IMG/VR virus record: IMGVR_UViG_3300020190_000010
Coordinates: 1 to 64,000 of that record
Direction: 5' to 3' (one strand)
DNA: 64,000 nucleotides
From: a virus
In this document: in pieces, positions 1-64,000 of the stretch
How the letters are laid out: each line of letters starts with the position of its first letter
Position numbering within the stretch: the first letter of the stretch is position 1
Notes under the pieces: generated by a model
What the model was told of the DNA's origin: nothing
What the model saw: the letters and a program-made list of their open reading frames with translations, nothing else
Database searches by the model: none
Program-made: the position numbers and the translations under genes

Positions 1-170
1 GCAATATCGTAGGTGCTTATATTGTCTGCAATATCAGAGGCACGGATTGACTTCACATCATCAAGTGCATCATCCAGTGCATTGATGACATAATTCAGGC
101 GTGTTCGTTCTTCTTTGAGAATGTCCTCGAATGTAGGACCGAGAGCTTTGCGAATTAGGTTGGAAATCAT
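1..170 (-). CDS. hypothetical early protein (partial, runs off left edge)
   Basis: ATG at 170 preceded by AAGGAACAACCAC; reads MISNLIRKALGPTFEDILKEERTRL... open to the edge. Confidence 0.7.
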   Translation of the reverse strand, partial: MISNLIRKALGPTFEDILKEERTRLNYVINALDDALDDVKSIRASDIADNISTYDI

Positions 171-221
171 GTGGTTGTTCCTTAAAGGGTATGTAAAATA
201 ATAATAGTTACCGTTGTTAAA

Positions 222-469
222 AAAGAGTTACCGATGGCATGGCCTTATAGTATGTAGCAGGGGAGCTATCATCCGTGCCGGGGCCACCGGTAATTCTTTA
301 ATTTATAGGGAGTGAGTTCATCAAACTCTGTGGACATGGAGGTAATTGAAACCATCAGTAAACGAAACCGTAAACTTGCCTTCCATCATGTCCACCAGTG
401 TGAGGTACTGACGGGTTCTATTTCAAACCACGGTTCGCTCACACATTATCACGCTGAATTAGCGTGATG
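222..469 (-). ncRNA. candidate structured RNA (series of hairpins, one tRNA-like)
   Basis: Non-coding gap with stems AAGAATTACCGGTGGC/GCCATCGGTAACTCTT, GTGGACATG/CATGTCCAC, GTGTGAG/CTCACAC, GAGTT/AACTC and ATCACGCT/AGCGTGAT. Confidence 0.4.
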
Positions 470-725
470 TTTTACTTGTTCTGAATTTACCAGCAGGTGT
501 AACAACAGAAGCAAGAGCGTTACGAAGATAACCAACATTCATGCTGTCAATAGATGTTCTAGATCCATCAGATGATGTCCATGTTGATTTGCGTCCATTC
601 GGTTTACCGTTGTTCACATATTGTTTGAGAACATTACGCAAGTGATTTTCGTTCATGGATGCGATAGCAACCTTTTGACCGTTTGAACGTGCGTAAACTG
701 GTTTGGATGAATTAGACTTTGCCAT
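459..725 (-). CDS. small basic protein with internal tandem duplication
   Basis: Two copies of a motif (YARSNGQKVAIASMNENHLRNVL / WTSSDGSRTSIDSMNVGYLRNAL); SD AGGAGG; promoter at 812-846. Confidence 0.75.
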   Translation of the reverse strand: MAKSNSSKPVYARSNGQKVAIASMNENHLRNVLKQYVNNGKPNGRKSTWTSSDGSRTSIDSMNVGYLRNALASVVTPAGKFRTSKTSR

Positions 726-811
726 AATGGCCTCCTGTAATTAGGGTGTTTGAAATTTGGTAAGCAATTGGTTAGTTAATTTTTACTTACCGTTGTTATC
801 AATTTTGAATA

Positions 812-846
812 TACAAATATAAGGCAATTTTCGGACATATACAAGC
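812..846 (-). promoter_or_regulatory. Bacteroidota-type primary-sigma promoter
   Basis: Minus strand GCTTG-N20-TATATTTG. Confidence 0.7.
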
Positions 847-902
847 GATATTGCATTTTGTTAGGTGGCATACCGCAGATTGTTGGGTGGCATCATTGTT
901 GA

Positions 903-1118
903 TTAGAAGCCAGTAGCATAGTCATCTTCATCAACAAACTCATGGGATGGCATACAATCCCATATATTGTAGTGACCATCGCCATGCCTTTCTCTCAACC
1001 AGTTGTCTGCCTGTTGTCTAGCATCGTCTAAATTCTGAGCATCAAATATGGCATAACTGCCCAATCTTCCTGTGCGGGATGTTGGTGCTTCATAGGTATA
1101 ATAAACGTTGTAATTCAT
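903..1118 (-). CDS. hypothetical early protein
   Basis: Start revised to ATG at 1118 (MNYNVYY) after AAGGAAACAACACT leader; acidic C-terminus. Confidence 0.7.
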   Translation of the reverse strand: MNYNVYYTYEAPTSRTGRLGSYAIFDAQNLDDARQQADNWLRERHGDGHYNIWDCMPSHEFVDEDDYATGF

Positions 1119-1153
1119 AGTGTTGTTTCCTTTCGGTAATAAAAAATAATATA

Positions 1154-1492
1154 TCAATACCAATCATCGTCATCATCATCATCATCGTCATCGTCATCAT
1201 AGTCATCATCTTCTACATATTCACCTTCGGGTTCGTCACAATACCACCAAGCACTATTCATAAATGTTTCCAATTCCTTGAAGCTCCATGTATTCCAGTT
1301 TTTCATTTTCGTCTTATTCTTTTTTACAGACGGCGGTATATCATCTTCTATGTCAATACCACATACTTCAGCAAGGGCTTTAATACCATTACGATATTCT
1401 TGCATCATTGAAATCATGTGTTCTTTTTGAAATGTACCCGTTTCTTGACCAAATATCTGCTTTACAATCTTTTGTTTCTGTGTAATTGTCAT
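1154..1492 (-). CDS. hypothetical early protein with poly-Asp tail
   Basis: Start revised to 1492 (MTITQKQK) after AAGGAAATACCC; ends EDDDYDDDDDDDDDDDDWY. Confidence 0.7.
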   Translation of the reverse strand: MTITQKQKIVKQIFGQETGTFQKEHMISMMQEYRNGIKALAEVCGIDIEDDIPPSVKKNKTKMKNWNTWSFKELETFMNSAWWYCDEPEGEYVEDDDYDDDDDDDDDDDDWY

Positions 1493-1508
1493 GGGTATTT
1501 CCTTTCGG

Positions 1509-1613
1509 TTACTTGTATAATAATAGGTCAATAATACTGTCTATACTGGACATGAATATAACAACGGCCAGTATAAGGATGAATACGCCAATCTCTTTAA
1601 GCAATCGTTTCAT
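1509..1613 (-). CDS. 34-aa membrane peptide (not in ORF track)
   Basis: MKRLLKEIGVFILILAVVIFMSSIDSIIDLLLYK; SD GGAGG; ATGA overlap with the upstream stop. Confidence 0.6.
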   Translation of the reverse strand: MKRLLKEIGVFILILAVVIFMSSIDSIIDLLLYK

Positions 1614-1852
1614 TGTTGTTCCTCCAAGTTCCATTCAAATGCAATCCCTTCTTCATAGCGGAAGTAATCTTCTATATCTTCTAATGTCATATCATTCACG
1701 CCCTTGTGGCCGATGTGAACAATATCCCATATAGCACCATGGTCATACACAAGACCATCAAATATATCTTCGGCTATAATCCGTCTTGCCCCTTGTTCGG
1801 AATATACAGTATATCCCTCGTCAATCAATTCTTGTTTTGTTCTCTTATTCAT
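1610..1852 (-). CDS. hypothetical acidic early protein
   Basis: ORF with AAGGAAACAACC leader. Confidence 0.7.
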   Translation of the reverse strand: MNKRTKQELIDEGYTVYSEQGARRIIAEDIFDGLVYDHGAIWDIVHIGHKGVNDMTLEDIEDYFRYEEGIAFEWNLEEQQ

Positions 1853-1903
1853 GGTTGTTTCCTTCGGTAACTAAAATAATAATACTATACTATACAGATA
1901 AAC

Positions 1904-2134
1904 TTAATATATCATATGAAAAGGAGGATTGTCTTTTGGTAATAATTTAACCTCAACAGAGTATATCTTTGCATTTGAACCGTAATGACTTTGATACACA
2001 GAAATGGCATACTCCTTGGCCCGTTCAGCTGTGGTGCATTGAGTAATATCAAAGTGAATAGTGTCCTCACTGCCCGTAACTTTTAAGCGATAGTTATGTC
2101 TGTTTTCTGTTTTCTTTTTCATAACATTCTCCAA
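1904..2134 (-). CDS. hypothetical protein
   Basis: ORF in the leftward early cluster. Confidence 0.6.
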   Translation of the reverse strand: MENVMKKKTENRHNYRLKVTGSEDTIHFDITQCTTAERAKEYAISVYQSHYGSNAKIYSVEVKLLPKDNPPFHMIY

Positions 2135-2148
2135 TGTAATACGAAACC

Positions 2149-2505
2149 TTAACCTAATAGTTCTTGTAATTCAAAAGAAGCCCTATGACCACCACAGTTT
2201 TTTGTCAATATGCCACCTGCATCTTTCATGTGGGTGCATGTATAATAGACACCTTCCGTATGAGTAAAGTATCCCACAATGTTTTTGAAGCTCCTGCTAC
2301 ATTTTCTATAAGCGGTGTAATATACCCTACCATCGCTAAAAGGTCGAACCCATACATTGATAGTTTCACCTGCCATAGCGGTAATGTAATCAACTATGCC
2401 ATAATCAGGATGTGATGGTGCTTCGGTGTTATTTAAGTAGGTGTTTGCTTTTAAGACGGTTTCCACTATGTAGCTTCCGTCTTGGAATGTTTTTAAGTGT
2501 GTCAT
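2149..2505 (-). CDS. hypothetical protein
   Basis: ORF with GGAG SD. Confidence 0.65.
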   Translation of the reverse strand: MTHLKTFQDGSYIVETVLKANTYLNNTEAPSHPDYGIVDYITAMAGETINVWVRPFSDGRVYYTAYRKCSRSFKNIVGYFTHTEGVYYTCTHMKDAGGILTKNCGGHRASFELQELLG

Positions 2506-2517
2506 GTCTTACTCCAA

Positions 2518-2883
2518 TCAATACCAAGGTGTTTCAGAATGTCTATTTTCATCTATCCTATCAAGCACAGCAGTAACGAGACGCAACTTATCGTGTAGGG
2601 CACATATCTTTTCACCCAGATACTCGTTGGACATTCCTCTCAATGTAGTGAAATCAAGCACGAGCTTTGCCTCCTCCGCGAGTTTCTCAGCATACTCATG
2701 CAATGATTGAGCATCATCAACCGTAATGGCATAAGCCATAGATAAGCCCCATTCTCTGCGTCTCTGCTCCGCCTGTGCCTTGCGGTAATCATGGTATTCA
2801 TCTACTGTCATATTGTTCTGACTAGCAACACGCTTCCAATATCTGGTAACGCCGGCTTGCACTTGTTCGTTGGTCTTATTCAT
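2518..2883 (-). CDS. hypothetical protein
   Basis: ORF with AAGGAAACAACC leader. Confidence 0.7.
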   Translation of the reverse strand: MNKTNEQVQAGVTRYWKRVASQNNMTVDEYHDYRKAQAEQRRREWGLSMAYAITVDDAQSLHEYAEKLAEEAKLVLDFTTLRGMSNEYLGEKICALHDKLRLVTAVLDRIDENRHSETPWY

Positions 2884-2931
2884 GGTTGTTTCCTTAAACG
2901 GTAATAATAATAATTTTACTGGTGGTAATGA

Positions 2932-3252
2932 TTACAGAGAGATATAACCATCTTCATCCATAAAGTCCTTACCAGTAAAGTATGTCCAATTGATAACCAT
3001 ATCATCCTTAAAGAGATTCACTTGACTAACATGCAAACCTTCTGGTGTCTGGCATGGATAGGTATTCAATTCAATAGACTCTGTAATAGCATTGTCAATA
3101 CCATAGGTATTCATAAGAATATCCTCGGCTTTGAACATAGCAGCTGTCTCTGTATTAGCATGGACGAGCATATCCATAGATACTGGTACGCCATTAGGTT
3201 GAAAACCGGTTACTGTAACCTGGTATTCATGGATGTGTCTGTTGTTTTTCAT
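2932..3252 (-). CDS. hypothetical protein, first gene after tandem early promoters
   Basis: ORF with AAGGAAACAACCTT leader. Confidence 0.7.
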   Translation of the reverse strand: MKNNRHIHEYQVTVTGFQPNGVPVSMDMLVHANTETAAMFKAEDILMNTYGIDNAITESIELNTYPCQTPEGLHVSQVNLFKDDMVINWTYFTGKDFMDEDGYISL

Positions 3253-3292
3253 AAGGTTGTTTCCTTAATAGTGGTTGTTGTTCTAATTACTC

Positions 3293-3328
3293 TACAAATA
3301 TAAGGTATTGCGCATTAAGATCAAAGCA
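3293..3328 (-). promoter_or_regulatory. early promoter (-33/-7 type)
   Basis: TGCTTTGATCTTA...CCTTATATTTGTA; 19-nt spacer between TTTG and TATATTTG. Confidence 0.8.
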
Positions 3329-3423
3329 TTATTTTACTTTTTTTACGGTTTTTGTGGTATCTGATAGGGTGGTTTTACCAACCTTTACCACTGCGCCACG
3401 GTCTGGAACGGTTACACCGTAAC

Positions 3424-3718
3424 ATAACACCATGAAAAATAAGGTAGTTACGCCGGTTTTGAGATGTTTCATAGGGTGTCCTATTTGGTTGTTCTTAATT
3501 TCTTATACAAATATAAGGCATTTTTGGTTAAGATCAAAGCATTATTTTACATAAGGTGTAATTTGGATTTAGTCTAAATAAGGATAAGGGGTTGCAATAG
3601 GTCAAAATAGGGGTATCTAGGGTATGGTCATAACCCTATGGCGCACAAGGATTTACGATACCCACTAGGTAGGGGGGTGGGGTAATTTCACGTAAGTCCT
3701 TATGGGGTAGGGGGTTAG
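3424..3718. repeat. three degenerate 27-28 bp palindromes (3424-3451, 3630-3656, 3692-3718)
   Basis: Match the consensus GTAAnnCnTTG-N5-CAAGGAnTTAC also seen at 12500-12593. Confidence 0.55.
3506..3541 (-). promoter_or_regulatory. early promoter (-33/-7 type)
   Basis: TGCTTTGATCTTAACCAAAAATGCCTTATATTTGTA. Confidence 0.8.
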
Positions 3719-3822
3719 GCCTGTTCGGCCATGTCCGTTTCCAGACCGGAGCCAATTTTTTGCTATAGGAAAATCGTGGTATGAGAATACCCCATTGGGT
3801 ATAATAATTCTATCAGCTCGTT

Positions 3823-4077
3823 TCACCACCACTCAACATTATCGCCATGAAATATATCATCACCCCAAACACCATCCACATTCACAACCTTCTTATTAAC
3901 TTGTATAGTTTCATCACTTCTATTAGGAACGGGATCAAATAAATCAATATCCCATGGATTAACCTCATTTTTATCACCTCTAACCAATTCTCCAACACTT
4001 GTGAATATAAGGTCATTTTCCATATAATCTACAAGTTCATTAGGGTTTACATCGGTAATATCTTTTCGTATGAACAT
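3823..4077 (-). CDS. hypothetical acidic protein
   Basis: ORF with GGAG SD. Confidence 0.6.
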   Translation of the reverse strand: MFIRKDITDVNPNELVDYMENDLIFTSVGELVRGDKNEVNPWDIDLFDPVPNRSDETIQVNKKVVNVDGVWGDDIFHGDNVEWW

Positions 4078-4155
4078 AACTTATCTCCAGGTAAATAAAA
4101 AACATATTACATAACTATTGTTATATTTATGTTTATATGTTTATAGGAGTGAACT

Positions 4156-4704
4156 ATGTTGCCTGGAGACTTATCATTATTTTGGACCTTTATTAAAAGA
4201 GATTTGTCATTTCCTGCACTTGTGGTATCGTTATTCGGTCTTGCACTTGATGGGTGGTTTGGCATCAGTAATCCCCTTATACTGTTATTGGGTATAACCT
4301 TATTCTCAGCATGGGATGCTATATGTTATGAGATAGCTGCTAGGTCGGACAATCGTGAGAATATGGTTCGTTATCGTATAGGGCAGACAAGTGTGCAAAT
4401 CCTTATCATAACCCTTATGGGTTTATTATCGGATTGGAACACTTGGGTGGTGTTAGGATTTTTTTACCTATGGTGGATGGGAGTATGTGATGTTTTATTC
4501 TACATACTTCTTGGTCGATTGAAGGACATGGTTAGATATGGTGATATGTTTTGGCTGTGGTGGACACCATTGGGTATGATGAATCGTTGGATGGGTAGGG
4601 GGACAAGTGGCATATCGGTATTTCATATTGCTGTGTATGCTGTAATATTGTGGTATGTCATATGGTTGTTTTATCCGGCAGTAAGGTTTGCTGGTTTATT
4701 TTAA
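4156..4704 (+). CDS. multi-pass membrane protein
   Basis: Several hydrophobic, Trp-rich segments; SD AGGAG; upstream TATATTTAT. Confidence 0.7.
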   Translation: MLPGDLSLFWTFIKRDLSFPALVVSLFGLALDGWFGISNPLILLLGITLFSAWDAICYEIAARSDNRENMVRYRIGQTSVQILIITLMGLLSDWNTWVVLGFFYLWWMGVCDVLFYILLGRLKDMVRYGDMFWLWWTPLGMMNRWMGRGTSGISVFHIAVYAVILWYVIWLFYPAVRFAGLF

Positions 4705-4781
4705 GGTGTTGTAAACGGCGACACAAATACATAAGTCATTGGAGATCGGTTGGGTGGGCGCCCGGCCCTTGAGGAGTTAGA

Positions 4782-5252
4782 ATGATTAAATTAAAAAATA
4801 TAATGTTAGAGTTGGATATACCACCGGATGTCCCTAAACCCTTCAAGGGCGTTGATATAATCACCAATGAACTGCCAGATGATATTAGGGGTAATTTTGA
4901 TTCGTATCCTGAATTGCCGAGTCCTATTCTTTATATCCACTCATTTTTTCCAAAGGAAGAGTTTAGGGGAAAAGGATTTACTAAAGCATGGGTATTAAAG
5001 TATCTTGGAGATTGGAAAATGGGAAGACTCAACTACGACAACGAGTTAAATGCTAAATGGGGTTCACGGGGTCTTCGTGATGTTGGTATGGGTTCTGAAT
5101 GGTTTGGCACAAGTACATTCTATGATGATGGTGAAAAATTTTTCAATACCCTTGTGAGAGACGGATATTTGATTAAACAAAATCCTGTTAAGGTTGGTAG
5201 TGGTAGGGCATTGAATTTATACAAAATAACAAATAAGGTAAACATGGTATGA
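4782..5252 (+). CDS. GNAT-like acetyltransferase with MIKLKxxxxE N-terminus
   Basis: LYIHSFFPKEEFRGKGF resembles GNAT acetyl-CoA motif A; downstream DGEKFF helix. Confidence 0.5.
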   Translation: MIKLKNIMLELDIPPDVPKPFKGVDIITNELPDDIRGNFDSYPELPSPILYIHSFFPKEEFRGKGFTKAWVLKYLGDWKMGRLNYDNELNAKWGSRGLRDVGMGSEWFGTSTFYDDGEKFFNTLVRDGYLIKQNPVKVGSGRALNLYKITNKVNMV

Positions 5253-5827
5253 TTAAATTAAAAGACATATTGATGGAACGCATATCCGACATAGTATATC
5301 ACTTTACTACTACGGAAGCGGCAAATAATATAATAGAAACAAACCGTTTTAGATTGACTGATGTGCCGGTTGAACCCAATGTTGATCCTGGCAGAAAGTA
5401 TGACGATGGGTATTATATGTCCGTTGCAAGAACAAAGATAGAAGGGTATACAAAGTCATTCCGGTATGCATGTCACTTTGTTAGATTTGAATTGGATGGG
5501 ACAAAATTAGGAAACAAATATAAAGGTGGTGCTTACAATTATTATCATGGCATGCACGGTAATGATGAATACGAAGAATACGAAGACCGTATCTATTCAA
5601 AAGATATGTATATTCCTAATGCATTAAATTATATCAAGAGAATTGATGTGGATGTCAGTAGAAAATGTACGGGATATGATACTGCAAAGTTAATAAAAAC
5701 ATCAATAGGTGCAGGTGTTCCAACATTCCTATTTCCAAGTAGAGAAAAGTGGTCACAACAATACAATGGTATCGAAGTAAGGGATGTTGATGGATATAAA
5801 CTATTCATGCAATCACTCGTCAAGTAA
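5249..5827 (+). CDS. putative ADP-ribosyltransferase-fold protein with MIKLKxxxxE N-terminus
   Basis: YHFT...YMSVAR...EYEDRI matches the H / S-x-x-R / E-x-E order of ART folds. Confidence 0.45.
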   Translation: MIKLKDILMERISDIVYHFTTTEAANNIIETNRFRLTDVPVEPNVDPGRKYDDGYYMSVARTKIEGYTKSFRYACHFVRFELDGTKLGNKYKGGAYNYYHGMHGNDEYEEYEDRIYSKDMYIPNALNYIKRIDVDVSRKCTGYDTAKLIKTSIGAGVPTFLFPSREKWSQQYNGIEVRDVDGYKLFMQSLVK

Positions 5828-5965
5828 GTCTCTTGCAATAGTAATAAAGTGTTCTTCGTCAATAGGGAATACTGTTTTCAATCTGGCAATAAAGTCCATT
5901 ATACCGGTCTCATATCCTTCGTTATATGATTCCTCAACAAGAGTTAGATCGTTTCCTTTAATCAT
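5813..5965 (-). CDS. 50-aa acidic protein (not in ORF track)
   Basis: MIKGNDLTLVEESYNEGYETGIMDFIARLKTVFPIDEEHFITIARDLLDE. Confidence 0.5.
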   Translation of the reverse strand: MIKGNDLTLVEESYNEGYETGIMDFIARLKTVFPIDEEHFITIARDLLDE

Positions 5966-5985
5966 AGTTTATTCGGTTGGTTAAT

Positions 5986-6026
5986 AAAAAGTGGGGCACC
6001 GAAAACAACCACGAAAACGGTGCCCC
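5986..6026 (-). terminator. intrinsic terminator with 16-nt loop
   Basis: 9-bp stem GGGGCACCG/CGGTGCCCC followed by ACTTTTT on the minus strand. Confidence 0.75.
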
Positions 6027-6066
6027 GATTGCAAACTCCGGGGAGGAGTATGTAGGGAGTAATTAT

Positions 6067-6444
6067 TTAGTAAGAATTTCTATCAATCATTTCTGGACCA
6101 TCGGGTGTATTATCTTGGTCATTGGTGTCTTTGATATTTGAAATACCCCAATCATCTTGAATACCATCAAATTCTCGTCTATATTTTGCTGAAGTATCAG
6201 CTAGTTTTGACATCAAATCATTATGGAAAATATATGTTTTTTGAGAAAGTTGTTTGAATTTTTGCATGGACGGATAGACTTCTGAAAATCTGTTCATCCA
6301 ATAAACGGTATCTATTTCCTTTTCCATTGTTTCTTTATCTAAAACCGCTGTTCTTATAGAATACAATAAATCTATTATTAGCATTTGATTGTGTTCTAAC
6401 TGTTCAAGTTTATCTTCTATTTGTTTTAATTTTAATTCACTCAT
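6067..6444 (-). CDS. hypothetical protein
   Basis: ORF with N-terminal coiled coil. Confidence 0.65.
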   Translation of the reverse strand: MSELKLKQIEDKLEQLEHNQMLIIDLLYSIRTAVLDKETMEKEIDTVYWMNRFSEVYPSMQKFKQLSQKTYIFHNDLMSKLADTSAKYRREFDGIQDDWGISNIKDTNDQDNTPDGPEMIDRNSY

Positions 6445-6456
6445 ATTTTTTCCATT

Positions 6457-6705
6457 TTAATTGTCATTTTCCACTACATAGTCTAACGGTCTACAACTGG
6501 AAAATATAAATTCATTTGATGTTTCAAACGATTTCCTATAAAAATTTATTTCTTTTCCATTGGTAAGTTTAACAACAATACGCAACGCTGTAAGTTTAGT
6601 AACAATAAGTTCATCAGACCATCGATTCATGCTTTCTACCCAAACACGAATTTTGTCACCAACACGAACATATTTTTTTTGATAGTATTTGTATTCTTCA
6701 TTCAT
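6457..6705 (-). CDS. hypothetical small beta-barrel (SH3/KOW-like) protein
   Basis: VRVGDKIRV motif followed by beta-strand pattern. Confidence 0.55.
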   Translation of the reverse strand: MNEEYKYYQKKYVRVGDKIRVWVESMNRWSDELIVTKLTALRIVVKLTNGKEINFYRKSFETSNEFIFSSCRPLDYVVENDN

Positions 6706-6716
6706 AACAAATATAA

Positions 6717-6863
6717 TTATTGTTTTTGTTGTAATTCTTCAAGTCTTTTCAGTTCTGCTTCCATTTCAACTAAACCTTTACGAACCCATGTATCATCTGG
6801 ATTTTCTTTCAGAACTTGTTTAGCAACTTCAATCATTTGTTCTAATTTTTCTTTATTATTCAT
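6717..6863 (-). CDS. 48-aa helical protein (not in ORF track)
   Basis: MNNKEKLEQMIEVAKQVLKENPDDTWVRKGLVEMEAELKRLEELQQKQ; SD AGGAG. Confidence 0.6.
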   Translation of the reverse strand: MNNKEKLEQMIEVAKQVLKENPDDTWVRKGLVEMEAELKRLEELQQKQ

Positions 6864-6877
6864 TTTATTCTCCTATG

Positions 6878-6951
6878 TGGGCCCAGCAGGACTTGAACCT
6901 GCAACCTAACGATTATGAGTCGTTTGCTCTAACCGATTGAGCTATAAGCCC
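6878..6951 (-). tRNA. tRNA-Ile2 (CAT anticodon, lysidine type)
   Basis: GGGCTTATAGCTCAATCGGTTAGAGCAAACGACTCATAATCGTTAGGTTGCAGGTTCAAGTCCTGCTGGGCCCA; CGACTCATAATCG arm like ileX; no encoded CCA. Confidence 0.85.
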
Positions 6952-6957
6952 TTATTG

Positions 6958-7029
6958 TGATCCCAAGGGGACTCGAACCCCTATTATCGCCGTGAAAGGG
7001 CGGTGTCCTAACCATTAAACGATGGGACC
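6958..7029 (-). tRNA. tRNA-Glu (TTC)
   Basis: GGTCCCATCGTTTAATGGTTAGGACACCGCCCTTTCACGGCGATAATAGGGGTTCGAGTCCCCTTGGGATCA cloverleaf. Confidence 0.9.
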
Positions 7030-7034
7030 TACCA

Positions 7035-7328
7035 TTATTTATTTTCTTTCTCATATTCTTCTGCCTTAATTACTGTCCATTGGAATAACCGGGTATAATA
7101 TCCAATGAAAAATATAATTGGAATTGCAATACCAATTAAAGTAAGCCACATGGGTGCAGATAATAAGAAATTCATATACCAATAGAACACAGTTATACCT
7201 AGAGCTACCATGATAAATAATACCACTATTAAAGCACATATCATAATAAATCCTTTCATGCCCGTAAAGAACACAGAAAGACAACCCATGTTCAATTTTT
7301 TATCATCATTATTTTTCATTTCAATCAT
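7035..7328 (-). CDS. small membrane protein (2 TM)
   Basis: Two hydrophobic segments; true start may be 7319. Confidence 0.65.
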   Translation of the reverse strand: MIEMKNNDDKKLNMGCLSVFFTGMKGFIMICALIVVLFIMVALGITVFYWYMNFLLSAPMWLTLIGIAIPIIFFIGYYTRLFQWTVIKAEEYEKENK

Positions 7329-7329
7329 A

Positions 7330-7363
7330 ACAAATATACGAAAAATTTATTAACAAAGCAAGC
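7330..7363 (-). promoter_or_regulatory. -33/-7 promoter driving the membrane gene and tRNAs
   Basis: TGCTTG-N20-TATATTTG. Confidence 0.7.
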
Positions 7364-7365
7364 AA

Positions 7366-7872
7366 TTAAATTTTTTCCATGACAAAATTAGTTGCGGTTT
7401 GTGCATACATATCACTTAAATAGTATGCTTCAATTTCATAAGGATTTTTATAGTAACCATGTTCTTTGTTCCATCGTTCATACCAACCGCCCTTTGTGGG
7501 TTGTAGGTAATGTATGTATTCATGTATGATAGTCTTGATAAAGACTTTAGCAGTTCTATGGCCACGAACCTTAAGCGATATTGTATTGGTATCTGGATCA
7601 TATCTTGCAATAGATTGTTTGTCATTGTCATCACTATCAAGAGTATTCCATTCCCAAGAAATATACGGATGTTCTCTATTGGTGTTCATACCAAAGGTAT
7701 CAATACACCAGTCAATAGTATGGTCAATTATAGATGAAATAATATCATCGGAAACATTCTTGCGAGACAGATACATAGTTTCCGCCGGTATTGGTTTTAC
7801 CGGCGGAGCCATTGCAAATCGTTTAAGTGATTTTGTTTTAACCATTCTTTTTACTCGCCGATAATAACTCAT
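7366..7872 (-). CDS. zincin metallopeptidase-like protein
   Basis: TIIHEYIHYLQ (HExxH) with downstream PYEIEA. Confidence 0.75.
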   Translation of the reverse strand: MSYYRRVKRMVKTKSLKRFAMAPPVKPIPAETMYLSRKNVSDDIISSIIDHTIDWCIDTFGMNTNREHPYISWEWNTLDSDDNDKQSIARYDPDTNTISLKVRGHRTAKVFIKTIIHEYIHYLQPTKGGWYERWNKEHGYYKNPYEIEAYYLSDMYAQTATNFVMEKI

Positions 7873-9976
7873 CGTTCATGGCCTTAACAACTTTTGCAAT
7901 TTCATCAGCACGACGCAAGTGAACACAATTTGTTTTGTATGTTTCAACAACTTTACAGAAATCATGGGCACCACCAATGAAGTATGTGAGGACATTGATA
8001 CCGCGAGCACGCATACGCTCAACTTGTTTTCTGGAGTGTGTCTGAGCGGACTGTCCACGATATGAAAAATGTTGTTTATCATGTGTCATAAATGGTTCGC
8101 CGTCACATAGGTTGATAAAGTAAGCATCCGTATTAGCAGATTGTTTGATGATTTCACCCATGATTGCCTCAAAACAAAGTCCTTCTGGTGTTGTATTAGT
8201 GACATAGATTGTCTCAAAAACATCACGAATGTGAGCAATGTTATGTTTGGTTGAATCATATAGGTAAATAAGATAAGGTGTATCGTGCATTGATGATTTA
8301 CCTCTACCACCACTATAATTATCTGAATATACAGAACGAGCACTAACTACAACATGAAGGTTCTTAATTTGTTTAGCAGCAACCGCAAACATCACAGCAA
8401 GTTTGACTGATTCTTCAAACTTGTCACCAGACATTGAACCGGATTGGTCAATTGATAAGTGAATGAATGATGGTTGGTATTCGTGGATAGTAATTTGTTT
8501 GAAGATTTCATAATTACTACTACCAATTTCATGTAACAATCTTGCATCAATTCTGCCAGATTTGAGACGGGTAGAAGTAGTTACTCTTTCTTCGTTACGA
8601 ATTTGCAACTTCTTGGCGAGCACTTTACCTAAAGCAATGTATCTGGATACATCGCGTCTTCTCCAGCCGGATTTACGAACACCGAATGGTGCAGACACAT
8701 CACTTTCCATAAATTTACGGTTGATATTACGGACAATAAAAGTTTTGATACCGCGTGGATTAAATCTACCGTAGTCATCCTCAAAATTCTTGGCAACAAT
8801 TTGTTCGTCAAGATCCACAGAAGATACCGCATCAACCTTCTGAGCATCAGCTTTGGACAACTTTGTTTTTTTGGTATCACCGTTGATAAGGTCTCTTTGT
8901 TTCTGAAACAACTTTTCAACTTGTTCTCTTTGTTTGTCTGTTAGTGGTTTGTCACTAACGCCGTCTGGAATAGGATTTGGTCTACCAGTGGTTGGTTCCA
9001 TATCGTCACCTTCACCGTCACCTATGCCACCACCGTCACCATAACCGTCTTGGTCATCTGGTTGGTCATCTTTTTCAATCTCACTTAATTGTTTCAGAAT
9101 GATACCGGCAACCGTATAAGCAAGTTTGATACGGTCTTCATCAGTTTTCAATCTACGAATGTTCTGCAAGTCAAGCGTGTCCCAAACTAATTGCAATGCA
9201 GGTAGGGCATTGAGATTACGGTATGGGCTACGGAAATTACACAAGTGAAAAAGATAATTGTGTGCCGTAGGTTTCATAAATTCTTCGTCATAGAAAGCAC
9301 GGGTTACTTTCTCGTCACCGAAGAATTTATTGTAAAGAGATTTGTAATAGATACGATATCCGGGAGCAGCCGTATATGTCATCGCATCAATATACAAGTC
9401 TTCAATGATATTGACAAGAGATTTGAAAAAGTTTTGTTTATCGGTATAACCTTCAAACAATTTTTCTATATCACCTTGTTCTTGAAACAGATAATTACCG
9501 TTTTCATCCCTCAAATGTTGATGGGCATGATATACCAGATTAGATACTGCATCACGAAACTTTCCCATATCCGTATAAAGAATGTGGCTACTTTCATGTA
9601 GGGCAAGGCCAACATTTGAGTCAAAGTCTTTTTCATTTATGGATGCAGAAAGGTGAACGGTTTTTCCATCGGTCATATTTTGACCATTGTTGTTGTATTG
9701 GACATGAATGTTTGGATCACCGGTCATAATATGAACAAAGTTTGCAACGGCTCGTTGGTATTGTGCGAGGGCAAAGTAGTCATATTTTTCTTCTTTGAAG
9801 CCATATTCATGTTCAAACATGGATTGTTTCTTATCAAACAAGCTACCTTTGAGCCAGTAATTGGTTCCGGCTGAATACTCGTCCTGATAATTAGACGCAT
9901 ATTTGTTCCAAAATTGGTTTGTTCTAGCACTTGCTTCTGCAAGCATACCTTTTACGGACTTTTTGAAAATACTCAT
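7838..9976 (-). CDS. VWA-domain protein with N-terminal HExxH domain (CobT-like MoxR partner)
   Basis: GLALHESSH; acidic linker; MIDAS DQSGSMS, TPEG, LCDGEP. Confidence 0.85.
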   Translation of the reverse strand: MSIFKKSVKGMLAEASARTNQFWNKYASNYQDEYSAGTNYWLKGSLFDKKQSMFEHEYGFKEEKYDYFALAQYQRAVANFVHIMTGDPNIHVQYNNNGQNMTDGKTVHLSASINEKDFDSNVGLALHESSHILYTDMGKFRDAVSNLVYHAHQHLRDENGNYLFQEQGDIEKLFEGYTDKQNFFKSLVNIIEDLYIDAMTYTAAPGYRIYYKSLYNKFFGDEKVTRAFYDEEFMKPTAHNYLFHLCNFRSPYRNLNALPALQLVWDTLDLQNIRRLKTDEDRIKLAYTVAGIILKQLSEIEKDDQPDDQDGYGDGGGIGDGEGDDMEPTTGRPNPIPDGVSDKPLTDKQREQVEKLFQKQRDLINGDTKKTKLSKADAQKVDAVSSVDLDEQIVAKNFEDDYGRFNPRGIKTFIVRNINRKFMESDVSAPFGVRKSGWRRRDVSRYIALGKVLAKKLQIRNEERVTTSTRLKSGRIDARLLHEIGSSNYEIFKQITIHEYQPSFIHLSIDQSGSMSGDKFEESVKLAVMFAVAAKQIKNLHVVVSARSVYSDNYSGGRGKSSMHDTPYLIYLYDSTKHNIAHIRDVFETIYVTNTTPEGLCFEAIMGEIIKQSANTDAYFINLCDGEPFMTHDKQHFSYRGQSAQTHSRKQVERMRARGINVLTYFIGGAHDFCKVVETYKTNCVHLRRADEIAKVVKAMNDELLSASKKNG

Positions 9977-10021
9977 TACATATCCCTTATGGTTGTTATT
10001 GGTTGTTTGTATAAATATAAC

Positions 10022-10049
10022 ATAGTGTGGAAGCGAACCCCCACACTAT
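10022..10049 (-). other. intergenic hairpin between the AAA and VWA genes
   Basis: ATAGTGTGG...CCACACTAT stem, followed on the minus strand by TATATTTATA and two AACAACC. Confidence 0.55.
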
Positions 10050-10069
10050 TTTTAGAAAAGTGGTTCATT

Positions 10070-11017
10070 TCAAGATTTAGCAGTATCGCCTTCATCGAAC
10101 ATATTGTCATTATCAAGACTGTCAATAGGAATAAACTTTTGAACAATCTGGCGAACATAAGTTCTCTCACTATCAGCACCACCTTCTTCGGTGAAATATG
10201 GGAATACACACACTTCAAGTGCCTCACCGATAGTAAAGCCGTCACATATAAGAGCAGCAGCACGGAGGATGGTTCTGGTTGATATTGTGGTTGAAACTTT
10301 ACCGTGACCGGAAAGAACTTCGGTGTAAACTTGTGTATAGATTGAGGACAAAATATCTACTGTTTTTTCGTCAAGGTTTGGACAAACATAATTGATAAGT
10401 TTACCTTGTTGTGTTTTGTCCAACAAATCCATTTCAAGAAGGAGAAAACGGTCTTGGATAGCACGGTCAATTACACGGGTTGAGGTATATTCCACACCGA
10501 TATTGGCGGTAGCAAGGAAAGAAACACCGGGTGCAACCTTGATAACTTCTGCATCAGGACTTTCATCTACACGCACATATCTTTGTCCGTCATCAAGAAC
10601 GGTCATCAAGATATTCCATGCCTCTGGATGGGCACGGGATAATTCATCGAGCAGGATAACAGCATCCTCAATCTGAATTGCCTTGATAAAGGTTGATTGA
10701 TTGAAATATGTTCCTGTTGATTTGTCAAAATGTGTGGTGCCAATGAGAGCCGTTCTTGGATCCTGCGTTGAACCCAAATTGAAATAAAAGAACGGTCTAT
10801 CCATTGCGTCTGCAACCGTTCTGACGGCAAGTGTTTTACCGGAACCTGCAGGACCAGTTATCATAAGATTTTGACCACGGAGAACACTACGGACAAGATA
10901 TTTCCATTTTATGTCCGAAAGAATTAAAGACTCCGGGCGGAATGATGGAGCTGTAGCAACAATATCTGCAACAGACAAATTTTGTGTTTTGGTTTTGGTT
11001 GTTTTGGTTCTAGACAT
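10070..11017 (-). CDS. MoxR/CbbQ/CobS-family AAA+ ATPase
   Basis: Walker A GPAGSGKT, Walker B ILLDELSR, ATAN sensor, DRAIQDRF arginine finger. Confidence 0.9.
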   Translation of the reverse strand: MSRTKTTKTKTQNLSVADIVATAPSFRPESLILSDIKWKYLVRSVLRGQNLMITGPAGSGKTLAVRTVADAMDRPFFYFNLGSTQDPRTALIGTTHFDKSTGTYFNQSTFIKAIQIEDAVILLDELSRAHPEAWNILMTVLDDGQRYVRVDESPDAEVIKVAPGVSFLATANIGVEYTSTRVIDRAIQDRFLLLEMDLLDKTQQGKLINYVCPNLDEKTVDILSSIYTQVYTEVLSGHGKVSTTISTRTILRAAALICDGFTIGEALEVCVFPYFTEEGGADSERTYVRQIVQKFIPIDSLDNDNMFDEGDTAKS

Positions 11018-11061
11018 AGAACAATTCCTGTAAGAAATGAATAAGGTTGTTTTTTAACATA

Positions 11062-11097
11062 TACGAATATAAGGCATTTTATTGAGAGATCAAAGCA
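11062..11097 (-). promoter_or_regulatory. early promoter (-33/-7 type)
   Basis: TGCTTTGATCTCTCAATAAAATGCCTTATATTCGTA. Confidence 0.75.
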
Positions 11098-11369
11098 TTA
11101 TTTTGATTTTTTTTGTTAATTTTAGATAATTTCTTATCTACCAAAAACTTAACTGCATCTTCGTGAACCATATATTTTACTTTCTTTTGGTTCTCTTTCT
11201 GAATTTTCATAACAAGAGTTTGATCAACTACGGGTTTCTCTTGTATTTTGTAACTTTGATATTTTCGGGTTCTTCCATTTGTAAGACGGCGAACATATTG
11301 GAATGAACATCCGAGAATTTTTGCAACTTCTGGTACTGTGTACCATTTTCCTTGTGGGGTGTCAATCAT
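11079..11369 (-). CDS. helix-turn-helix DNA-binding protein (excisionase/MerR-like)
   Basis: WYTVPEVAKILGCSFQYVRRL. Confidence 0.7.
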   Translation of the reverse strand: MIDTPQGKWYTVPEVAKILGCSFQYVRRLTNGRTRKYQSYKIQEKPVVDQTLVMKIQKENQKKVKYMVHEDAVKFLVDKKLSKINKKNQNNALISQ

Positions 11370-11944
11370 TTCTTTCTCCTGGTTGTTTTGGTTGGTTTAA
11401 TAGATTTAGTTATCGTTTTCTTTGTAGTTTTCTTCGTTGTCTTCGCAGTCTTCGGTTTGGCAGTTTTCTTCTTCGTAGTTCTCGTAGCCGCCTTTGCAGG
11501 TGTCTTTTTCTTCTTCAACTTTTTGGTTATCTCTGCGGAAATTTTATCATCAAGCGTGACTTTCTTTTTCTTGTTTGGTGTTGCGGGTTTGATTTCTGTT
11601 GCCGGTAAACTACCGAACAATTCTGGTTTTTCTACGCCCTTATGATATACCTTGCCGTTCTCATGTACAAATTCCTTAAAAAATTTCCAACCGCGAGGAA
11701 AGCCAGTCGAAACTGTTTTCTCATTGAGAGTAGGACCTGGAATCTTTCCAGCAACACATCGCCAACAAGTGGCAGAGACAACACCTTCCATGACACGCAG
11801 TTTTTCGTTACAGTCACGACCAGAATACCATTTACTTGCGGGATTTCCACCTTCACAAGTTACGGTTCGCATCTTGATATTTTCAAGATTTCTTGTTTGT
11901 TTCTTTGCAGTTCCTTTGCGTTTCATATTTTGTTTCCTTATCAT
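11366..11944 (-). CDS. basic protein with Cys cluster and Lys/Thr-rich histone-H1-like tail
   Basis: C..C..CWRC, PRGWKF; C-terminal KKTAKPKTAKTTKKTTKK. Confidence 0.7.
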   Translation of the reverse strand: MIRKQNMKRKGTAKKQTRNLENIKMRTVTCEGGNPASKWYSGRDCNEKLRVMEGVVSATCWRCVAGKIPGPTLNEKTVSTGFPRGWKFFKEFVHENGKVYHKGVEKPELFGSLPATEIKPATPNKKKKVTLDDKISAEITKKLKKKKTPAKAATRTTKKKTAKPKTAKTTKKTTKKTITKSIKPTKTTRRKK

Positions 11945-11979
11945 AATAAATTATTTCTCAATACCGTTGTTGTGGTGGA

Positions 11980-12312
11980 TTAAATATGGTTTGTGATTAC
12001 CATACCACCATTTTCAGAAGAATATCTACCGATAGGTGTCCAATTTTGGCTATGAGGCCAAGGTTGGTTGTTCAAGAACCACATCCAATTTTTTTGGTGA
12101 ATACGGACACCAGGAATACCGTTCAATCTTTCTTTGGTAGTATTAGTTTCCCAACCGGCAGAACGAACATAAATAATTCCGTCAGTATCGTCAATCTTTG
12201 CAATGGCATGGCCATGTAGGTATAAGGTTGTGCCGTCTGTTTGGGTATTGTCTCTGCGGAATTTTTTACGCATCAACCAATTTGATACGGCGAGCTGTGT
12301 TACTTGTCTCAT
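11980..12312 (-). CDS. conserved hypothetical phage early protein
   Basis: LYLHGHAIA...AGWETNTTKERLN; directly after tandem promoters. Confidence 0.7.
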   Translation of the reverse strand: MRQVTQLAVSNWLMRKKFRRDNTQTDGTTLYLHGHAIAKIDDTDGIIYVRSAGWETNTTKERLNGIPGVRIHQKNWMWFLNNQPWPHSQNWTPIGRYSSENGGMVITNHI

Positions 12313-12351
12313 TTTGAGATCCTTGAATATGTGGTTGTTATCAGTTTACAA

Positions 12352-12483
12352 TACAAATGTAAGGCATTGCCAACTAAGATCAAAGCAATTTTTGAAATAA
12401 TTGTAACAATGTTCATATTTGTTTGTTTGGTTGTCATCATTGCATATTACAAATATAAGGCATTTTTTTGTAAGATCAAAGCA
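12352..12483 (-). promoter_or_regulatory. two tandem early promoters (12352-12387, 12448-12483)
   Basis: TGCTTTGATCTTA-N9-TGCCTTA(C/T)ATTTGTA twice. Confidence 0.8.
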
Positions 12484-12499
12484 ATAATGAAAATAATTT

Positions 12500-12593
12500 G
12501 TAAACCGTTGATTTTTAAGGAGTTACGCTAAGTCTATAAAAATCAAGGACTTACGCCGGAAATGACGTAAATCCTTGAAATATAAAGACTTAA
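12500..12593. repeat. three 27-bp imperfect palindromes (12500-12526, 12528-12554, 12567-12593)
   Basis: GTAAACCGTTGATTTTTAAGGAGTTAC / CTAAGTCTATAAAAATCAAGGACTTAC / GTAAATCCTTGAAATATAAAGACTTAA. Confidence 0.7.
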
Positions 12594-12600
12594 CCGATTT

Positions 12601-13038
12601 TTACTGAATATTCAGCAAAACATCTGGTCTTTTTACTATTTCTACATTCCCAAATTCATCATCGAAAAGAACATTCTCTTTATCCCATGATACAATTTGA
12701 TCCGGTGTAAGACATCCGTATCTTTGAAAATATGAACCATATTCTTCAAACATATCATCAATTTCATCGAAACTTGTGTCTAAATCAAAAATAGGTATTC
12801 CACTATCTTCATTGTCATTATACCACAATGAATTTTCAAATTTACCAAACTTGTTCATGTATTCACCTTTTTGTTCATCATGTTGAATGGATGACATAAT
12901 CCATTCAAAGATATTTTCACGACTGATTTCAAGAGCACTATACTTTTCTTTTAAGTCTTGTAAATCATTTGAATTTGAAACCAACTCAAAATTCTTCTTA
13001 AATTCATCAAGTAGTTGATTAAATTTTTCATTGCTCAT
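12601..13038 (-). CDS. hypothetical acidic protein
   Basis: Likely start MSNEKF at 13038, overlapping the upstream stop. Confidence 0.65.
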   Translation of the reverse strand: MSNEKFNQLLDEFKKNFELVSNSNDLQDLKEKYSALEISRENIFEWIMSSIQHDEQKGEYMNKFGKFENSLWYNDNEDSGIPIFDLDTSFDEIDDMFEEYGSYFQRYGCLTPDQIVSWDKENVLFDDEFGNVEIVKRPDVLLNIQ

Positions 13039-13234
13039 AGATACAATCCACAATTTTTGATTCTGCAATAGTTTTGACTTCAAATGGTTCGGTGCTATCT
13101 TTTAGATACTTATTCACCAAAACTTCTGCATCGGTTACTGAAACTGCACTAACTAGATAGGTGCGGTTGTGTTTTTTTACTTTACCTTGTTCATTTGTGA
13201 TTTCAAATTGAACTTTTGCGAGGTAGAACGCCAT
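13028..13234 (-). CDS. DUF4494-like protein
   Basis: MAFYLAKVQFEITNEQGKVKK..TYLVSAVSVTDAE resembles the Bacteroidota DUF4494 family; start revised. Confidence 0.65.
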   Translation of the reverse strand: MAFYLAKVQFEITNEQGKVKKHNRTYLVSAVSVTDAEVLVNKYLKDSTEPFEVKTIAESKIVDCIYEQ

Positions 13235-13276
13235 AACAATTCCTTTGGAAATGTGAAATAAAATGATTATATTTGA

Positions 13277-13312
13277 TACGAATATAAGAAATAGTTTGAT
13301 ACGAAGCAAGCA
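13277..13312 (-). promoter_or_regulatory. -33/-7 promoter
   Basis: TGCTTG-N20-TATATTCG. Confidence 0.65.
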
Positions 13313-13360
13313 ATTTTTGAAATTTTTTATTATAGTTATTATTTTCAACAAGGGAAAACA

Positions 13361-14014
13361 ATGTTAAGGTTTATTTTAGTATTATTGTTGGCATCATCTA
13401 TTACTTGGGGGAAGGAATGGGTTATTAAGTTGCCACTCAAAAAAGTTCGGGTGTATTCATCTGATACACTACGCCACCCATCATGGTATTCTGTAAAGTA
13501 TAAATTGAGGAATATGATAAATCTATCGTTCTTTACTACAAAGGCGGTAGTTCCACCGTTCAAGAACCATGATTATATCAAACCAAACAACCCACATGGT
13601 TGGCCATTTGTATCTATTGATGATCCACATGATTTTGGTGTTCCAAATTTAAGACCACATTTACACTTCAGCGACCGGTTTGGTGTACCTGCTATATGGT
13701 CAAAATACATCTTTGCGGGGACGCCACTACTCGTTAAGGATAGTTTACCACAAAAGATAGGTAAAAACAGTTTTACAACAGCCAGACGGCCGAGAACGGT
13801 GTTTGGCAGTCATCATCAAGATAGTGTGTTCATTTACATCAATACTGGTATCAGAGTGGTAGATTTACCAAAAAGATTATTGGAACTTGGTTGTAAGGAT
13901 GCCATCAACATGGATGGTGGCGGTTCAACATTCCTATATCGTGGTAACAAATATGATTATGTTCAAATGCCAATTAAAAAAATGAGGAAATATCCGAATG
14001 TTCTTGCTTGGTAA
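13361..14014 (+). CDS. exported phosphodiester glycosidase (NAGPA family)
   Basis: Signal peptide; RRPRTVFG and AINMDGGGST motifs. Confidence 0.8.
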   Translation: MLRFILVLLLASSITWGKEWVIKLPLKKVRVYSSDTLRHPSWYSVKYKLRNMINLSFFTTKAVVPPFKNHDYIKPNNPHGWPFVSIDDPHDFGVPNLRPHLHFSDRFGVPAIWSKYIFAGTPLLVKDSLPQKIGKNSFTTARRPRTVFGSHHQDSVFIYINTGIRVVDLPKRLLELGCKDAINMDGGGSTFLYRGNKYDYVQMPIKKMRKYPNVLAW

Positions 14015-14058
14015 TAATAATTGCTTTGATCATATAGGTAAAATGTATTATCTTGCCA

Positions 14059-14128
14059 GTGAACACGGAGAAAGTGTGAACACAAAGAAAGTGATCAGAT
14101 ATAGATCTAATATAGATCTATAGATCTA
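14059..14128. repeat. 17-bp tandem repeat plus AGATCT cluster/palindrome
   Basis: GTGAACACnnAGAAAGT x2 (14059-14092); TAGATCTATAGATCTA palindrome at 14113-14128. Confidence 0.7.
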
Positions 14129-14141
14129 AGAAGTAAAAAAG

Positions 14142-14205
14142 TGCTTGCTACATATTTATATTTTTCGTATCTTTGATAGATACTCAAAGTAAGTTCTTTG
14201 AAAAC
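14142..14205 (+). promoter_or_regulatory. -33/-7 promoter followed by boxA-like element
   Basis: TGCTTG-N20-TATCTTTG, then AGTTCTTTGAAAAC. Confidence 0.65.
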
Positions 14206-14288
14206 ATGGTCGGTATATGTTTTAACCATATCGTTAATTTCAACGGAATGGTTCGTTAAATATATTATCCATAAATGAGGACAAGATT

Positions 14289-14792
14289 ATGACTAACAAA
14301 TGTAAACGGGTTATATCATTGTTTTTCATTGGTTTCTGTTTTCCGTTAGTAGCAATGACTACTACTCTAAACAGAAGTGCTGAAATAAAATCGGTAACAA
14401 TGAAAAAAGTGCTATATTCATCTATCGTTTGGGTTGAGTCAAAAGGCAATGCAACCGCACGATCAAAGGATGGTTCACTTGGAATAGTTCAAATTTTACC
14501 AGTAATGGTGAAGGAAGTGAACCGTATCTGTAAAATGAAAGGTATCAATAAAACTTTTACTTTACAAGATAGGCTAAATCCTGAAAAGTCAGAACAAATG
14601 TTTTGGATTTTTCAGAATTTCTACAATCCCAACATTAACTGGGAAACCATCACAATGAGTGAGATGGAGATCATTGCACGAAAGTGGAATGGAGGTCCTA
14701 ATGGACATAAAAAAGGTGCTACTAAGCACTATTGGAATAAAGTTTCAAAGATGGTCTATAAAGACCTAAAAGAAAGGGGAGTTAAGGTATAA
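14289..14792 (+). CDS. lytic transglycosylase (SLT/lysozyme-like) with N-terminal signal/anchor
   Basis: IVWVESKGN catalytic Glu, GIVQI, ARKWNGGP. Confidence 0.85.
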   Translation: MTNKCKRVISLFFIGFCFPLVAMTTTLNRSAEIKSVTMKKVLYSSIVWVESKGNATARSKDGSLGIVQILPVMVKEVNRICKMKGINKTFTLQDRLNPEKSEQMFWIFQNFYNPNINWETITMSEMEIIARKWNGGPNGHKKGATKHYWNKVSKMVYKDLKERGVKV

Positions 14793-14896
14793 CAACTGTT
14801 ATATCATAAACGAGAGAATTTTTTTACATACCGACCATTTTTCTCTCGTAAAGTTTCTATTTATTTACAAACAGTTATCCATAATCGGAGAGTTAG

Positions 14897-15148
14897 GTGG
14901 AAATACTAACATCATTTTTATTAGGGTTTGTATCGATGTGGCTTGTGCTTAGACTTGATATAATGAAACCAAGTAAAGTTCAAATTAAAAATACAATGAT
15001 TGAAATGGCAACACAATATGGCGGTAATCAAAAAATCTGTAAAGAGTTAAAAGATTATTCCATCAAACAAATAAAGAATGGAAACTATGAGTATGTTGAA
15101 GTCATAGATATAATTAAAAGGCAAAATAATGACAAAACAAGAACATAA
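14897..15148 (+). CDS. small membrane-anchored protein
   Basis: N-terminal hydrophobic helix; SD GGAG. Confidence 0.6.
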   Translation: MEILTSFLLGFVSMWLVLRLDIMKPSKVQIKNTMIEMATQYGGNQKICKELKDYSIKQIKNGNYEYVEVIDIIKRQNNDKTRT

Positions 15149-15605
15149 ATTAAAATCCATGTTAAATTACTATGAAGTTAATTTAGGTGGAAAAAAGGAT
15201 GAAAAGATGTCAAAGAAAACATTAAGTAAATTTCTTGATAGCTTTAATAAAATTTATGACTTTTATACTCTTGAAGAAATAATGAGTAAAATTAAAGAAA
15301 AACGCAGAGAAGAAATAGATGGTGATGATGATGAACAAGACTTTATGATGCCACCAAAAGAATTACCAAACATGGATGAAGATACATTTGAAAATGAAAT
15401 GATGAAAAATCCTGAAGATTTTTTTGGTAAAAATAATTTGAAAGGTAAAGATAAAAACTTTAATGATTCAATAGATACCGATATAAATAAATTTCTGAAA
15501 TGGCTTACGATGATACTTTATACAGGTGACCATTCAGTTATTATTACAGAAGATAGAAATGGTATCAATATCAAATTGGTAAAAATAAATAAAGGCAAAA
15601 AATAA
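15129..15605 (+). CDS. hypothetical protein
   Basis: ORF overlapping or abutting its neighbours. Confidence 0.6.
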   Translation: MTKQEHKLKSMLNYYEVNLGGKKDEKMSKKTLSKFLDSFNKIYDFYTLEEIMSKIKEKRREEIDGDDDEQDFMMPPKELPNMDEDTFENEMMKNPEDFFGKNNLKGKDKNFNDSIDTDINKFLKWLTMILYTGDHSVIITEDRNGINIKLVKINKGKK

Positions 15606-15608
15606 GTT

Positions 15609-16289
15609 ATGTCCGTAAAATTAGTTTCAGTAACTCAACCTATAATTGAAAAAGGAAGCATGATCATTGAAGACATAAATCCTTTTGAAAAATTGTCTTC
15701 TGAAGAATTGATAGTTTATATTGCAAGAGTCAGTAATCCATCTAATCAGAAAAATATTCAAACAGCTTCTAAATTGATAAACTATTTGATTAAACATAAA
15801 CATTGGTCGCCATTTGAATTTGTAGATATGACAGTTGAAATAATTACTCGTAGAAGTATTGCTGCTCAAATTCTTCGTCACAAATCATTTTCATTTCAAG
15901 AATTTTCTCAAAGATATTCAACTGCAACTGAAATTCAACCGATTGAAATGCGTAAACAAGGAAAGACAAATAGACAAAGTAGTGAAGAAACTGTTTCGGA
16001 TTTTATACTTGAAAGGGATATTGAACAACACTTTGCAAATTCAAAAATGTTATATGATAAGTTAATAAAACAAGGTATTTCAAGAGAAACTGCTCGTGAT
16101 GTTCTTCCACTTTCAACAGAAACTACAATGTATATGAAAGGTTCTGTTAGAAGTTGGATCCACTATCTTGAACTACGATGTTCGCCTGATACACAGAAGG
16201 AACATAGACTAATTGCGGAAAGTATAAAATCAATTTTTAATAATCAATTTCCAAATATTTCAGAAGCACTAAATTGGAAAAATAATTAA
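15609..16289 (+). CDS. thyX: flavin-dependent thymidylate synthase
   Basis: HWSPFE, QILRHKSFSFQEFSQRY, ARDVLP, LRCSPDTQKEHR. Confidence 0.95.
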   Translation: MSVKLVSVTQPIIEKGSMIIEDINPFEKLSSEELIVYIARVSNPSNQKNIQTASKLINYLIKHKHWSPFEFVDMTVEIITRRSIAAQILRHKSFSFQEFSQRYSTATEIQPIEMRKQGKTNRQSSEETVSDFILERDIEQHFANSKMLYDKLIKQGISRETARDVLPLSTETTMYMKGSVRSWIHYLELRCSPDTQKEHRLIAESIKSIFNNQFPNISEALNWKNN

Positions 16290-16301
16290 GGATAGAATAA
16301 A

Positions 16302-16835
16302 ATGATTTATGACTATGAAAATGATAGAAATTTCGCAAGAGAAATAATTTATTGTGGAATTGGACAATATGAAAGTGTATTGCATTTTGGTGCATGTGAT
16401 CATAATCTAAATTTTATCCAAAATTTGGATGAACATGGTCTTGATATTCAATATACTGCTGTTGATGTTAAAGATGAAGTAAAAACATTATTCACAGACT
16501 TTGAACCAATGGAAAGAACTCATATATGGATTTCTACCCAAGAAAGTATGCAAGAATTTATAGACAACATCGAAGACCAAAAATATAAATGGACAATAAT
16601 AACCGGTTTATTTGATAAACCACTTTATAGTGAGAGGCAGTATCAATACATAGATACTATAATAACAGCTTGTTTAGAGTTTTCTGATAATGTTATATTA
16701 ACGATAGATGAAAATGTATCATCGGATTTTAAGTATAGTATGATATATCTATTCTCACATTTTACAAATGCATATAATGCCGTTACTGTTAAAAAAATAG
16801 ATGCGGGTAAGTATATTTTTCATATAATAAAATAA
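16302..16835 (+). CDS. degenerate class I SAM-methyltransferase-like protein
   Basis: SVLHFGAC, YTAVDV, WTIITGLF mimic motifs I, II and IV. Confidence 0.5.
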   Translation: MIYDYENDRNFAREIIYCGIGQYESVLHFGACDHNLNFIQNLDEHGLDIQYTAVDVKDEVKTLFTDFEPMERTHIWISTQESMQEFIDNIEDQKYKWTIITGLFDKPLYSERQYQYIDTIITACLEFSDNVILTIDENVSSDFKYSMIYLFSHFTNAYNAVTVKKIDAGKYIFHIIK

Positions 16836-16848
16836 CAGGAGCTATGTT

Positions 16849-17100
16849 ATGTTAGAACTTATTTTAATTTTTGTTGCAGGATTCATTGTAGGAATTGTAT
16901 CATCTTGGCTTTATTACCGAGATAAATTCCGAAAAGTATTAACGGAATTGGAAGATAAAAAAATTATCATTTCAACAATCCACGAACATGCAAATCAACT
17001 CGAAAGAGAAAATGTAAAAACATTTGCAAAAGAACATAATGCAAAAGTTACTAAAACCCAAAAAGTTAAAAAAGTCACAAAAAATACTGATAAAAAATAA
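16849..17100 (+). CDS. small membrane-anchored protein
   Basis: N-terminal TM followed by basic coiled coil. Confidence 0.65.
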   Translation: MLELILIFVAGFIVGIVSSWLYYRDKFRKVLTELEDKKIIISTIHEHANQLERENVKTFAKEHNAKVTKTQKVKKVTKNTDKK

Positions 17101-17180
17101 AAAATATTTATTTGTTTTTTTAATTGTTTGACATATATTTATATCAATAACAACCATTTTTTTATTTGTAGGAGATATAA

Positions 17181-17810
17181 ATGGCAATTAAAACAATAGG
17201 TACACAAAAATGGAGTGATACAAATTTAGATGTTCAAACATTTCAAGATGGAACACCTATCGCTGAAATATCCTCATCTGAACAATGGACTGAATATGCT
17301 GATGCAAATATACCAGGATGGTCATATTATGAATTTGATTCGAGTAATGGTGATCTTTATGGAAAACTCTATAATTGGTATGCAGTTTCTCAATCATCTG
17401 CAATATGTCCAATAGGATTTAGAATACCAACTGAAGCCGATTATTCAACATTAGTAACTTATTTAGGTGGAATTGATCCAGCTGGTTACAAAATGAAAAA
17501 TAGGGAATACTGGTTGACCTTGGGTAGAACATCTGGTAATGGTTCAAATGAAAGTAATTTCAAAGCAAATCCTGGTGGATATATCAAATCTGCAACCGCA
17601 GAATTTTGGGATCTCGGATGGAGTAGTAACTTTTGGACACAAACAACAGCATCTGCTTCCGAAATTATCAGTAAAAGATTGTATTGGTCAAATAGAAAGT
17701 GTATATCTGTTGATGCACCAATCGATATGGGACTTTCAGTTAGATTGATTTGCACCGGATCAAGTCAAAATTGTTCAGACGGTGATTTTGATATTACCAA
17801 TATGTTTTAA
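17181..17810 (+). CDS. Fib_succ_major (FISUMP) domain protein
   Basis: IGTQKWSDTNL, YGKLYNWYAV, ICPIGFRIPT, FKANPGG, GLSVRLI. Confidence 0.85.
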   Translation: MAIKTIGTQKWSDTNLDVQTFQDGTPIAEISSSEQWTEYADANIPGWSYYEFDSSNGDLYGKLYNWYAVSQSSAICPIGFRIPTEADYSTLVTYLGGIDPAGYKMKNREYWLTLGRTSGNGSNESNFKANPGGYIKSATAEFWDLGWSSNFWTQTTASASEIISKRLYWSNRKCISVDAPIDMGLSVRLICTGSSQNCSDGDFDITNMF

Positions 17811-17824
17811 TTCGGAGGAATAAA

Positions 17825-18352
17825 ATGAAAAGTTTTATCAGTTTATTATTTGTAACTTTGTTCTTTGTTGGTTGTAATGAGAATATCAACCAACCACAAG
17901 ACATCAGTATGTTTGAAAAAAGAACACCCATCACAAATCGTGATAGTGTAAAAAATCGTGTTCCACTTCAAAGAGCATTAGAATGTCTTAATTTGACAAG
18001 AGAACAAAGATTGGTGATTGATAGTATAATTCGTGAAGAACAAATTTGCACAATGGAATGTAAAAAAGAATTTAATGATGCCATTAAAACATTACAAGAA
18101 CAACATAAGGCAAAATTAGAAAAGTATCGTGGTGTTCGTAAAACAGATGAAATAAAAAAAGAAATTGAAATAATAAATTTTGAATTTCGTCAATTACACC
18201 GAGACTTGTTAAAAGAACATAGACTTAAAATGGAACAATGTGTAAAAAATACATTCATTTATATTGAAGCAATTTTAAGAAAAGACCAACTCACTCTTTG
18301 GAATTTATGGAAGGCAACTGGTAAAATTCCATGTGATAGAGTTAAACCGTAA
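17825..18352 (+). CDS. helical lipoprotein (Spy/CpxP-like)
   Basis: Lipobox LFFVGC; LNLTREQ and ILRKDQ motifs. Confidence 0.6.
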   Translation: MKSFISLLFVTLFFVGCNENINQPQDISMFEKRTPITNRDSVKNRVPLQRALECLNLTREQRLVIDSIIREEQICTMECKKEFNDAIKTLQEQHKAKLEKYRGVRKTDEIKKEIEIINFEFRQLHRDLLKEHRLKMEQCVKNTFIYIEAILRKDQLTLWNLWKATGKIPCDRVKP

Positions 18353-18382
18353 TTACCTATTGTTCGGAATGGGTATCTTATT

Positions 18383-18424
18383 CCCACCGTGTTAATGCAG
18401 AAATGTAAACCGGTGGGTTTTTTT
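18383..18424 (+). terminator. intrinsic terminator
   Basis: CCCACCG...CGGTGGG followed by T7. Confidence 0.65.
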
Positions 18425-18441
18425 ATATTAAAGGTTATGTT

Positions 18442-19125
18442 ATGAAAATTTCTGTAAATTCACTTCATTGGGATAATGTAGATACCAGAATACTGGAATC
18501 ACATAAAATGGTTATGAAACACTTTGATATTCCTATCGAATATCACAATATGAATATCGAACATGGGCTATGGATGAATGCAGTTTGCCGTAATACAGAT
18601 GCAGATGTTTATGTTTTCTTCGATGTTGATTGTGTTCCACTCAATAGAGAAGTTTATGACGAAGCAATCCATTATGTTACTGCAAATGATAGTCTATTTG
18701 GTAATGCACAAGTATCAAATCATATACACCCAAAAACTCATGTGTTTGTTGCACCGTCATTTTTTGTAATAACAAAATCATGTTATGAACAATTGGGAAA
18801 ACCAACCTTCTATCCAACAATTCGTTCAGATGTTGCAGAAGAAATCAGTCATGTTGCTGATGAAATTGGAAAGAGATACCGTTGTCTTTATCCAACAAAG
18901 TTCGATGGTGTTCCTAAAAAAGATGGTGTATGGAGATTATCTAATTATGGTTACTATGGTATAGGAACTGTTTATGAAAATAAAACTTATCATCTTTTTG
19001 AAAGTAGATGGGGAGACCATATAGAATTATTCCAAAAAAGATGCCAACAAATAGTTGATGGTGGATTTAATATGGATGGCATGTATGATAGTCTGGCAGA
19101 GTTTCACGGTCATAAAGTAAAATAA
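18442..19125 (+). CDS. GT-A fold glycosyltransferase
   Basis: VYVFFDVDCVPL DxD motif; APSFFVI; RSDVAE; YHLFESR. Confidence 0.7.
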   Translation: MKISVNSLHWDNVDTRILESHKMVMKHFDIPIEYHNMNIEHGLWMNAVCRNTDADVYVFFDVDCVPLNREVYDEAIHYVTANDSLFGNAQVSNHIHPKTHVFVAPSFFVITKSCYEQLGKPTFYPTIRSDVAEEISHVADEIGKRYRCLYPTKFDGVPKKDGVWRLSNYGYYGIGTVYENKTYHLFESRWGDHIELFQKRCQQIVDGGFNMDGMYDSLAEFHGHKVK

Positions 19126-19127
19126 AT

Positions 19128-19158
19128 TTTGATCTTACAAAAAAGATCCGTATATTGG
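19128..19158 (+). promoter_or_regulatory. -33/-7 type promoter for uvsE
   Basis: TTTGATCTTA spacer 19 nt then TATATTGG. Confidence 0.55.
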
Positions 19159-19194
19159 TGTTGAATTAAACATTATACATTAAAGCCAACTACT

Positions 19195-20100
19195 ATGAAA
19201 CTCGGCTATGCCTGTATCAATATGACCTTATCAAAAGATAAGATTACTACAAATCGTTCAATGATTAAAAAAACCTTTCTACAAAAAGGTATCAATTATT
19301 GTTCCGAACTTGCTCTCCTAAATGTTAAAGATATGGAAACTATACTCAAATGGAATGTTGAGAATGGTATCTATTTCTTCCGAACATCATCAAATGTATT
19401 TCCTTGGGGTTCTGAATATGACTTGAAAACACTACCAGACATTGAAGAAATCAAAATCGTTCTCAAACGAATTGGTGACTATGCAAATGAACACGGTATT
19501 CGTTTATCATGTCATCCTGGACCTTTCAATGTTCTTTGTTCACCAAACGAAAATGTTGTAAAAAATACAATCGTTGATTTGGAATTACACGGTAAAGTAT
19601 TCGATATGATGGGATTATCACATACACCATACAACAAAATCAATATACATTGCAACGGTGTTTATGGTGACAAGATTGCGTCACTTGACCGTTGGTGCCG
19701 TAACTTCAACTTATTATCCCATAGTGTTCGTTCAAGAATGACTATTGAAAATGATGACAAAGCCAGTATGTATTCAGTCAAAGACCTTATGCGTATTCAC
19801 GAATGTATTGGTATTCCAATTGTATTTGACTATCACCACCACCAATTTTGCACAGGTGACTTATCAGAACAACAAGCTCTTGAACTTGCCATATCTACTT
19901 GGCCAGATGGTATTACACCAGTTGTTCATTATTCATCATCACGACTGAAAGAAACAGGTAATTCCAAAGAAAAACCACAGGCACACGCTGATTACATATT
20001 AGAAAAAATCAACACATACGGACATAATGTTGATATTATGTTGGAATGTAAAGCCAAAGAATTAGCCCTCAAACAATACCTAACCGAATATGGTATCTAA
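19195..20100 (+). CDS. uvsE: UV damage endonuclease
   Basis: LGYACIN, RLSCHPGPF, INIH, TIENDD, FDYHHH, HADY, MLECKAKE. Confidence 0.95.
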   Translation: MKLGYACINMTLSKDKITTNRSMIKKTFLQKGINYCSELALLNVKDMETILKWNVENGIYFFRTSSNVFPWGSEYDLKTLPDIEEIKIVLKRIGDYANEHGIRLSCHPGPFNVLCSPNENVVKNTIVDLELHGKVFDMMGLSHTPYNKINIHCNGVYGDKIASLDRWCRNFNLLSHSVRSRMTIENDDKASMYSVKDLMRIHECIGIPIVFDYHHHQFCTGDLSEQQALELAISTWPDGITPVVHYSSSRLKETGNSKEKPQAHADYILEKINTYGHNVDIMLECKAKELALKQYLTEYGI

Positions 20101-20161
20101 CCTATAAATTCCAAAAGTTCATATTTATGATTACATGATTATGAACAAAAATGGGATATAA

Positions 20162-21205
20162 ATGTCAAGTAAATTACTTTCTCTGAAAAATCTAATCTGG
20201 TTTTGTGCGATTGGATTAGCTGTTTTTTCGGGTTATTATTCTGTTTACGGCATATCCAAATTATTTTCTGGTGGATCTTGGTCAATCGTGGGGATGGCTG
20301 GGATGTTGGAATTTTCAAAATTAGTGGTTATCACATTCCTACATGACCACTATAAAACCCTAAAAACTACCTTCAAAGTTTACCTTATTAGTGCAGCCGC
20401 TGTCCTTATGATATTGACATCGGTTGGTGTTTATGGATATTTAACCAATTCTTACCAGGAAACTGCAAAGTCAATATATGAAACACAGAATAAAATTGCA
20501 CTAATTGATAAGAAAAAAGAAATCTTTGTTGAACAAAAAAACCAAATAGATACTCTTGTAAAACAAAAATCACAAAGAATATCATCTTATGACCAATTGA
20601 GATTTACCCAAGAAACATCTTTGAACGCACAACTATCATCAAAGAAAGGAACAAAGGGATTGCAGAGAAATATTCAATCCGTAGATAATTCAACTCAAAC
20701 ACTAAATAAAGAAATATCGGAACTAAATCAAAAATCTATTGGTTTATCTGATAGTCTTGCTAAATTGGAACAAGAAAAATTGATATTAGAAAATTCTACA
20801 TTTACATCAGAAATAGGACCATTATTGTATTTGAGTAGATTAACTGGTGCACCAATGGACATAATAGTTAATTGGTTTATACTCGTTCTTGTATCAGTAT
20901 TTGATCCCCTTGCAGTTAGTTTGGTAATAGCAGCAAATCATCTTCGTCATAAGGAAAAGGAGATACCACCGGAAGATGATGAAAGTCCACCACCACCAAA
21001 AAATAAAAAAGTTGTGGAAACCGTTGTAGATGTTGTGGAACCCCCAAAAGAAAAAAAAATTGTTACACACAAAAAACAAAAAATAAAAAAAGATTTGGCA
21101 GTTCAAGAAGAAATTGGTATATTAGACGAACAAGAAGAACAAAGGGCATTCTATGAAGAACCACCTAGACCCGATTTAGGTTATAGGAGGGGAATATCTT
21201 TTTAG
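20162..21205 (+). CDS. membrane protein with long coiled coil
   Basis: Three N-terminal TMs (YSVYGI, LEFSKLV, LTSVGVYGYL), coiled coil, FDPLAV TM. Confidence 0.75.
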   Translation: MSSKLLSLKNLIWFCAIGLAVFSGYYSVYGISKLFSGGSWSIVGMAGMLEFSKLVVITFLHDHYKTLKTTFKVYLISAAAVLMILTSVGVYGYLTNSYQETAKSIYETQNKIALIDKKKEIFVEQKNQIDTLVKQKSQRISSYDQLRFTQETSLNAQLSSKKGTKGLQRNIQSVDNSTQTLNKEISELNQKSIGLSDSLAKLEQEKLILENSTFTSEIGPLLYLSRLTGAPMDIIVNWFILVLVSVFDPLAVSLVIAANHLRHKEKEIPPEDDESPPPPKNKKVVETVVDVVEPPKEKKIVTHKKQKIKKDLAVQEEIGILDEQEEQRAFYEEPPRPDLGYRRGISF

Positions 21206-21240
21206 AATGTCATTATCATATTTTAACAAGGAGTTCTACT

Positions 21241-21900
21241 ATGAACGATTTTTATGATGGTGAAGATACTGATGAAGAAAAATTAGCAAGTAATAAATCA
21301 AAAGAAAGTGAAAATGATATTCCAGTTAGGTGGAAAGAAGCAACTACACAAATGGATTATGGTATTGATGTTGAGACATCCTCTGTATTGTTGTTCGGTG
21401 AAATAATGGATGGTAGTTTATATGATATTATCACTCGTATTCGTGCAATACTACACATGAGAAAAGATGAAAATAAAAATGATCCTATTAACTTGATTAT
21501 CAATTCAGATGGTGGTTCAGTATATGAGGCACTTGGCATCATTGATTATATTCAAAGTCTTGATGTTAAAGTAAACACAATTTGTAGGGGTAGAGCAATG
21601 TCTGCTGCTGCTCTTATTCTTTGTGCAGGAACCGGTATTCGTGCTGCTTCTCAATACAGCACAATCATGTTCCATGAAATAAGTTCAGATATTTACGGTA
21701 AATCTTCTGATATGAAAGCCAATGTTCAACACATGGAAAAATTGGAAGAAATACTTTTGGGAATACTAAAATCAAATTCAAACAAAGAAAAAGAGTATTG
21801 GAAAAATGTAACAATCAAGGATTATTATATCACACCGAAAGATGCATTAGATATGGGTGTAATTGATGCAATAATTCCACCAAAACATAAGAGAGGTTGA
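21241..21900 (+). CDS. clpP: ClpP-family protease
   Basis: INSDGGSV, GRAMSAAA (Ser), IMFHE (His), KDYY (Asp), ALDMGVID. Confidence 0.9.
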   Translation: MNDFYDGEDTDEEKLASNKSKESENDIPVRWKEATTQMDYGIDVETSSVLLFGEIMDGSLYDIITRIRAILHMRKDENKNDPINLIINSDGGSVYEALGIIDYIQSLDVKVNTICRGRAMSAAALILCAGTGIRAASQYSTIMFHEISSDIYGKSSDMKANVQHMEKLEEILLGILKSNSNKEKEYWKNVTIKDYYITPKDALDMGVIDAIIPPKHKRG

Positions 21901-21901
21901 T

Positions 21902-22267
21902 ATGATAATTGAAATAATTGTTTTATCCGTTTTATTAACGGCATCGGTATATGTAAATGTAAACTTGTATAAAAAGTTTGATAAATTGGAAGAAATGGCA
22001 GAAAATAGTGTTGATACACTTTTAGAAAATGAAAGGTTCCTAACCGAATTAAAAAATAGAGTTTTATCACAACAATCCTATTTAAGACAATTAGATAGGA
22101 TTGGTTCGTTTGAAGCCGACGATGAAACAGGATATTTTTTCAAAGAAATGAAAGATATTGTAAATGATATTGTAGTTTATTTTGGTGAAGCACCATTGGA
22201 TGATCAAAGAAGTTCTGTTCTTGAAAAACCAAAATTTGATGTAAGATTTGAAAAGGACTATCTATGA
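21902..22267 (+). CDS. membrane-anchored hypothetical protein
   Basis: N-terminal TM; GSFEADDETGYFF. Confidence 0.7.
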   Translation: MIIEIIVLSVLLTASVYVNVNLYKKFDKLEEMAENSVDTLLENERFLTELKNRVLSQQSYLRQLDRIGSFEADDETGYFFKEMKDIVNDIVVYFGEAPLDDQRSSVLEKPKFDVRFEKDYL

Positions 22268-22998
22268 AACAAAAACGAACTCCCAAAAAACCTAATATTT
22301 ACTTTACACAAGAAACGGAAGATGCGATAGTATTGTATAATTCGATGGAAGATGACATTCAAAGAAATATCATTTATACTAAAAAAATACATCCTGCATT
22401 TTACAAATTAGCAGAAATAATGATACATCGTTTTAAGTTTTACAATTTTGATGTAGGACACGAAGATGTTAAACATGAAGTCATATCTTTTCTTCACGAA
22501 AAAATTGGAAAATATAAAGCAGAAAACGGTAAAGCATTTTCTTACTTTTCAATTGTTGCTAAGAATTATCTAATTGCAGAAAATAATAAAAACTATTATC
22601 ATTTTAAGCGTAGTCAAGATATTGGTGCAATTGATTTGGAAAGAAATGTTGTAAATGAAAAAATAAGAAAAGATTTAATTGAAGAAAAATCAGACTTTAT
22701 TGATCAGTTCATAATTGTTTTTGAAAAATACTTACCATTATTTTTTTCAAAAAAGAGAGACATTCAAGTTGCTGACACAATAATCTATCTTTTTAGAACA
22801 AGAGATAACATTGAAAACTATAATAAAAAGGCAATTTATATTTTGATACGAGAAAGAACTGGAATAACATCACAATACATAACAAATGTAATAACAAAAG
22901 TAAAACTAATATATGCAAAATTATATGGTGAATACAAAAATGGTGTTAATATAGATAATTTATCATGGTATCAAATACAAGACATTATTTCAAACTAA
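22264..22998 (+). CDS. T4 gp55-like late-transcription sigma factor
   Basis: FYKLAEIMIHRFKF..EDVKHEVISFL..KYKAENGKAFSYFSIVAKNYL parallels sigma region 2 of gp55. Confidence 0.65.
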   Translation: MKQKRTPKKPNIYFTQETEDAIVLYNSMEDDIQRNIIYTKKIHPAFYKLAEIMIHRFKFYNFDVGHEDVKHEVISFLHEKIGKYKAENGKAFSYFSIVAKNYLIAENNKNYYHFKRSQDIGAIDLERNVVNEKIRKDLIEEKSDFIDQFIIVFEKYLPLFFSKKRDIQVADTIIYLFRTRDNIENYNKKAIYILIRERTGITSQYITNVITKVKLIYAKLYGEYKNGVNIDNLSWYQIQDIISN

Positions 22999-23013
22999 AC
23001 TATATTTATTTAT

Positions 23014-23403
23014 ATGAACTTTAATCAAGAACTTTTTGGTAATAAAAAATTTTCTGACTTGTTAAAAGACATCTATGACAATCAGAAAAAGAAAGATCGG
23101 CAAATAAATTTACTTATTGCTGATCTAAAACCTATGTTAAATAACATAAGTGATGCTGCTATTTTAGTTCCAGCTATCAAAGATTTCATTGAAGTTTCAG
23201 TTAAGAATGATGAACATTTAGTTAAATTAGCTGCTGTTATACAACGTGCTGTTAGTAATAAGGGTGAAGAAACATCTTCGTTCTTGACTGATGAAGAAAA
23301 AGAAGCTCTATTAAAGGGCATTCAAGAAATTCAAGAAGAACAAGAGGAAGAAGAAATTGGCACTAGATCCACAAAAGACCCAAATCAACGGCCAGACCTA
23401 TGA
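23014..23403 (+). CDS. hypothetical helical protein
   Basis: ORF after TATATTTAT; coiled coil. Confidence 0.7.
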   Translation: MNFNQELFGNKKFSDLLKDIYDNQKKKDRQINLLIADLKPMLNNISDAAILVPAIKDFIEVSVKNDEHLVKLAAVIQRAVSNKGEETSSFLTDEEKEALLKGIQEIQEEQEEEEIGTRSTKDPNQRPDL

Positions 23404-25705
23404 GAATATACCTGCAGAGGTAGTTGCTGTTGATTTTGATGGAAAGAGTAAAGAGAAATTGTATACAATTCAATGTAAATTGATTGGTGCATTTGGCTCT
23501 CAAGCAAATAATAATGTAGTTGCCGCTCGTGCACTTGATGCTAACATAAAAAATATACCCATAAAGGGCGAAGTTGTTATGTTATTAAAAGCACCAACTG
23601 CATATAATAGTGCATTAAGAACTGGTCAAGAATACTATTATACAAATCCTGTTTCTGTGCAGAGTTCAATACACCACAATGGTTTGCCAGGAATAACTGA
23701 CATGGGTAAATCTGCACTAAATACCAGTCCTAGTGCTAGAGAAAATGCACAAGATGGTGTTACTGCACAAGTAACATCAAGACTAAATGTAAATAAGACA
23801 ATAGATCCAGGATTTCCAGAAAGAAATGATGTTTACCCAATACAACCATTTCCTGGAGATATTATCATAGAAGGTAGATGGGGACAATCAATACGATTTG
23901 GTTCTACCGTTGATGAAAGACGAGAATATCCACAAAAACCATTATGGAAAAAAGGATTGGGTGATACAGGAAACCCAATACTAATAATATCAAATGGAAC
24001 CAATCCAGATTCAAAACCTTTCAATGAATTTATACTTGAAGATCCAGATAAAGATGATTCTGCAATTTGGATGACATCTGGTCAAGCATTAAACTTTACA
24101 CCTGCATCCGAATACAAGGATGCTGCAACAAATAGAAGTGTTGATCTTCATAGTGCAAATGCCTTTTCAGGAAATCAAATTCTCATGGCTTCTGATAGAA
24201 TTATACTAAATGCACGAAAACAAGAAATTATGGCATTTAGTTCGGAAGGTATAGGATTATCTTCAAACAAAGGTGTTACTATTGATGGTGGACAGGTAGT
24301 AGAGTTAGAATCACAGAGAATAAATTTGGGTATAAATGCAGTTTCTCCTGTTTTAATGGGGGATAGAACACTTCAATGGCTTGGTGATTTATGTGACGCA
24401 TTGGCAAATTTATGCACAAATATATCAAATCAAACACATCCAACGGGAACAGGACCATCTGGTCCACCAATAAATGCTGCCGCATTTAATTTAGTAAAAT
24501 CAAAAATAAAATCGTTAAGATCATCATTAAAAAATTTACCAAGTGATTTAGTTTTTGTATGTGAATCTGGTGGTGGACCAAGTGCAGCGGAACAAGAAAA
24601 AGCGGAAGAAAGGGCAGATAGTGATAAAGGGTATGTTGAACCAACACCAACAAGTGAACATGGTGGTGATAGAGCAGATTCATTAGCTGCTGAACCAGAA
24701 GATCCTCAACCAACTAATGTTGTGACTATACTGACTGATATTAAAAAAGTTGAAGAAGAAAAACAAAAAATACTAAAAGAAATATCAGAAAAATCCGGCG
24801 TTTCAACAGATCCTGCACCTGTAAATATTGATCCAAATAGTCAAGATACATCTGGTACATCGGGAACTTCTGGTACATCGGGAACTTCTGGAACAACAGG
24901 AACTTCTGGAACAACAGGAACTTCTGGAACAACAGGAACTTCTGGAACAAACGGCACACAGGGTGTAAATGAAAATGTAATTCCAGGAACAGTTTCATCA
25001 ACAAATCCAAATGGTATAACATTTGAGCAAATGGGTGTAGATAAGACTAAAATGAAATTTGTTAATGGTAAGTGGGATTATGATGGTAGTATATCATTTG
25101 TTGGTAAAAATATATTAAATAAAGTTCAATCCACAACTGGACCAGATTTATATGAAATCCCAATACCTTTTGGGAAGGTAAAAGGATCATTTATAGTAAG
25201 TAATTGTAAATTAAAATCACTTGTAAATGCACCACAAGAGGCAGAAAAATTCTTCTGTGATGATAACCGTGACTTAAAATCACTTGTTGGTGGTCCTAAA
25301 AGAGTAGAATTTTTTGGATGTAAGAAAACTGGTATAACAAATCTTGTGGGTGGTCCTGAATATGTTAAATTAGGTATGGATGTTAGATATAATAATTTGA
25401 ATAGTTTAACTGGAGCACCTACAAAATTTGGAGATAAAGCTCAATTTGAATGTAGTGGTAATGTAAACCTAAAATCTTTGGTTGGACTACCAAGTGATTA
25501 TACTGGATGGGCTTTCCAAAGAGTTGTAGCAAGAGATTGTGATTTGAAAAATGATACTATATTTGCAGGAATGACCCAATTAAAAATTACAGGTGGAACA
25601 ATATCTGTTGGATCACAAAATAATTATTTTGACGATGATGGTGTTTTATTAGACAAAGAAATGATAAAAGAATTTACGGGTGCAACAAATATTTTTGTTG
25701 AATAA
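23357..25705 (+). CDS. baseplate central spike (gp5/VgrG-like) with C-terminal LRR
   Basis: N-terminal OB-fold (PIKGEVV), [20 protein letters not shown], tip motif [16 protein letters not shown] linker, LKSLVGGP repeats. Confidence 0.75.
24892..24972 (+). repeat. 81-bp segment duplicated at 29338-29418
   Basis: 79/81 identical; encodes TTGTSG x3 + TNGTQGVN. Confidence 0.9.
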
Positions 25706-25719
25706 AATGGAGAAGTTTA

Positions 25720-27498
25720 ATGCCAAACCCTAATATAAATAAATTATTTGAAAATGTTTCACAAGAAAATTTATCGTATGAGTATTCCAAATCAAAAGCG
25801 ATAGGTGATAGAACTTCAAATATAATTGGTAGTGTAAAAAACAATATACTAAAAGATATTCCTAGTATAGATGACATATCAAATTTATCCGCAAATAAAT
25901 TAGGATCTTTTGCTAAAAGTATTGGATCAAATACAAACATATTAAGAAAATTATCAAGAATAACTGATAGTATAAATTTATCTGATATTGCAAGTGGTGA
26001 TATAAATAAAATAAAACAAAGATTATTAGAACAACTTGAATTGACAAATTTAGTAGAAGATGCATTGAATCCAGATGTATTAGAAATGTTGGCGCAATCT
26101 GTTGGTATTTCTGTTCCAACTCTTGATAAAATGTTAAATTCTTCAATAAAAATAAAAACATTTTCAGATATAAAAAATATGGAAATATACAATATATTGG
26201 ATTCTGTTTTTAAGAAAAAATTGATAGATGATAATGGTCTTCGAGATGAAAAATTACTTGAATCGGTTGTTAAAATTTCTACATTATTATATTCAAAAAA
26301 TGAAGATGATAGAAAAGAAGCAGAAAAATTGGCATTATCACTTGAAATAGATTTTATTGATTTAATGACACCTAGAGATACAGAACCTGATATAGAAAAT
26401 TATCCAAATAGTTTACCAATAGAACAAAGTATCTGGATAACTAATTTTTCAAAAATAGATTATAGGGTACAAAAAGTAGCTGCAATTGCAATGGGTTTTG
26501 GAATTGAAGAAAGTGGTGTACTTGAATTGCGAGATATGATAGAAAAAATAAATAAATATGTGCAATTATCTGCTGAGTCAAACTCGTTAAGAACATCATT
26601 AACTGACCATATCAATGATATAGAATTACAAAGTGTTAATAATAAAGATGCTTTTAAGAACTATAAAGAAGAACATGGATTAAATGATGAAGAATTTGAT
26701 GAATCTATACAAACAGCATTTTCTCCAGAATTTACAAATTTTGGAGAAGATGCATTATGCAGTGAAGCAGTAGATCCCGATGAAAGAGATAATCCAGATA
26801 CACCAGAAAATGAAGAAGAAACTGGTGGTGATGCAAGAACATCAAACGATCCAATATGGGAGTTGGGACTATCACCACAACTTGTAATAAGAGAAGAAAT
26901 AACAAATGAAATTATTGGCTATAATGGAACTATTGATTTAAGGAATAAGAAACAATATACTACTGGAGAAATAGTTACCAGCATACCATTCAAATTTAAG
27001 ACTGTAAATGGTAATTTTATTTGTAGAGATATTGGGTTGAAAGATTTAACAAATGCGCCAGATTTGGTAACTGGAAATTTTGATTGTTCAAATAATAATT
27101 TACAATCTTTACAAGGTGCACCTAAACAAGTAAATGGTGAATTTAATGCTGCAAATAATAAAATAACATCATTAGAAGGTTTACCTAGATCGTGTAGTGG
27201 TATAACATTAAGACAAAATGACATAAGTTCATTGGACATATCATATCCAGTATCTATTCTTAATGGAGGAAATTTTAATGTTAGTAATAACGATATTAAA
27301 TCACTACTTAGCGGTGATATAACAGTAGACGGAGAATTTAACATTTCTTCAAATCAATTGTCAAATGATAATTTGAATTTACAAAGATGTTTAATAAGAG
27401 TAAAAACTAAATTTATTGCAAAAAATCAAAGAGACGGTGTATTAAATTCAAGGTTATTACAAGATAAATTTGGTAGTGACATAACATATGAAGTTTAA
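25720..27498 (+). CDS. protein with C-terminal leucine-rich repeats
   Basis: VTGNFDCSNNNLQSLQGAPKQVNGEFNAANNKITSLEGLP repeats. Confidence 0.75.
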   Translation: MPNPNINKLFENVSQENLSYEYSKSKAIGDRTSNIIGSVKNNILKDIPSIDDISNLSANKLGSFAKSIGSNTNILRKLSRITDSINLSDIASGDINKIKQRLLEQLELTNLVEDALNPDVLEMLAQSVGISVPTLDKMLNSSIKIKTFSDIKNMEIYNILDSVFKKKLIDDNGLRDEKLLESVVKISTLLYSKNEDDRKEAEKLALSLEIDFIDLMTPRDTEPDIENYPNSLPIEQSIWITNFSKIDYRVQKVAAIAMGFGIEESGVLELRDMIEKINKYVQLSAESNSLRTSLTDHINDIELQSVNNKDAFKNYKEEHGLNDEEFDESIQTAFSPEFTNFGEDALCSEAVDPDERDNPDTPENEEETGGDARTSNDPIWELGLSPQLVIREEITNEIIGYNGTIDLRNKKQYTTGEIVTSIPFKFKTVNGNFICRDIGLKDLTNAPDLVTGNFDCSNNNLQSLQGAPKQVNGEFNAANNKITSLEGLPRSCSGITLRQNDISSLDISYPVSILNGGNFNVSNNDIKSLLSGDITVDGEFNISSNQLSNDNLNLQRCLIRVKTKFIAKNQRDGVLNSRLLQDKFGSDITYEV

Positions 27499-27510
27499 TT
27501 GGAGATTATT

Positions 27511-28542
27511 ATGGCATTAACTGATGCTGATAGAGAAGAAATAGAAGCTGAACCAGACATAAATAATTTTGTTGGTGCTTATAGGGCACAACTTTTAGAA
27601 AATGTTGTAATATCCGATGAAGAAGCAGAAGTTGCTTTAACTGATGTTAGAGAAGAAGATTGGTCTGATGATTTAATGAATCGTGAAGCATATAAAACAT
27701 TAACAGCTGAAACAGCAGATACATATAGAGCTGGTTCAAGTAGTGTATCAAAATCACCATGTTTAAGCTCCGATAATACAGGTGGAACTGCAACTTCAGG
27801 TGGTGGAGCCGGTGGAGCAGGAGGCGCTGGTGGAGCCGGTGGAGCAGGAGGCGCTGGTGGAGCCGGTGGAGCAGGAGGCGCTGGTGGAACTGGTAGTCCA
27901 CCAGTAGAAGTTCCAATACCAGTTAAAGCTGGAAAAGTGGATTTGGGTAAATTAAAAGGTCATGTTCCACCCAATGCCTTTTCTGGTCTTATTCTTTGTG
28001 TTGAAAAATATAATGTTAATACTAATGTTAGAATGGCACATTTTTTAGGTCAATGTAAAACTGAATGTAGTTTGATAATACCAAGATCGGAAAATACTAA
28101 TTACACAAAACCTGCGTCGTTGATTAAGTTATTTGGTAGTACGAGAGGAAATAGAGCTGCACAATTTATAGGAAATCCTGAAAAAATTGCAAATATAATA
28201 TATGCTAATAAACTAGGAAATGGTTCAGAAGAAACAGGTGACGGTTTCAGATTTAGAGGCAAAGGGTGGATTCAATTAACAGGCAAATCCAATTACAAAT
28301 CGTTTGCTAATTCAATGAACAGACAAGACATATTGACAAATTCAGATTTGGTTGCAGGTGAATTGTCTCCTGCATCAGCTGGACATTATTGTTCAAGTCG
28401 AGGTACATTAAAAAAAGCTGATGCTGGTTTTTCTTCTGCAAATTGTAAAGCAGTTTCATTAACTGTAAATTCAGTTCCTGTTCACCAAGATAAAAGAGAA
28501 AAATTTACATTAGAGTTTGCAAAAATTTTAGGTGCAATATAA
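27511..28542 (+). CDS. GH19 lysozyme/chitinase-like virion hydrolase
   Basis: RMAHFLGQCKTE, ENTNY, GDGFRFRGKGWIQLTGKSNY; start revised to 27511 after GGAG. Confidence 0.85.
   Translation: MALTDADREEIEAEPDINNFVGAYRAQLLENVVISDEEAEVALTDVREEDWSDDLMNREAYKTLTAETADTYRAGSSSVSKSPCLSSDNTGGTATSGGGAGGAGGAGGAGGAGGAGGAGGAGGAGGTGSPPVEVPIPVKAGKVDLGKLKGHVPPNAFSGLILCVEKYNVNTNVRMAHFLGQCKTECSLIIPRSENTNYTKPASLIKLFGSTRGNRAAQFIGNPEKIANIIYANKLGNGSEETGDGFRFRGKGWIQLTGKSNYKSFANSMNRQDILTNSDLVAGELSPASAGHYCSSRGTLKKADAGFSSANCKAVSLTVNSVPVHQDKREKFTLEFAKILGAI
27802..27888 (+). repeat. 27-bp tandem repeat x3 encoding a (GGA)n linker
   Basis: GGTGGAGCCGGTGGAGCAGGAGGCGCT repeated. Confidence 0.9.
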
Positions 28543-28582
28543 CACAAAAATCTATTTATATTAAATAGTAAAGGAGAAATAA

Positions 28583-31500
28583 TTGGCAGCGCCCAAAGAA
28601 CCAAGAATAGATAAAAATTTTGAATACGGTTCGTTCAAATCATCTATAAAAGATTTGAATGCTCCACTTATTTTTTTAGTAGGTGGTGTGGGTGTTCCAA
28701 CAAATCCAAAAACACCTGTTGTTTTTCCAGGAGAATATATGTGGGGAACAAATAATAGTAGTGCAGGTGGGTATAGTAAAGGTTTTAGTAGATGTGCAGA
28801 TTTTAATGTTTACAATTTAACAAAAGTTGCAATTGTAAGTGGTAAATCACAAAAAAAAGTTGATGGTAATGGTATAAAAAGAGGAACTGCGGAATGTAAA
28901 AAAATTCTATCGGATAATGGCATATCTCCAACCAAACACATTATTGTTGCATTTTCAAAAGGTTGTGAGGCATATCAAATAGCAATTGACGAATTTGGCG
29001 GTGGTTATGAAAAATGGGATTTAATTTTAATAGGTGGTGTTTATTCTAGACAAGGTGATCCAGGAAGAGATACAATTTTACAATCAGTTGATAGAATTGC
29101 TAGCCATCTTGTAAAATATCCAGATAAAGTATATTATTTTTCTTCCGGTGAAGATGGAACTGGAGTTCCTGCAACTAAAAAATTAAAAGATGCTGCAAAA
29201 AGTGGTCATTTTATAGACAAACCATTTGGTGCAACTTCACATTCTGGTCTTCCAAATGCTATGGCAAGTTATATTTTGAATAATGTTCCGGTAAATAATA
29301 CCGCACAATCATCAAACCCACCTACTAATCCTGGTGAAACAACAGGAACTTCTGGAACAACAGGAACATCTGGAACAACAGGAACATCTGGAACAAACGG
29401 CACACAGGGTGTAAATGATGGCGGTGGCGGAGGACAAGACGGTGGAACACCAGATGACACATCAGGTCAACCAGTAACATCTGGAAATGATTGTGGTGAT
29501 TTAACAAAATTAGATGCAAAGGCGAAGGCAAATGAAAGTCCACAAGGTGCTGATGGTGTTGATAAAGATCCACTACCACCTTCAAAAAATGATGCTCCTG
29601 TTAGTGCAGATGGTAAGTATAACCATAGGTTTTATTTAGTTCCATTAAAAGATAATCAACCAATGTCACTTGCAGATATGGTTAAAAAAGAAAATAAATA
29701 TCACAAAAGATATTGGGGATGGCGACCAGATGAAGGTCCAGGATTTGGATATAAAGAAAATGAAAATGTTGTTACATCACCAACAGGAACAAGTTTAATT
29801 GCTGGATTGATACCATACTGGCCACCTCCAGAAATGACTGGATCAGCATCACCAACCGATGGATCTCGTGAAAAAAATCCAACAATACTTGGAAAATGGA
29901 AAAATTTAATAGAAGGCCAAAAAAGTATTGAATCTTTTTTGGACATACCAATACTTTTGAATGTATACGATGTTGGTGTCTATAATAATAATATAGAATA
30001 TATTTTTGAAGCTGGTAATGAATTACATATGACAATAGTAGATGGATCTATAATTACAAATGGAAAAAGTCAAATAGGAATAGGTAAATCTGCAAATACT
30101 AATGTAATTGAGAAAAAAAATTTAGATTCATCATGGCGAAATTGGCCAAAATGGTCTGGTATTTGGGTTAATCATTGTCTTAAACATTCTGGATATGCAT
30201 TACTATCAACAAGTATAGAGGGAAACATAAATAATTACCACGAAGAAATACTAAAAAAAGAAAAATTGATAAATTATCCTGGAAATAAACAGTGGAAATG
30301 GAAAGACTTGAAATCGGCAGGAACACAAGATAATGTTTTCAAACCAAGTAAAATTTGGTTAGATCCTGCTAACTTAAATTCAGAAGAATTGATTAAAGAT
30401 TCCGGTAATATTGCTATTTTTATTCCAGATTTTCATTTTACAAAAGATGGTGGAATTACACCAAAAGGTGAAAAACTATTAAAACAACTAATAAAATTAA
30501 ATTGGAAAATAGGTGTAATTTCAGCAGTAAAGCATCATACTGTTCAAAATAGTCAGTTATATGCTGAAGTATTGATATTTCTTGATGAATTTGGTAGAAT
30601 GGTAACTATTGGAGGAAACACAACACCAAAAGGTGCAGATTCATCTGCATCATCAGGACATCATATTGCAATAAAAGAAACAAATTTTAAGGAATTTACT
30701 CAAATTGCAAATGATGCATGGGTTCATGGAGCAGTATTTATATCTAATGTAAAATCTGCACCAGATGGACATAGAGAGGGTGGATTGGATTCAAAAATTT
30801 ACGTTAGTTCTATCTATAAGGATTATTATGAGAGAATAGACAAAGAACCTGGAAAATTAACAGGAAGAATGTATAATACTCTTGTTCCATATATTTCAAA
30901 AAAACCAGCTGCACCTGCTCCGGATCCAATACCAAATGGAGAAAGTATTGGTGATAAAATTGCTGCAAGCCATAACCAACCTGCACAAACTGGTGCAGGT
31001 GGAGGGGATGGTAAAACTGTTTTGGGTGATCCAAAAGATGCATTAGCAAGAGGTATTTTAACAGCAATTCCTCCAAAATATAGAAGAAATACTGGTGATA
31101 ATTACTTAGCAACACCTGCTGTAGCTGCAGTGATTAGAATGTTTGAAGCCGGATTTGCTTCAGGACTTTTGCCGACTCCTACTCCAGGTGCAGATGTAAA
31201 AGGAAATCTTGGAGGCAAATTATTGATGATAAGTGATTCATTTAGAACTCAGCAAGGACAAGTTGATGTTTGGAGACCCTATGCTGGTAGTTATGTAACA
31301 CCCGGCGGAAGATTTAATTCAATAAATGGTGACACTTCGTTAGTAGCTCCACCTATGGGCAAACATAATCTGAAAGGTGAAAAAGCTGGTGGACCACACC
31401 AACAAGGGAGAGCGATAGATACAAGAGGCAAAACAGGAAGTGGAGCGGGAACGAAAAACCTAGAAGCAATAGAGAGATACCATCAAGCAAATGCTACTAC

Positions 31501-31633
31501 GGCACAATTATGGATTCGTAAAAATGGTATGCAATTTGGTTGGTATCCATATTGGAATGAAGTTTGGCATTTTTCATATAAAACAGATACTAGAAAACCT
31601 GGAAACTACCCTAAACTTTGGGATGGAAGATAA
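28583..31633 (+). CDS. multidomain hydrolase: alpha/beta-hydrolase-like, CHAP-like and M15 (VanY) peptidase
   Basis: IIVAFSKG; WSGIWVNHCL..TIGGNT; SFRT, GPHQQGRAID, NEVWHF. Confidence 0.75.
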   Translation: MAAPKEPRIDKNFEYGSFKSSIKDLNAPLIFLVGGVGVPTNPKTPVVFPGEYMWGTNNSSAGGYSKGFSRCADFNVYNLTKVAIVSGKSQKKVDGNGIKRGTAECKKILSDNGISPTKHIIVAFSKGCEAYQIAIDEFGGGYEKWDLILIGGVYSRQGDPGRDTILQSVDRIASHLVKYPDKVYYFSSGEDGTGVPATKKLKDAAKSGHFIDKPFGATSHSGLPNAMASYILNNVPVNNTAQSSNPPTNPGETTGTSGTTGTSGTTGTSGTNGTQGVNDGGGGGQDGGTPDDTSGQPVTSGNDCGDLTKLDAKAKANESPQGADGVDKDPLPPSKNDAPVSADGKYNHRFYLVPLKDNQPMSLADMVKKENKYHKRYWGWRPDEGPGFGYKENENVVTSPTGTSLIAGLIPYWPPPEMTGSASPTDGSREKNPTILGKWKNLIEGQKSIESFLDIPILLNVYDVGVYNNNIEYIFEAGNELHMTIVDGSIITNGKSQIGIGKSANTNVIEKKNLDSSWRNWPKWSGIWVNHCLKHSGYALLSTSIEGNINNYHEEILKKEKLINYPGNKQWKWKDLKSAGTQDNVFKPSKIWLDPANLNSEELIKDSGNIAIFIPDFHFTKDGGITPKGEKLLKQLIKLNWKIGVISAVKHHTVQNSQLYAEVLIFLDEFGRMVTIGGNTTPKGADSSASSGHHIAIKETNFKEFTQIANDAWVHGAVFISNVKSAPDGHREGGLDSKIYVSSIYKDYYERIDKEPGKLTGRMYNTLVPYISKKPAAPAPDPIPNGESIGDKIAASHNQPAQTGAGGGDGKTVLGDPKDALARGILTAIPPKYRRNTGDNYLATPAVAAVIRMFEAGFASGLLPTPTPGADVKGNLGGKLLMISDSFRTQQGQVDVWRPYAGSYVTPGGRFNSINGDTSLVAPPMGKHNLKGEKAGGPHQQGRAIDTRGKTGSGAGTKNLEAIERYHQANATTAQLWIRKNGMQFGWYPYWNEVWHFSYKTDTRKPGNYPKLWDGR

Positions 31634-31679
31634 AATTATTATATTTATTTACATAAACAATTAACAATATAAAGGTGAT

Positions 31680-32102
31680 GTGATGGACAGCAATGGTTTT
31701 TTCAAAAAAATTAGAGAAATAATCCGTGAAGAAATTGAAATTGCTTTGGAAAAAAAGGTGACAAAAAAAGAAGCAAGTAAACCTTCGCAAAAACGTGCAA
31801 TTGAACACGGTATGTCTCTTTATACAGAAGCTCAAAAAACAGTAAAAAAACCAATACAATCAAAAATAAATTTTAATTCTATACAAGATTTATTGGAAGA
31901 AACGCGTAGAACACTAAATGAAAGTGCAGATATGGAAGGTGAATTTATGTTTACTGCCGATATGGCTCAAAATTTTGGACAAAATACTGGTGCAGTTCCA
32001 CAAGGTTATACACCAAATCAAATACCAGACGAAGTAATGTCTGCTTTAACCAAAGATTATTCTGCTCTTATGAAAAAGATAGAAGAAAAAAAAGGGAGAT
32101 GA
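31680..32102 (+). CDS. hypothetical late protein
   Basis: IREIIREEI N-terminus; ALTKDYSALMK; upstream TATATTTAT. Confidence 0.7.
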   Translation: MMDSNGFFKKIREIIREEIEIALEKKVTKKEASKPSQKRAIEHGMSLYTEAQKTVKKPIQSKINFNSIQDLLEETRRTLNESADMEGEFMFTADMAQNFGQNTGAVPQGYTPNQIPDEVMSALTKDYSALMKKIEEKKGR

Positions 32103-32105
32103 TAA

Positions 32106-32600
32106 ATGTCATTTTACCGTAGAAAAAGAGAAATTGTAAATACTGCAGTTCCAAACTTAAAATATGCAAGACCAATTGGTATAACTATACCGTTTAACAA
32201 TCCAAATGGTGTATTTTTTCAAAGTTTTACTAATGTAAAACAAGTTCTTTCAAATCTTAAAAATTTGTTATTGACTGCTCGTGGTGAACGATATATGTTG
32301 CCAACATTTGGAACAGATATTAGAACTATACTATTTGAAAACATTACAAATGAAGAAGATTTTTTCAATAGAATAAACGGTGAAATTGAAAGTGCAATTC
32401 AAGAATGGATGCCATATCTTGTAATACAAGAATTGGAAACAATAATACCAAGTGAACAAGATTATATTGTTGAAAAAGACCATTCAGTTGAAATAAAATT
32501 AACTGTAAAAATAGGTGGAACAAACATATATTTGCCAATTCAGATATTTATTGATGACACAGGCAATTTAGAAATTAAAGAGTCAATAATAAATAAATAA
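32106..32600 (+). CDS. baseplate wedge protein (gp25-like)
   Basis: NLKNLLLTARGERYMLPTFGTDI..LFE..IQEWMPYL. Confidence 0.9.
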   Translation: MSFYRRKREIVNTAVPNLKYARPIGITIPFNNPNGVFFQSFTNVKQVLSNLKNLLLTARGERYMLPTFGTDIRTILFENITNEEDFFNRINGEIESAIQEWMPYLVIQELETIIPSEQDYIVEKDHSVEIKLTVKIGGTNIYLPIQIFIDDTGNLEIKESIINK

Positions 32601-32614
32601 AGAGGCGGTTACAA

Positions 32615-34510
32615 ATGGCTGATTTGGTAAAAAAAGACATTCGTTATTTATCAAGAGATTTTTCTTCTCTTAAACAAAATCTTATTGATTTTGCTAAAAA
32701 TTACTTTCCAAATACATACCAAGATTTTAATGAAACATCTCCGGGTATGATGTTTTTGGAAATGGCCGCTTATGTTGGTGATGTATTATCGTATTACACC
32801 GATGTTACATTACAAGAATCAATGATATTACATTCTAGTGAAAGAACAAATATATTAAATTTGGCACAATCATTGGGATATAAACCAAAAAATAGAATTG
32901 CATCAAATGTTGTATTGGATATATTTCAAATAGTTCCTGCAAAAACAGTTGATGGTGAAATTGTACCAGATTATGCGTATGCATTTGCAATAGAACCGGG
33001 TATGGTTGTTGGAACAACCGGCGGTGGATTTAATACTATTGAGTTTAGAACAGTTGATTTTGTTGATTTTAAGTTTAGTAGTCCTAATGATCCAACCGAA
33101 GTAACTCCTTTTGAAGTAAATGGAAGTGGTGAAGTTTTATTTTGGTTATTAAAAAAATCAGTTAAAGCTGTTTCGGGAACAATAAAAACAGTAGATTACG
33201 AATTTACAGATCCAAAACCCTATGATAAAATTGTTTTACAAGATTTGGATATGATTGAAGTTTTATATGCAATTGACTCGGATGGAAACGTATGGCATCA
33301 TGTTCCATATTTAGCACAAGATACTATTTTTGATTCCGTTATTAACGTTTCAAGAAATGATAAAACCCTATCACAACACAGAACAGAAACACCTTATTTA
33401 TTAAAACTTAAAAAAGTTGCTAGAAGATTTACAACAAGAACTGTTGATTTGGGATCATATGAAATACAATTCGGTGCAGGTGTTGCTGATTTAGATGATG
33501 AAGTTCTTATTCCAAATCCAGATTTAGTTGGTTCATCATTAACTGGTTTAGAAGCAAATACTTCAATTGATATTGATCCTTCAAATTTTCTCTATACAAA
33601 AACATATGGTCTTGCTCCAAACAATACAACACTAACTATTCATTATACTATTGGAAAAGGTATTGATGATAATGTTCAAAGTGATGTTTTAACAAGAGTA
33701 ATTAGCAGAAATATATTACTTGATGAAACTGGATTAGATAATGTTTTATACAACCAAGTGGTATCGAGTCTTGCGGTAACAAATTCTGTACCAGCTACTG
33801 GTGGAAAAACAGCAGAAGGAATAAACGAAATTCGTCAAAATGCACTTGCTTCTTTTGCTGCTCAAAATCGTGCTGTTACAAAAGAAGATTACATAATTCG
33901 TGCATATAGTTTGCCTTCAAAATATGGTTCTATCGCTAAAGCATATATTACAAAAGATACACAGTTAATATCCGAAGCAATTTTTAATAGTGAACGGGTA
34001 CAAAATGATTTAGCATTAAATTTTTATGTTTTAGGGTATGATGCTAACAAACAATTAACTACTGTAAATAATGCAACAAAAGAAAATCTAAAAACATATC
34101 TAAATCATTATAGAATGCTTACGGATGCAATTAACATTCGTGACGCTTACATAATAAACATCGGTATTGAATTTGATATAATCATATTTCCTGATCAAAA
34201 TTCAAACCAAGTTGTTCTTCGTTGTATAAACAAATTAAAACAATACTTTAATACAAAAAAATGGCAGATAAACCAACCAATTATTATCAGTAATGTTTAT
34301 ACGGAACTTGATAAAGTAGAAGGTGTCCAAACTGTTGTTGATGTAAAAATAAATAATTTATACGATCAAACATTAGGATATTCTTCTAATGCTTACAATA
34401 TACCACAAGCAACAAAAGATGGAATTATATTTCCGTCACTTGATCCATCTATTTTTGAAATAAAATATCCCGATAATGATATTATTGGTAGAGTGAGGGC
34501 ATTTGGATGA
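32615..34510 (+). CDS. baseplate wedge protein (gp6/J-like)
   Basis: RDFSSLKQNL, DFNETSPGMMFLE, LAQSLGYKP, IQFGAG, AQNRAVTKEDY. Confidence 0.9.
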   Translation: MADLVKKDIRYLSRDFSSLKQNLIDFAKNYFPNTYQDFNETSPGMMFLEMAAYVGDVLSYYTDVTLQESMILHSSERTNILNLAQSLGYKPKNRIASNVVLDIFQIVPAKTVDGEIVPDYAYAFAIEPGMVVGTTGGGFNTIEFRTVDFVDFKFSSPNDPTEVTPFEVNGSGEVLFWLLKKSVKAVSGTIKTVDYEFTDPKPYDKIVLQDLDMIEVLYAIDSDGNVWHHVPYLAQDTIFDSVINVSRNDKTLSQHRTETPYLLKLKKVARRFTTRTVDLGSYEIQFGAGVADLDDEVLIPNPDLVGSSLTGLEANTSIDIDPSNFLYTKTYGLAPNNTTLTIHYTIGKGIDDNVQSDVLTRVISRNILLDETGLDNVLYNQVVSSLAVTNSVPATGGKTAEGINEIRQNALASFAAQNRAVTKEDYIIRAYSLPSKYGSIAKAYITKDTQLISEAIFNSERVQNDLALNFYVLGYDANKQLTTVNNATKENLKTYLNHYRMLTDAINIRDAYIINIGIEFDIIIFPDQNSNQVVLRCINKLKQYFNTKKWQINQPIIISNVYTELDKVEGVQTVVDVKINNLYDQTLGYSSNAYNIPQATKDGIIFPSLDPSIFEIKYPDNDIIGRVRAFG

Positions 34511-35676
34511 TATATTCGATATATGCTGAAAAAGATGCAACAATTTATGAAAAAACCGAATCAAAAAATTCAGGTCTTGATTCATTATTAGAATTATCCC
34601 ATGAATTAGTTGGAACTGCATCCAAATACAATAGTAGAATACTAATAAAATTTGATATTAGTGAAATTGAAGAAAAAATAAATGCAGGTAAAATATCAAA
34701 TAATGCAAAATACTATTTATCATTGAGAACAGCAGATGTAAGAGAAATACCACAAGAATATGATGTTTATGCATATCCCGTAAGTTCTTCATGGACAAAT
34801 GGAACTGGTAGATTTTTTAATAATCCATTTTCAACAGACGGTGTTTCTTGGAAATATAGAACTTCAAAAACTGTTGGAACAGAATGGGATGTACCGCCTG
34901 CAACATCCTCATTGGAATGGGATAGTATTTCACAAACATGGGTTGATGCTGCCATATTATTTGGTTCAAATTTATCTGCAAATGTTACGTCATCATATTT
35001 CTCAAAAGAAGGTGGAGGAACATGGTGGGATTATGATAATATTGAATGCACACAATCATTTTCTTTTCAGACAAGTGATTTGTATATGGATGTTACACAG
35101 ATAGTAAAAAAATGGGTTACTGGTTCTGGTAGATTTGAAAATGATGGTTTTATACTTAAATTTAGTAATGATATTGAAAGTTCATTAGATACATTAAACA
35201 GTTTGAAATTTTTTGGAACAGATAGTAATACAATATATGTTCCAAGATTGCATGTTATTTGGAATGATTCTGTTTTTATTACTGGAAGTTTGAGTCCAAT
35301 AACTGATAGTAATATGAATATAAATTTGAAATTAAAAAAGTTTTATTCACAAGATGAAAAAGCAAAAGTAAAAATTTATGCAAATACAAAATATCCACAA
35401 AAAAATTATACAACTCAATCGTATCATACTGTAAATTATTATCTACCATCATCATCTTATTATGAAATTAGAGATGCACATACGGATGAAATAATACTAC
35501 CATTTAATTACACTGGTTCAAAAATTAGTTGTGATGGAACAAGTAGTTACTTTAATGTTTGGATGAATGCATTTCAACCAGAAAGATTTTATCGTATAGT
35601 TTTGAAAGTAGAAACAGATGGTGGTGATAATGTCCAAATTTTTGATAACAATTATTACTTTAAGGTTACACGATAA
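34507..35676 (+). CDS. virion structural protein (DNRLRE-like N-terminus)
   Basis: KDATIYE..NSGLD, SRILIKFD, WTNGTG, PRLHVIW. Confidence 0.65.
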   Translation: MIYSIYAEKDATIYEKTESKNSGLDSLLELSHELVGTASKYNSRILIKFDISEIEEKINAGKISNNAKYYLSLRTADVREIPQEYDVYAYPVSSSWTNGTGRFFNNPFSTDGVSWKYRTSKTVGTEWDVPPATSSLEWDSISQTWVDAAILFGSNLSANVTSSYFSKEGGGTWWDYDNIECTQSFSFQTSDLYMDVTQIVKKWVTGSGRFENDGFILKFSNDIESSLDTLNSLKFFGTDSNTIYVPRLHVIWNDSVFITGSLSPITDSNMNINLKLKKFYSQDEKAKVKIYANTKYPQKNYTTQSYHTVNYYLPSSSYYEIRDAHTDEIILPFNYTGSKISCDGTSSYFNVWMNAFQPERFYRIVLKVETDGGDNVQIFDNNYYFKVTR

Positions 35677-35678
35677 CT

Positions 35679-36749
35679 ATGTATTCATCACCTACTCCAC
35701 CGCCGCCTCCTGTTGTTCCACCGGCTCCACCAGCGCCTCCTGGTGTTCCACCGGCTCCACCAGCGCCACCACCTCCTTTCCTTACTCCAGGTGGTAGACT
35801 CGGTAGTGATATGATAAATATGCTAAAAAGAGATCAGTTAAATGGCCGTATAATAAGTTATGTTCCACAAAGTGAAATTCAAAACTTTGGATCTATAGAA
35901 GTTGCTGTTCTTGACGGTAGATATGTTCGTAGTGATTTTACACGAATAATAGATACAAAATTTAAGTCATTACCAGACGCAATTAGCGCTGAACAAAGTG
36001 TATTTAATAAAATATCAAGTATACAAAACAGAGCTTTATTACCAGGTGAATTTGAAAAAATAACAGGAAAACCATTACCAGCTGGATTAAATGATCAACA
36101 AATTCGTGAATTGGCAAAAAAAGAATTTTTAACAAAAGTAAATAACTTAACAAATGCAGGTGATAATACAATAGGTGGTTTGCAAGTTAGAATTTCCGAA
36201 CTTGAATCTGAAAACGCTAGAAAAGACTCTATTATTAGTGATCAATTACAAACCATTTCTAATTTTGATGATGTTCTTTCATCCGTTAGTGCAGAGAGGG
36301 CAAATGCTTTAACAACTGCAGAAAAACAAAGAGAAGCAAAAGTTTCACTACAACAACAGGCAGATGAAACACTTTTCAGAACCGAATTGGAAGTTATTAA
36401 ACAAAGAGAAGAATCTGCAAAAGCTGCTGAAGAATTAAAAGAAGCATTACTTGATGTTGCAGACCAAAGAGACGAAATCACTAATATTCAATCCGATGTT
36501 GCAACTACACAGGCGGTTGTTACTGGTCTAGCAAGTGATGTAAAAGATATAAGTGTTGATAATACAAGACAAGATGGAGAAATTAGAGATGCACAAGATA
36601 CAGCAGATGATGCGATTGATCAATCAAATTCTGCTAGAAATGATGCTAATGCTTCAACCTTCAAAATAAATGAGGCAAATAGAAAGGCGGCATCTGTATT
36701 GTCTACTGATACTGCTGAACAGGCAATTGATAAGATATTCCCAATTTAA
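35679..36749 (+). CDS. coiled-coil structural protein with Pro-rich N-terminus
   Basis: 30-bp tandem repeat at 35706-35765 encodes PP(V/G)VPPAPPA x2; long heptads; an alternative start at 35811 is possible. Confidence 0.65.
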   Translation: MYSSPTPPPPPVVPPAPPAPPGVPPAPPAPPPPFLTPGGRLGSDMINMLKRDQLNGRIISYVPQSEIQNFGSIEVAVLDGRYVRSDFTRIIDTKFKSLPDAISAEQSVFNKISSIQNRALLPGEFEKITGKPLPAGLNDQQIRELAKKEFLTKVNNLTNAGDNTIGGLQVRISELESENARKDSIISDQLQTISNFDDVLSSVSAERANALTTAEKQREAKVSLQQQADETLFRTELEVIKQREESAKAAEELKEALLDVADQRDEITNIQSDVATTQAVVTGLASDVKDISVDNTRQDGEIRDAQDTADDAIDQSNSARNDANASTFKINEANRKAASVLSTDTAEQAIDKIFPI

Positions 36750-36763
36750 CAACGGATGGTTTA

Positions 36764-39700
36764 GTGACAAATTTTAGTTACAAAAATATAGACGATATTT
36801 TATTAGCAAAAGGTCCAATTCGAGGAACCAGATTTACACCAATTAGATTAAAAAGAAAATTGGTTGTTCCTGTTTTGGATGCACCAACAACTCAATTTTT
36901 TGAATATCCTGATGCCAGTTTAGAACTTCATGCATTTTTACCAACAACTGCATATGTTGATGGTGCATCGTTATATGATATACCTTTTACAACAAAAACT
37001 GTAAATGAACAAGTTACAATTGATGGTGTATCAACAACCGTAGAAAGAAAATATGTTGTATTGGATGTTCATAGACATATCCATGAGTTTTTGAAATTAC
37101 CAGTTGGTGAATATAAATTTGTTTACAACTTTTTTAGAAATTTGGTTGGAGATCCATCAACTGATGCTTATAGATTATTTATATCCGATTTGTCTGCAGA
37201 TCGTAGAGAAGTTAGACTTTCCTTAAAATACGCTGCAAATCAAGAAGCAATTAAAAGATTAAGTGATTTTGTTTTAACATATCTATCATCAACAACATAT
37301 TTGCCACCGATAGTATTAAACTTTGGTGAAAATTTAATAGTAGATGTAATAAACATTACAACTGATGGTGATGATACATATTTTTATGCAAAATTATATG
37401 AGCCATTACCAGCAGATGTTGATGTTTATTACGAATGTTGGTTAGGTAGTCAGATACTTAAACCTTGGATAGAAAATGTATCAGTTCGTAGAGAAGAAGG
37501 TGTTGGTAAAATACCATATATTAGTGGACCTAATTTTGAAGTTGATTATGATTATTGGCTATCAACTGAAACTGATTACAAATCTTGGAATGATTTATTA
37601 TCCACAAATGTTCAAACATCACAAGAATTATTAAATAGATATGTATTTGATTACGGAAGTAATGTAAAATTAAATGTAGATTTTCGTGAGTTTAAGAACT
37701 TTATATTTTATTCTTCTGCTGCTGATAGACTTGCAAATTTCTTTTTCAAATTGGGTTTAATAGAAAATTACAACACACAACTTGTTTTATTATCTACATA
37801 TACGGGTTCCGTTGATGCTAATGTTATTAAAGTTACAAATTTAAGGGATAAGGTAATTGGTGGTTTTGATGAATTTGAAAAATGGATGTATTACGAAACC
37901 ACCGGTAGTAATTATTACACATCACAACTATCATCAACAATTACACCATTTCCAAAATATGAATTGGATATAACTGCAAGTAATTACAATATAGCAACAA
38001 AAGAGGGTAAATTTGGTTTATATTCAACATTATCTGCCGAAGGACAAAATTGGTATGATAACTTATATGAGTCTGCGAGTAACTATGATTTAAAAAATTA
38101 CAACTCTCTCAATAAAGCAATACCAGAATTTTTAAGAGATGACGAAGATAACGATGAATTTACAGTTTTTGTAAATATGATTGGACAACATTTTGATATA
38201 ATATATTTGTATACCGACCATATTTTGAAAAAAAATCAAAGAAAAGAAAATCCAAAAGACGGATTATCACAAGATTTAATATATGAAACTGCAAAAAATT
38301 TAGGTTGGACATTATCACATGGAACACAAGCAAAAGACCTTTGGGAATATGCACTTGGTTTAAGTGGTAGTGGCGAACCAATTTGGTCTGGAAAAGTAAC
38401 TACAAACAAATACCTTGCAAAAACAGAAGAAGAAAGAACAAAAGAAGTTTGGCGTAGAATACTAAATAATTTACCATATATTTACAAAACAAAAGGAACT
38501 GCAAGAGGAATACGGGCATTACTTGCTGCTTATGGCATACCAAAAACTCTTTTAAGTATAAGAGAATACGGTGGTCCAGATAATGCCGATTTCGGTGAAA
38601 CACCAAGAACAGAATTTGAAAAACAAACTTATTATCTAAATTTTTCAGGAAGTTATCCGCTACCAACAACAAATCGTTATGTTGAAGTTCCGTGGGAACA
38701 AATTAACAATGAAGATGGCAATTGGCAATATCCAGATACATTAACATTTCGTTGGAAAATGGAACCAAACAAAATGTATAAATATGATTTGGATCCAATA
38801 CAAACTGTATTGCAAAAACAAAGTGGTAGTCGAGTGGATTGGTTTGTTACTGCAAATAAAAATGGAACTGATATTGAAAAAGGAAGTTTAACTTTTTATT
38901 TAGGAAATGGTAGTAGTTACAAAAGTGCATCAATAAACGATGATTATTTCTATGATGATGTTCCATTAAATTTAATGATTAAAAGAAGATATACAAATGA
39001 TAATTCTTCTTCAAATCAAATTTATGATTTTATAGTTAAAACTGAAAAATACGGAAAAGTTGTAATAGAAAGGTCTGCTAGTATATCCGTAACTGGAAGC
39101 ACCGAATCAAATTACAATCGTGCATGGGTATCAAGTGGACAATTATACATTGGTTCTGGATCAAATACACAAACAAATAATATACTTTCAGGTTCAATTT
39201 TTGAATTGAGATATTGGGCAAAACAATTAAATGAAACTTCTTTCAATAACCATGTGTTATCTGCTCGTGCTTACAATGGTAATACACCAACATCCTCTTT
39301 CTATGATTTACAGGCACAATGGAAATTTTGGCAAAAATTTGATGTTGCAGTTACAACAAGTATACAAAGTTCACATCCAGACCAAACAAAAAATACATTT
39401 TATAGTTCTTCAAAAAATGCTTATTTTTATGGATTTGATTCCGGTGCATTTGAAAGTTTTGTTGAAACATATAATATGGAAATTGTAACTGCAGGAAATA
39501 ACACACCGTTTACAGAAAAAATCCGAATTGACTCCGCATCATTACTTGCTCCATTAAAAGTTGATGAATCATTTGCCGTTTCAAATTTTGATAAATTTTC
39601 TATTGATACAAATAAATTGATGGTTGCATTTTCACCAAACCATATAATAAATGAAGACATATATGAGGCATTAGGATATACAACACTTGATGATTATTTT

Positions 39701-40762
39701 GGTGAATACTCTGCTGTAAATTCCGATGAATATGTAAACTTAAAACATTTTGCAAGAGAATACTGGAAAAAATATCCAAACAAAAATGATTTTACTGCAT
39801 ATATTCGTTTAATTGCAAAATTTGATTTTAGTGTATTTGATCAAATTCGTCAAACATTACCATTAAGAACAAATGAAATTTTAGGTGTGGTTGTAGAACC
39901 AAATGTTCTTGAACGCTCAAAAGTAAAAGTAAATAGAGATTTTTCTGCTGAAAATGTAAATGTAGTTGATACTAATGTTTTGGATAAGGCACCAAAACCG
40001 GCAGTATCTATTTCAAGAAAAAAATCAACTTTATTGATTGGATTTGAAGAAAACTTTGGAAGTAACATTGCAAATGTTGAAGGTGAATATGATGTTGAAA
40101 CTAATTTTAGTGTTGTAGTTGATGATATTGAAGGTGATAGAGATATAAAAGCTGAAGTAAAACCTAAAATACAATTTAGAAAAAAGGCAAAAATTACTCC
40201 AAAATTCAAAAAAATTGAAAGTCAATATAAACCAACTATTAAAACAAAAATACAATCAACATTTAAGTCAATACTACCAAGTATTAGTTCACTTGAAACT
40301 ACATTGATTGCAAAATCATCAAAGATAAGTGTTCAATCAAATATGTTTTATTCTCCAACTGGAATATTATCCATTATTCCATTGCGTTCAAATAGAATAG
40401 ATTTTGAAAATTTAACTTCAATTGGGTATAATGCTAAAGAAAGAAAAACTGCTTACTATCAACAAATAGATAGATACAGAGATGATAGTTATTATCAAAA
40501 ATTTGATCCAAGATATGCAACCATATTAAGTTACAATATGGAAGCACCAACATCTTATGAAAAAATATCAACAGATTATCGTAAATCTGAAAATTTACCA
40601 ACTGGTATAAAAAATCATAGATTTATTGGAACAAAACTTCGTGGAAAAAATAATGAAGCAATAAACCAAGATTGTATACCTGCAGTAACGCCAGACGGTG
40701 GACCGGTTGTTGTTGTAATTACATCAAATCTTGATACTGACATTGAATATAATATACAATAA
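36764..40762 (+). CDS. large baseplate protein (gp7/P2-gpI-like motif, LamG-like domain)
   Basis: LNNLPYIYKTKGTARGIRALL; LSGSIFELRYW. Confidence 0.75.
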   Translation: MTNFSYKNIDDILLAKGPIRGTRFTPIRLKRKLVVPVLDAPTTQFFEYPDASLELHAFLPTTAYVDGASLYDIPFTTKTVNEQVTIDGVSTTVERKYVVLDVHRHIHEFLKLPVGEYKFVYNFFRNLVGDPSTDAYRLFISDLSADRREVRLSLKYAANQEAIKRLSDFVLTYLSSTTYLPPIVLNFGENLIVDVINITTDGDDTYFYAKLYEPLPADVDVYYECWLGSQILKPWIENVSVRREEGVGKIPYISGPNFEVDYDYWLSTETDYKSWNDLLSTNVQTSQELLNRYVFDYGSNVKLNVDFREFKNFIFYSSAADRLANFFFKLGLIENYNTQLVLLSTYTGSVDANVIKVTNLRDKVIGGFDEFEKWMYYETTGSNYYTSQLSSTITPFPKYELDITASNYNIATKEGKFGLYSTLSAEGQNWYDNLYESASNYDLKNYNSLNKAIPEFLRDDEDNDEFTVFVNMIGQHFDIIYLYTDHILKKNQRKENPKDGLSQDLIYETAKNLGWTLSHGTQAKDLWEYALGLSGSGEPIWSGKVTTNKYLAKTEEERTKEVWRRILNNLPYIYKTKGTARGIRALLAAYGIPKTLLSIREYGGPDNADFGETPRTEFEKQTYYLNFSGSYPLPTTNRYVEVPWEQINNEDGNWQYPDTLTFRWKMEPNKMYKYDLDPIQTVLQKQSGSRVDWFVTANKNGTDIEKGSLTFYLGNGSSYKSASINDDYFYDDVPLNLMIKRRYTNDNSSSNQIYDFIVKTEKYGKVVIERSASISVTGSTESNYNRAWVSSGQLYIGSGSNTQTNNILSGSIFELRYWAKQLNETSFNNHVLSARAYNGNTPTSSFYDLQAQWKFWQKFDVAVTTSIQSSHPDQTKNTFYSSSKNAYFYGFDSGAFESFVETYNMEIVTAGNNTPFTEKIRIDSASLLAPLKVDESFAVSNFDKFSIDTNKLMVAFSPNHIINEDIYEALGYTTLDDYFGEYSAVNSDEYVNLKHFAREYWKKYPNKNDFTAYIRLIAKFDFSVFDQIRQTLPLRTNEILGVVVEPNVLERSKVKVNRDFSAENVNVVDTNVLDKAPKPAVSISRKKSTLLIGFEENFGSNIANVEGEYDVETNFSVVVDDIEGDRDIKAEVKPKIQFRKKAKITPKFKKIESQYKPTIKTKIQSTFKSILPSISSLETTLIAKSSKISVQSNMFYSPTGILSIIPLRSNRIDFENLTSIGYNAKERKTAYYQQIDRYRDDSYYQKFDPRYATILSYNMEAPTSYEKISTDYRKSENLPTGIKNHRFIGTKLRGKNNEAINQDCIPAVTPDGGPVVVVITSNLDTDIEYNIQ

Positions 40763-40891
40763 TTAAAAATAACAATTATTTGTGGTAAATTATTTTACAA
40801 CCATATTTATATTGGAAATCTACCCACTATTTGTTTTGGGTATCAATAAAATGTATTTTAATATACTAATTAAAAATAAAGGAGTATTAAC

Positions 40892-41611
40892 ATGGGTTAT
40901 TTGAGCAATAGTGGCACAATCACCGTAGATGCAATTCTTACGAAAAAAGGTAGAGAGTTACTTGCTAAAGGTCAAGGTAGTTTTAACATTACACAATTTG
41001 CACTTTCTGATGATGAAGTAGATTATGATTTATGGAACCCACAACATGGACTTGGTTCCGATTACTTTGGTATAGTAATTGAAAACATGCCAGTTACTGA
41101 AGCTGTTCCAGATGAAACACAATCAATGAAATATAAATTGATTACACTTCCTCCAGGAACAAAAGCAATTCCATATCTTGAAGAAAAAAATGGACAAACA
41201 TCCGTATCAGTATACAGTCAAGGTTATTTGGGAAATAATGCTGCAACTTTTCCTGTTACTAAACTAGTGGAAATTGGAACATTCCAATACACAGGTACAC
41301 AAAGTAATACAAGAATGGATGCAGAAGCTCAAACATATACTCTTACTATTTTAGATTCAACTTATATTATGTTTGACACAACGATCCCATTGAATACAAA
41401 CAAGCAACCAAGTATGTCAGGTAATTCAATGACATATTCTGGAGTTGGTGATGTTTTGACTAATGGTCAAAGATATGTAAACTTTACAGTTAGAGGTAAA
41501 GACGTTCCAACTGTTCCGGGTGGAGTAGAAACTACAAAATCTACAAAAATTATTATTACTAATGAAAAGTATGGCTCAAGATTAGTTTTACCGGTATCAT
41601 TTACATACTAA
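40892..41611 (+). CDS. baseplate/tail-collar-like protein
   Basis: DAILTKKGRELLAKG..ITQFALSDDEVDY. Confidence 0.7.
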   Translation: MGYLSNSGTITVDAILTKKGRELLAKGQGSFNITQFALSDDEVDYDLWNPQHGLGSDYFGIVIENMPVTEAVPDETQSMKYKLITLPPGTKAIPYLEEKNGQTSVSVYSQGYLGNNAATFPVTKLVEIGTFQYTGTQSNTRMDAEAQTYTLTILDSTYIMFDTTIPLNTNKQPSMSGNSMTYSGVGDVLTNGQRYVNFTVRGKDVPTVPGGVETTKSTKIIITNEKYGSRLVLPVSFTY

Positions 41612-41649
41612 TTTTAGTAAGTTTTTTTAATAAAAGATAGGAATTTAAC

Positions 41650-42822
41650 ATGAGTAGCTTAATCTATAAGCCATTAGAATTTACTGTAGCACCAAATGGT
41701 AGAGCAGAAGTAATTACAACACCATTCATTCGTGGTATGTGGGATGATACTACAAGTGAACTTATGACATTTTTTACAAGTTCATTACAAACCACTGCTT
41801 CTCAAGAATACTATTATGAAATTTGGAGTTCTTCTTCTTTGAGTTGCGAAAACAAAGAAAAAGTTTTTTCCGTTGCATATGGTCATGTAAGTGGTTCTGG
41901 CTCACAATATAATAATGCAAACGTAGAAAATACTTCTGGCGATACACCATCAAAATCGATATACAACCAATTCAAACAAATGTGTCTTGATGGAGATGAA
42001 GGTGGTTTGAAATTGTCAGGATCATCATTCCCAATGACACATTTTTATGTTGTATCACTCAATCGTGATAAATTTGGTGATAAATTGGATCCAGGTAATT
42101 TTGAATTAAACTTGGTAGAATTAAGTGGAAGTGGTATTCCAAATAATGATTTTACTGGAAGTAAAGTTGTTCCCTCCGGATCAAATCCAAAAATGATTTC
42201 TTTAATAGATGATTCTGGCGATATTAACAATAGTGCTGTAGACGAAAGCGGTATTGCAACATCTGTTCCAAGATATATTGTTAGTGGTAGTTTGTCAAAT
42301 GGTATTCATAATACATCCGCACCACATCAATACGGTATTGTTTATCCAAGTTTGGGTATAATGTTATTGGATGCCGATAAACTAAACCTTTCAGCATCAT
42401 TTAATTCAGTAACAGGTAGTAATGTAAACGGTGATAATTCATATAAATTATTTACAGCCATAAGTGGTGCTGCTTCTTTACAATCAACTGGATTTAATGC
42501 TCGTTCAATTGACGTAAAAAATGAGTCACATTTTTATGTAAGAGTAAAAACAGAAACAAATGGTTATGGATCTAATAATCCAACTTTTGTTTTACCGCCA
42601 AATACTGTTGATGCTGAAACAGGAATATCTGCAACAGGATTGATAAAATATAGTGACTGGAGGGCAAAGGCATCCGGTGTTTCTGGAAAACCAACCGTTT
42701 ACATAACATCAATTGGTTTGTATGATAAAGACTTCAACCTATTGGCTGTTGCTAAAATGAGTAAACCGGTAAGACATGATATAAATGAAGAATTATCAAT
42801 AACTGTAAAATTAGAGTATTAA
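41650..42822 (+). CDS. tail-collar-like structural protein, paralog 1
   Basis: FSVAYGH, LDPGNF, LIDDS, C-terminal YITSIGLYD..LLAVAKMSKP. Confidence 0.75.
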   Translation: MSSLIYKPLEFTVAPNGRAEVITTPFIRGMWDDTTSELMTFFTSSLQTTASQEYYYEIWSSSSLSCENKEKVFSVAYGHVSGSGSQYNNANVENTSGDTPSKSIYNQFKQMCLDGDEGGLKLSGSSFPMTHFYVVSLNRDKFGDKLDPGNFELNLVELSGSGIPNNDFTGSKVVPSGSNPKMISLIDDSGDINNSAVDESGIATSVPRYIVSGSLSNGIHNTSAPHQYGIVYPSLGIMLLDADKLNLSASFNSVTGSNVNGDNSYKLFTAISGAASLQSTGFNARSIDVKNESHFYVRVKTETNGYGSNNPTFVLPPNTVDAETGISATGLIKYSDWRAKASGVSGKPTVYITSIGLYDKDFNLLAVAKMSKPVRHDINEELSITVKLEY

Positions 42823-42824
42823 AT

Positions 42825-43910
42825 ATGGACTCATTATCATTTAAGAAATTTACAAACGATGCACTTTCAACATCGCAACGTGAAGTAGTTACGGCACCAT
42901 TGTGGTCTGAAGAACAAAGTAAATTATCAACTGTATTTACAAGTTCCGCACAATCTGATAATGAAAAACGATATTATTATGAAATTTTTAATAGTCAATC
43001 AAATACAATAGGTGCAGAATCACAATTTAGTATTGCGTATGGCGATGTTATGGGCAGTGGTTCATCAACAGGTTCTTATGGATTTGATACATTAGATTAT
43101 CCAACAAAGGCGATATATTCTCAATATAGACAATTATTGCTTACCAATCAAAATTTATTTAAGTTTGAAAATGATGAAACATCTGAATATGTTTATATTG
43201 TTAATGTAAACCGTGCTCGTTTCAAAGATAGAATGGACACTAATACTTGGCAATTAAACTTAATGCATATAAATGGAACTGGTAGTGCTCTTCTCGGTCA
43301 AGTTGTTGTTTCATCATCAAATAAAATGATTTCATTGATAGATGATTCTGGACAATCAACTACCGAATCTGCAACATTAGGTGGTAGAGTACATTATGTT
43401 AGAAGTGGATCATTAGTAAATGGTATTTATACTGCAGATACAACTCCGTGGGGATTGTTTTATCCAGACTATGGTGTAATTGTTTTGAACGGAAAGGCAT
43501 TAGATGCATCTTCTTCATTTTCAACTGCAAGATCTGTTGCTGGTAGTGGTAGTCAATTTGGTGGTGGTGCAGATAATATATTTAGATTTTGGACATCAAT
43601 AAGTGGTGCTATGTCATACGATCCAAATAGTGGATCATTTCAAGGTGCTACCAGTGAAGTAATTGCATCAACCTATTACTATGCTAGACTATTAAATAAT
43701 GAATTTAACTATACAGGAAATCCAAGTTTTTATTCTGGTAGTAGAAATGAATTAAAATGGCCAGGTATGTATAATGATCCAAGAGTATATTTAACTACTG
43801 TTGGTTTATATGATGACAATTATCAATTATTGGCTGTTGCTAAATTAAATGAGGCGGTTGCAAAAACATTTGACAAAGAAATTGTTATTAAAGTAAAACT
43901 TGATTATTAA
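42825..43910 (+). CDS. tail-collar-like structural protein, paralog 2
   Basis: FSIAYGD, LIDDS, YLTTVGLYD..LLAVAKL. Confidence 0.75.
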   Translation: MDSLSFKKFTNDALSTSQREVVTAPLWSEEQSKLSTVFTSSAQSDNEKRYYYEIFNSQSNTIGAESQFSIAYGDVMGSGSSTGSYGFDTLDYPTKAIYSQYRQLLLTNQNLFKFENDETSEYVYIVNVNRARFKDRMDTNTWQLNLMHINGTGSALLGQVVVSSSNKMISLIDDSGQSTTESATLGGRVHYVRSGSLVNGIYTADTTPWGLFYPDYGVIVLNGKALDASSSFSTARSVAGSGSQFGGGADNIFRFWTSISGAMSYDPNSGSFQGATSEVIASTYYYARLLNNEFNYTGNPSFYSGSRNELKWPGMYNDPRVYLTTVGLYDDNYQLLAVAKLNEAVAKTFDKEIVIKVKLDY

Positions 43911-43918
43911 GGCGATAT

Positions 43919-46900
43919 ATGAATGAATACTTTGACGATGGCGTTTTCGGTTTAATTACATCTGGTGTAACCGCAATTACACAGAAGAATGCATCTGTTA
44001 TAGATACAACAATAACCGCATTACAAGCTGAAATACAAAAACAACAGGGTAATATAGATTATTGGAGAGATCTTGATAGACAAGATATTGTTGATGAACT
44101 TACTCTCATTCAAAATATCGCAAGACAATTTGTTACATTATTCAATGTTTATTTCAGATACTTAACTGATACAGGCGGAACAGGAACTCCTCCATATACT
44201 GATTGGGCTGATGAATATAATTCATTTCTTGGTGTATCACCAAAAACAATAGTTAGTGGATCACAATTACCTTCTGGTACAAATCAAAGTTCATTGGAAT
44301 ATGGTACATGGCAAAAATTAAAAAACATGCTAACTACTGGTCAAACTGGAACACCTTATACCCAACCACCACCACCACAGGGAATGCAACAGCGTGCAGC
44401 ATGGATGCAAAAACCATTTACATTACCAATTGACAATGCAAAAGATTGCATGTTTTATATTGAAACTAGAGAAGTTGATCCAGGTGGAACAAGAAGTATA
44501 GTAATTGGAAGTAATACATATACCATAAAAAATCCAACAGTTTTAGAATTTAAGTTACACAGATGTTGCAATGTCAAAGTTCCAAAAGTAGTTGATCAAT
44601 GTGGTAATTGTCCTACAGGAACAAATCAAAAATATAAGGCAAATGAACGGCACATAATAATTGATTGGACAAGATTAGTTACCGGAAAATTATCATATAC
44701 ATTACAAGATTGTCAAGGTCTTCAAACAAAAAAGGTAAATTACAATTATTGGTATGATTCAGACGAAGTTTGGGAAAACTTTTTATCAATAACAAAAAAT
44801 TACAATATAGTAGTTCCTGATGGTCAAAATGAAGCATCATGTGCAGTTGATATGCAATTTGATCCTGAGGATTATCCATATTCAACACAATCTCGTCAAT
44901 TCTCTCTTGTAAATTTACAAGAACATTTAATATCAAGAACAATTGATCCTACTGTTTACAGTAAATATCCAAACAATAGAGGAAGAGAATTGCGTGGAGC
45001 ATATGCCACAAGTCTTGGAACTCTATGCACCGAAGCGTATAATAAACAATTTGTTAGTCCTCACGGTGATATTGGTGAGTTAATTGGTTCAAAAAAGGGG
45101 ATGCTTCCAGATAATTTTGATAGAATATTTGCATATGCTTCACCAAAGTGGTTTGATTACACAAATATAGGATTCATAAGTCATGTTGAAGCTGTTTATA
45201 GAGGAAATACAAAATCAAATCCTGGTAGTATCAGTATAAGTGAATGGTATTCAAATGCATCATTAACCAATGAATTTGAACTAATTTCTGATATTCAGCA
45301 TTTTGATAATCCCATAGTTGAAAGAACGTCATGGCCTTATGTTGATCCTCTATCCTCTAATCCAAATGATAGATTATATCCGTTAGTGCCTTCTGTGAAA
45401 GCAAAAGGTGGTGGGGAAATTGCATGTCAATCACCAAACATTACACCAACTGGTTATGATTGTAATAGACCATTTAGTGAAACTAGAGGATTTAATTGGA
45501 TATTAAAAGAATCTCCTGTAAATGTTTTTAGAGACATTGAAGATTTTTCAAATGCGTATAATCAATCAACAAAAAGATTTGTTGGATTAACAGATAATAA
45601 TACATTTGACGGATCAGTAAAAATTGCATCCGGACAAATCTTTAAGATTTTTGATGGTGGCGGATCTGTATTGAGATTTAATAACTTTACAGATGTTCCA
45701 AACATCCAAGTTCCTGGTAAACCTTGTTTTGTTGGAACTGAAAGAACATACAAAATTGATATTAAACGCCAACAAAAAGTTTATATTAAATTAGAATGTA
45801 ATGCTTGGGGCGAAATTCCATATTTTTCAAAACCAACAGATGTCCCAAAAGCCGCTGGCGATTCAAGATTTGACAATTCAGATTTTACAGGAAATGCTGG
45901 TATTATATCAAGAGGACCATATGTAACTCAAATGGTTAAAGGTGGTGCTGGAACAACAATGGGTTCTTATCCAGGTGCTATACTTGAAGAATCAACTGGA
46001 CAATGGTATATTTACAAAGAAGTATTTACACCATTTTTAGATGGAAATGGTAATAGAGACTTCAAAACAATTCTTGGTAATACAATATCTCTGAATAAAA
46101 ACGGTGTTGGTTGTCAGCCATCAAGAGAAGAATGTGCTAGAACAGAACCACAAGTTGATCCAAATAATGTTTGTGGTTGCACCGAATTTATTATAGAAAC
46201 TTGCGATGATGTATATGATTCATTTACATATACAGATTTCATGGATAGACAAACGCATGTAAAAGAATACAGAATTGCTAAGGAGTTTCCTGCTGATCCA
46301 CAATACCGTTGGTTACGAGCAACAGAAAGAATATACTCAACCGTATTATCTGGAAGACCAGAGTGTAATCCTTCACCAGTTAGAATGCATCATCCTTTCT
46401 TGTTTGGTGCAGATGTGCTAACAGGTATAAAGAAAAATATAGTTTTTGGTTTATTCAATGGAATGCAATCACCGACTTGTTATTTAACAAGTTCCGTTCA
46501 ACCTACTGCATCAAAAGAATACTATTATGATATAACTGATTGTGATAGTTGCACAACAAATCCATATTATGCAATTGCTTATGGACATTATGAAGGTTCT
46601 GGATCTACAAGTATTGGTTATGATTATAGTGATAGTGCAACTAAGGCAATATATTCACAATATAGATTATTGGCACTTGAACATCCAGAAACAAGATTTA
46701 AGTTTTATGATGTTGGAACCGAAACAACACCAAAGGGAATATATGCAATAAACTTTTATAGAGATGGTTTGAGTCACAGATTGGATCCTGGCAATTTTCA
46801 AATAAATCTTGCAGGATTAAGTGGAAGTGCTTTTGCTAATAATGTTCACACAGGAAGTAATGTTCAAATATCTGGTTCAAATCCAACGATATTGTCACTA

Positions 46901-47485
46901 ATTGATAATTCCGGTGATATTGATGAAAGTAAATTTTGTTTAGAGGATCCGTATTCATATTATGATATTGTTAGTGGTTCACTTTCAAATGGTGTTCATA
47001 ATAGTGGAACTGGAAGTATATTGACCAATACAAACATAACAACTTATGGTAGAGTATATCCAAATATAGGCGTTGTTATATTGAACGGTGATAAATTTGA
47101 TAGTATTTTAGGATTTAATTCTGTAACTGGAAGTAACATTGCAGGTGATAATGCTTGGAAAATACATACATCTATAAGTGGTGCAGCTGCTCTTGGACAA
47201 CCTATTAAAGCTAGAAATGTAAGAACAAAAACAACAAATCATTATTTTGTTCGTGTTCCAACAACTGAGGCAAATTATAGCACAAATCCTACTTATGTAC
47301 TAAACGATGGTGAAAAACGCGGTCACTTAAAGTATGAGTGTTTTGTAAACGATCCAGTAACATACATTACATCAGTTGGTCTTTACAATGACAAAACAGA
47401 ATTACTTGCTGTTGCAAAATTAAGTAGACCTATTCAGAAAACGCCAGATAACGATGTTCTAATTAAAATAAGGTTAAATTGGTAA
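43919..47485 (+). CDS. tail-collar-like structural protein, paralog 3, with large Cys-rich N-terminal extension
   Basis: C-terminal ~350 aa shares YAIAYGH, LDPGNF, YITSVGLYN..LLAVAKL. Confidence 0.75.
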   Translation: MNEYFDDGVFGLITSGVTAITQKNASVIDTTITALQAEIQKQQGNIDYWRDLDRQDIVDELTLIQNIARQFVTLFNVYFRYLTDTGGTGTPPYTDWADEYNSFLGVSPKTIVSGSQLPSGTNQSSLEYGTWQKLKNMLTTGQTGTPYTQPPPPQGMQQRAAWMQKPFTLPIDNAKDCMFYIETREVDPGGTRSIVIGSNTYTIKNPTVLEFKLHRCCNVKVPKVVDQCGNCPTGTNQKYKANERHIIIDWTRLVTGKLSYTLQDCQGLQTKKVNYNYWYDSDEVWENFLSITKNYNIVVPDGQNEASCAVDMQFDPEDYPYSTQSRQFSLVNLQEHLISRTIDPTVYSKYPNNRGRELRGAYATSLGTLCTEAYNKQFVSPHGDIGELIGSKKGMLPDNFDRIFAYASPKWFDYTNIGFISHVEAVYRGNTKSNPGSISISEWYSNASLTNEFELISDIQHFDNPIVERTSWPYVDPLSSNPNDRLYPLVPSVKAKGGGEIACQSPNITPTGYDCNRPFSETRGFNWILKESPVNVFRDIEDFSNAYNQSTKRFVGLTDNNTFDGSVKIASGQIFKIFDGGGSVLRFNNFTDVPNIQVPGKPCFVGTERTYKIDIKRQQKVYIKLECNAWGEIPYFSKPTDVPKAAGDSRFDNSDFTGNAGIISRGPYVTQMVKGGAGTTMGSYPGAILEESTGQWYIYKEVFTPFLDGNGNRDFKTILGNTISLNKNGVGCQPSREECARTEPQVDPNNVCGCTEFIIETCDDVYDSFTYTDFMDRQTHVKEYRIAKEFPADPQYRWLRATERIYSTVLSGRPECNPSPVRMHHPFLFGADVLTGIKKNIVFGLFNGMQSPTCYLTSSVQPTASKEYYYDITDCDSCTTNPYYAIAYGHYEGSGSTSIGYDYSDSATKAIYSQYRLLALEHPETRFKFYDVGTETTPKGIYAINFYRDGLSHRLDPGNFQINLAGLSGSAFANNVHTGSNVQISGSNPTILSLIDNSGDIDESKFCLEDPYSYYDIVSGSLSNGVHNSGTGSILTNTNITTYGRVYPNIGVVILNGDKFDSILGFNSVTGSNIAGDNAWKIHTSISGAAALGQPIKARNVRTKTTNHYFVRVPTTEANYSTNPTYVLNDGEKRGHLKYECFVNDPVTYITSVGLYNDKTELLAVAKLSRPIQKTPDNDVLIKIRLNW

Positions 47486-47486
47486 T

Positions 47487-48008
47487 ATGATATGGGATAG
47501 AACAAAAACTCTTGCTATTTTATCAAATTTTTATGTTTACATGGTTCCAAGTGTAAGTATTTTTGGTGAATTATACAATTTAACAGTAATTGAAGATGAA
47601 TTGCAAGATCAAGTATTACGATTAGAATTTCATAACGAACAGCTGTTGCCAAGAGTTGGATTAAAAAAAGTTGTTGATAATGTTATTGCAAGAAAAAGTG
47701 CAGAATTTTTCATAAGACTAATACAAGATTCAAAATTTCATGTTAAAGATGGATTAGATTATCTAGAATTTATTGAAGGCATAGAGTATGCATTAGATAA
47801 GTTAAATTCATACGATAAAGTATTAACTGACATAGTTATAGAGGATCAAAAAGATGTATCTTTAATTGAATTTAGTGTGAATTTTATTGCTGCACTTAAT
47901 GACAAACAAAATGAAATTGAAGAATCTGAAACAGAAGATCAACTTGCAGAAACATTTTTTGATTCACCGATAGATACTAGATTTTTAATAGATGATACAG
48001 AAATTTAA
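47487..48008 (+). CDS. hypothetical acidic protein
   Basis: ORF within the structural cluster. Confidence 0.6.
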   Translation: MIWDRTKTLAILSNFYVYMVPSVSIFGELYNLTVIEDELQDQVLRLEFHNEQLLPRVGLKKVVDNVIARKSAEFFIRLIQDSKFHVKDGLDYLEFIEGIEYALDKLNSYDKVLTDIVIEDQKDVSLIEFSVNFIAALNDKQNEIEESETEDQLAETFFDSPIDTRFLIDDTEI

Positions 48009-48046
48009 TATACAAAAATTATTTATTAAAAATAAAATGGTTACAA

Positions 48047-49330
48047 ATGAAAATAGATAGACTTAAAATAAATAAATACATTCTTGAATTATTAAAAAGT
48101 TACGTTGATTTTGTAAAAGAAAACGATTTTGTAACTCCAGATAAAATTACTGTATTAAATCGCACAACAAGTGGTTCAGTTTTTCCAGAAATAGAGTTCA
48201 TAAATGAAGCTCTAAATCTTGGTGTTCCATCATTAAACTATAAGGAATTATCGAAAGAAACCGATTATACACCTGCCATAAAAAAACAAACTACAAGAGG
48301 TTTATTTGGGTGTGCAACAAATGAAAAATTGGAAACATTCTATACTGGTTCAGTATTATCCAATCAACAAAATTATTATATGTCTGTTTATGATAAATTG
48401 CCAAGTGATATAAATACACATCACGAATTTGATATTGCATATGCACATATATCTGGATCAGGTTCTTCATATACACAAATAGACGGAACATATACAACAG
48501 AATTTTTGCCAGCAAAAACTATGTTTCGTAAATATATGTTAGATTGTTTTGATAAAACTGATGGTAAATTTGAATTTAAGAATGGTGCAAACGGTAACTA
48601 TTTTTATGTTTTACATTTTAATAGACAATCATTTAAGGACAGGTTAGATCCTGGTAATTTTCAAATGACTATTTCTCCCATTGTTTCAAATCCAAATCAA
48701 TTATACAATACAGGAAGTAATTTTTATTTCAATACTGCATCAAATACTATATTTACATTGATAGATGATAGTTCTGACTCAAAAGAACAAATAACATACA
48801 TGGAAGAAGTAAAAGATTATTACTACCTTGTTTCTGGATCTCTTTTAGATGGTGTATATGATGATAGTGGTTCAAATGCTTGGGGTATAGTTATTCCAAA
48901 AAAGGGTATTGTTATTTTAGATGGTGTTGTTTTGGATCAATCATGTTCATTTAATACCGTTACTGCTTCTATTGATGGTGATAACATTAAAAAATTATTT
49001 TATGCAATAAGTGGTTCAACTGCACCAAATAGTGTAAGAAATAACTATGGTTCTTGGTTTGCTAGATCATCGGAATGTAATTTAGTAGAAACATATTTTT
49101 GTAGAGTTCGACCAAATGAAATGAGTTATTCAAATAATCCTACTTATGTAAGTGGTAGTAATAAAGAACTACGCTATAAATCACCAGTAGATGATTCATT
49201 TGCTTACATAACAACCGTTGGTTTGTATAATAATAAAAGACAACTTATTGCAGTTGGTAAATTAGAAAAACCAATTCTAAAAAAGAAGAGCGATGAATGT
49301 ATATTTCAAGTTAAAGTGAGAACAAACTAA
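48047..49330 (+). CDS. tail-collar-like structural protein, paralog 4
   Basis: FDIAYAH, LDPGNF, LIDDS, YITTVGLYN..LIAVGKL. Confidence 0.75.
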   Translation: MKIDRLKINKYILELLKSYVDFVKENDFVTPDKITVLNRTTSGSVFPEIEFINEALNLGVPSLNYKELSKETDYTPAIKKQTTRGLFGCATNEKLETFYTGSVLSNQQNYYMSVYDKLPSDINTHHEFDIAYAHISGSGSSYTQIDGTYTTEFLPAKTMFRKYMLDCFDKTDGKFEFKNGANGNYFYVLHFNRQSFKDRLDPGNFQMTISPIVSNPNQLYNTGSNFYFNTASNTIFTLIDDSSDSKEQITYMEEVKDYYYLVSGSLLDGVYDDSGSNAWGIVIPKKGIVILDGVVLDQSCSFNTVTASIDGDNIKKLFYAISGSTAPNSVRNNYGSWFARSSECNLVETYFCRVRPNEMSYSNNPTYVSGSNKELRYKSPVDDSFAYITTVGLYNNKRQLIAVGKLEKPILKKKSDECIFQVKVRTN

Positions 49331-51045
49331 TGTCATTTCAATTCGGAAATACAATAAGTGTTGCTTGGAAAAAATTAAAAGCCGGTGATTATACTGTTAG
49401 GTCATTTGAGGCAAATAAACTTTGGAAAATAAACACAGATACAAATGACCAATACTATTACGATAAAATTGGAACAAAAGTATACCGTGCACTATATGCA
49501 GAAAATCATAAGTATTTTGGCAAAGTTGCAAATTTAAGTTCTTCTTTATATGAAAGAGTTTTTACTTCACAAAGTTTAGATCCAAAACTTTTATGGTATC
49601 ATCTTGACCATTCTTTTTATACAGAATATCAAACAGGAAAATTTCCTGTTTATATTACAGAGGATGCAACATTAACATATCTTTGGCAATCAAGTTCAAT
49701 GGTTGTATTTCCAATGGGTGTTTTTGGTGAAGGAATAAAGAAAAAAAGTTTTACTATGACCAATTACAGTAGCACATCTTCAAAAGAATTTACAGTAGTT
49801 GATGACGGATTTGGTAATCTAATAGATACTTCATACGATACTGAACATTTTATACCGATAGAAAATAATCTTCTATATGTTGGTTTCAATGAAAAGTATA
49901 GAGAATACAATTACAAAAATGAAAAATTGGAATATGTATTAGATACTTCGAGAAATAGATATAATGTAAAATTATTTAATCCGAAAAAAATAAGTTACAA
50001 TGATGGAATACCAACAAGTGATACAAATGAATCAACTGGTGTTTCTGCTAATTTATATGGTTCTTATTTTCAAGTAGAAGAAGCACCGTATTTTAATTTT
50101 ACAAGGTTAAACAATTTTGCTTTTAGTTTTTGGATGAAAATACCACCAACACAATCAATGCTTACTTCCGATTACAACGCAATCTTTAATAAAAATACAA
50201 TTGAAAAAAAAGATATAAATGGAATAACATCAACAATTTTAAGTGTTTCGGAACAATATCCATTTGATATTTCATTATTAAATGTGTCATCTTCTTCACC
50301 AAATTCAATAAGATTTAGACAAAGTTCAGAATTAGAGACTGCATTTGTTACTTCAAGTGCATTAACGCCAAATTCTTGGTATCATGTTGTGTGTCAGAAA
50401 ACAGGAAGCAATTATCAAATATGGTTAAACGGTGCATTAAATGCATCTTCAAGTGCATTCGTTTCAAATAAAATACTAAATAATAACAATTTTTATATTG
50501 GTGATGATGGAACTGGAACAAAATGTTTATCTGGTTCTTTGGATGAAATTCGTATTTACAAAAAAGGTTTAACCTCAAATCAAATAAATTCTTTGTATGA
50601 TAACAGTTTTGAAACAGGATCTGCATATCAAACCAATAGAATTGGCAATATATTTTACAAAAAAGGAATTGTTGTTGTTTCTGATCCAAGACCTAAATAT
50701 GCAAATACATTTTTAGGTGAAACTGGTAATTTTGATTACAATGATTTAACAGATGGTTTTTATGGACAATTTAGAAGCACAACAACAATGTATGAACATG
50801 AAATTGTTTGTAAAATTCGCAAACATGAATTTAATTATACACAAAATCCATCTATATTAAAAGATGTGCAATCCGGTCCTTCATTATTAGATACCTATGT
50901 AACTAATCCATATTTCAATCCATACATAACAACAGTTGGATTATACAATAAAGATAGAGAGTTAGTTGCAGTTGCTAAAGTGGCAAATCCGATAGAAAAA
51001 AGAGACGATGTAGATATGAATATCATTGTAAGGTTTGATATGTAA
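49330..51045 (+). CDS. LamG-domain structural protein, paralog 5
   Basis: FSFWMK, WYHVV, IWLNG, GSLDEIRIY; C-terminal YITTVGLYN..LVAVAKV. Confidence 0.8.
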   Translation: MSFQFGNTISVAWKKLKAGDYTVRSFEANKLWKINTDTNDQYYYDKIGTKVYRALYAENHKYFGKVANLSSSLYERVFTSQSLDPKLLWYHLDHSFYTEYQTGKFPVYITEDATLTYLWQSSSMVVFPMGVFGEGIKKKSFTMTNYSSTSSKEFTVVDDGFGNLIDTSYDTEHFIPIENNLLYVGFNEKYREYNYKNEKLEYVLDTSRNRYNVKLFNPKKISYNDGIPTSDTNESTGVSANLYGSYFQVEEAPYFNFTRLNNFAFSFWMKIPPTQSMLTSDYNAIFNKNTIEKKDINGITSTILSVSEQYPFDISLLNVSSSSPNSIRFRQSSELETAFVTSSALTPNSWYHVVCQKTGSNYQIWLNGALNASSSAFVSNKILNNNNFYIGDDGTGTKCLSGSLDEIRIYKKGLTSNQINSLYDNSFETGSAYQTNRIGNIFYKKGIVVVSDPRPKYANTFLGETGNFDYNDLTDGFYGQFRSTTTMYEHEIVCKIRKHEFNYTQNPSILKDVQSGPSLLDTYVTNPYFNPYITTVGLYNKDRELVAVAKVANPIEKRDDVDMNIIVRFDM

Positions 51046-51046
51046 T

Positions 51047-51454
51047 ATGCGTAGAAATCAAGTTGCAATTAAACATGGTTTTCGTAGTGGTTTGGAAGAT
51101 ATAGTAAATGATATGTTGAAAGAAAACGGTAAATCATTCAGTTACGAAAGTGAAAAAATATCCTACATCCAACCGGAAACTAAACACAATTATACACCAG
51201 ATTTTGTCCTAAACAAAACGGATGGCAACAAAATGTATATTGAAACAAAGGGTAGATGGGTAAAGACAGACCGATTGAAGTTTGATTTGATATTTGACCA
51301 ATATCCTGGTATAGATATTCGTTTTGTATTCCAAAATCCAAATGCAAAATTATACAAAGGAAGTAAAACAACCTATGCTCAATACTGTGATAAGAAAGGG
51401 TGGCGTTGGGCAAAGAAAGAAATACCAGAGGAATGGTTGAAAGAATGCTTGTAA
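51047..51454 (+). CDS. T7 endonuclease I-like Holliday junction resolvase
   Basis: FRSGLE, YTPDF, IETKGR, DIRFVF, TTYAQYCDKKG. Confidence 0.9.
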   Translation: MRRNQVAIKHGFRSGLEDIVNDMLKENGKSFSYESEKISYIQPETKHNYTPDFVLNKTDGNKMYIETKGRWVKTDRLKFDLIFDQYPGIDIRFVFQNPNAKLYKGSKTTYAQYCDKKGWRWAKKEIPEEWLKECL

Positions 51455-51513
51455 TTGTAACAAATTTTTCTTATATTTATTGGTATACCAAGTATTTTTT
51501 TTGGAGATTATGA

Positions 51514-51813
51514 ATGAATAAACAAAGAATGCAAAAACTTGCTGGTCTTTTGAAGGAAAACATCAATGAAGCCAGTGGTAAAATCAATGCGAAAATTACA
51601 GCTGTTGAATTTGATTTTGAATCAGATGACGATTATGGGGATGTATCTCCAGCAGAACAGAAAAAATTTGTTGCTTCTGTAATAGGTAAAACGTATCAAG
51701 TTGATGACGAAGATGAAATTGCAGACGCTATTTCAGACGATACAGGGTGGTTAGTAATGAGTTTACAATACGAACTTCAAGATGCAATAGTTCAACGTAA
51801 AATGAAAAAGTAA
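51514..51813 (+). CDS. small acidic protein with RMQKLAGLLKE N-terminus
   Basis: SD GGAG; upstream TATATTTAT. Confidence 0.7.
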   Translation: MNKQRMQKLAGLLKENINEASGKINAKITAVEFDFESDDDYGDVSPAEQKKFVASVIGKTYQVDDEDEIADAISDDTGWLVMSLQYELQDAIVQRKMKK

Positions 51814-51831
51814 AATCTTCTTAAAGAAGCC

Positions 51832-51987
51832 ATGGGGCTAACCATAGACCAAAATCTTCCGAATGCTACCAACAAAATTACATCATTCAGCAATGAATAT
51901 TGGAATAAAATACGGGAGTATGAAAGAAATACGGTGGAACCTTTCACGGAGCGGTTGGCAGAAGAATGGTTAAAAGAATGCTTGTAA
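51832..51987 (+). pseudogene. 51-aa ORF or gene remnant ending in the duplicated resolvase tail
   Basis: MGLTIDQ...LAEEWLKECL; in frame with the upstream ORF beyond TAA at 51811. Confidence 0.4.
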
Positions 51988-52043
51988 TTGTAACAAATTT
52001 TTCTTATATTTGTTACAAGTATTATTTTCCGTAAAGTGTGGTT

Positions 52044-52997
52044 ATGATAAATTACGATTTGTTATCTCTTGTTGAGAAAGTTCTTGGTAAAGGTAGAAGA
52101 ACATCTGGCAACAATTATTCATTCTTCTCACCTTTCATCAGTCATTACAAACCAAAACTTGAAATTGATTTAACTGTAAACAATAACGGTGAAAATCCAT
52201 GGCATTGTTGGGTTAGTAATGCTAAAGGTAGAAGTATAGTTTCACTATTCAAAAAAGTAAAAGCAGGTAAACAATACCTAGATGACTTAAATAAAATACT
52301 CAAAACAAAAAATCTATACATTAAAGATAAATCCGAAACAAAAGAAGAATTGGTTTTACCAAAAGAATTTATCCGTTTATACGAATACCCAAAGATAAAA
52401 GACATTCAAGTAAAAATGCAAATGAAACAAGCATTAAATTATTTGAAATTAAGAGGTATCGGTAGAACGGATATATTGCGTTATGGGATTGGTTATTGTC
52501 CTAATGGTAATTATTCTGGCAGAATTATTGTTCCATCTTATGATGAAAACTTCAATCTAAACTTTTTTGTTTCTCGTTCTATTTTTGAAGAAGATACTCT
52601 AAAATATAAAAATCCAAAATGGAGTAAAGATGTTATTGGATTTGATTGTTTTATTGATTGGGATGAACCGGTTACACTTGTTGAAGGTGTATTCGATGCA
52701 ATTACTGCCAGATATAATGCAGTTCCACTATTCGGCAAAATAATTCAACCAAAACTTCGAGAAAGAATTTTGTTGCGTAAACCACCAAAAATAATTGTTG
52801 CACTTGATAATGATGCTTATTCGGATGCCATAAAAATATCCTCATCACTTCTTTCAGAAGGTATAAATGTATCAATAGTTCAAATGCAAAGTAAAGATAT
52901 AAATGAAATGGGTTTCAAAGATTTTTCAAGTTTGAAATCAGTTACACCACCAACAGACAGTTATGATATAATTAAACAGAGGATATTGTATGCGTAA
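52044..52997 (+). CDS. DnaG-type DNA primase
   Basis: GRIIVPS, KYKNP, TOPRIM LVEGVFDA and ALDNDA; promoter TGCTTG-N20-TATATTTG at 51979-52012. Confidence 0.9.
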   Translation: MINYDLLSLVEKVLGKGRRTSGNNYSFFSPFISHYKPKLEIDLTVNNNGENPWHCWVSNAKGRSIVSLFKKVKAGKQYLDDLNKILKTKNLYIKDKSETKEELVLPKEFIRLYEYPKIKDIQVKMQMKQALNYLKLRGIGRTDILRYGIGYCPNGNYSGRIIVPSYDENFNLNFFVSRSIFEEDTLKYKNPKWSKDVIGFDCFIDWDEPVTLVEGVFDAITARYNAVPLFGKIIQPKLRERILLRKPPKIIVALDNDAYSDAIKISSSLLSEGINVSIVQMQSKDINEMGFKDFSSLKSVTPPTDSYDIIKQRILYA

Positions 52998-55900
52998 AGA
53001 AACATTATGGTCATTCGCTATTAGTGAAGTTGAAAAGATATTACACATATCGGATGTTCATATTCGCAATCTAAAAAGACATGACGAATATCGTAGTGTA
53101 TTCAAAAAACTTTATGATGTTTGTAGAAGTAAAGTTGCTGAAAACAAAAATACTATCATATATCTTGCCGGTGATATTGTTCATGCAAAAACAGATATGA
53201 CTCCGGAACTTGTGGAAATGGTTACAGAATTTCTTGATACTATTTCAAGAATTGCACCAACAATTTTGATTGCTGGTAATCACGATTGTAACTTAAATAA
53301 CATGAGTAGAATGGATGCACTTTCACCAATTGTATCACTATTGACAGATGAAAAAAATCAATTATTTTATTTGAAACAGAGTGGTATTTACTATTTACAA
53401 AATGTTGATTTTGTTCTTAACTCGGTTTATGAAAATCCAAAAGATTTTATTTTGGCAAAAGATGTGGTTGGAAACAGAACAAAAATAGTATTGTATCATG
53501 GACCCGTTGATAGAGCAGCAACCGATACCGGTGTTCTTATGAAACATAATGATGTAAAGATTGAAATGTTTGATGGATTTGATTATGGAATGTTTGGCGA
53601 TATTCATAAGTTTCAATATCTTGACGTTGATGGGAAGTTTGCTTATGCAGGTTCACTCATACAACAAAATTATGGTGAAGGTTTAGTTCATGGTATTATT
53701 GAATGGGATATTAAGAATAAGAAATCAAAGTTTATTGAAATTGAAAACGATTGGTCATATCACACTATTGATGTTGAAAACGGTAAAATTAAAAAGTTGC
53801 CAACAAAATGGACAAAGTATAATTCAATTAGATTGCGTATAACCAACACACCCCATTCCGAAGTCAGTCAAATAATGACTGAATTAAAGTCATTGACAAA
53901 TGTTATAGATATTAGAACACAACATCTTGTTGGTTCAAGTAATGGCAATGTTCAAACAAAAGTAAATCCAATTGGTAAAATTCGTGATGTTGAATATCAG
54001 AACAAATTGATTACTAATTATGTAAATGACAAGTTTACGGTAACGGATGATATACTTGAAAAGATTAGGGGTATCAACAGAAATGTAAATACCAAATTAT
54101 CAGAAAGTGATGTTGTTCGTAATCTTATATGGAAACCAATTTCATTTGAATTTGAAAATATGTTTTCATATGGAAAGGGTAACAGAATACAATTAGATGG
54201 GATGAATGGAATATACGGATTGTTTGCTCCAAATGCAAGTGGTAAGTCTTCCATTCTTGATGCAATTATGTTCTGTCTATTTGATAAATGCTCGAGAACA
54301 TTCAAAGCAGCACAAGTTCTCAATAATAAAAAAGATAACTTTCAATGTAAACTACATTTTATGATTGGTGAGAAAAACTTTTACATAAAGAGAGTTGCCA
54401 CGAAAGAAAAGAAAGGAAATGTAAAAGTTAATGTAGATTTTTGGTATGAAGAAAACGGTGACTTGGTATCACTCAACGGCGAAGACCGTGATGGGACTAA
54501 TTACGCCATACGGAAGTATATTGGAAATTACGATGATTTTGTCCTAACGGCAATGTCATTGCAGGGTAATAATACAAACTTCGTAGATAAAGCACAAAAG
54601 GATAGAAAAGATTTGTTGGCACAATTCTTTGACTTAAATTTATTCGAGGAATTAAACATTATTGCTACGGATGAAGTCAAGGGATTGCAGGCATTGGTCA
54701 AGGAATTTAAGAAACAAGACCATTCAACAAAATTAGCAGATGCCATCGGTATTCATAAAGCAAATACAATACTTTTGGAAGAAACAACTGACCAGAAGGG
54801 TTATATTGAGAAAAAAATAGAAAAATTAACCGTTTCAATTTCAGAATTGAATAAAAAACTAATTCCAATTGCAGACAATTTTTCTTCAAAATCTGTCCAA
54901 TCATTATTGGATAAGAGATATTTATTAGATAGAAAGAGTAATGATTTAATAAATGAAATAAAGTCATTAGAAGATGAATTAGATGATGCTAAGACATCAC
55001 ACTCGAAGTATCTTGGTTTATCGAAAGAGTTTGATAAAGAAACTCTGATGGTAAGAAAAGAAAGAATTGACATTGTTCGTAACAGAATAACTGAACTTGA
55101 AGCTGATTTGCGTAGTGTAAAGTTAAAAGTTCAACATTGTCAAGATAAAATTGATAATTTGAAAGATCATGAGTATGATCCAAACTGTGAGTTTTGTGTA
55201 AATAATGTATTTGTTAAGGATGCAGAAAGAGCAAAATCACAGATTTGGGGATTTGAACAAGACAGAGATGAATTGAATTTTGAATTGCGTAATTTGAACG
55301 AGGAATTTACAAAAAATTCATTTGTTTATTCTGAATTAGAAAAATTACATTCTCTTGAAAATAGTGCTTTCAAATATGAGAAGCAGATATATTCGGTAGA
55401 AAAACAGATTTTTTCTGCAAAAGAAGAACAGAAAAGAATACATGATGAAATTGGTAACATAGATATTCAGATTGAAAAGTATAAAGAAAATGAAGATGCC
55501 ATCAATCAGAATAACAAAATTCAATCAGAAATTGATGAATTGGAAACTGAAAAGAATACTCTATTAAAAGTTGAATTGAAAAAAATTGATGAAAGTATTT
55601 TAGAGTATAATGGTAATGTAAAGGTTAGTGAAAAGGTAATAGACGAATGTGAAGTATCTATACAAAAGTTGAAAGACCTTGAAAAAGAATATGAAGCATA
55701 CGACTATTACCTAAAGGCAGTAAACAGAAACGGTGTTCCGTATGAATTGATAAGTAATGCTTTGCCAAGTATTCAAGAAGAAACAAATAATATATTGGCA
55801 AACGTGGTCGATTTCCAAGTTCTGTTTGATACAGACGGAAAGAGTATCAATACATACATAGTATATGACGATGACCGTTTTTGGAATTTGGAACTGTCAA

Positions 55901-56169
55901 GTGGTATGGAAAAGTTTATTTCATCACTTGCAATCAGAACAGCATTGATACAAGTTTCGTCTTTACCAAGACCAAACTTTATTGCAATAGATGAAGGATT
56001 GGGTGTTCTTGATCCAACTGTTATGGCAAACTTCTCTCTGTTCATGGAGTATTTGAAAACACAATTTGAATTTGTAATACTTATATCACACATAGATAGT
56101 GTTCGTGATATGGTGGACAATCACATTGAGATTAAAAAAGAAAACGGATTTTCTAAAATAGAGACATAG
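52990..56169 (+). CDS. fused SbcD/Mre11 nuclease - SbcC/Rad50 ATPase (gp47-gp46-like)
   Basis: DVH, GD, GNHD, GDIH phosphoesterase motifs; APNASGKS, CEFC hook, LSSGME, IAIDEG, ISH. Confidence 0.92.
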   Translation: MRKETLWSFAISEVEKILHISDVHIRNLKRHDEYRSVFKKLYDVCRSKVAENKNTIIYLAGDIVHAKTDMTPELVEMVTEFLDTISRIAPTILIAGNHDCNLNNMSRMDALSPIVSLLTDEKNQLFYLKQSGIYYLQNVDFVLNSVYENPKDFILAKDVVGNRTKIVLYHGPVDRAATDTGVLMKHNDVKIEMFDGFDYGMFGDIHKFQYLDVDGKFAYAGSLIQQNYGEGLVHGIIEWDIKNKKSKFIEIENDWSYHTIDVENGKIKKLPTKWTKYNSIRLRITNTPHSEVSQIMTELKSLTNVIDIRTQHLVGSSNGNVQTKVNPIGKIRDVEYQNKLITNYVNDKFTVTDDILEKIRGINRNVNTKLSESDVVRNLIWKPISFEFENMFSYGKGNRIQLDGMNGIYGLFAPNASGKSSILDAIMFCLFDKCSRTFKAAQVLNNKKDNFQCKLHFMIGEKNFYIKRVATKEKKGNVKVNVDFWYEENGDLVSLNGEDRDGTNYAIRKYIGNYDDFVLTAMSLQGNNTNFVDKAQKDRKDLLAQFFDLNLFEELNIIATDEVKGLQALVKEFKKQDHSTKLADAIGIHKANTILLEETTDQKGYIEKKIEKLTVSISELNKKLIPIADNFSSKSVQSLLDKRYLLDRKSNDLINEIKSLEDELDDAKTSHSKYLGLSKEFDKETLMVRKERIDIVRNRITELEADLRSVKLKVQHCQDKIDNLKDHEYDPNCEFCVNNVFVKDAERAKSQIWGFEQDRDELNFELRNLNEEFTKNSFVYSELEKLHSLENSAFKYEKQIYSVEKQIFSAKEEQKRIHDEIGNIDIQIEKYKENEDAINQNNKIQSEIDELETEKNTLLKVELKKIDESILEYNGNVKVSEKVIDECEVSIQKLKDLEKEYEAYDYYLKAVNRNGVPYELISNALPSIQEETNNILANVVDFQVLFDTDGKSINTYIVYDDDRFWNLELSSGMEKFISSLAIRTALIQVSSLPRPNFIAIDEGLGVLDPTVMANFSLFMEYLKTQFEFVILISHIDSVRDMVDNHIEIKKENGFSKIET

Positions 56170-56170
56170 G

Positions 56171-59100
56171 ATGTTAGAAAAGAAACGGTTACCCAGAAAA
56201 TACATAGATGTAAAAACTACCTTTACGGATAGTAATAATAAATCACCAAACATTCTTGATTTGAAATTTATACCCGATGTATTTACTGCCGGTAAAAATA
56301 TATTTAAGATAAAGCCAAATAAAAAAGTAGTTTCTTCAAAGTTTCCAATAGACATAGAAATTCTTGATAAGAATGGTAATCCAATATACCATGAAGTTTT
56401 AGAGTCAAGAGAAAAAACAGATCTAATAAATGTTTCAGTTTATGTTTATGAGACTGTTCCTGCAGGTGAATGCACAATAACTATTCTAGCAACTGTAACT
56501 GTTGATAGAACGGGAAGACCTTTAACTAAAAGCAATATAAAGAAGTATAATTACAAATACAACCACAAACTTTCTGTTGATCCAAAAAAACAAAATGAAA
56601 GCGAAATAATATATTCAAAAGTTCCAGAAGTTTCTATTAAGGAAAAAACATTTTCTGTAATAGAAGAAATAAATACGCCAACAAAATTGGATGTAAAATC
56701 TGGATATGCAAACTATGAGTTAAAAGAAGACGGAACACCAAGATTAACTGCTAGAACAGATTTATTCAATTCCGATTTTGTTAATGGTAAAATAACATTT
56801 GGATCTCTTGCAACAGGATATAGACCAACCGTTCAAACTTCATCATTTCAATATACATCAAGCGTTGATAAGGTAGTTGGACCAAGACAATTAAACTTAA
56901 AAGATGCAGTTTACATAACTGGATCAGATGGGATTTATAGAAAATTAAGTTCTGTTTCAAATCAACCGTATCAAATAGAGTATTACAAAAGTCCAACTAT
57001 TAGAAATATAACACAAAATGTAAAGACATATGCACAGATTGATATTTCTGGATTGGATCCTGAAGTTGGTAATTCATCTAGAATAAAAGTTTTTGCTAGA
57101 AGTGCCGTAAAACCAAATCAATCATATGAGTTAATATATGATGAAAGAGTATTACAAAATAATAGATTGGTAGATACTTCATCAAAATTTATAGATCATC
57201 CAATCGGTATATTTGCAAAAAATGTTACAGTAAAATCTGCTGGAACACAAGTAACATACCAATTAAATTCATCTGCAAGTTATTGGAAAGCGGTATCTGT
57301 AAACGGTGCTCCATCTGCAAATATAACAACTGGATCAGTTGCTAATGATGAAACCTTTGTTGGAATATCAACTGTTGTTGCATCACCTTTAACTGGAATA
57401 CAAGAAATTTTTGTTGAACAAACTTCAAGTGCCGCTACTGAATTTTATGATGATTCTGTTTACAACTTAAAATTCGATTATACCATAAGACCTAGTAAAT
57501 CAGATTCCAGAACTCCAAAATTTAGAGTATATGTAACAGGAAGTGCTTTTGCAAATAATTCTGAATACGGTAGATTGGTTGCAGATATTCCAATTGGTAG
57601 AATATTTGATAATAAAGTAAATAAAGATTACACCGTAAAACTACCTGTTGTAAAAAATGGAACTGGTATAGTTCGTTTTCTTGTAAATGATGGCATAAGA
57701 TTATCGAATATAAGAATACAAGAGGATGTTGATTTTGGTTTTACTCCAAATAGAACAACCATATATGCACCATTGAAACAGGATCATAGAAATGAATATC
57801 TTGATTTTAAGATACAATTTTTTAATGATAGTCTAAAAGAATCAAATGTTTCTGCATCATTTACTAATGCATTTTTTGTTGGTGGAAATAGTTACATATA
57901 CGGTGGAACTAATATAATAACTGGATCTACATTTATTTCTCCATATACTTCAAGTGGTGTTCAATTGTATGCAAACATACAAGCCGGAACATCAGGATCA
58001 GCAATTCAGTCTTATGGTTATAGTGGGGTAAACAATGCAATTCAAAATCCTTCAACTCCTTCTCATTTTGGATGGGGATTAACTCAAGGCAATCCTCATA
58101 GTCAAAGTGTAAATACCTTCTCCGAAACAAATATAAATATGATAAATGAATGTGGATCTATTTTTGATTTTAGAGCAACACCTTCAAATTTTATATTTAC
58201 AATGATTGGTAGTTCTTCATTTCTTGTAGGTAGTAGTGGATCATACAATCCAACATTTGGCACTGCAGGTGCGGCTGGAACATCTGGATGTGATCCAATA
58301 TGTGATGAATCATACATAAAGTGGGATGGGTGTGAAGTAACAATATACAATGCAAATGTAATATCAAGTTCTTTTGTAGGAACATCCGGTATTGGTGGAA
58401 CTGGAACATCAGGAACTTCTGGCACCGATGGATTAAATGGGACATCCGGAACATCTGGAACTTCAGGAAATAATGGTTCATCCGGAACATCTGGATTAGA
58501 TGGGACATTTTTTGGTTCATCTGGTTCATCTGGAACCTCAGGTTCATCAGGAAGTTCTGGCACATCAGGTTCATCAGGAACTTCTGGCACATCAGGTTCA
58601 ACAGGAACATCTGGATTAGATGGGACATTTTTTGGTTCATCCGGAACATCAGGAACTTCTGGCACATCAGGTTCATCAGGAACATCAGGAAGTTCTGGTT
58701 CATCTGGTTCAAGTGGAACTTCTGGCACATCAGGTTCAACAGGAACATCTGGATTAGATGGGACATTTTTTGGTTCATCTGGTTCATCTGGAACCTCAGG
58801 TTCATCAGGAAGTTCTGGTTCATCTGGTTCAAGTGGAACTTCTGGCACATCAGGTTCATCAGGAACTTCTGGATTAGATGGGACATTTTTTGGTTCATCC
58901 GGAACATCAGGAACTTCTGGATTAGATGGGACATTTTTTGGTTCATCCGGAACATCTGGTTCATCCGGAACATCTGGTTCATCCGGAACATCTGGTTCAT
59001 CCGGAACATCTGGTTCATCCGGAACATCTGGTTCATCAGGTTCATTCGGAAGTTCTGGCACATCAGGTTCATCCGGAAGTTCTGGCACATCAGGTTCATC

Positions 59101-62100
59101 AGGAAGTTCTGGCATATCAGGTTCAAGTGGAACTTCTGGTTCATCAGGTTCATCAGGAAGTTCTGGCACATCAGGAAGTTCTGGCACATCAGGAAGTTCT
59201 GGCACATCAGGTTCATCAGGAACTTCTGGTTCAAGTGGAACATCTGGTTCATCAGGAACATCAGGTTCATCCGGAACATCAGGAAGTTCTGGCACATCAG
59301 GTTCATCAGGAAGTTCTGGTTCAAGTGGAACTTCTGGTTCATCAGGAACATCAGGAAGTTCTGGCACATCAGGAACATCAGGAAGTTCTGGCACATCAGG
59401 TTCATCAGGAAGTTCTGGTTCAAGTGGAACATCAGGTTCATCAGGAAGTTCTGGTTCAAGTGGAACATCAGGTTCATCAGGAACTTCTGGCACATCAGGA
59501 AGTTCTGGCACATCAGGTTCATCAGGAAGTTCTGGTTCAAGTGGAACATCAGGTTCATCAGGAAGTTCTGGCACATCAGGTTCATCCGGAAGTTCTGGCA
59601 CATCAGGTTCATCAGGAAGTTCTGGCACATCAGGTTCATCAGGAACTTCTGGTTCAAGTGGAACTTCTGGTTCATCTGGTTCATCTGGTTCAAGTGGAAC
59701 TTCTGGTTCATCAGGTTCATCAGGAAGTTCTGGCACATCAGGAAGTTCTGGCACATCAGGTTCATCAGGAAGTTCTGGTTCAAGTGGAACATCAGGTTCA
59801 TCAGGAACTTCTGGTTCAAGTGGAACTTCTGGTTCATCAGGTTCATCAGGAAGTTCTGGCACATCAGGAAGTTCTGGCACATCAGGAAGTTCTGGCACAT
59901 CAGGTTCATCAGGAACTTCTGGTTCAAGTGGAACATCTGGTTCATCAGGTTCATCAGGAACTTCTGGTTCAAGTGGAACATCAGGTTCATCAGGAACTTC
60001 TGGTTCAAGTGGAACTTCTGGTTCATCAGGTTCATCAGGAAGTTCTGGCACATCAGGAAGTTCTGGCACATCAGGAAGTTCTGGCACATCAGGAAGTTCT
60101 GGCACAACAGGTTCATCAGGTTCATCAGGTTCATCGGGAACTTCTGGTTCAAGTGGAACATCTGGTTCATCAGGTTCATCAGGAACTTCTGGTTCAAGTG
60201 GAACTTCTGGTTCATCAGGTTCATCAGGAAGTTCTGGCACATCAGGAAGTTCTGGCACATCAGGAAGTTCTGGCACATCAGGTTCATCAGGAACTTCTGG
60301 TTCAAGTGGAACATCTGGTTCATCAGGTTCATCAGGAACTTCTGGTTCAAGTGGAACATCAGGTTCATCAGGAACTTCTGGTTCATCAGGAACTTCTGGT
60401 TCATCAGGAACTTCTGGTTCAAGTGGAACTGCAGGAACAAGTGGCAGTCAAGGTAATATAGCCGGTATACAATACAGATTTGATAATTCATCAACAACTG
60501 GCACAGGATTGAATAGCGGTAAGTTTAGATTTAATTCAGCAACTCCATCATCAGTAACACAATTATACATACATAATTTTGATGTTAATACAGTTTCAAT
60601 GGAAACATTTATTGAAACATGGGATGATTCAAATTCAACTCAAAAGGGATATATCTTAATTAGAGGAAATGAAAATAGTGATACAACCGTAATAGTTTTT
60701 GAAGTGACATCATTGGATAATATAGGTGGTAATCCTTCTGCAACAGGACTTGAAATAAATGGAACTATTTTGAATGCTGGGACTGCAACTTTACCAAGTT
60801 CAAATGAACAATGTGCATTACAATTTAGTAGAACTGGAAATAGTGGGACATCTGGATCTTCAGGAACATCTGGTTCATCAGGAACTTCTGGTTCATCAGG
60901 TTCATCAGGAACTTCTGGCACATCTGGTTCATCAGGAACTTCTGGTTCATCAGGTTCATCAGGAACTTCTGGTACATCAGGTTCATCAGGAACAAGAGGA
61001 ACATCTGGTTCAAGTGGAACTTCTGGTTCATCTGGTTCATCAGGAAGTTCTGGCACATCAGGAAGTTCTGGCACATCAGGTTCATCAGGAAGTTCTGGTT
61101 CAAGTGGAACATCAGGTTCATCAGGAACTTCTGGTTCAAGTGGAACTTCTGGTTCATCAGGTTCATCAGGAAGTTCTGGCACATCAGGAAGTTCTGGCAC
61201 ATCAGGAAGTTCTGGAACATCCGGTAGTTCTGGAACAAGAGGAACATCAGGAAGTTCTGGAACAAGAGGAACATCTGGTGTTCAAGGGGATAAGGGTGGT
61301 TTGGAATATAATTTTAACACAACCACAAATACCATTCCTAGCTCAGGACAATTTAGACTAAACAGTGCAACAATATCAAACGGTTCAACCTATACTCTTT
61401 CAATAAATTCAACAAATGCTGATAGTGCATCAGTTGGTAGTTATTTGGCTACATGGGATGATTCCACTAGTTCAACAAAAGGATTTATCATAATTAGAAG
61501 TAATAGCAATGAAAGTTCACTTCTACTCATATTTAGTGTATCTACATTAAACATAAGTTCACCGTATTATCAATACACAGTAACTTCTATATCAGGAACA
61601 ACACTTCCATCAAATTCTGAAAAATGTGTAATTGAATTTTATAGAACAGGTGATATAGGGAATGCTGGTATAACTGATTTACAAGTTTATACAAATGGAT
61701 CCAACTATTGGTCAAAACCAACTGGTGTTAATAAAGTTGATATTATACTAATAGGCGGTGGCGGTGGCGGTGGATCAGGAGCATTATGTGGAACTTCTCC
61801 AGGCCGTAAATTATTTGGCGGAGGTGGCGGTGGTGGTGGAGCAATAACATTTGCTACTGTTAGGGCATCGGATTTAGCTGCAACTGTATCTTATCAAGTA
61901 GGAAGTGGAGGAAATGGTGCTGCTCCTGTAACTGCAGCTACTGCAACTGATGCTATTAATGGTAATAATGGTCAATCTGGCGGAAAATCTATATTTGGTA
62001 GATTTATTGCTCCTGGTGGTATAAACGGTTCTAGAGGAATAACTACTGATCAAGGAACATATGATTTTCCTTTTGCCGGACTAGGAGGCGGATCTCAAGT

Positions 62101-62728
62101 TAGAGATGTAAATAAATACAATGTATCAGATACACAAACCAATTGGGGGACCATGGGTGTTGATGTATACAGCGGTATTGCTATAGGTGGACTTGGATTT
62201 ATTCCAGGAATTGCTGGTGGGACGGGAAGAGTGATTGTATCAGCCAATCAAAACGAAACTCCAAATGATACAAACGCTAACTCTAGACATAATGCTCCGG
62301 TATATTTAATTGGTTGCACTGGCGGTGGAGGTGGCGGTGGTTCAACCGGTGAAACGGGTGAAAGAAATGTTGCAGGTGGAAATGGTGGTTCTATAATTGC
62401 ATCAAATCCAAATGGTACTATTAATAACAACATTGCATCGCCATTTTATGGATTGGATCAAGTTGGTTTATGGAAAGGTGGATTATCTACAACTACTGCA
62501 GCAACTGCTAGTGCAGGTGGAGCATATAGTGGTTCATTATTTGTAAAAATAGGTTTAGGTGGCGGCGGAGGATGGAAACGGAATAATTTAGACGGAGCAC
62601 AAGGGGGAGCCGGTGGCGATTTTGGCGGAGGTGGCGGTGGCGGTGGATCTGCAATAAGTGCAAATGGTCGTAAATCTGGTGCCGGTGGTAAAGGCGGTAG
62701 TGGTGTAGTTGTTGTTATTTCATATTAA
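56171..62728 (+). CDS. giant tail fibre-like protein with (S/T)SG repeats and Gly-rich C-terminal domain
   Basis: Globular N-terminus, two triplet-repeat blocks, duplicated TWDDS domain, WSKPTG..IGGGGGGG tip. Confidence 0.8.
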   Translation: MLEKKRLPRKYIDVKTTFTDSNNKSPNILDLKFIPDVFTAGKNIFKIKPNKKVVSSKFPIDIEILDKNGNPIYHEVLESREKTDLINVSVYVYETVPAGECTITILATVTVDRTGRPLTKSNIKKYNYKYNHKLSVDPKKQNESEIIYSKVPEVSIKEKTFSVIEEINTPTKLDVKSGYANYELKEDGTPRLTARTDLFNSDFVNGKITFGSLATGYRPTVQTSSFQYTSSVDKVVGPRQLNLKDAVYITGSDGIYRKLSSVSNQPYQIEYYKSPTIRNITQNVKTYAQIDISGLDPEVGNSSRIKVFARSAVKPNQSYELIYDERVLQNNRLVDTSSKFIDHPIGIFAKNVTVKSAGTQVTYQLNSSASYWKAVSVNGAPSANITTGSVANDETFVGISTVVASPLTGIQEIFVEQTSSAATEFYDDSVYNLKFDYTIRPSKSDSRTPKFRVYVTGSAFANNSEYGRLVADIPIGRIFDNKVNKDYTVKLPVVKNGTGIVRFLVNDGIRLSNIRIQEDVDFGFTPNRTTIYAPLKQDHRNEYLDFKIQFFNDSLKESNVSASFTNAFFVGGNSYIYGGTNIITGSTFISPYTSSGVQLYANIQAGTSGSAIQSYGYSGVNNAIQNPSTPSHFGWGLTQGNPHSQSVNTFSETNINMINECGSIFDFRATPSNFIFTMIGSSSFLVGSSGSYNPTFGTAGAAGTSGCDPICDESYIKWDGCEVTIYNANVISSSFVGTSGIGGTGTSGTSGTDGLNGTSGTSGTSGNNGSSGTSGLDGTFFGSSGSSGTSGSSGSSGTSGSSGTSGTSGSTGTSGLDGTFFGSSGTSGTSGTSGSSGTSGSSGSSGSSGTSGTSGSTGTSGLDGTFFGSSGSSGTSGSSGSSGSSGSSGTSGTSGSSGTSGLDGTFFGSSGTSGTSGLDGTFFGSSGTSGSSGTSGSSGTSGSSGTSGSSGTSGSSGSFGSSGTSGSSGSSGTSGSSGSSGISGSSGTSGSSGSSGSSGTSGSSGTSGSSGTSGSSGTSGSSGTSGSSGTSGSSGTSGSSGTSGSSGSSGSSGTSGSSGTSGSSGTSGTSGSSGTSGSSGSSGSSGTSGSSGSSGSSGTSGSSGTSGTSGSSGTSGSSGSSGSSGTSGSSGSSGTSGSSGSSGTSGSSGSSGTSGSSGTSGSSGTSGSSGSSGSSGTSGSSGSSGSSGTSGSSGTSGSSGSSGSSGTSGSSGTSGSSGTSGSSGSSGSSGTSGSSGTSGSSGTSGSSGTSGSSGTSGSSGSSGTSGSSGTSGSSGTSGSSGTSGSSGSSGSSGTSGSSGTSGSSGTSGSSGTTGSSGSSGSSGTSGSSGTSGSSGSSGTSGSSGTSGSSGSSGSSGTSGSSGTSGSSGTSGSSGTSGSSGTSGSSGSSGTSGSSGTSGSSGTSGSSGTSGSSGTSGSSGTAGTSGSQGNIAGIQYRFDNSSTTGTGLNSGKFRFNSATPSSVTQLYIHNFDVNTVSMETFIETWDDSNSTQKGYILIRGNENSDTTVIVFEVTSLDNIGGNPSATGLEINGTILNAGTATLPSSNEQCALQFSRTGNSGTSGSSGTSGSSGTSGSSGSSGTSGTSGSSGTSGSSGSSGTSGTSGSSGTRGTSGSSGTSGSSGSSGSSGTSGSSGTSGSSGSSGSSGTSGSSGTSGSSGTSGSSGSSGSSGTSGSSGTSGSSGTSGSSGTRGTSGSSGTRGTSGVQGDKGGLEYNFNTTTNTIPSSGQFRLNSATISNGSTYTLSINSTNADSASVGSYLATWDDSTSSTKGFIIIRSNSNESSLLLIFSVSTLNISSPYYQYTVTSISGTTLPSNSEKCVIEFYRTGDIGNAGITDLQVYTNGSNYWSKPTGVNKVDIILIGGGGGGGSGALCGTSPGRKLFGGGGGGGGAITFATVRASDLAATVSYQVGSGGNGAAPVTAATATDAINGNNGQSGGKSIFGRFIAPGGINGSRGITTDQGTYDFPFAGLGGGSQVRDVNKYNVSDTQTNWGTMGVDVYSGIAIGGLGFIPGIAGGTGRVIVSANQNETPNDTNANSRHNAPVYLIGCTGGGGGGGSTGETGERNVAGGNGGSIIASNPNGTINNNIASPFYGLDQVGLWKGGLSTTTAATASAGGAYSGSLFVKIGLGGGGGWKRNNLDGAQGGAGGDFGGGGGGGGSAISANGRKSGAGGKGGSGVVVVISY
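58375..61290 (+). repeat. 9-bp-unit low-complexity coding repeats in two blocks (~58375-60450, ~60835-61290)
   Basis: TCAGGAAGTTCTGGCACA / TCTGGTTCA variants; GLDGTFFG interruption x5. Confidence 0.95.
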
Positions 62729-62739
62729 AAGAGACATTT

Positions 62740-63315
62740 ATGGCACAATACGGTATACAAAATATATCAACATTAGATATTATCAATATAATAGAAACCG
62801 ATGATACCGGAAGTATTATACTTGAATCTGGATATCAATTGTATTCGGGATCACTATCAATGTGGTCAGAATCGTATGAAAACTATACAGAAACATATCC
62901 ATCATATACTGGATCATTTACGGGTTCATTTAATGATTACTCTGGATCTCTTGGGTGGTTAGACAATTTTGCATCTTCATCTAGAACCGGTTCATATACT
63001 GGATCATTTACGGGTTCATTAAATGGCACTGCTTCATATGCAGGAACATCATCGTATGTATCAAGTATAAAATCAGGAGTAATTTCAAGTGGTGAATGGA
63101 TAATTGACATGACAGGTTTTAATTATACCGCTTCTGTTGCATTTTCATCAAGTTACTCGACCATTGGATATTCTATTACATTAACACCTGAAACTGATGT
63201 TCGTTCATTTTCTATAACAAATAAGAGGATAGACGGGTTTAACATTGATAGTAATTCTGCAACACCAATGACCGATGATGTATATTGGATAGTGGTTCCA
63301 TATAATAATCCATAA
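62740..63315 (+). CDS. small virion/fibre-associated protein
   Basis: SYTGSFTGS x2; C-terminal H-lectin/gp53-like pattern (VAFSSSYS..GFNI..VYWIVV). Confidence 0.65.
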   Translation: MAQYGIQNISTLDIINIIETDDTGSIILESGYQLYSGSLSMWSESYENYTETYPSYTGSFTGSFNDYSGSLGWLDNFASSSRTGSYTGSFTGSLNGTASYAGTSSYVSSIKSGVISSGEWIIDMTGFNYTASVAFSSSYSTIGYSITLTPETDVRSFSITNKRIDGFNIDSNSATPMTDDVYWIVVPYNNP

Positions 63316-63375
63316 AAAATTCATGTATTAGCAGTTTTTTTATATTTATATGAGAAAACTAATGAGAGAGAATAA

Positions 63376-64000
63376 TTGCCAAGTTCACAAAGAGACCTAA
63401 CCAATCTATTTGTTTCCGAGTCTTATTATAGATTACTTCAAACGGATCCTGTTGATGACTCAACACTTCTTGATGGAACTGGATCTCTTGTTACTTTATT
63501 AGCTGTATCTGGAACTGTTGATGCTTACTATTTTAAGGGTGACGGTTCACAATTAACCAATATCGGTGCGGCATCATTACCTAATGGTGTAGTATCTTCA
63601 TCCGTTCAAACCATTTCACATCTTGTTGGAACAAATGTAATATCAAGTTCTGCTCAAAGAGGAGTGCTTGGTCTTGCTACAACGGATTCACCAATATTTA
63701 ATAACCTTACCCTAACTGGTGATTTAACTGCTAGACAGTTAATTATTTCATCATCGGTAATAAATGTAACCCAATCATTCAGTAGTGGTTCAACTATATT
63801 TGGTAACGATATACTAGACACCCATCAGTTTACAGGTTCTGTACTTGTATCTGGATCATTATATGGAACATTTGTTGGTGATGGTAGTGGTTTGACAAAT
63901 CTTGTTGCTGCTGGCACAATATCATCTTCACAACAAATACAAAACTTTGGATTTATTACTTCAAGTGTTTGGGATGAAATTGTAAATAAACCAAGTGGAA
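63376..64000 (+). CDS. tail fibre protein (partial, runs off right edge)
   Basis: TTG start after TATATTTATA; open frame with FKGDGSQLTN, SGSTIFGND..DTHQFTGS, GDGSGLTN. Confidence 0.75.
   Translation, partial: MPSSQRDLTNLFVSESYYRLLQTDPVDDSTLLDGTGSLVTLLAVSGTVDAYYFKGDGSQLTNIGAASLPNGVVSSSVQTISHLVGTNVISSSAQRGVLGLATTDSPIFNNLTLTGDLTARQLIISSSVINVTQSFSSGSTIFGNDILDTHQFTGSVLVSGSLYGTFVGDGSGLTNLVAAGTISSSQQIQNFGFITSSVWDEIVNKPSG

Follow-up and report, generated by a model that had tools for sequence, protein, structure and literature searches.

The locus considered here raises the question of whether the hairpin that follows an early gene of a lake phage only ends a transcript, or whether its unusually long loop also acts on other transcripts of the same phage. 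The preliminary description of the region proposed a phage small RNA with a terminator loop antisense to the ribosome-binding leader of early genes or, alternatively, a decoy formed by the plus strand. The window (the whole stretch of DNA that was analysed, 64,000 nucleotides) belongs to a record of 137 kb. The phage sequence is listed in 20 lake-water DNA sequencing runs and in no RNA run; it is a freshwater, bS21-encoding phage, the host of which is probably a representative of the Bacteroidota, from the Flavobacteriia or a related class.

The element on the minus strand (Table 1) is composed, from 5' to 3', of a pyrimidine-rich tract, a small C-rich hairpin, a 9-bp stem, a 16-nt loop and a U-rich tail, and is very probably a real, structured terminator module. 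The hairpin with its 16-nt loop reads as first described; the stem, reported as 9 bp of GC, has this length, but contains eight G-C pairs and one A-U pair. It is separated by 40 nt from the stop codon of the upstream ORF. The predicted fold of the minus strand has an energy of -27.9 kcal/mol (z = -4.2), which was not reached by any of 200 shuffled sequences. The nucleotides of the loop are predicted to be unpaired with p >= 0.99, with the exception of four in a weak CG/UG inner pair, and the predicted cost of opening the loop is 1.4 kcal/mol.

The 5' tract is represented by (U)UACUCCCUAYAU or UUCUCUCUCAUAU in all 33 distinct versions of the element, and the small hairpin takes the form CCCC-GCCCGCUU-GGGG or UCCC-GCCCCCUU-GGGA in relatives, with the same shape and a swapped sequence; column counts for this helix (helix 1) are unusable, because MAFFT misaligns its alternative forms. 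Both main forms also allow a possible alternative pairing, in which the upstream CCCCG is matched with CGGGG at the base of the stem. Both anti-SD-like tracts reported earlier, ACUCCCU and CUCCUCCCC, are there, but CUCCUCCCC is swapped for CCCCGCCCGCUU in about half of the relatives. For a host from the Bacteroidota, the C-rich tracts are weak candidates for anti-SD sequences, and conservation of the CCUCC tract is lacking. A passage of PMC9723584 describes Shine–Dalgarno pairing as mostly unused in translation initiation in Bacteroidota.

Table 1. Features of the hairpin locus and predicted targets of the loop; energies in kcal/mol.
Feature	Position	Strand	Basis and remarks
Whole module	5981-6066	minus	86 nt; adjoins the stop codon of gene 6067-6444
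Pyrimidine-rich 5' tract AUAAUUACUCCCUACAUAC	6048..6066	minus	Sequence; kept in relatives
Small hairpin with C-rich 5' arm and loop, ACUCC-UCCCC-GGAGU	6032..6052	minus	Fold and comparison
Main stem, 5' arm GGGGCACCG	6018..6026	minus	Sequence, fold, alignment
Invariant 16-nt loop UUUUCGUGGUUGUUUU, candidate anti-leader seed	6002..6017	minus	Alignment of 33 distinct versions
Main stem, 3' arm CGGUGCCCC	5993..6001	minus	Sequence, fold, alignment
U-rich tail ACUUUUUAUU (terminator tail)	5983..5992	minus	Sequence; length differs among relatives
Upstream gene, 125 aa (P0002)	6067..6444	minus	No PHROG or Pfam match
Downstream gene, 50 aa, acidic (P0001)	5813..5965	minus	27 nt after the tail; usual, not obligatory neighbour
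Nearest upstream Bacteroidota-type -7 box TATATTTG	6708..6715	minus	Pattern scan; abuts the ATG at 6705; putative promoter
Best predicted target GAAACAACCAUGAA	1848..1861 (-9..+5 of gene 1610-1852)	minus	Duplex -18.1, net -15.2
Best predicted target, same 14 nt GAAACAACCAUGAA	2879..2892 (-9..+5 of gene 2518-2883)	minus	Pairing energy scan
Predicted target CAAAACAACCAGGAGAAA	11373..11390 (-21..-4 of ORF starting at 11369)	minus	Duplex -18.1, net -15.8
Weaker predicted target AGGAACAACCACA, before the ATG at 170	170..182	minus	Duplex -14.9, net -11.2
Weaker predicted target GGAAACAACCUUAUGAAAAA, gene 2932-3252	3245..3264	minus	Duplex -14.5, net -9.1

Distinct versions of the element were found in related lake phages, in at least six upstream and at least five downstream gene contexts. 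None of the 16 loop columns is variable among the 33 versions. In the adjacent gene (29 distinct copies), 37 of 49 columns are variable at third codon positions, with a tree length of 4.35 substitutions per site, and 6 of 49 at second codon positions; the hairpin is under tighter conservation than the second codon positions of the protein encoded next to it. Base pairing in the main helix holds in 99.6% of cells (26 distinct rows). Three one-sided changes occur in the main stem, each of which gives a G-U pair on the minus strand and an A-C mismatch on the plus strand; one change is compensatory, from C-G to U-A (L213), and one locus (L207) has lost a base pair of the main stem from both arms. 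The tail and the spacer adjoining the hairpin vary freely among relatives, and a comparison terminator, located at a distance of 4 kb in these phages, is represented by eight distinct versions with altered stems and loops. The hairpin has been selected as an RNA structure of the minus strand, with sequence-specific purifying selection acting on its 16-nt loop.

The element is present in a single copy; the covariance model R1 matches the 137-kb record once and each related locus once. This model detected no second copy either within the window or over the whole record, and no copy in the distantly related phage Mel-JY01, and CTCCCTACATAC with up to two mismatches occurs once. A lead for a degenerate paralogue at 222-469 was dropped, since model R1 finds no further copy. 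The differing genes on both sides, together with the single copy per genome, argue for the autonomy of the element, and the module is best explained as an autonomous, strongly conserved 3'-end RNA element of an early transcription unit.

The stem with any loop of 3-30 nt was found in 100 stretches of IMG/VR, of which four are related, were already known and carry the same loop, and the remaining ones are unrelated G+C-rich sequence. The loop 16-mer was found in 53 IMG/VR stretches; six of them contain the stem, and the other 47 have at most three flanking pairs, including L103 and L147, which have five further bases in common, but inside coding sequence. A 14-nt identity with the loop located 650 nt upstream in L188, L189 and L192 was judged coincidental; it encodes GFVVVS of a membrane protein. 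Among 185,579 species genomes, a pattern search with the loop and stem ends gave no matches, and none of 46 matches of an 18-mer had a flanking stem of more than six pairs or a related context; a host origin of the loop was rejected on the basis of this search. No match was obtained in a DNA search of GenBank phages with positions 5700-6700 of the window in distant mode, and no relatives were found in IMG/VR through the upstream 125-aa protein.

The transcription unit that contains the element probably starts close by. The -7 box listed in Table 1 is, judging from its sequence, the likely start of an early transcript of about 720 nt that would end at the hairpin. A pattern scan detected no host-type promoter between 6067 and 6715, so that the candidate small RNA would come from the 3' UTR. 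The downstream gene would need read-through, since the 27 nt after the tail leave no room for a promoter; in five loci (L004, L201, L207, L211 and L220) a gene other than that of P0001 comes after the hairpin. Genes of the plus strand at 4156-5827 converge on the hairpin region. Scans of the neighbouring genes against protein families (PHROG, Pfam) gave nothing usable.

The complement of the loop, AACAACC(AC/AU), is the hallmark motif of the leaders of early genes, both in the phage itself and in all of its close relatives. On the minus strand between 1 and 12.4 kb, 11 of 14 copies of AACAACC are located no more than 45 nt upstream of the start of an ATG-ORF (6.5% expected), and a twelfth precedes the cut gene at 170. 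The longer motif GGAAACAACC is present without mismatches on the minus strand at 1853-1862, 2884-2893 and 3255-3264, and with one mismatch at 1121-1130 and, on the plus strand, within the hairpin loop. Exact copies therefore do stand in the leaders of the genes starting at 1852, 2883 and 3252, as had been claimed, but not between a Shine–Dalgarno sequence and the ATG, since the GGA of the motif itself is the sole SD-like element; the variants reported at 170, 1492 and 1613 were borne out by the sequence. AACAACC was found in all close relatives examined, and exact GGAAACAACC in five of five records; G005 contains six copies of the latter, and their strand is that of the hairpin RNA. The leader cassettes are mobile and precede unrelated ORFs, with even the first codons in common.

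AACAACC is located at a fixed distance of 12-16 nt downstream of a host-type -7 box in the phage, its relatives and Mel-JY01. The latter phage possesses AACAACC leaders after the same promoter type, and contains neither a copy of the element (best model match E = 0.87) nor GGUUGUU in the loop of a G+C stem. Accordingly, the leader motif has a primary role of its own, and the anti-leader role of the loop is weakened. Loss of the loop in leader-keeping relatives, named in the preliminary description as evidence against such a role, was not observed among close relatives, which keep the loop wherever the upstream sequence suffices, with the sole exception of L219. Mimicry by the loop of a leader-pairing segment of 16S rRNA was not supported, GGUUGU being absent from the 16S rRNA of two arbitrary Bacteroidota, which may not represent the host.

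The 10-nt duplex between the loop and the leaders described earlier exists, but the loop itself provides only 9 nt, the tenth pair being made by the first C in the 3' arm. In the best register, loop nucleotides 2-15 form 14 contiguous base pairs (two of them G-U) with GAAACAACCAUGAA, spanning the start codon. When the loop was compared with 400 start regions, the best energy was -18.1 kcal/mol (three start regions), with a mean of -6.4 and a standard deviation of 2.5; net energies after opening costs were from -14 to -16 kcal/mol for the best targets. The best energy was matched by 5 of 300 shuffled loops and reached twice by none of the 300, and the significance of the former value is only moderate. 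The proteins of genes 1610-1852 and 2518-2883 are unrelated, but these two best targets count as one event, because both carry one duplicated leader cassette. The other AACAACC leaders of early genes are predicted to form 9-12 bp with the loop; in gene 2932-3252 a second AACAACCAC is located 18 nt upstream of the target, just after a -7 box. The antisense likeness extends into the 3' arm, where CGGU is opposite ACCG of the TTACCG...AAGGAAACAACC leaders, with a 3-nt gap between the two parts. The U-rich loop pairs easily with A-rich leaders in general.

The first contact would realistically comprise about 7-10 bp, since, from topology, a closed 16-nt loop cannot form 14 bp without opening of the stem. 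A test for covariation of loop and leader revealed no changes in the loop or in the core AACAACC among the relatives found, and loop-leader covariation is absent because neither of them varies. Two forms of pairing in cis were considered: that of the loop with the start of the next gene was rejected, as it has an energy of only -9.0 kcal/mol (net -5.4) and involves an unconserved spacer, and 5'-3' pairing within the short transcript is unsupported, as the promoter at 6715 would give a leaderless mRNA without AACAACC.

Two further long-loop hairpins with T-tails were found in the phage, at 18383 and 14810. In the hairpin that follows gene 14289-14792, 11 nt of the 22-nt loop are an exact complement of the 5' UTR of that gene (5' UTR 14206-14216 with loop 14828-14838), and L221 and L223 retain both halves; this pair represents a second, independent case of a loop matching a 5' UTR. 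For the terminator at 18383, any complement on the same strand is shorter than 10 nt. In this phage lineage, long-loop terminators may serve as devices that communicate with 5' leaders through their loops.

A role of the hairpin loop in an anti-leader regulatory RNA is plausible and is put forward tentatively. Transcripts from host-type early promoters, the nearest of which is at 6715, would end at the hairpin, and a 3' fragment protected by the hairpin would persist. Its exposed loop would nucleate pairing with the AACAACC-containing initiation regions of the phage's own early mRNAs, best over positions -9..+5 of the genes starting at 1852 and 2883 (14 bp) and over 9-12 bp in the other leaders. 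Such pairing would occlude the start codon or alter mRNA stability, and accumulation of the RNA would lower the output of early genes. A shut-off of early genes by RNA only, with one invariant loop acting against the AACAACC(AUG) region of at least 12 early mRNAs in an SD-poor host lineage, is possible but on the unlikely side. The timing logic is not obvious, because the RNA and many of its targets would use the same early promoters.

The hairpin may instead be an intrinsic terminator or a stabiliser of the mRNA 3' end that also serves as a recombination linker between gene modules, with the leader complementarity as a by-product, for example through descent from an inverted leader copy; this, too, is somewhat unlikely. 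The identity of the loop would then result from cassette exchange and homogenisation among co-occurring phages, or from a local need for termination. Terminator anatomy directly after stop codons, the position at a mosaic boundary with its many gene contexts, the mobility of the leader cassettes, and the resemblance of the plus strand of the 3' arm and loop to the leader minus 3 nt, as an inverted duplication would give, are in agreement with it. Homogenisation, however, leaves unexplained why the loop is stricter than the stem (0 versus 5 change events); it also has to contend with the free variation of the tail and spacer beside the hairpin, with the drift of the neighbouring terminator in the same genomes and with a single-copy element, unlike repeated linker cassettes. 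The invariance of a displayed 16-nt loop also fits a binding site for a phage or host RNA-binding protein controlling read-through, processing or stability, with no RNA-RNA pairing. Such a protein would suit a downstream gene that needs read-through, as well as the possible CCCCG/CGGGG pairing. This explanation is unlikely: no candidate protein was found among neighbours, which have no family match and of which the 50-aa one is acidic, the form of the element is the same when a different gene follows, and the match to the leader motif is left unexplained.

It is quite improbable that AACAACC(AC) is a DNA-level site of an early-promoter regulator and its copy in the hairpin an extra operator in the opposite orientation. 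The fixed spacing from the -7 box and the four occurrences of AACAACCAC in the genome would be expected of such a site, but there would be no reason for placing it in the loop of a stem that keeps RNA pairing of one strand through all its changes, nor for fixing all 16 loop positions when the leaders have 7-9 nt in common. Least credible, and very improbable, is the decoy suggested in the preliminary description, a plus-strand hairpin transcript displaying AACAACCAC to a leader-binding factor. The plus-strand loop does show the leader motif in the sense orientation, and plus-strand genes converge on the region, but all three one-sided stem substitutions, which are G-U on the minus strand, would be A-C mismatches in such a transcript, and there is no U-tract on the plus-strand side. 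Poor pairing of the plus-strand loop with start regions was also seen, but has no bearing on a decoy role.

In phages of Bacteroidota, post-transcriptional control is, to our knowledge, almost unexplored, and the largely Shine–Dalgarno-independent initiation of translation in these hosts raises the question of how a phage labels its mRNAs and sets their timing. The locus offers a testable pair, namely, an early-leader motif found across a lineage of abundant lake phages and one non-coding hairpin with a complementary loop. If the pairing is true, one RNA would control a class of genes in a compact way, and a terminator loop would have gained a new use; if it is false, the mosaic boundary still holds an ultra-conserved non-coding module, the loop of which must have another partner.

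Similar to intrinsic terminators, the element has a G+C-rich stem followed immediately by a U-rich tail just past a stop codon, where termination is putative, and compensatory and G-U changes keep the stem paired. Loops of intrinsic terminators are usually 3-8 nt long, whereas that of the element has 16 nt and is invariant, and no promoter is visible ahead of the gene that begins 27 nt further downstream. In a stem scan, the stem was the strongest G+C stem of the 137-kb record; a terminator scan limited to loops of up to 8 nt misses this hairpin. A scan of the window with Rfam 15 at the gathering score revealed only two tRNAs, and a permissive scan of 5900-6150 only CcsR1 (RF02791; E = 0.27), of which the element is not a member, since it scored 15 bits against a gathering score of 65.3. 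Hairpins 13 and 14 of Staphylococcus aureus RNAIII and the C-rich-loop sRNAs RsaE/RoxS act by base pairing through hairpin loops, including terminator loops. The element shares with these and with the CcsR 'cuckoo' RNAs two stem-loops, C-rich motifs and a loop-displayed seed, but its conserved seed is G/U-rich instead of C-rich, and half of the relatives carry another sequence in place of CUCCUCCCC.

Among phage RNAs, the c4 antisense RNA of P1/P7 is likewise phage-encoded, short, structured and derived from a longer transcript; its loops pair with sites at a ribosome-binding region, and the CI RNA of P4 is comparable. Unlike these RNAs, to which it has no homology, the element carries its seed in a terminator loop, and its candidate targets are a class of early leaders instead of one operon; no sign of temperate immunity functions was found in the parts of the phage examined. 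Promoter-early stem-loops (PeSL) of T4-type phages are repeated many times per genome and contain a promoter. As in PeSL, a conserved non-coding stem-loop cassette is located at the boundaries of shuffled small early genes, but the element is single-copy and has no recognisable promoter, and the repeated cassette of this phage is the leader, not the hairpin. A limited literature search found no case of a phage RNA targeting a common early leader and nothing relevant on AACAACC in phages. The closest parallel in function would be with T4, for which a passage of PMC3014915 describes cleavage of GGAG in early initiation regions by RegB and binding of many initiation regions by RegA. In both cases a common feature of early initiation regions would be used to shut many early mRNAs down; RegA and RegB are proteins, whereas the effector proposed here is an RNA loop and the feature is AACAACC with AUG. 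If the RNA shut-off is true, an RNA would take the part in these phages that the proteins RegA and RegB play in T4.

The element 3' of ORF 6067-6444 has the anatomy of a terminator (Table) and ranks first in strength in our own scan of the entire record for G+C stems followed by a T-tail; its fold has z = -4.2, and none of 200 shuffles was equally stable. The 9-bp GC terminator with a 16-nt loop on the minus strand, reported in the preliminary description, is present as read, except that one stem pair is A-U. A covariance model derived from the alignment found the element once in the 137-kb record and once per related locus, and gave no match in 'Microcystis phage Mel-JY01' (GenBank PP395634.1). 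No Rfam family corresponds to the element, the sole weak match being CcsR1 (15 bits; gathering score 65.3), and no counterpart was found in 185,579 species genomes. Element-like pieces ACTCCCTA, CGGTGGCCCC and CTCCCCTGCTACATACT occur in a different order in the non-coding gap 222-469 of the minus strand, which does not match the covariance model. Genes of tRNA-Met (CAT) and tRNA-Glu (TTC) are located at 6877-7029 of the minus strand, some 850 nt upstream from the hairpin.

Table. Coordinates of the hairpin element, leader cassettes, example promoters and a further long-loop terminator
Feature	Position	Strand	Remark
Tract AUAAUUACUCCCUACAUAC	6066-6048	minus	directly 3' of the stop codon of ORF 6067-6444
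Small hairpin ACUCC-UCCCC-GGAGU	6049-6035	minus	followed by a spacer
Main stem GGGGCACCG / CGGUGCCCC	6026-6018 and 6001-5993	minus	encloses the loop
16-nt loop UUUUCGUGGUUGUUUU	6017-6002	minus	enclosed by the main stem
Tail ACUUUUUAUU	3' of the main stem	minus	terminator anatomy
Cassette ATTATTATT..TTACCG..AAGGAAACAACC-ATG	170-206, 1118-1153, 1492-1526, 1852-1885, 2883-2915	minus	heads unrelated ORFs
Example promoters ...TTGATCTTAA...CCTTATATTTGTA	12457, 12361, 3515, 3302, 821	minus-strand block	found by pattern
Long-loop terminator CCCACCG, 21-nt loop, CGGTGGG, seven T	18383-18417	plus	found by stem/T-tail scan

All 33 distinct 136-nt versions of the element share an identical 16-nt loop. The stem underwent five change events among these versions: three changes in one arm only, each of which gives G-U in the minus-strand RNA and would be A-C on the plus strand; a double change from C-G to U-A (L213); and the loss of one base pair involving both arms (L207). 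Of the alignment cells of the main helix, 99.6% are paired; shuffle controls have little power here because changes are very few. In 29 distinct sequences of the adjoining downstream gene for the 50-aa protein P0001, third codon positions vary in 37 of 49 columns, with a tree length of 4.35 substitutions per site, against 6 of 49 columns for second positions. The tail and spacer beside the hairpin are variable as well, and in the 5' small hairpin the shape is retained while the sequence is replaced (CUCC/GGAG, CCCC/GGGG or UCCC/GGGA), with an always C-rich loop. As a control, the ordinary tetraloop terminator 10022-10049 of the minus strand, 4 kb away and preceding the promoter of the 712-aa gene, has eight distinct versions among the loci that extend to it, with altered loops and compensatory changes in the stems. 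The conservation result is solid and surprising; from these sequence comparisons, we conclude that the element probably functions as a minus-strand RNA, the large loop of which is read sequence-specifically by something.

The exact 34-nt hairpin was found in four other IMG/VR contigs, and two further contigs carry one stem change each. A metagenome collection was also searched with an alignment of P0001, which gives an unbiased sample, since the search does not depend on the hairpin. The loop is present in 32 of 35 P0001 loci; among the remaining three, L202 is truncated within the hairpin, L212 provides just 3 nt of sequence upstream, and L219, a weak partial P0001 match, contains no loop within 1016 nt. 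The hairpin is kept with another gene between it and the P0001 homologue in four loci (L201, L207, L211 and L220), a different gene lies downstream of it in L004, and on its upstream side the element is joined to six or more different gene ends. Because the genes on both sides differ, the element is tied to neither neighbour; it forms an autonomous module located at a mosaic boundary.

The window covers the first 64 kb of an IMG/VR virus record of 137,492 bp, the G+C content of which is 33%; near-identical DNA was found in 20 lake-water metagenome runs, with no RNA run among those listed. The minus strand of the block 1-13 kb contains densely packed small ORFs, and promoters of the Bacteroidota type, TTG-N19-TAnnTTTG, are present there. 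A homologue of ribosomal protein bS21 is encoded outside the window at 88663-88812 of the plus strand (Pfam PF01165, 48.6 bits), which places the phage with, or near, the bS21-encoding freshwater phages, the predicted hosts of which are Bacteroidetes according to PMC9723584. Mel-JY01, the sole cultured relative found, is 33% identical in the 712-aa protein encoded at 7838-9976. Its loci L271-L280 contain many Bacteroidota-type promoters (cTTGcat...N...TAnnTTTGta) followed by AACAACC leaders; this promoter type is unexpected for a cyanophage, and the stated host may deserve a check.

The sense-strand motif AACAACC characterises the early region: of the 28 copies on the minus strand of the record, 14 are in 1-12.4 kb. 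Eleven of these 14 precede an ATG-ORF start by no more than 45 nt (expected 6.5%), and a twelfth is in front of a gene cut by the contig end. Two settings are seen in the window and all close relatives: (a) 12-16 nt downstream of a host-type -7 box, often as AACAACCAC; and (b) directly before ATG in the repeated cassette, which continues as ATG-AAT-AAG. The cassettes of genes 1852 and 2883 are identical through ATG AAT AAG A, and comparison of the two proteins revealed no significant similarity; the repeat looks like a mobile promoter/leader cassette. The leader 10-mer GGAAACAACC, earlier noted at three minus-strand starts, is exact there, and its variants lie where they had been placed. It is also exact in five of five related records (six copies in G005), invariably on the hairpin-RNA strand. 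Mel-JY01 has the same kind of promoter and the same leaders, yet no hairpin, so the motif is older and more widespread than the hairpin; its primary role is presumably in initiation or leader structure. For ORFs 7035-7328 and 6457-6705 of the minus strand, the -7 box TATATTTG (7328-7338 and 6705-6715) is followed by TT and their ATG, and a box so near ATG suggests leaderless early mRNAs.

The loop was compared by RNAduplex with positions -30..+6 of 400 ATG-ORF starts (at least 40 aa, both strands). Three start regions reach -18.1 kcal/mol, the mean being -6.4 (sd 2.5). In genes 1852 and 2883, 14 contiguous predicted pairs, two of them G-U, extend over GAAACAACCAUGAA from -9 to +5, with AUG opposite the CGU of the loop; the third site is CAAAACAACCAGG, upstream of start 11369. 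Net duplex energies, opening costs included, are -14 to -16 kcal/mol. In leaders of type (a), nine perfect pairs are predicted between GUGGUUGUU and AACAACCAC (about -13 kcal/mol). The earlier proposed 10-nt duplex exists, its tenth pair using the first base of the 3' arm. With mononucleotide shuffles of the loop, the best site reached -18.1 in 5 of 300 and the second site in none of 300, and at least six sites at -13 or better were obtained with the real loop and 13 of 300 shuffles; this significance is moderate, and the duplicated targets amount to a single event. The reversed loop and the plus-strand loop paired more poorly than the real one. The similarity extends into the stem: on the plus strand, the 3' arm and loop resemble the cassette leader between ACCG and the start codon, minus three bases. 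Taking these results together, we consider the loop-leader relation real and not accidental, and it could reflect descent from an inverted leader copy or selection for pairing; no covariation of the two was seen among relatives. A 14-nt identity to the loop on the same strand, at 6295-6311 of L188 (also in L189 and L192) in a gene for a membrane protein lying 650 nt upstream from the hairpin, was judged coincidental; the stretch encodes GFVVVS.

A second case was found at 14206-14216 of the plus strand, where 11 nt of a 5' UTR just past a TAnnTTTG box have their exact complement at 14828-14838, within the 22-nt loop of the hairpin GAGAGAA...TTCTCTC 3' of the same gene (14289-14792). Both stretches are unchanged in L221 and L223, the loci compared, the 3' part of L222 being left out. 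The phage thus contains at least two long-loop 3' hairpins mirroring a 5' leader, which raises the prior for the use of such loops in RNA-RNA contacts. The loop of the terminator 18383-18417 has no complement of at least 10 nt on its strand.

According to the antisense reading, a tentative one but the most likely of those considered, the loop pairs with early AACAACC leaders and lowers translation or changes decay. Early transcripts would end at the hairpin. As the nearest promoter box, at 6715, abuts the ATG at 6705, the mRNA probably has no leader and a length of ~720 nt. The hairpin would shield a 3' fragment, the loop of which would first contact AACAACC leaders and, in those of the cassette class, cover the start codon, with less translation or altered decay as the outcome. 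Against this reading, loop and leader do not covary among relatives, the shuffle result is of moderate significance, 14 pairs should be impossible in a closed 16-nt loop unless the stem opens, the RNA would be co-timed with many of its targets, and the leaders of Mel-JY01, which lacks the element, do not need the hairpin.

It is somewhat unlikely that the element is a terminator doubling as a recombination linker. A loop that binds a protein, for instance to control read-through into the following, promoterless gene, is an unlikely reading, and a DNA operator common to the hairpin and leaders is improbable. The plus-strand decoy proposed in the preliminary description is disfavoured by the G-U pattern of the stem changes and is highly improbable.

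Terminators, 3' UTR-derived sRNAs and phage antisense RNAs are already known. If the antisense reading holds, one invariant terminator loop that is aimed at the phage's own early-class leader and start codon, occurs in Bacteroidota phages and is conserved across a mosaic boundary would be new; a limited literature search, covering PMC9723584 without its supplements, found no description of such a loop. In kind, the proposed RNA is comparable to antisense RNAs of phages, for example P1 c4 (PMC8546580). In logic, the proposed action of the loop resembles that of T4 RegA and RegB, which act on features common to early initiation regions, as described in PMC3014915.
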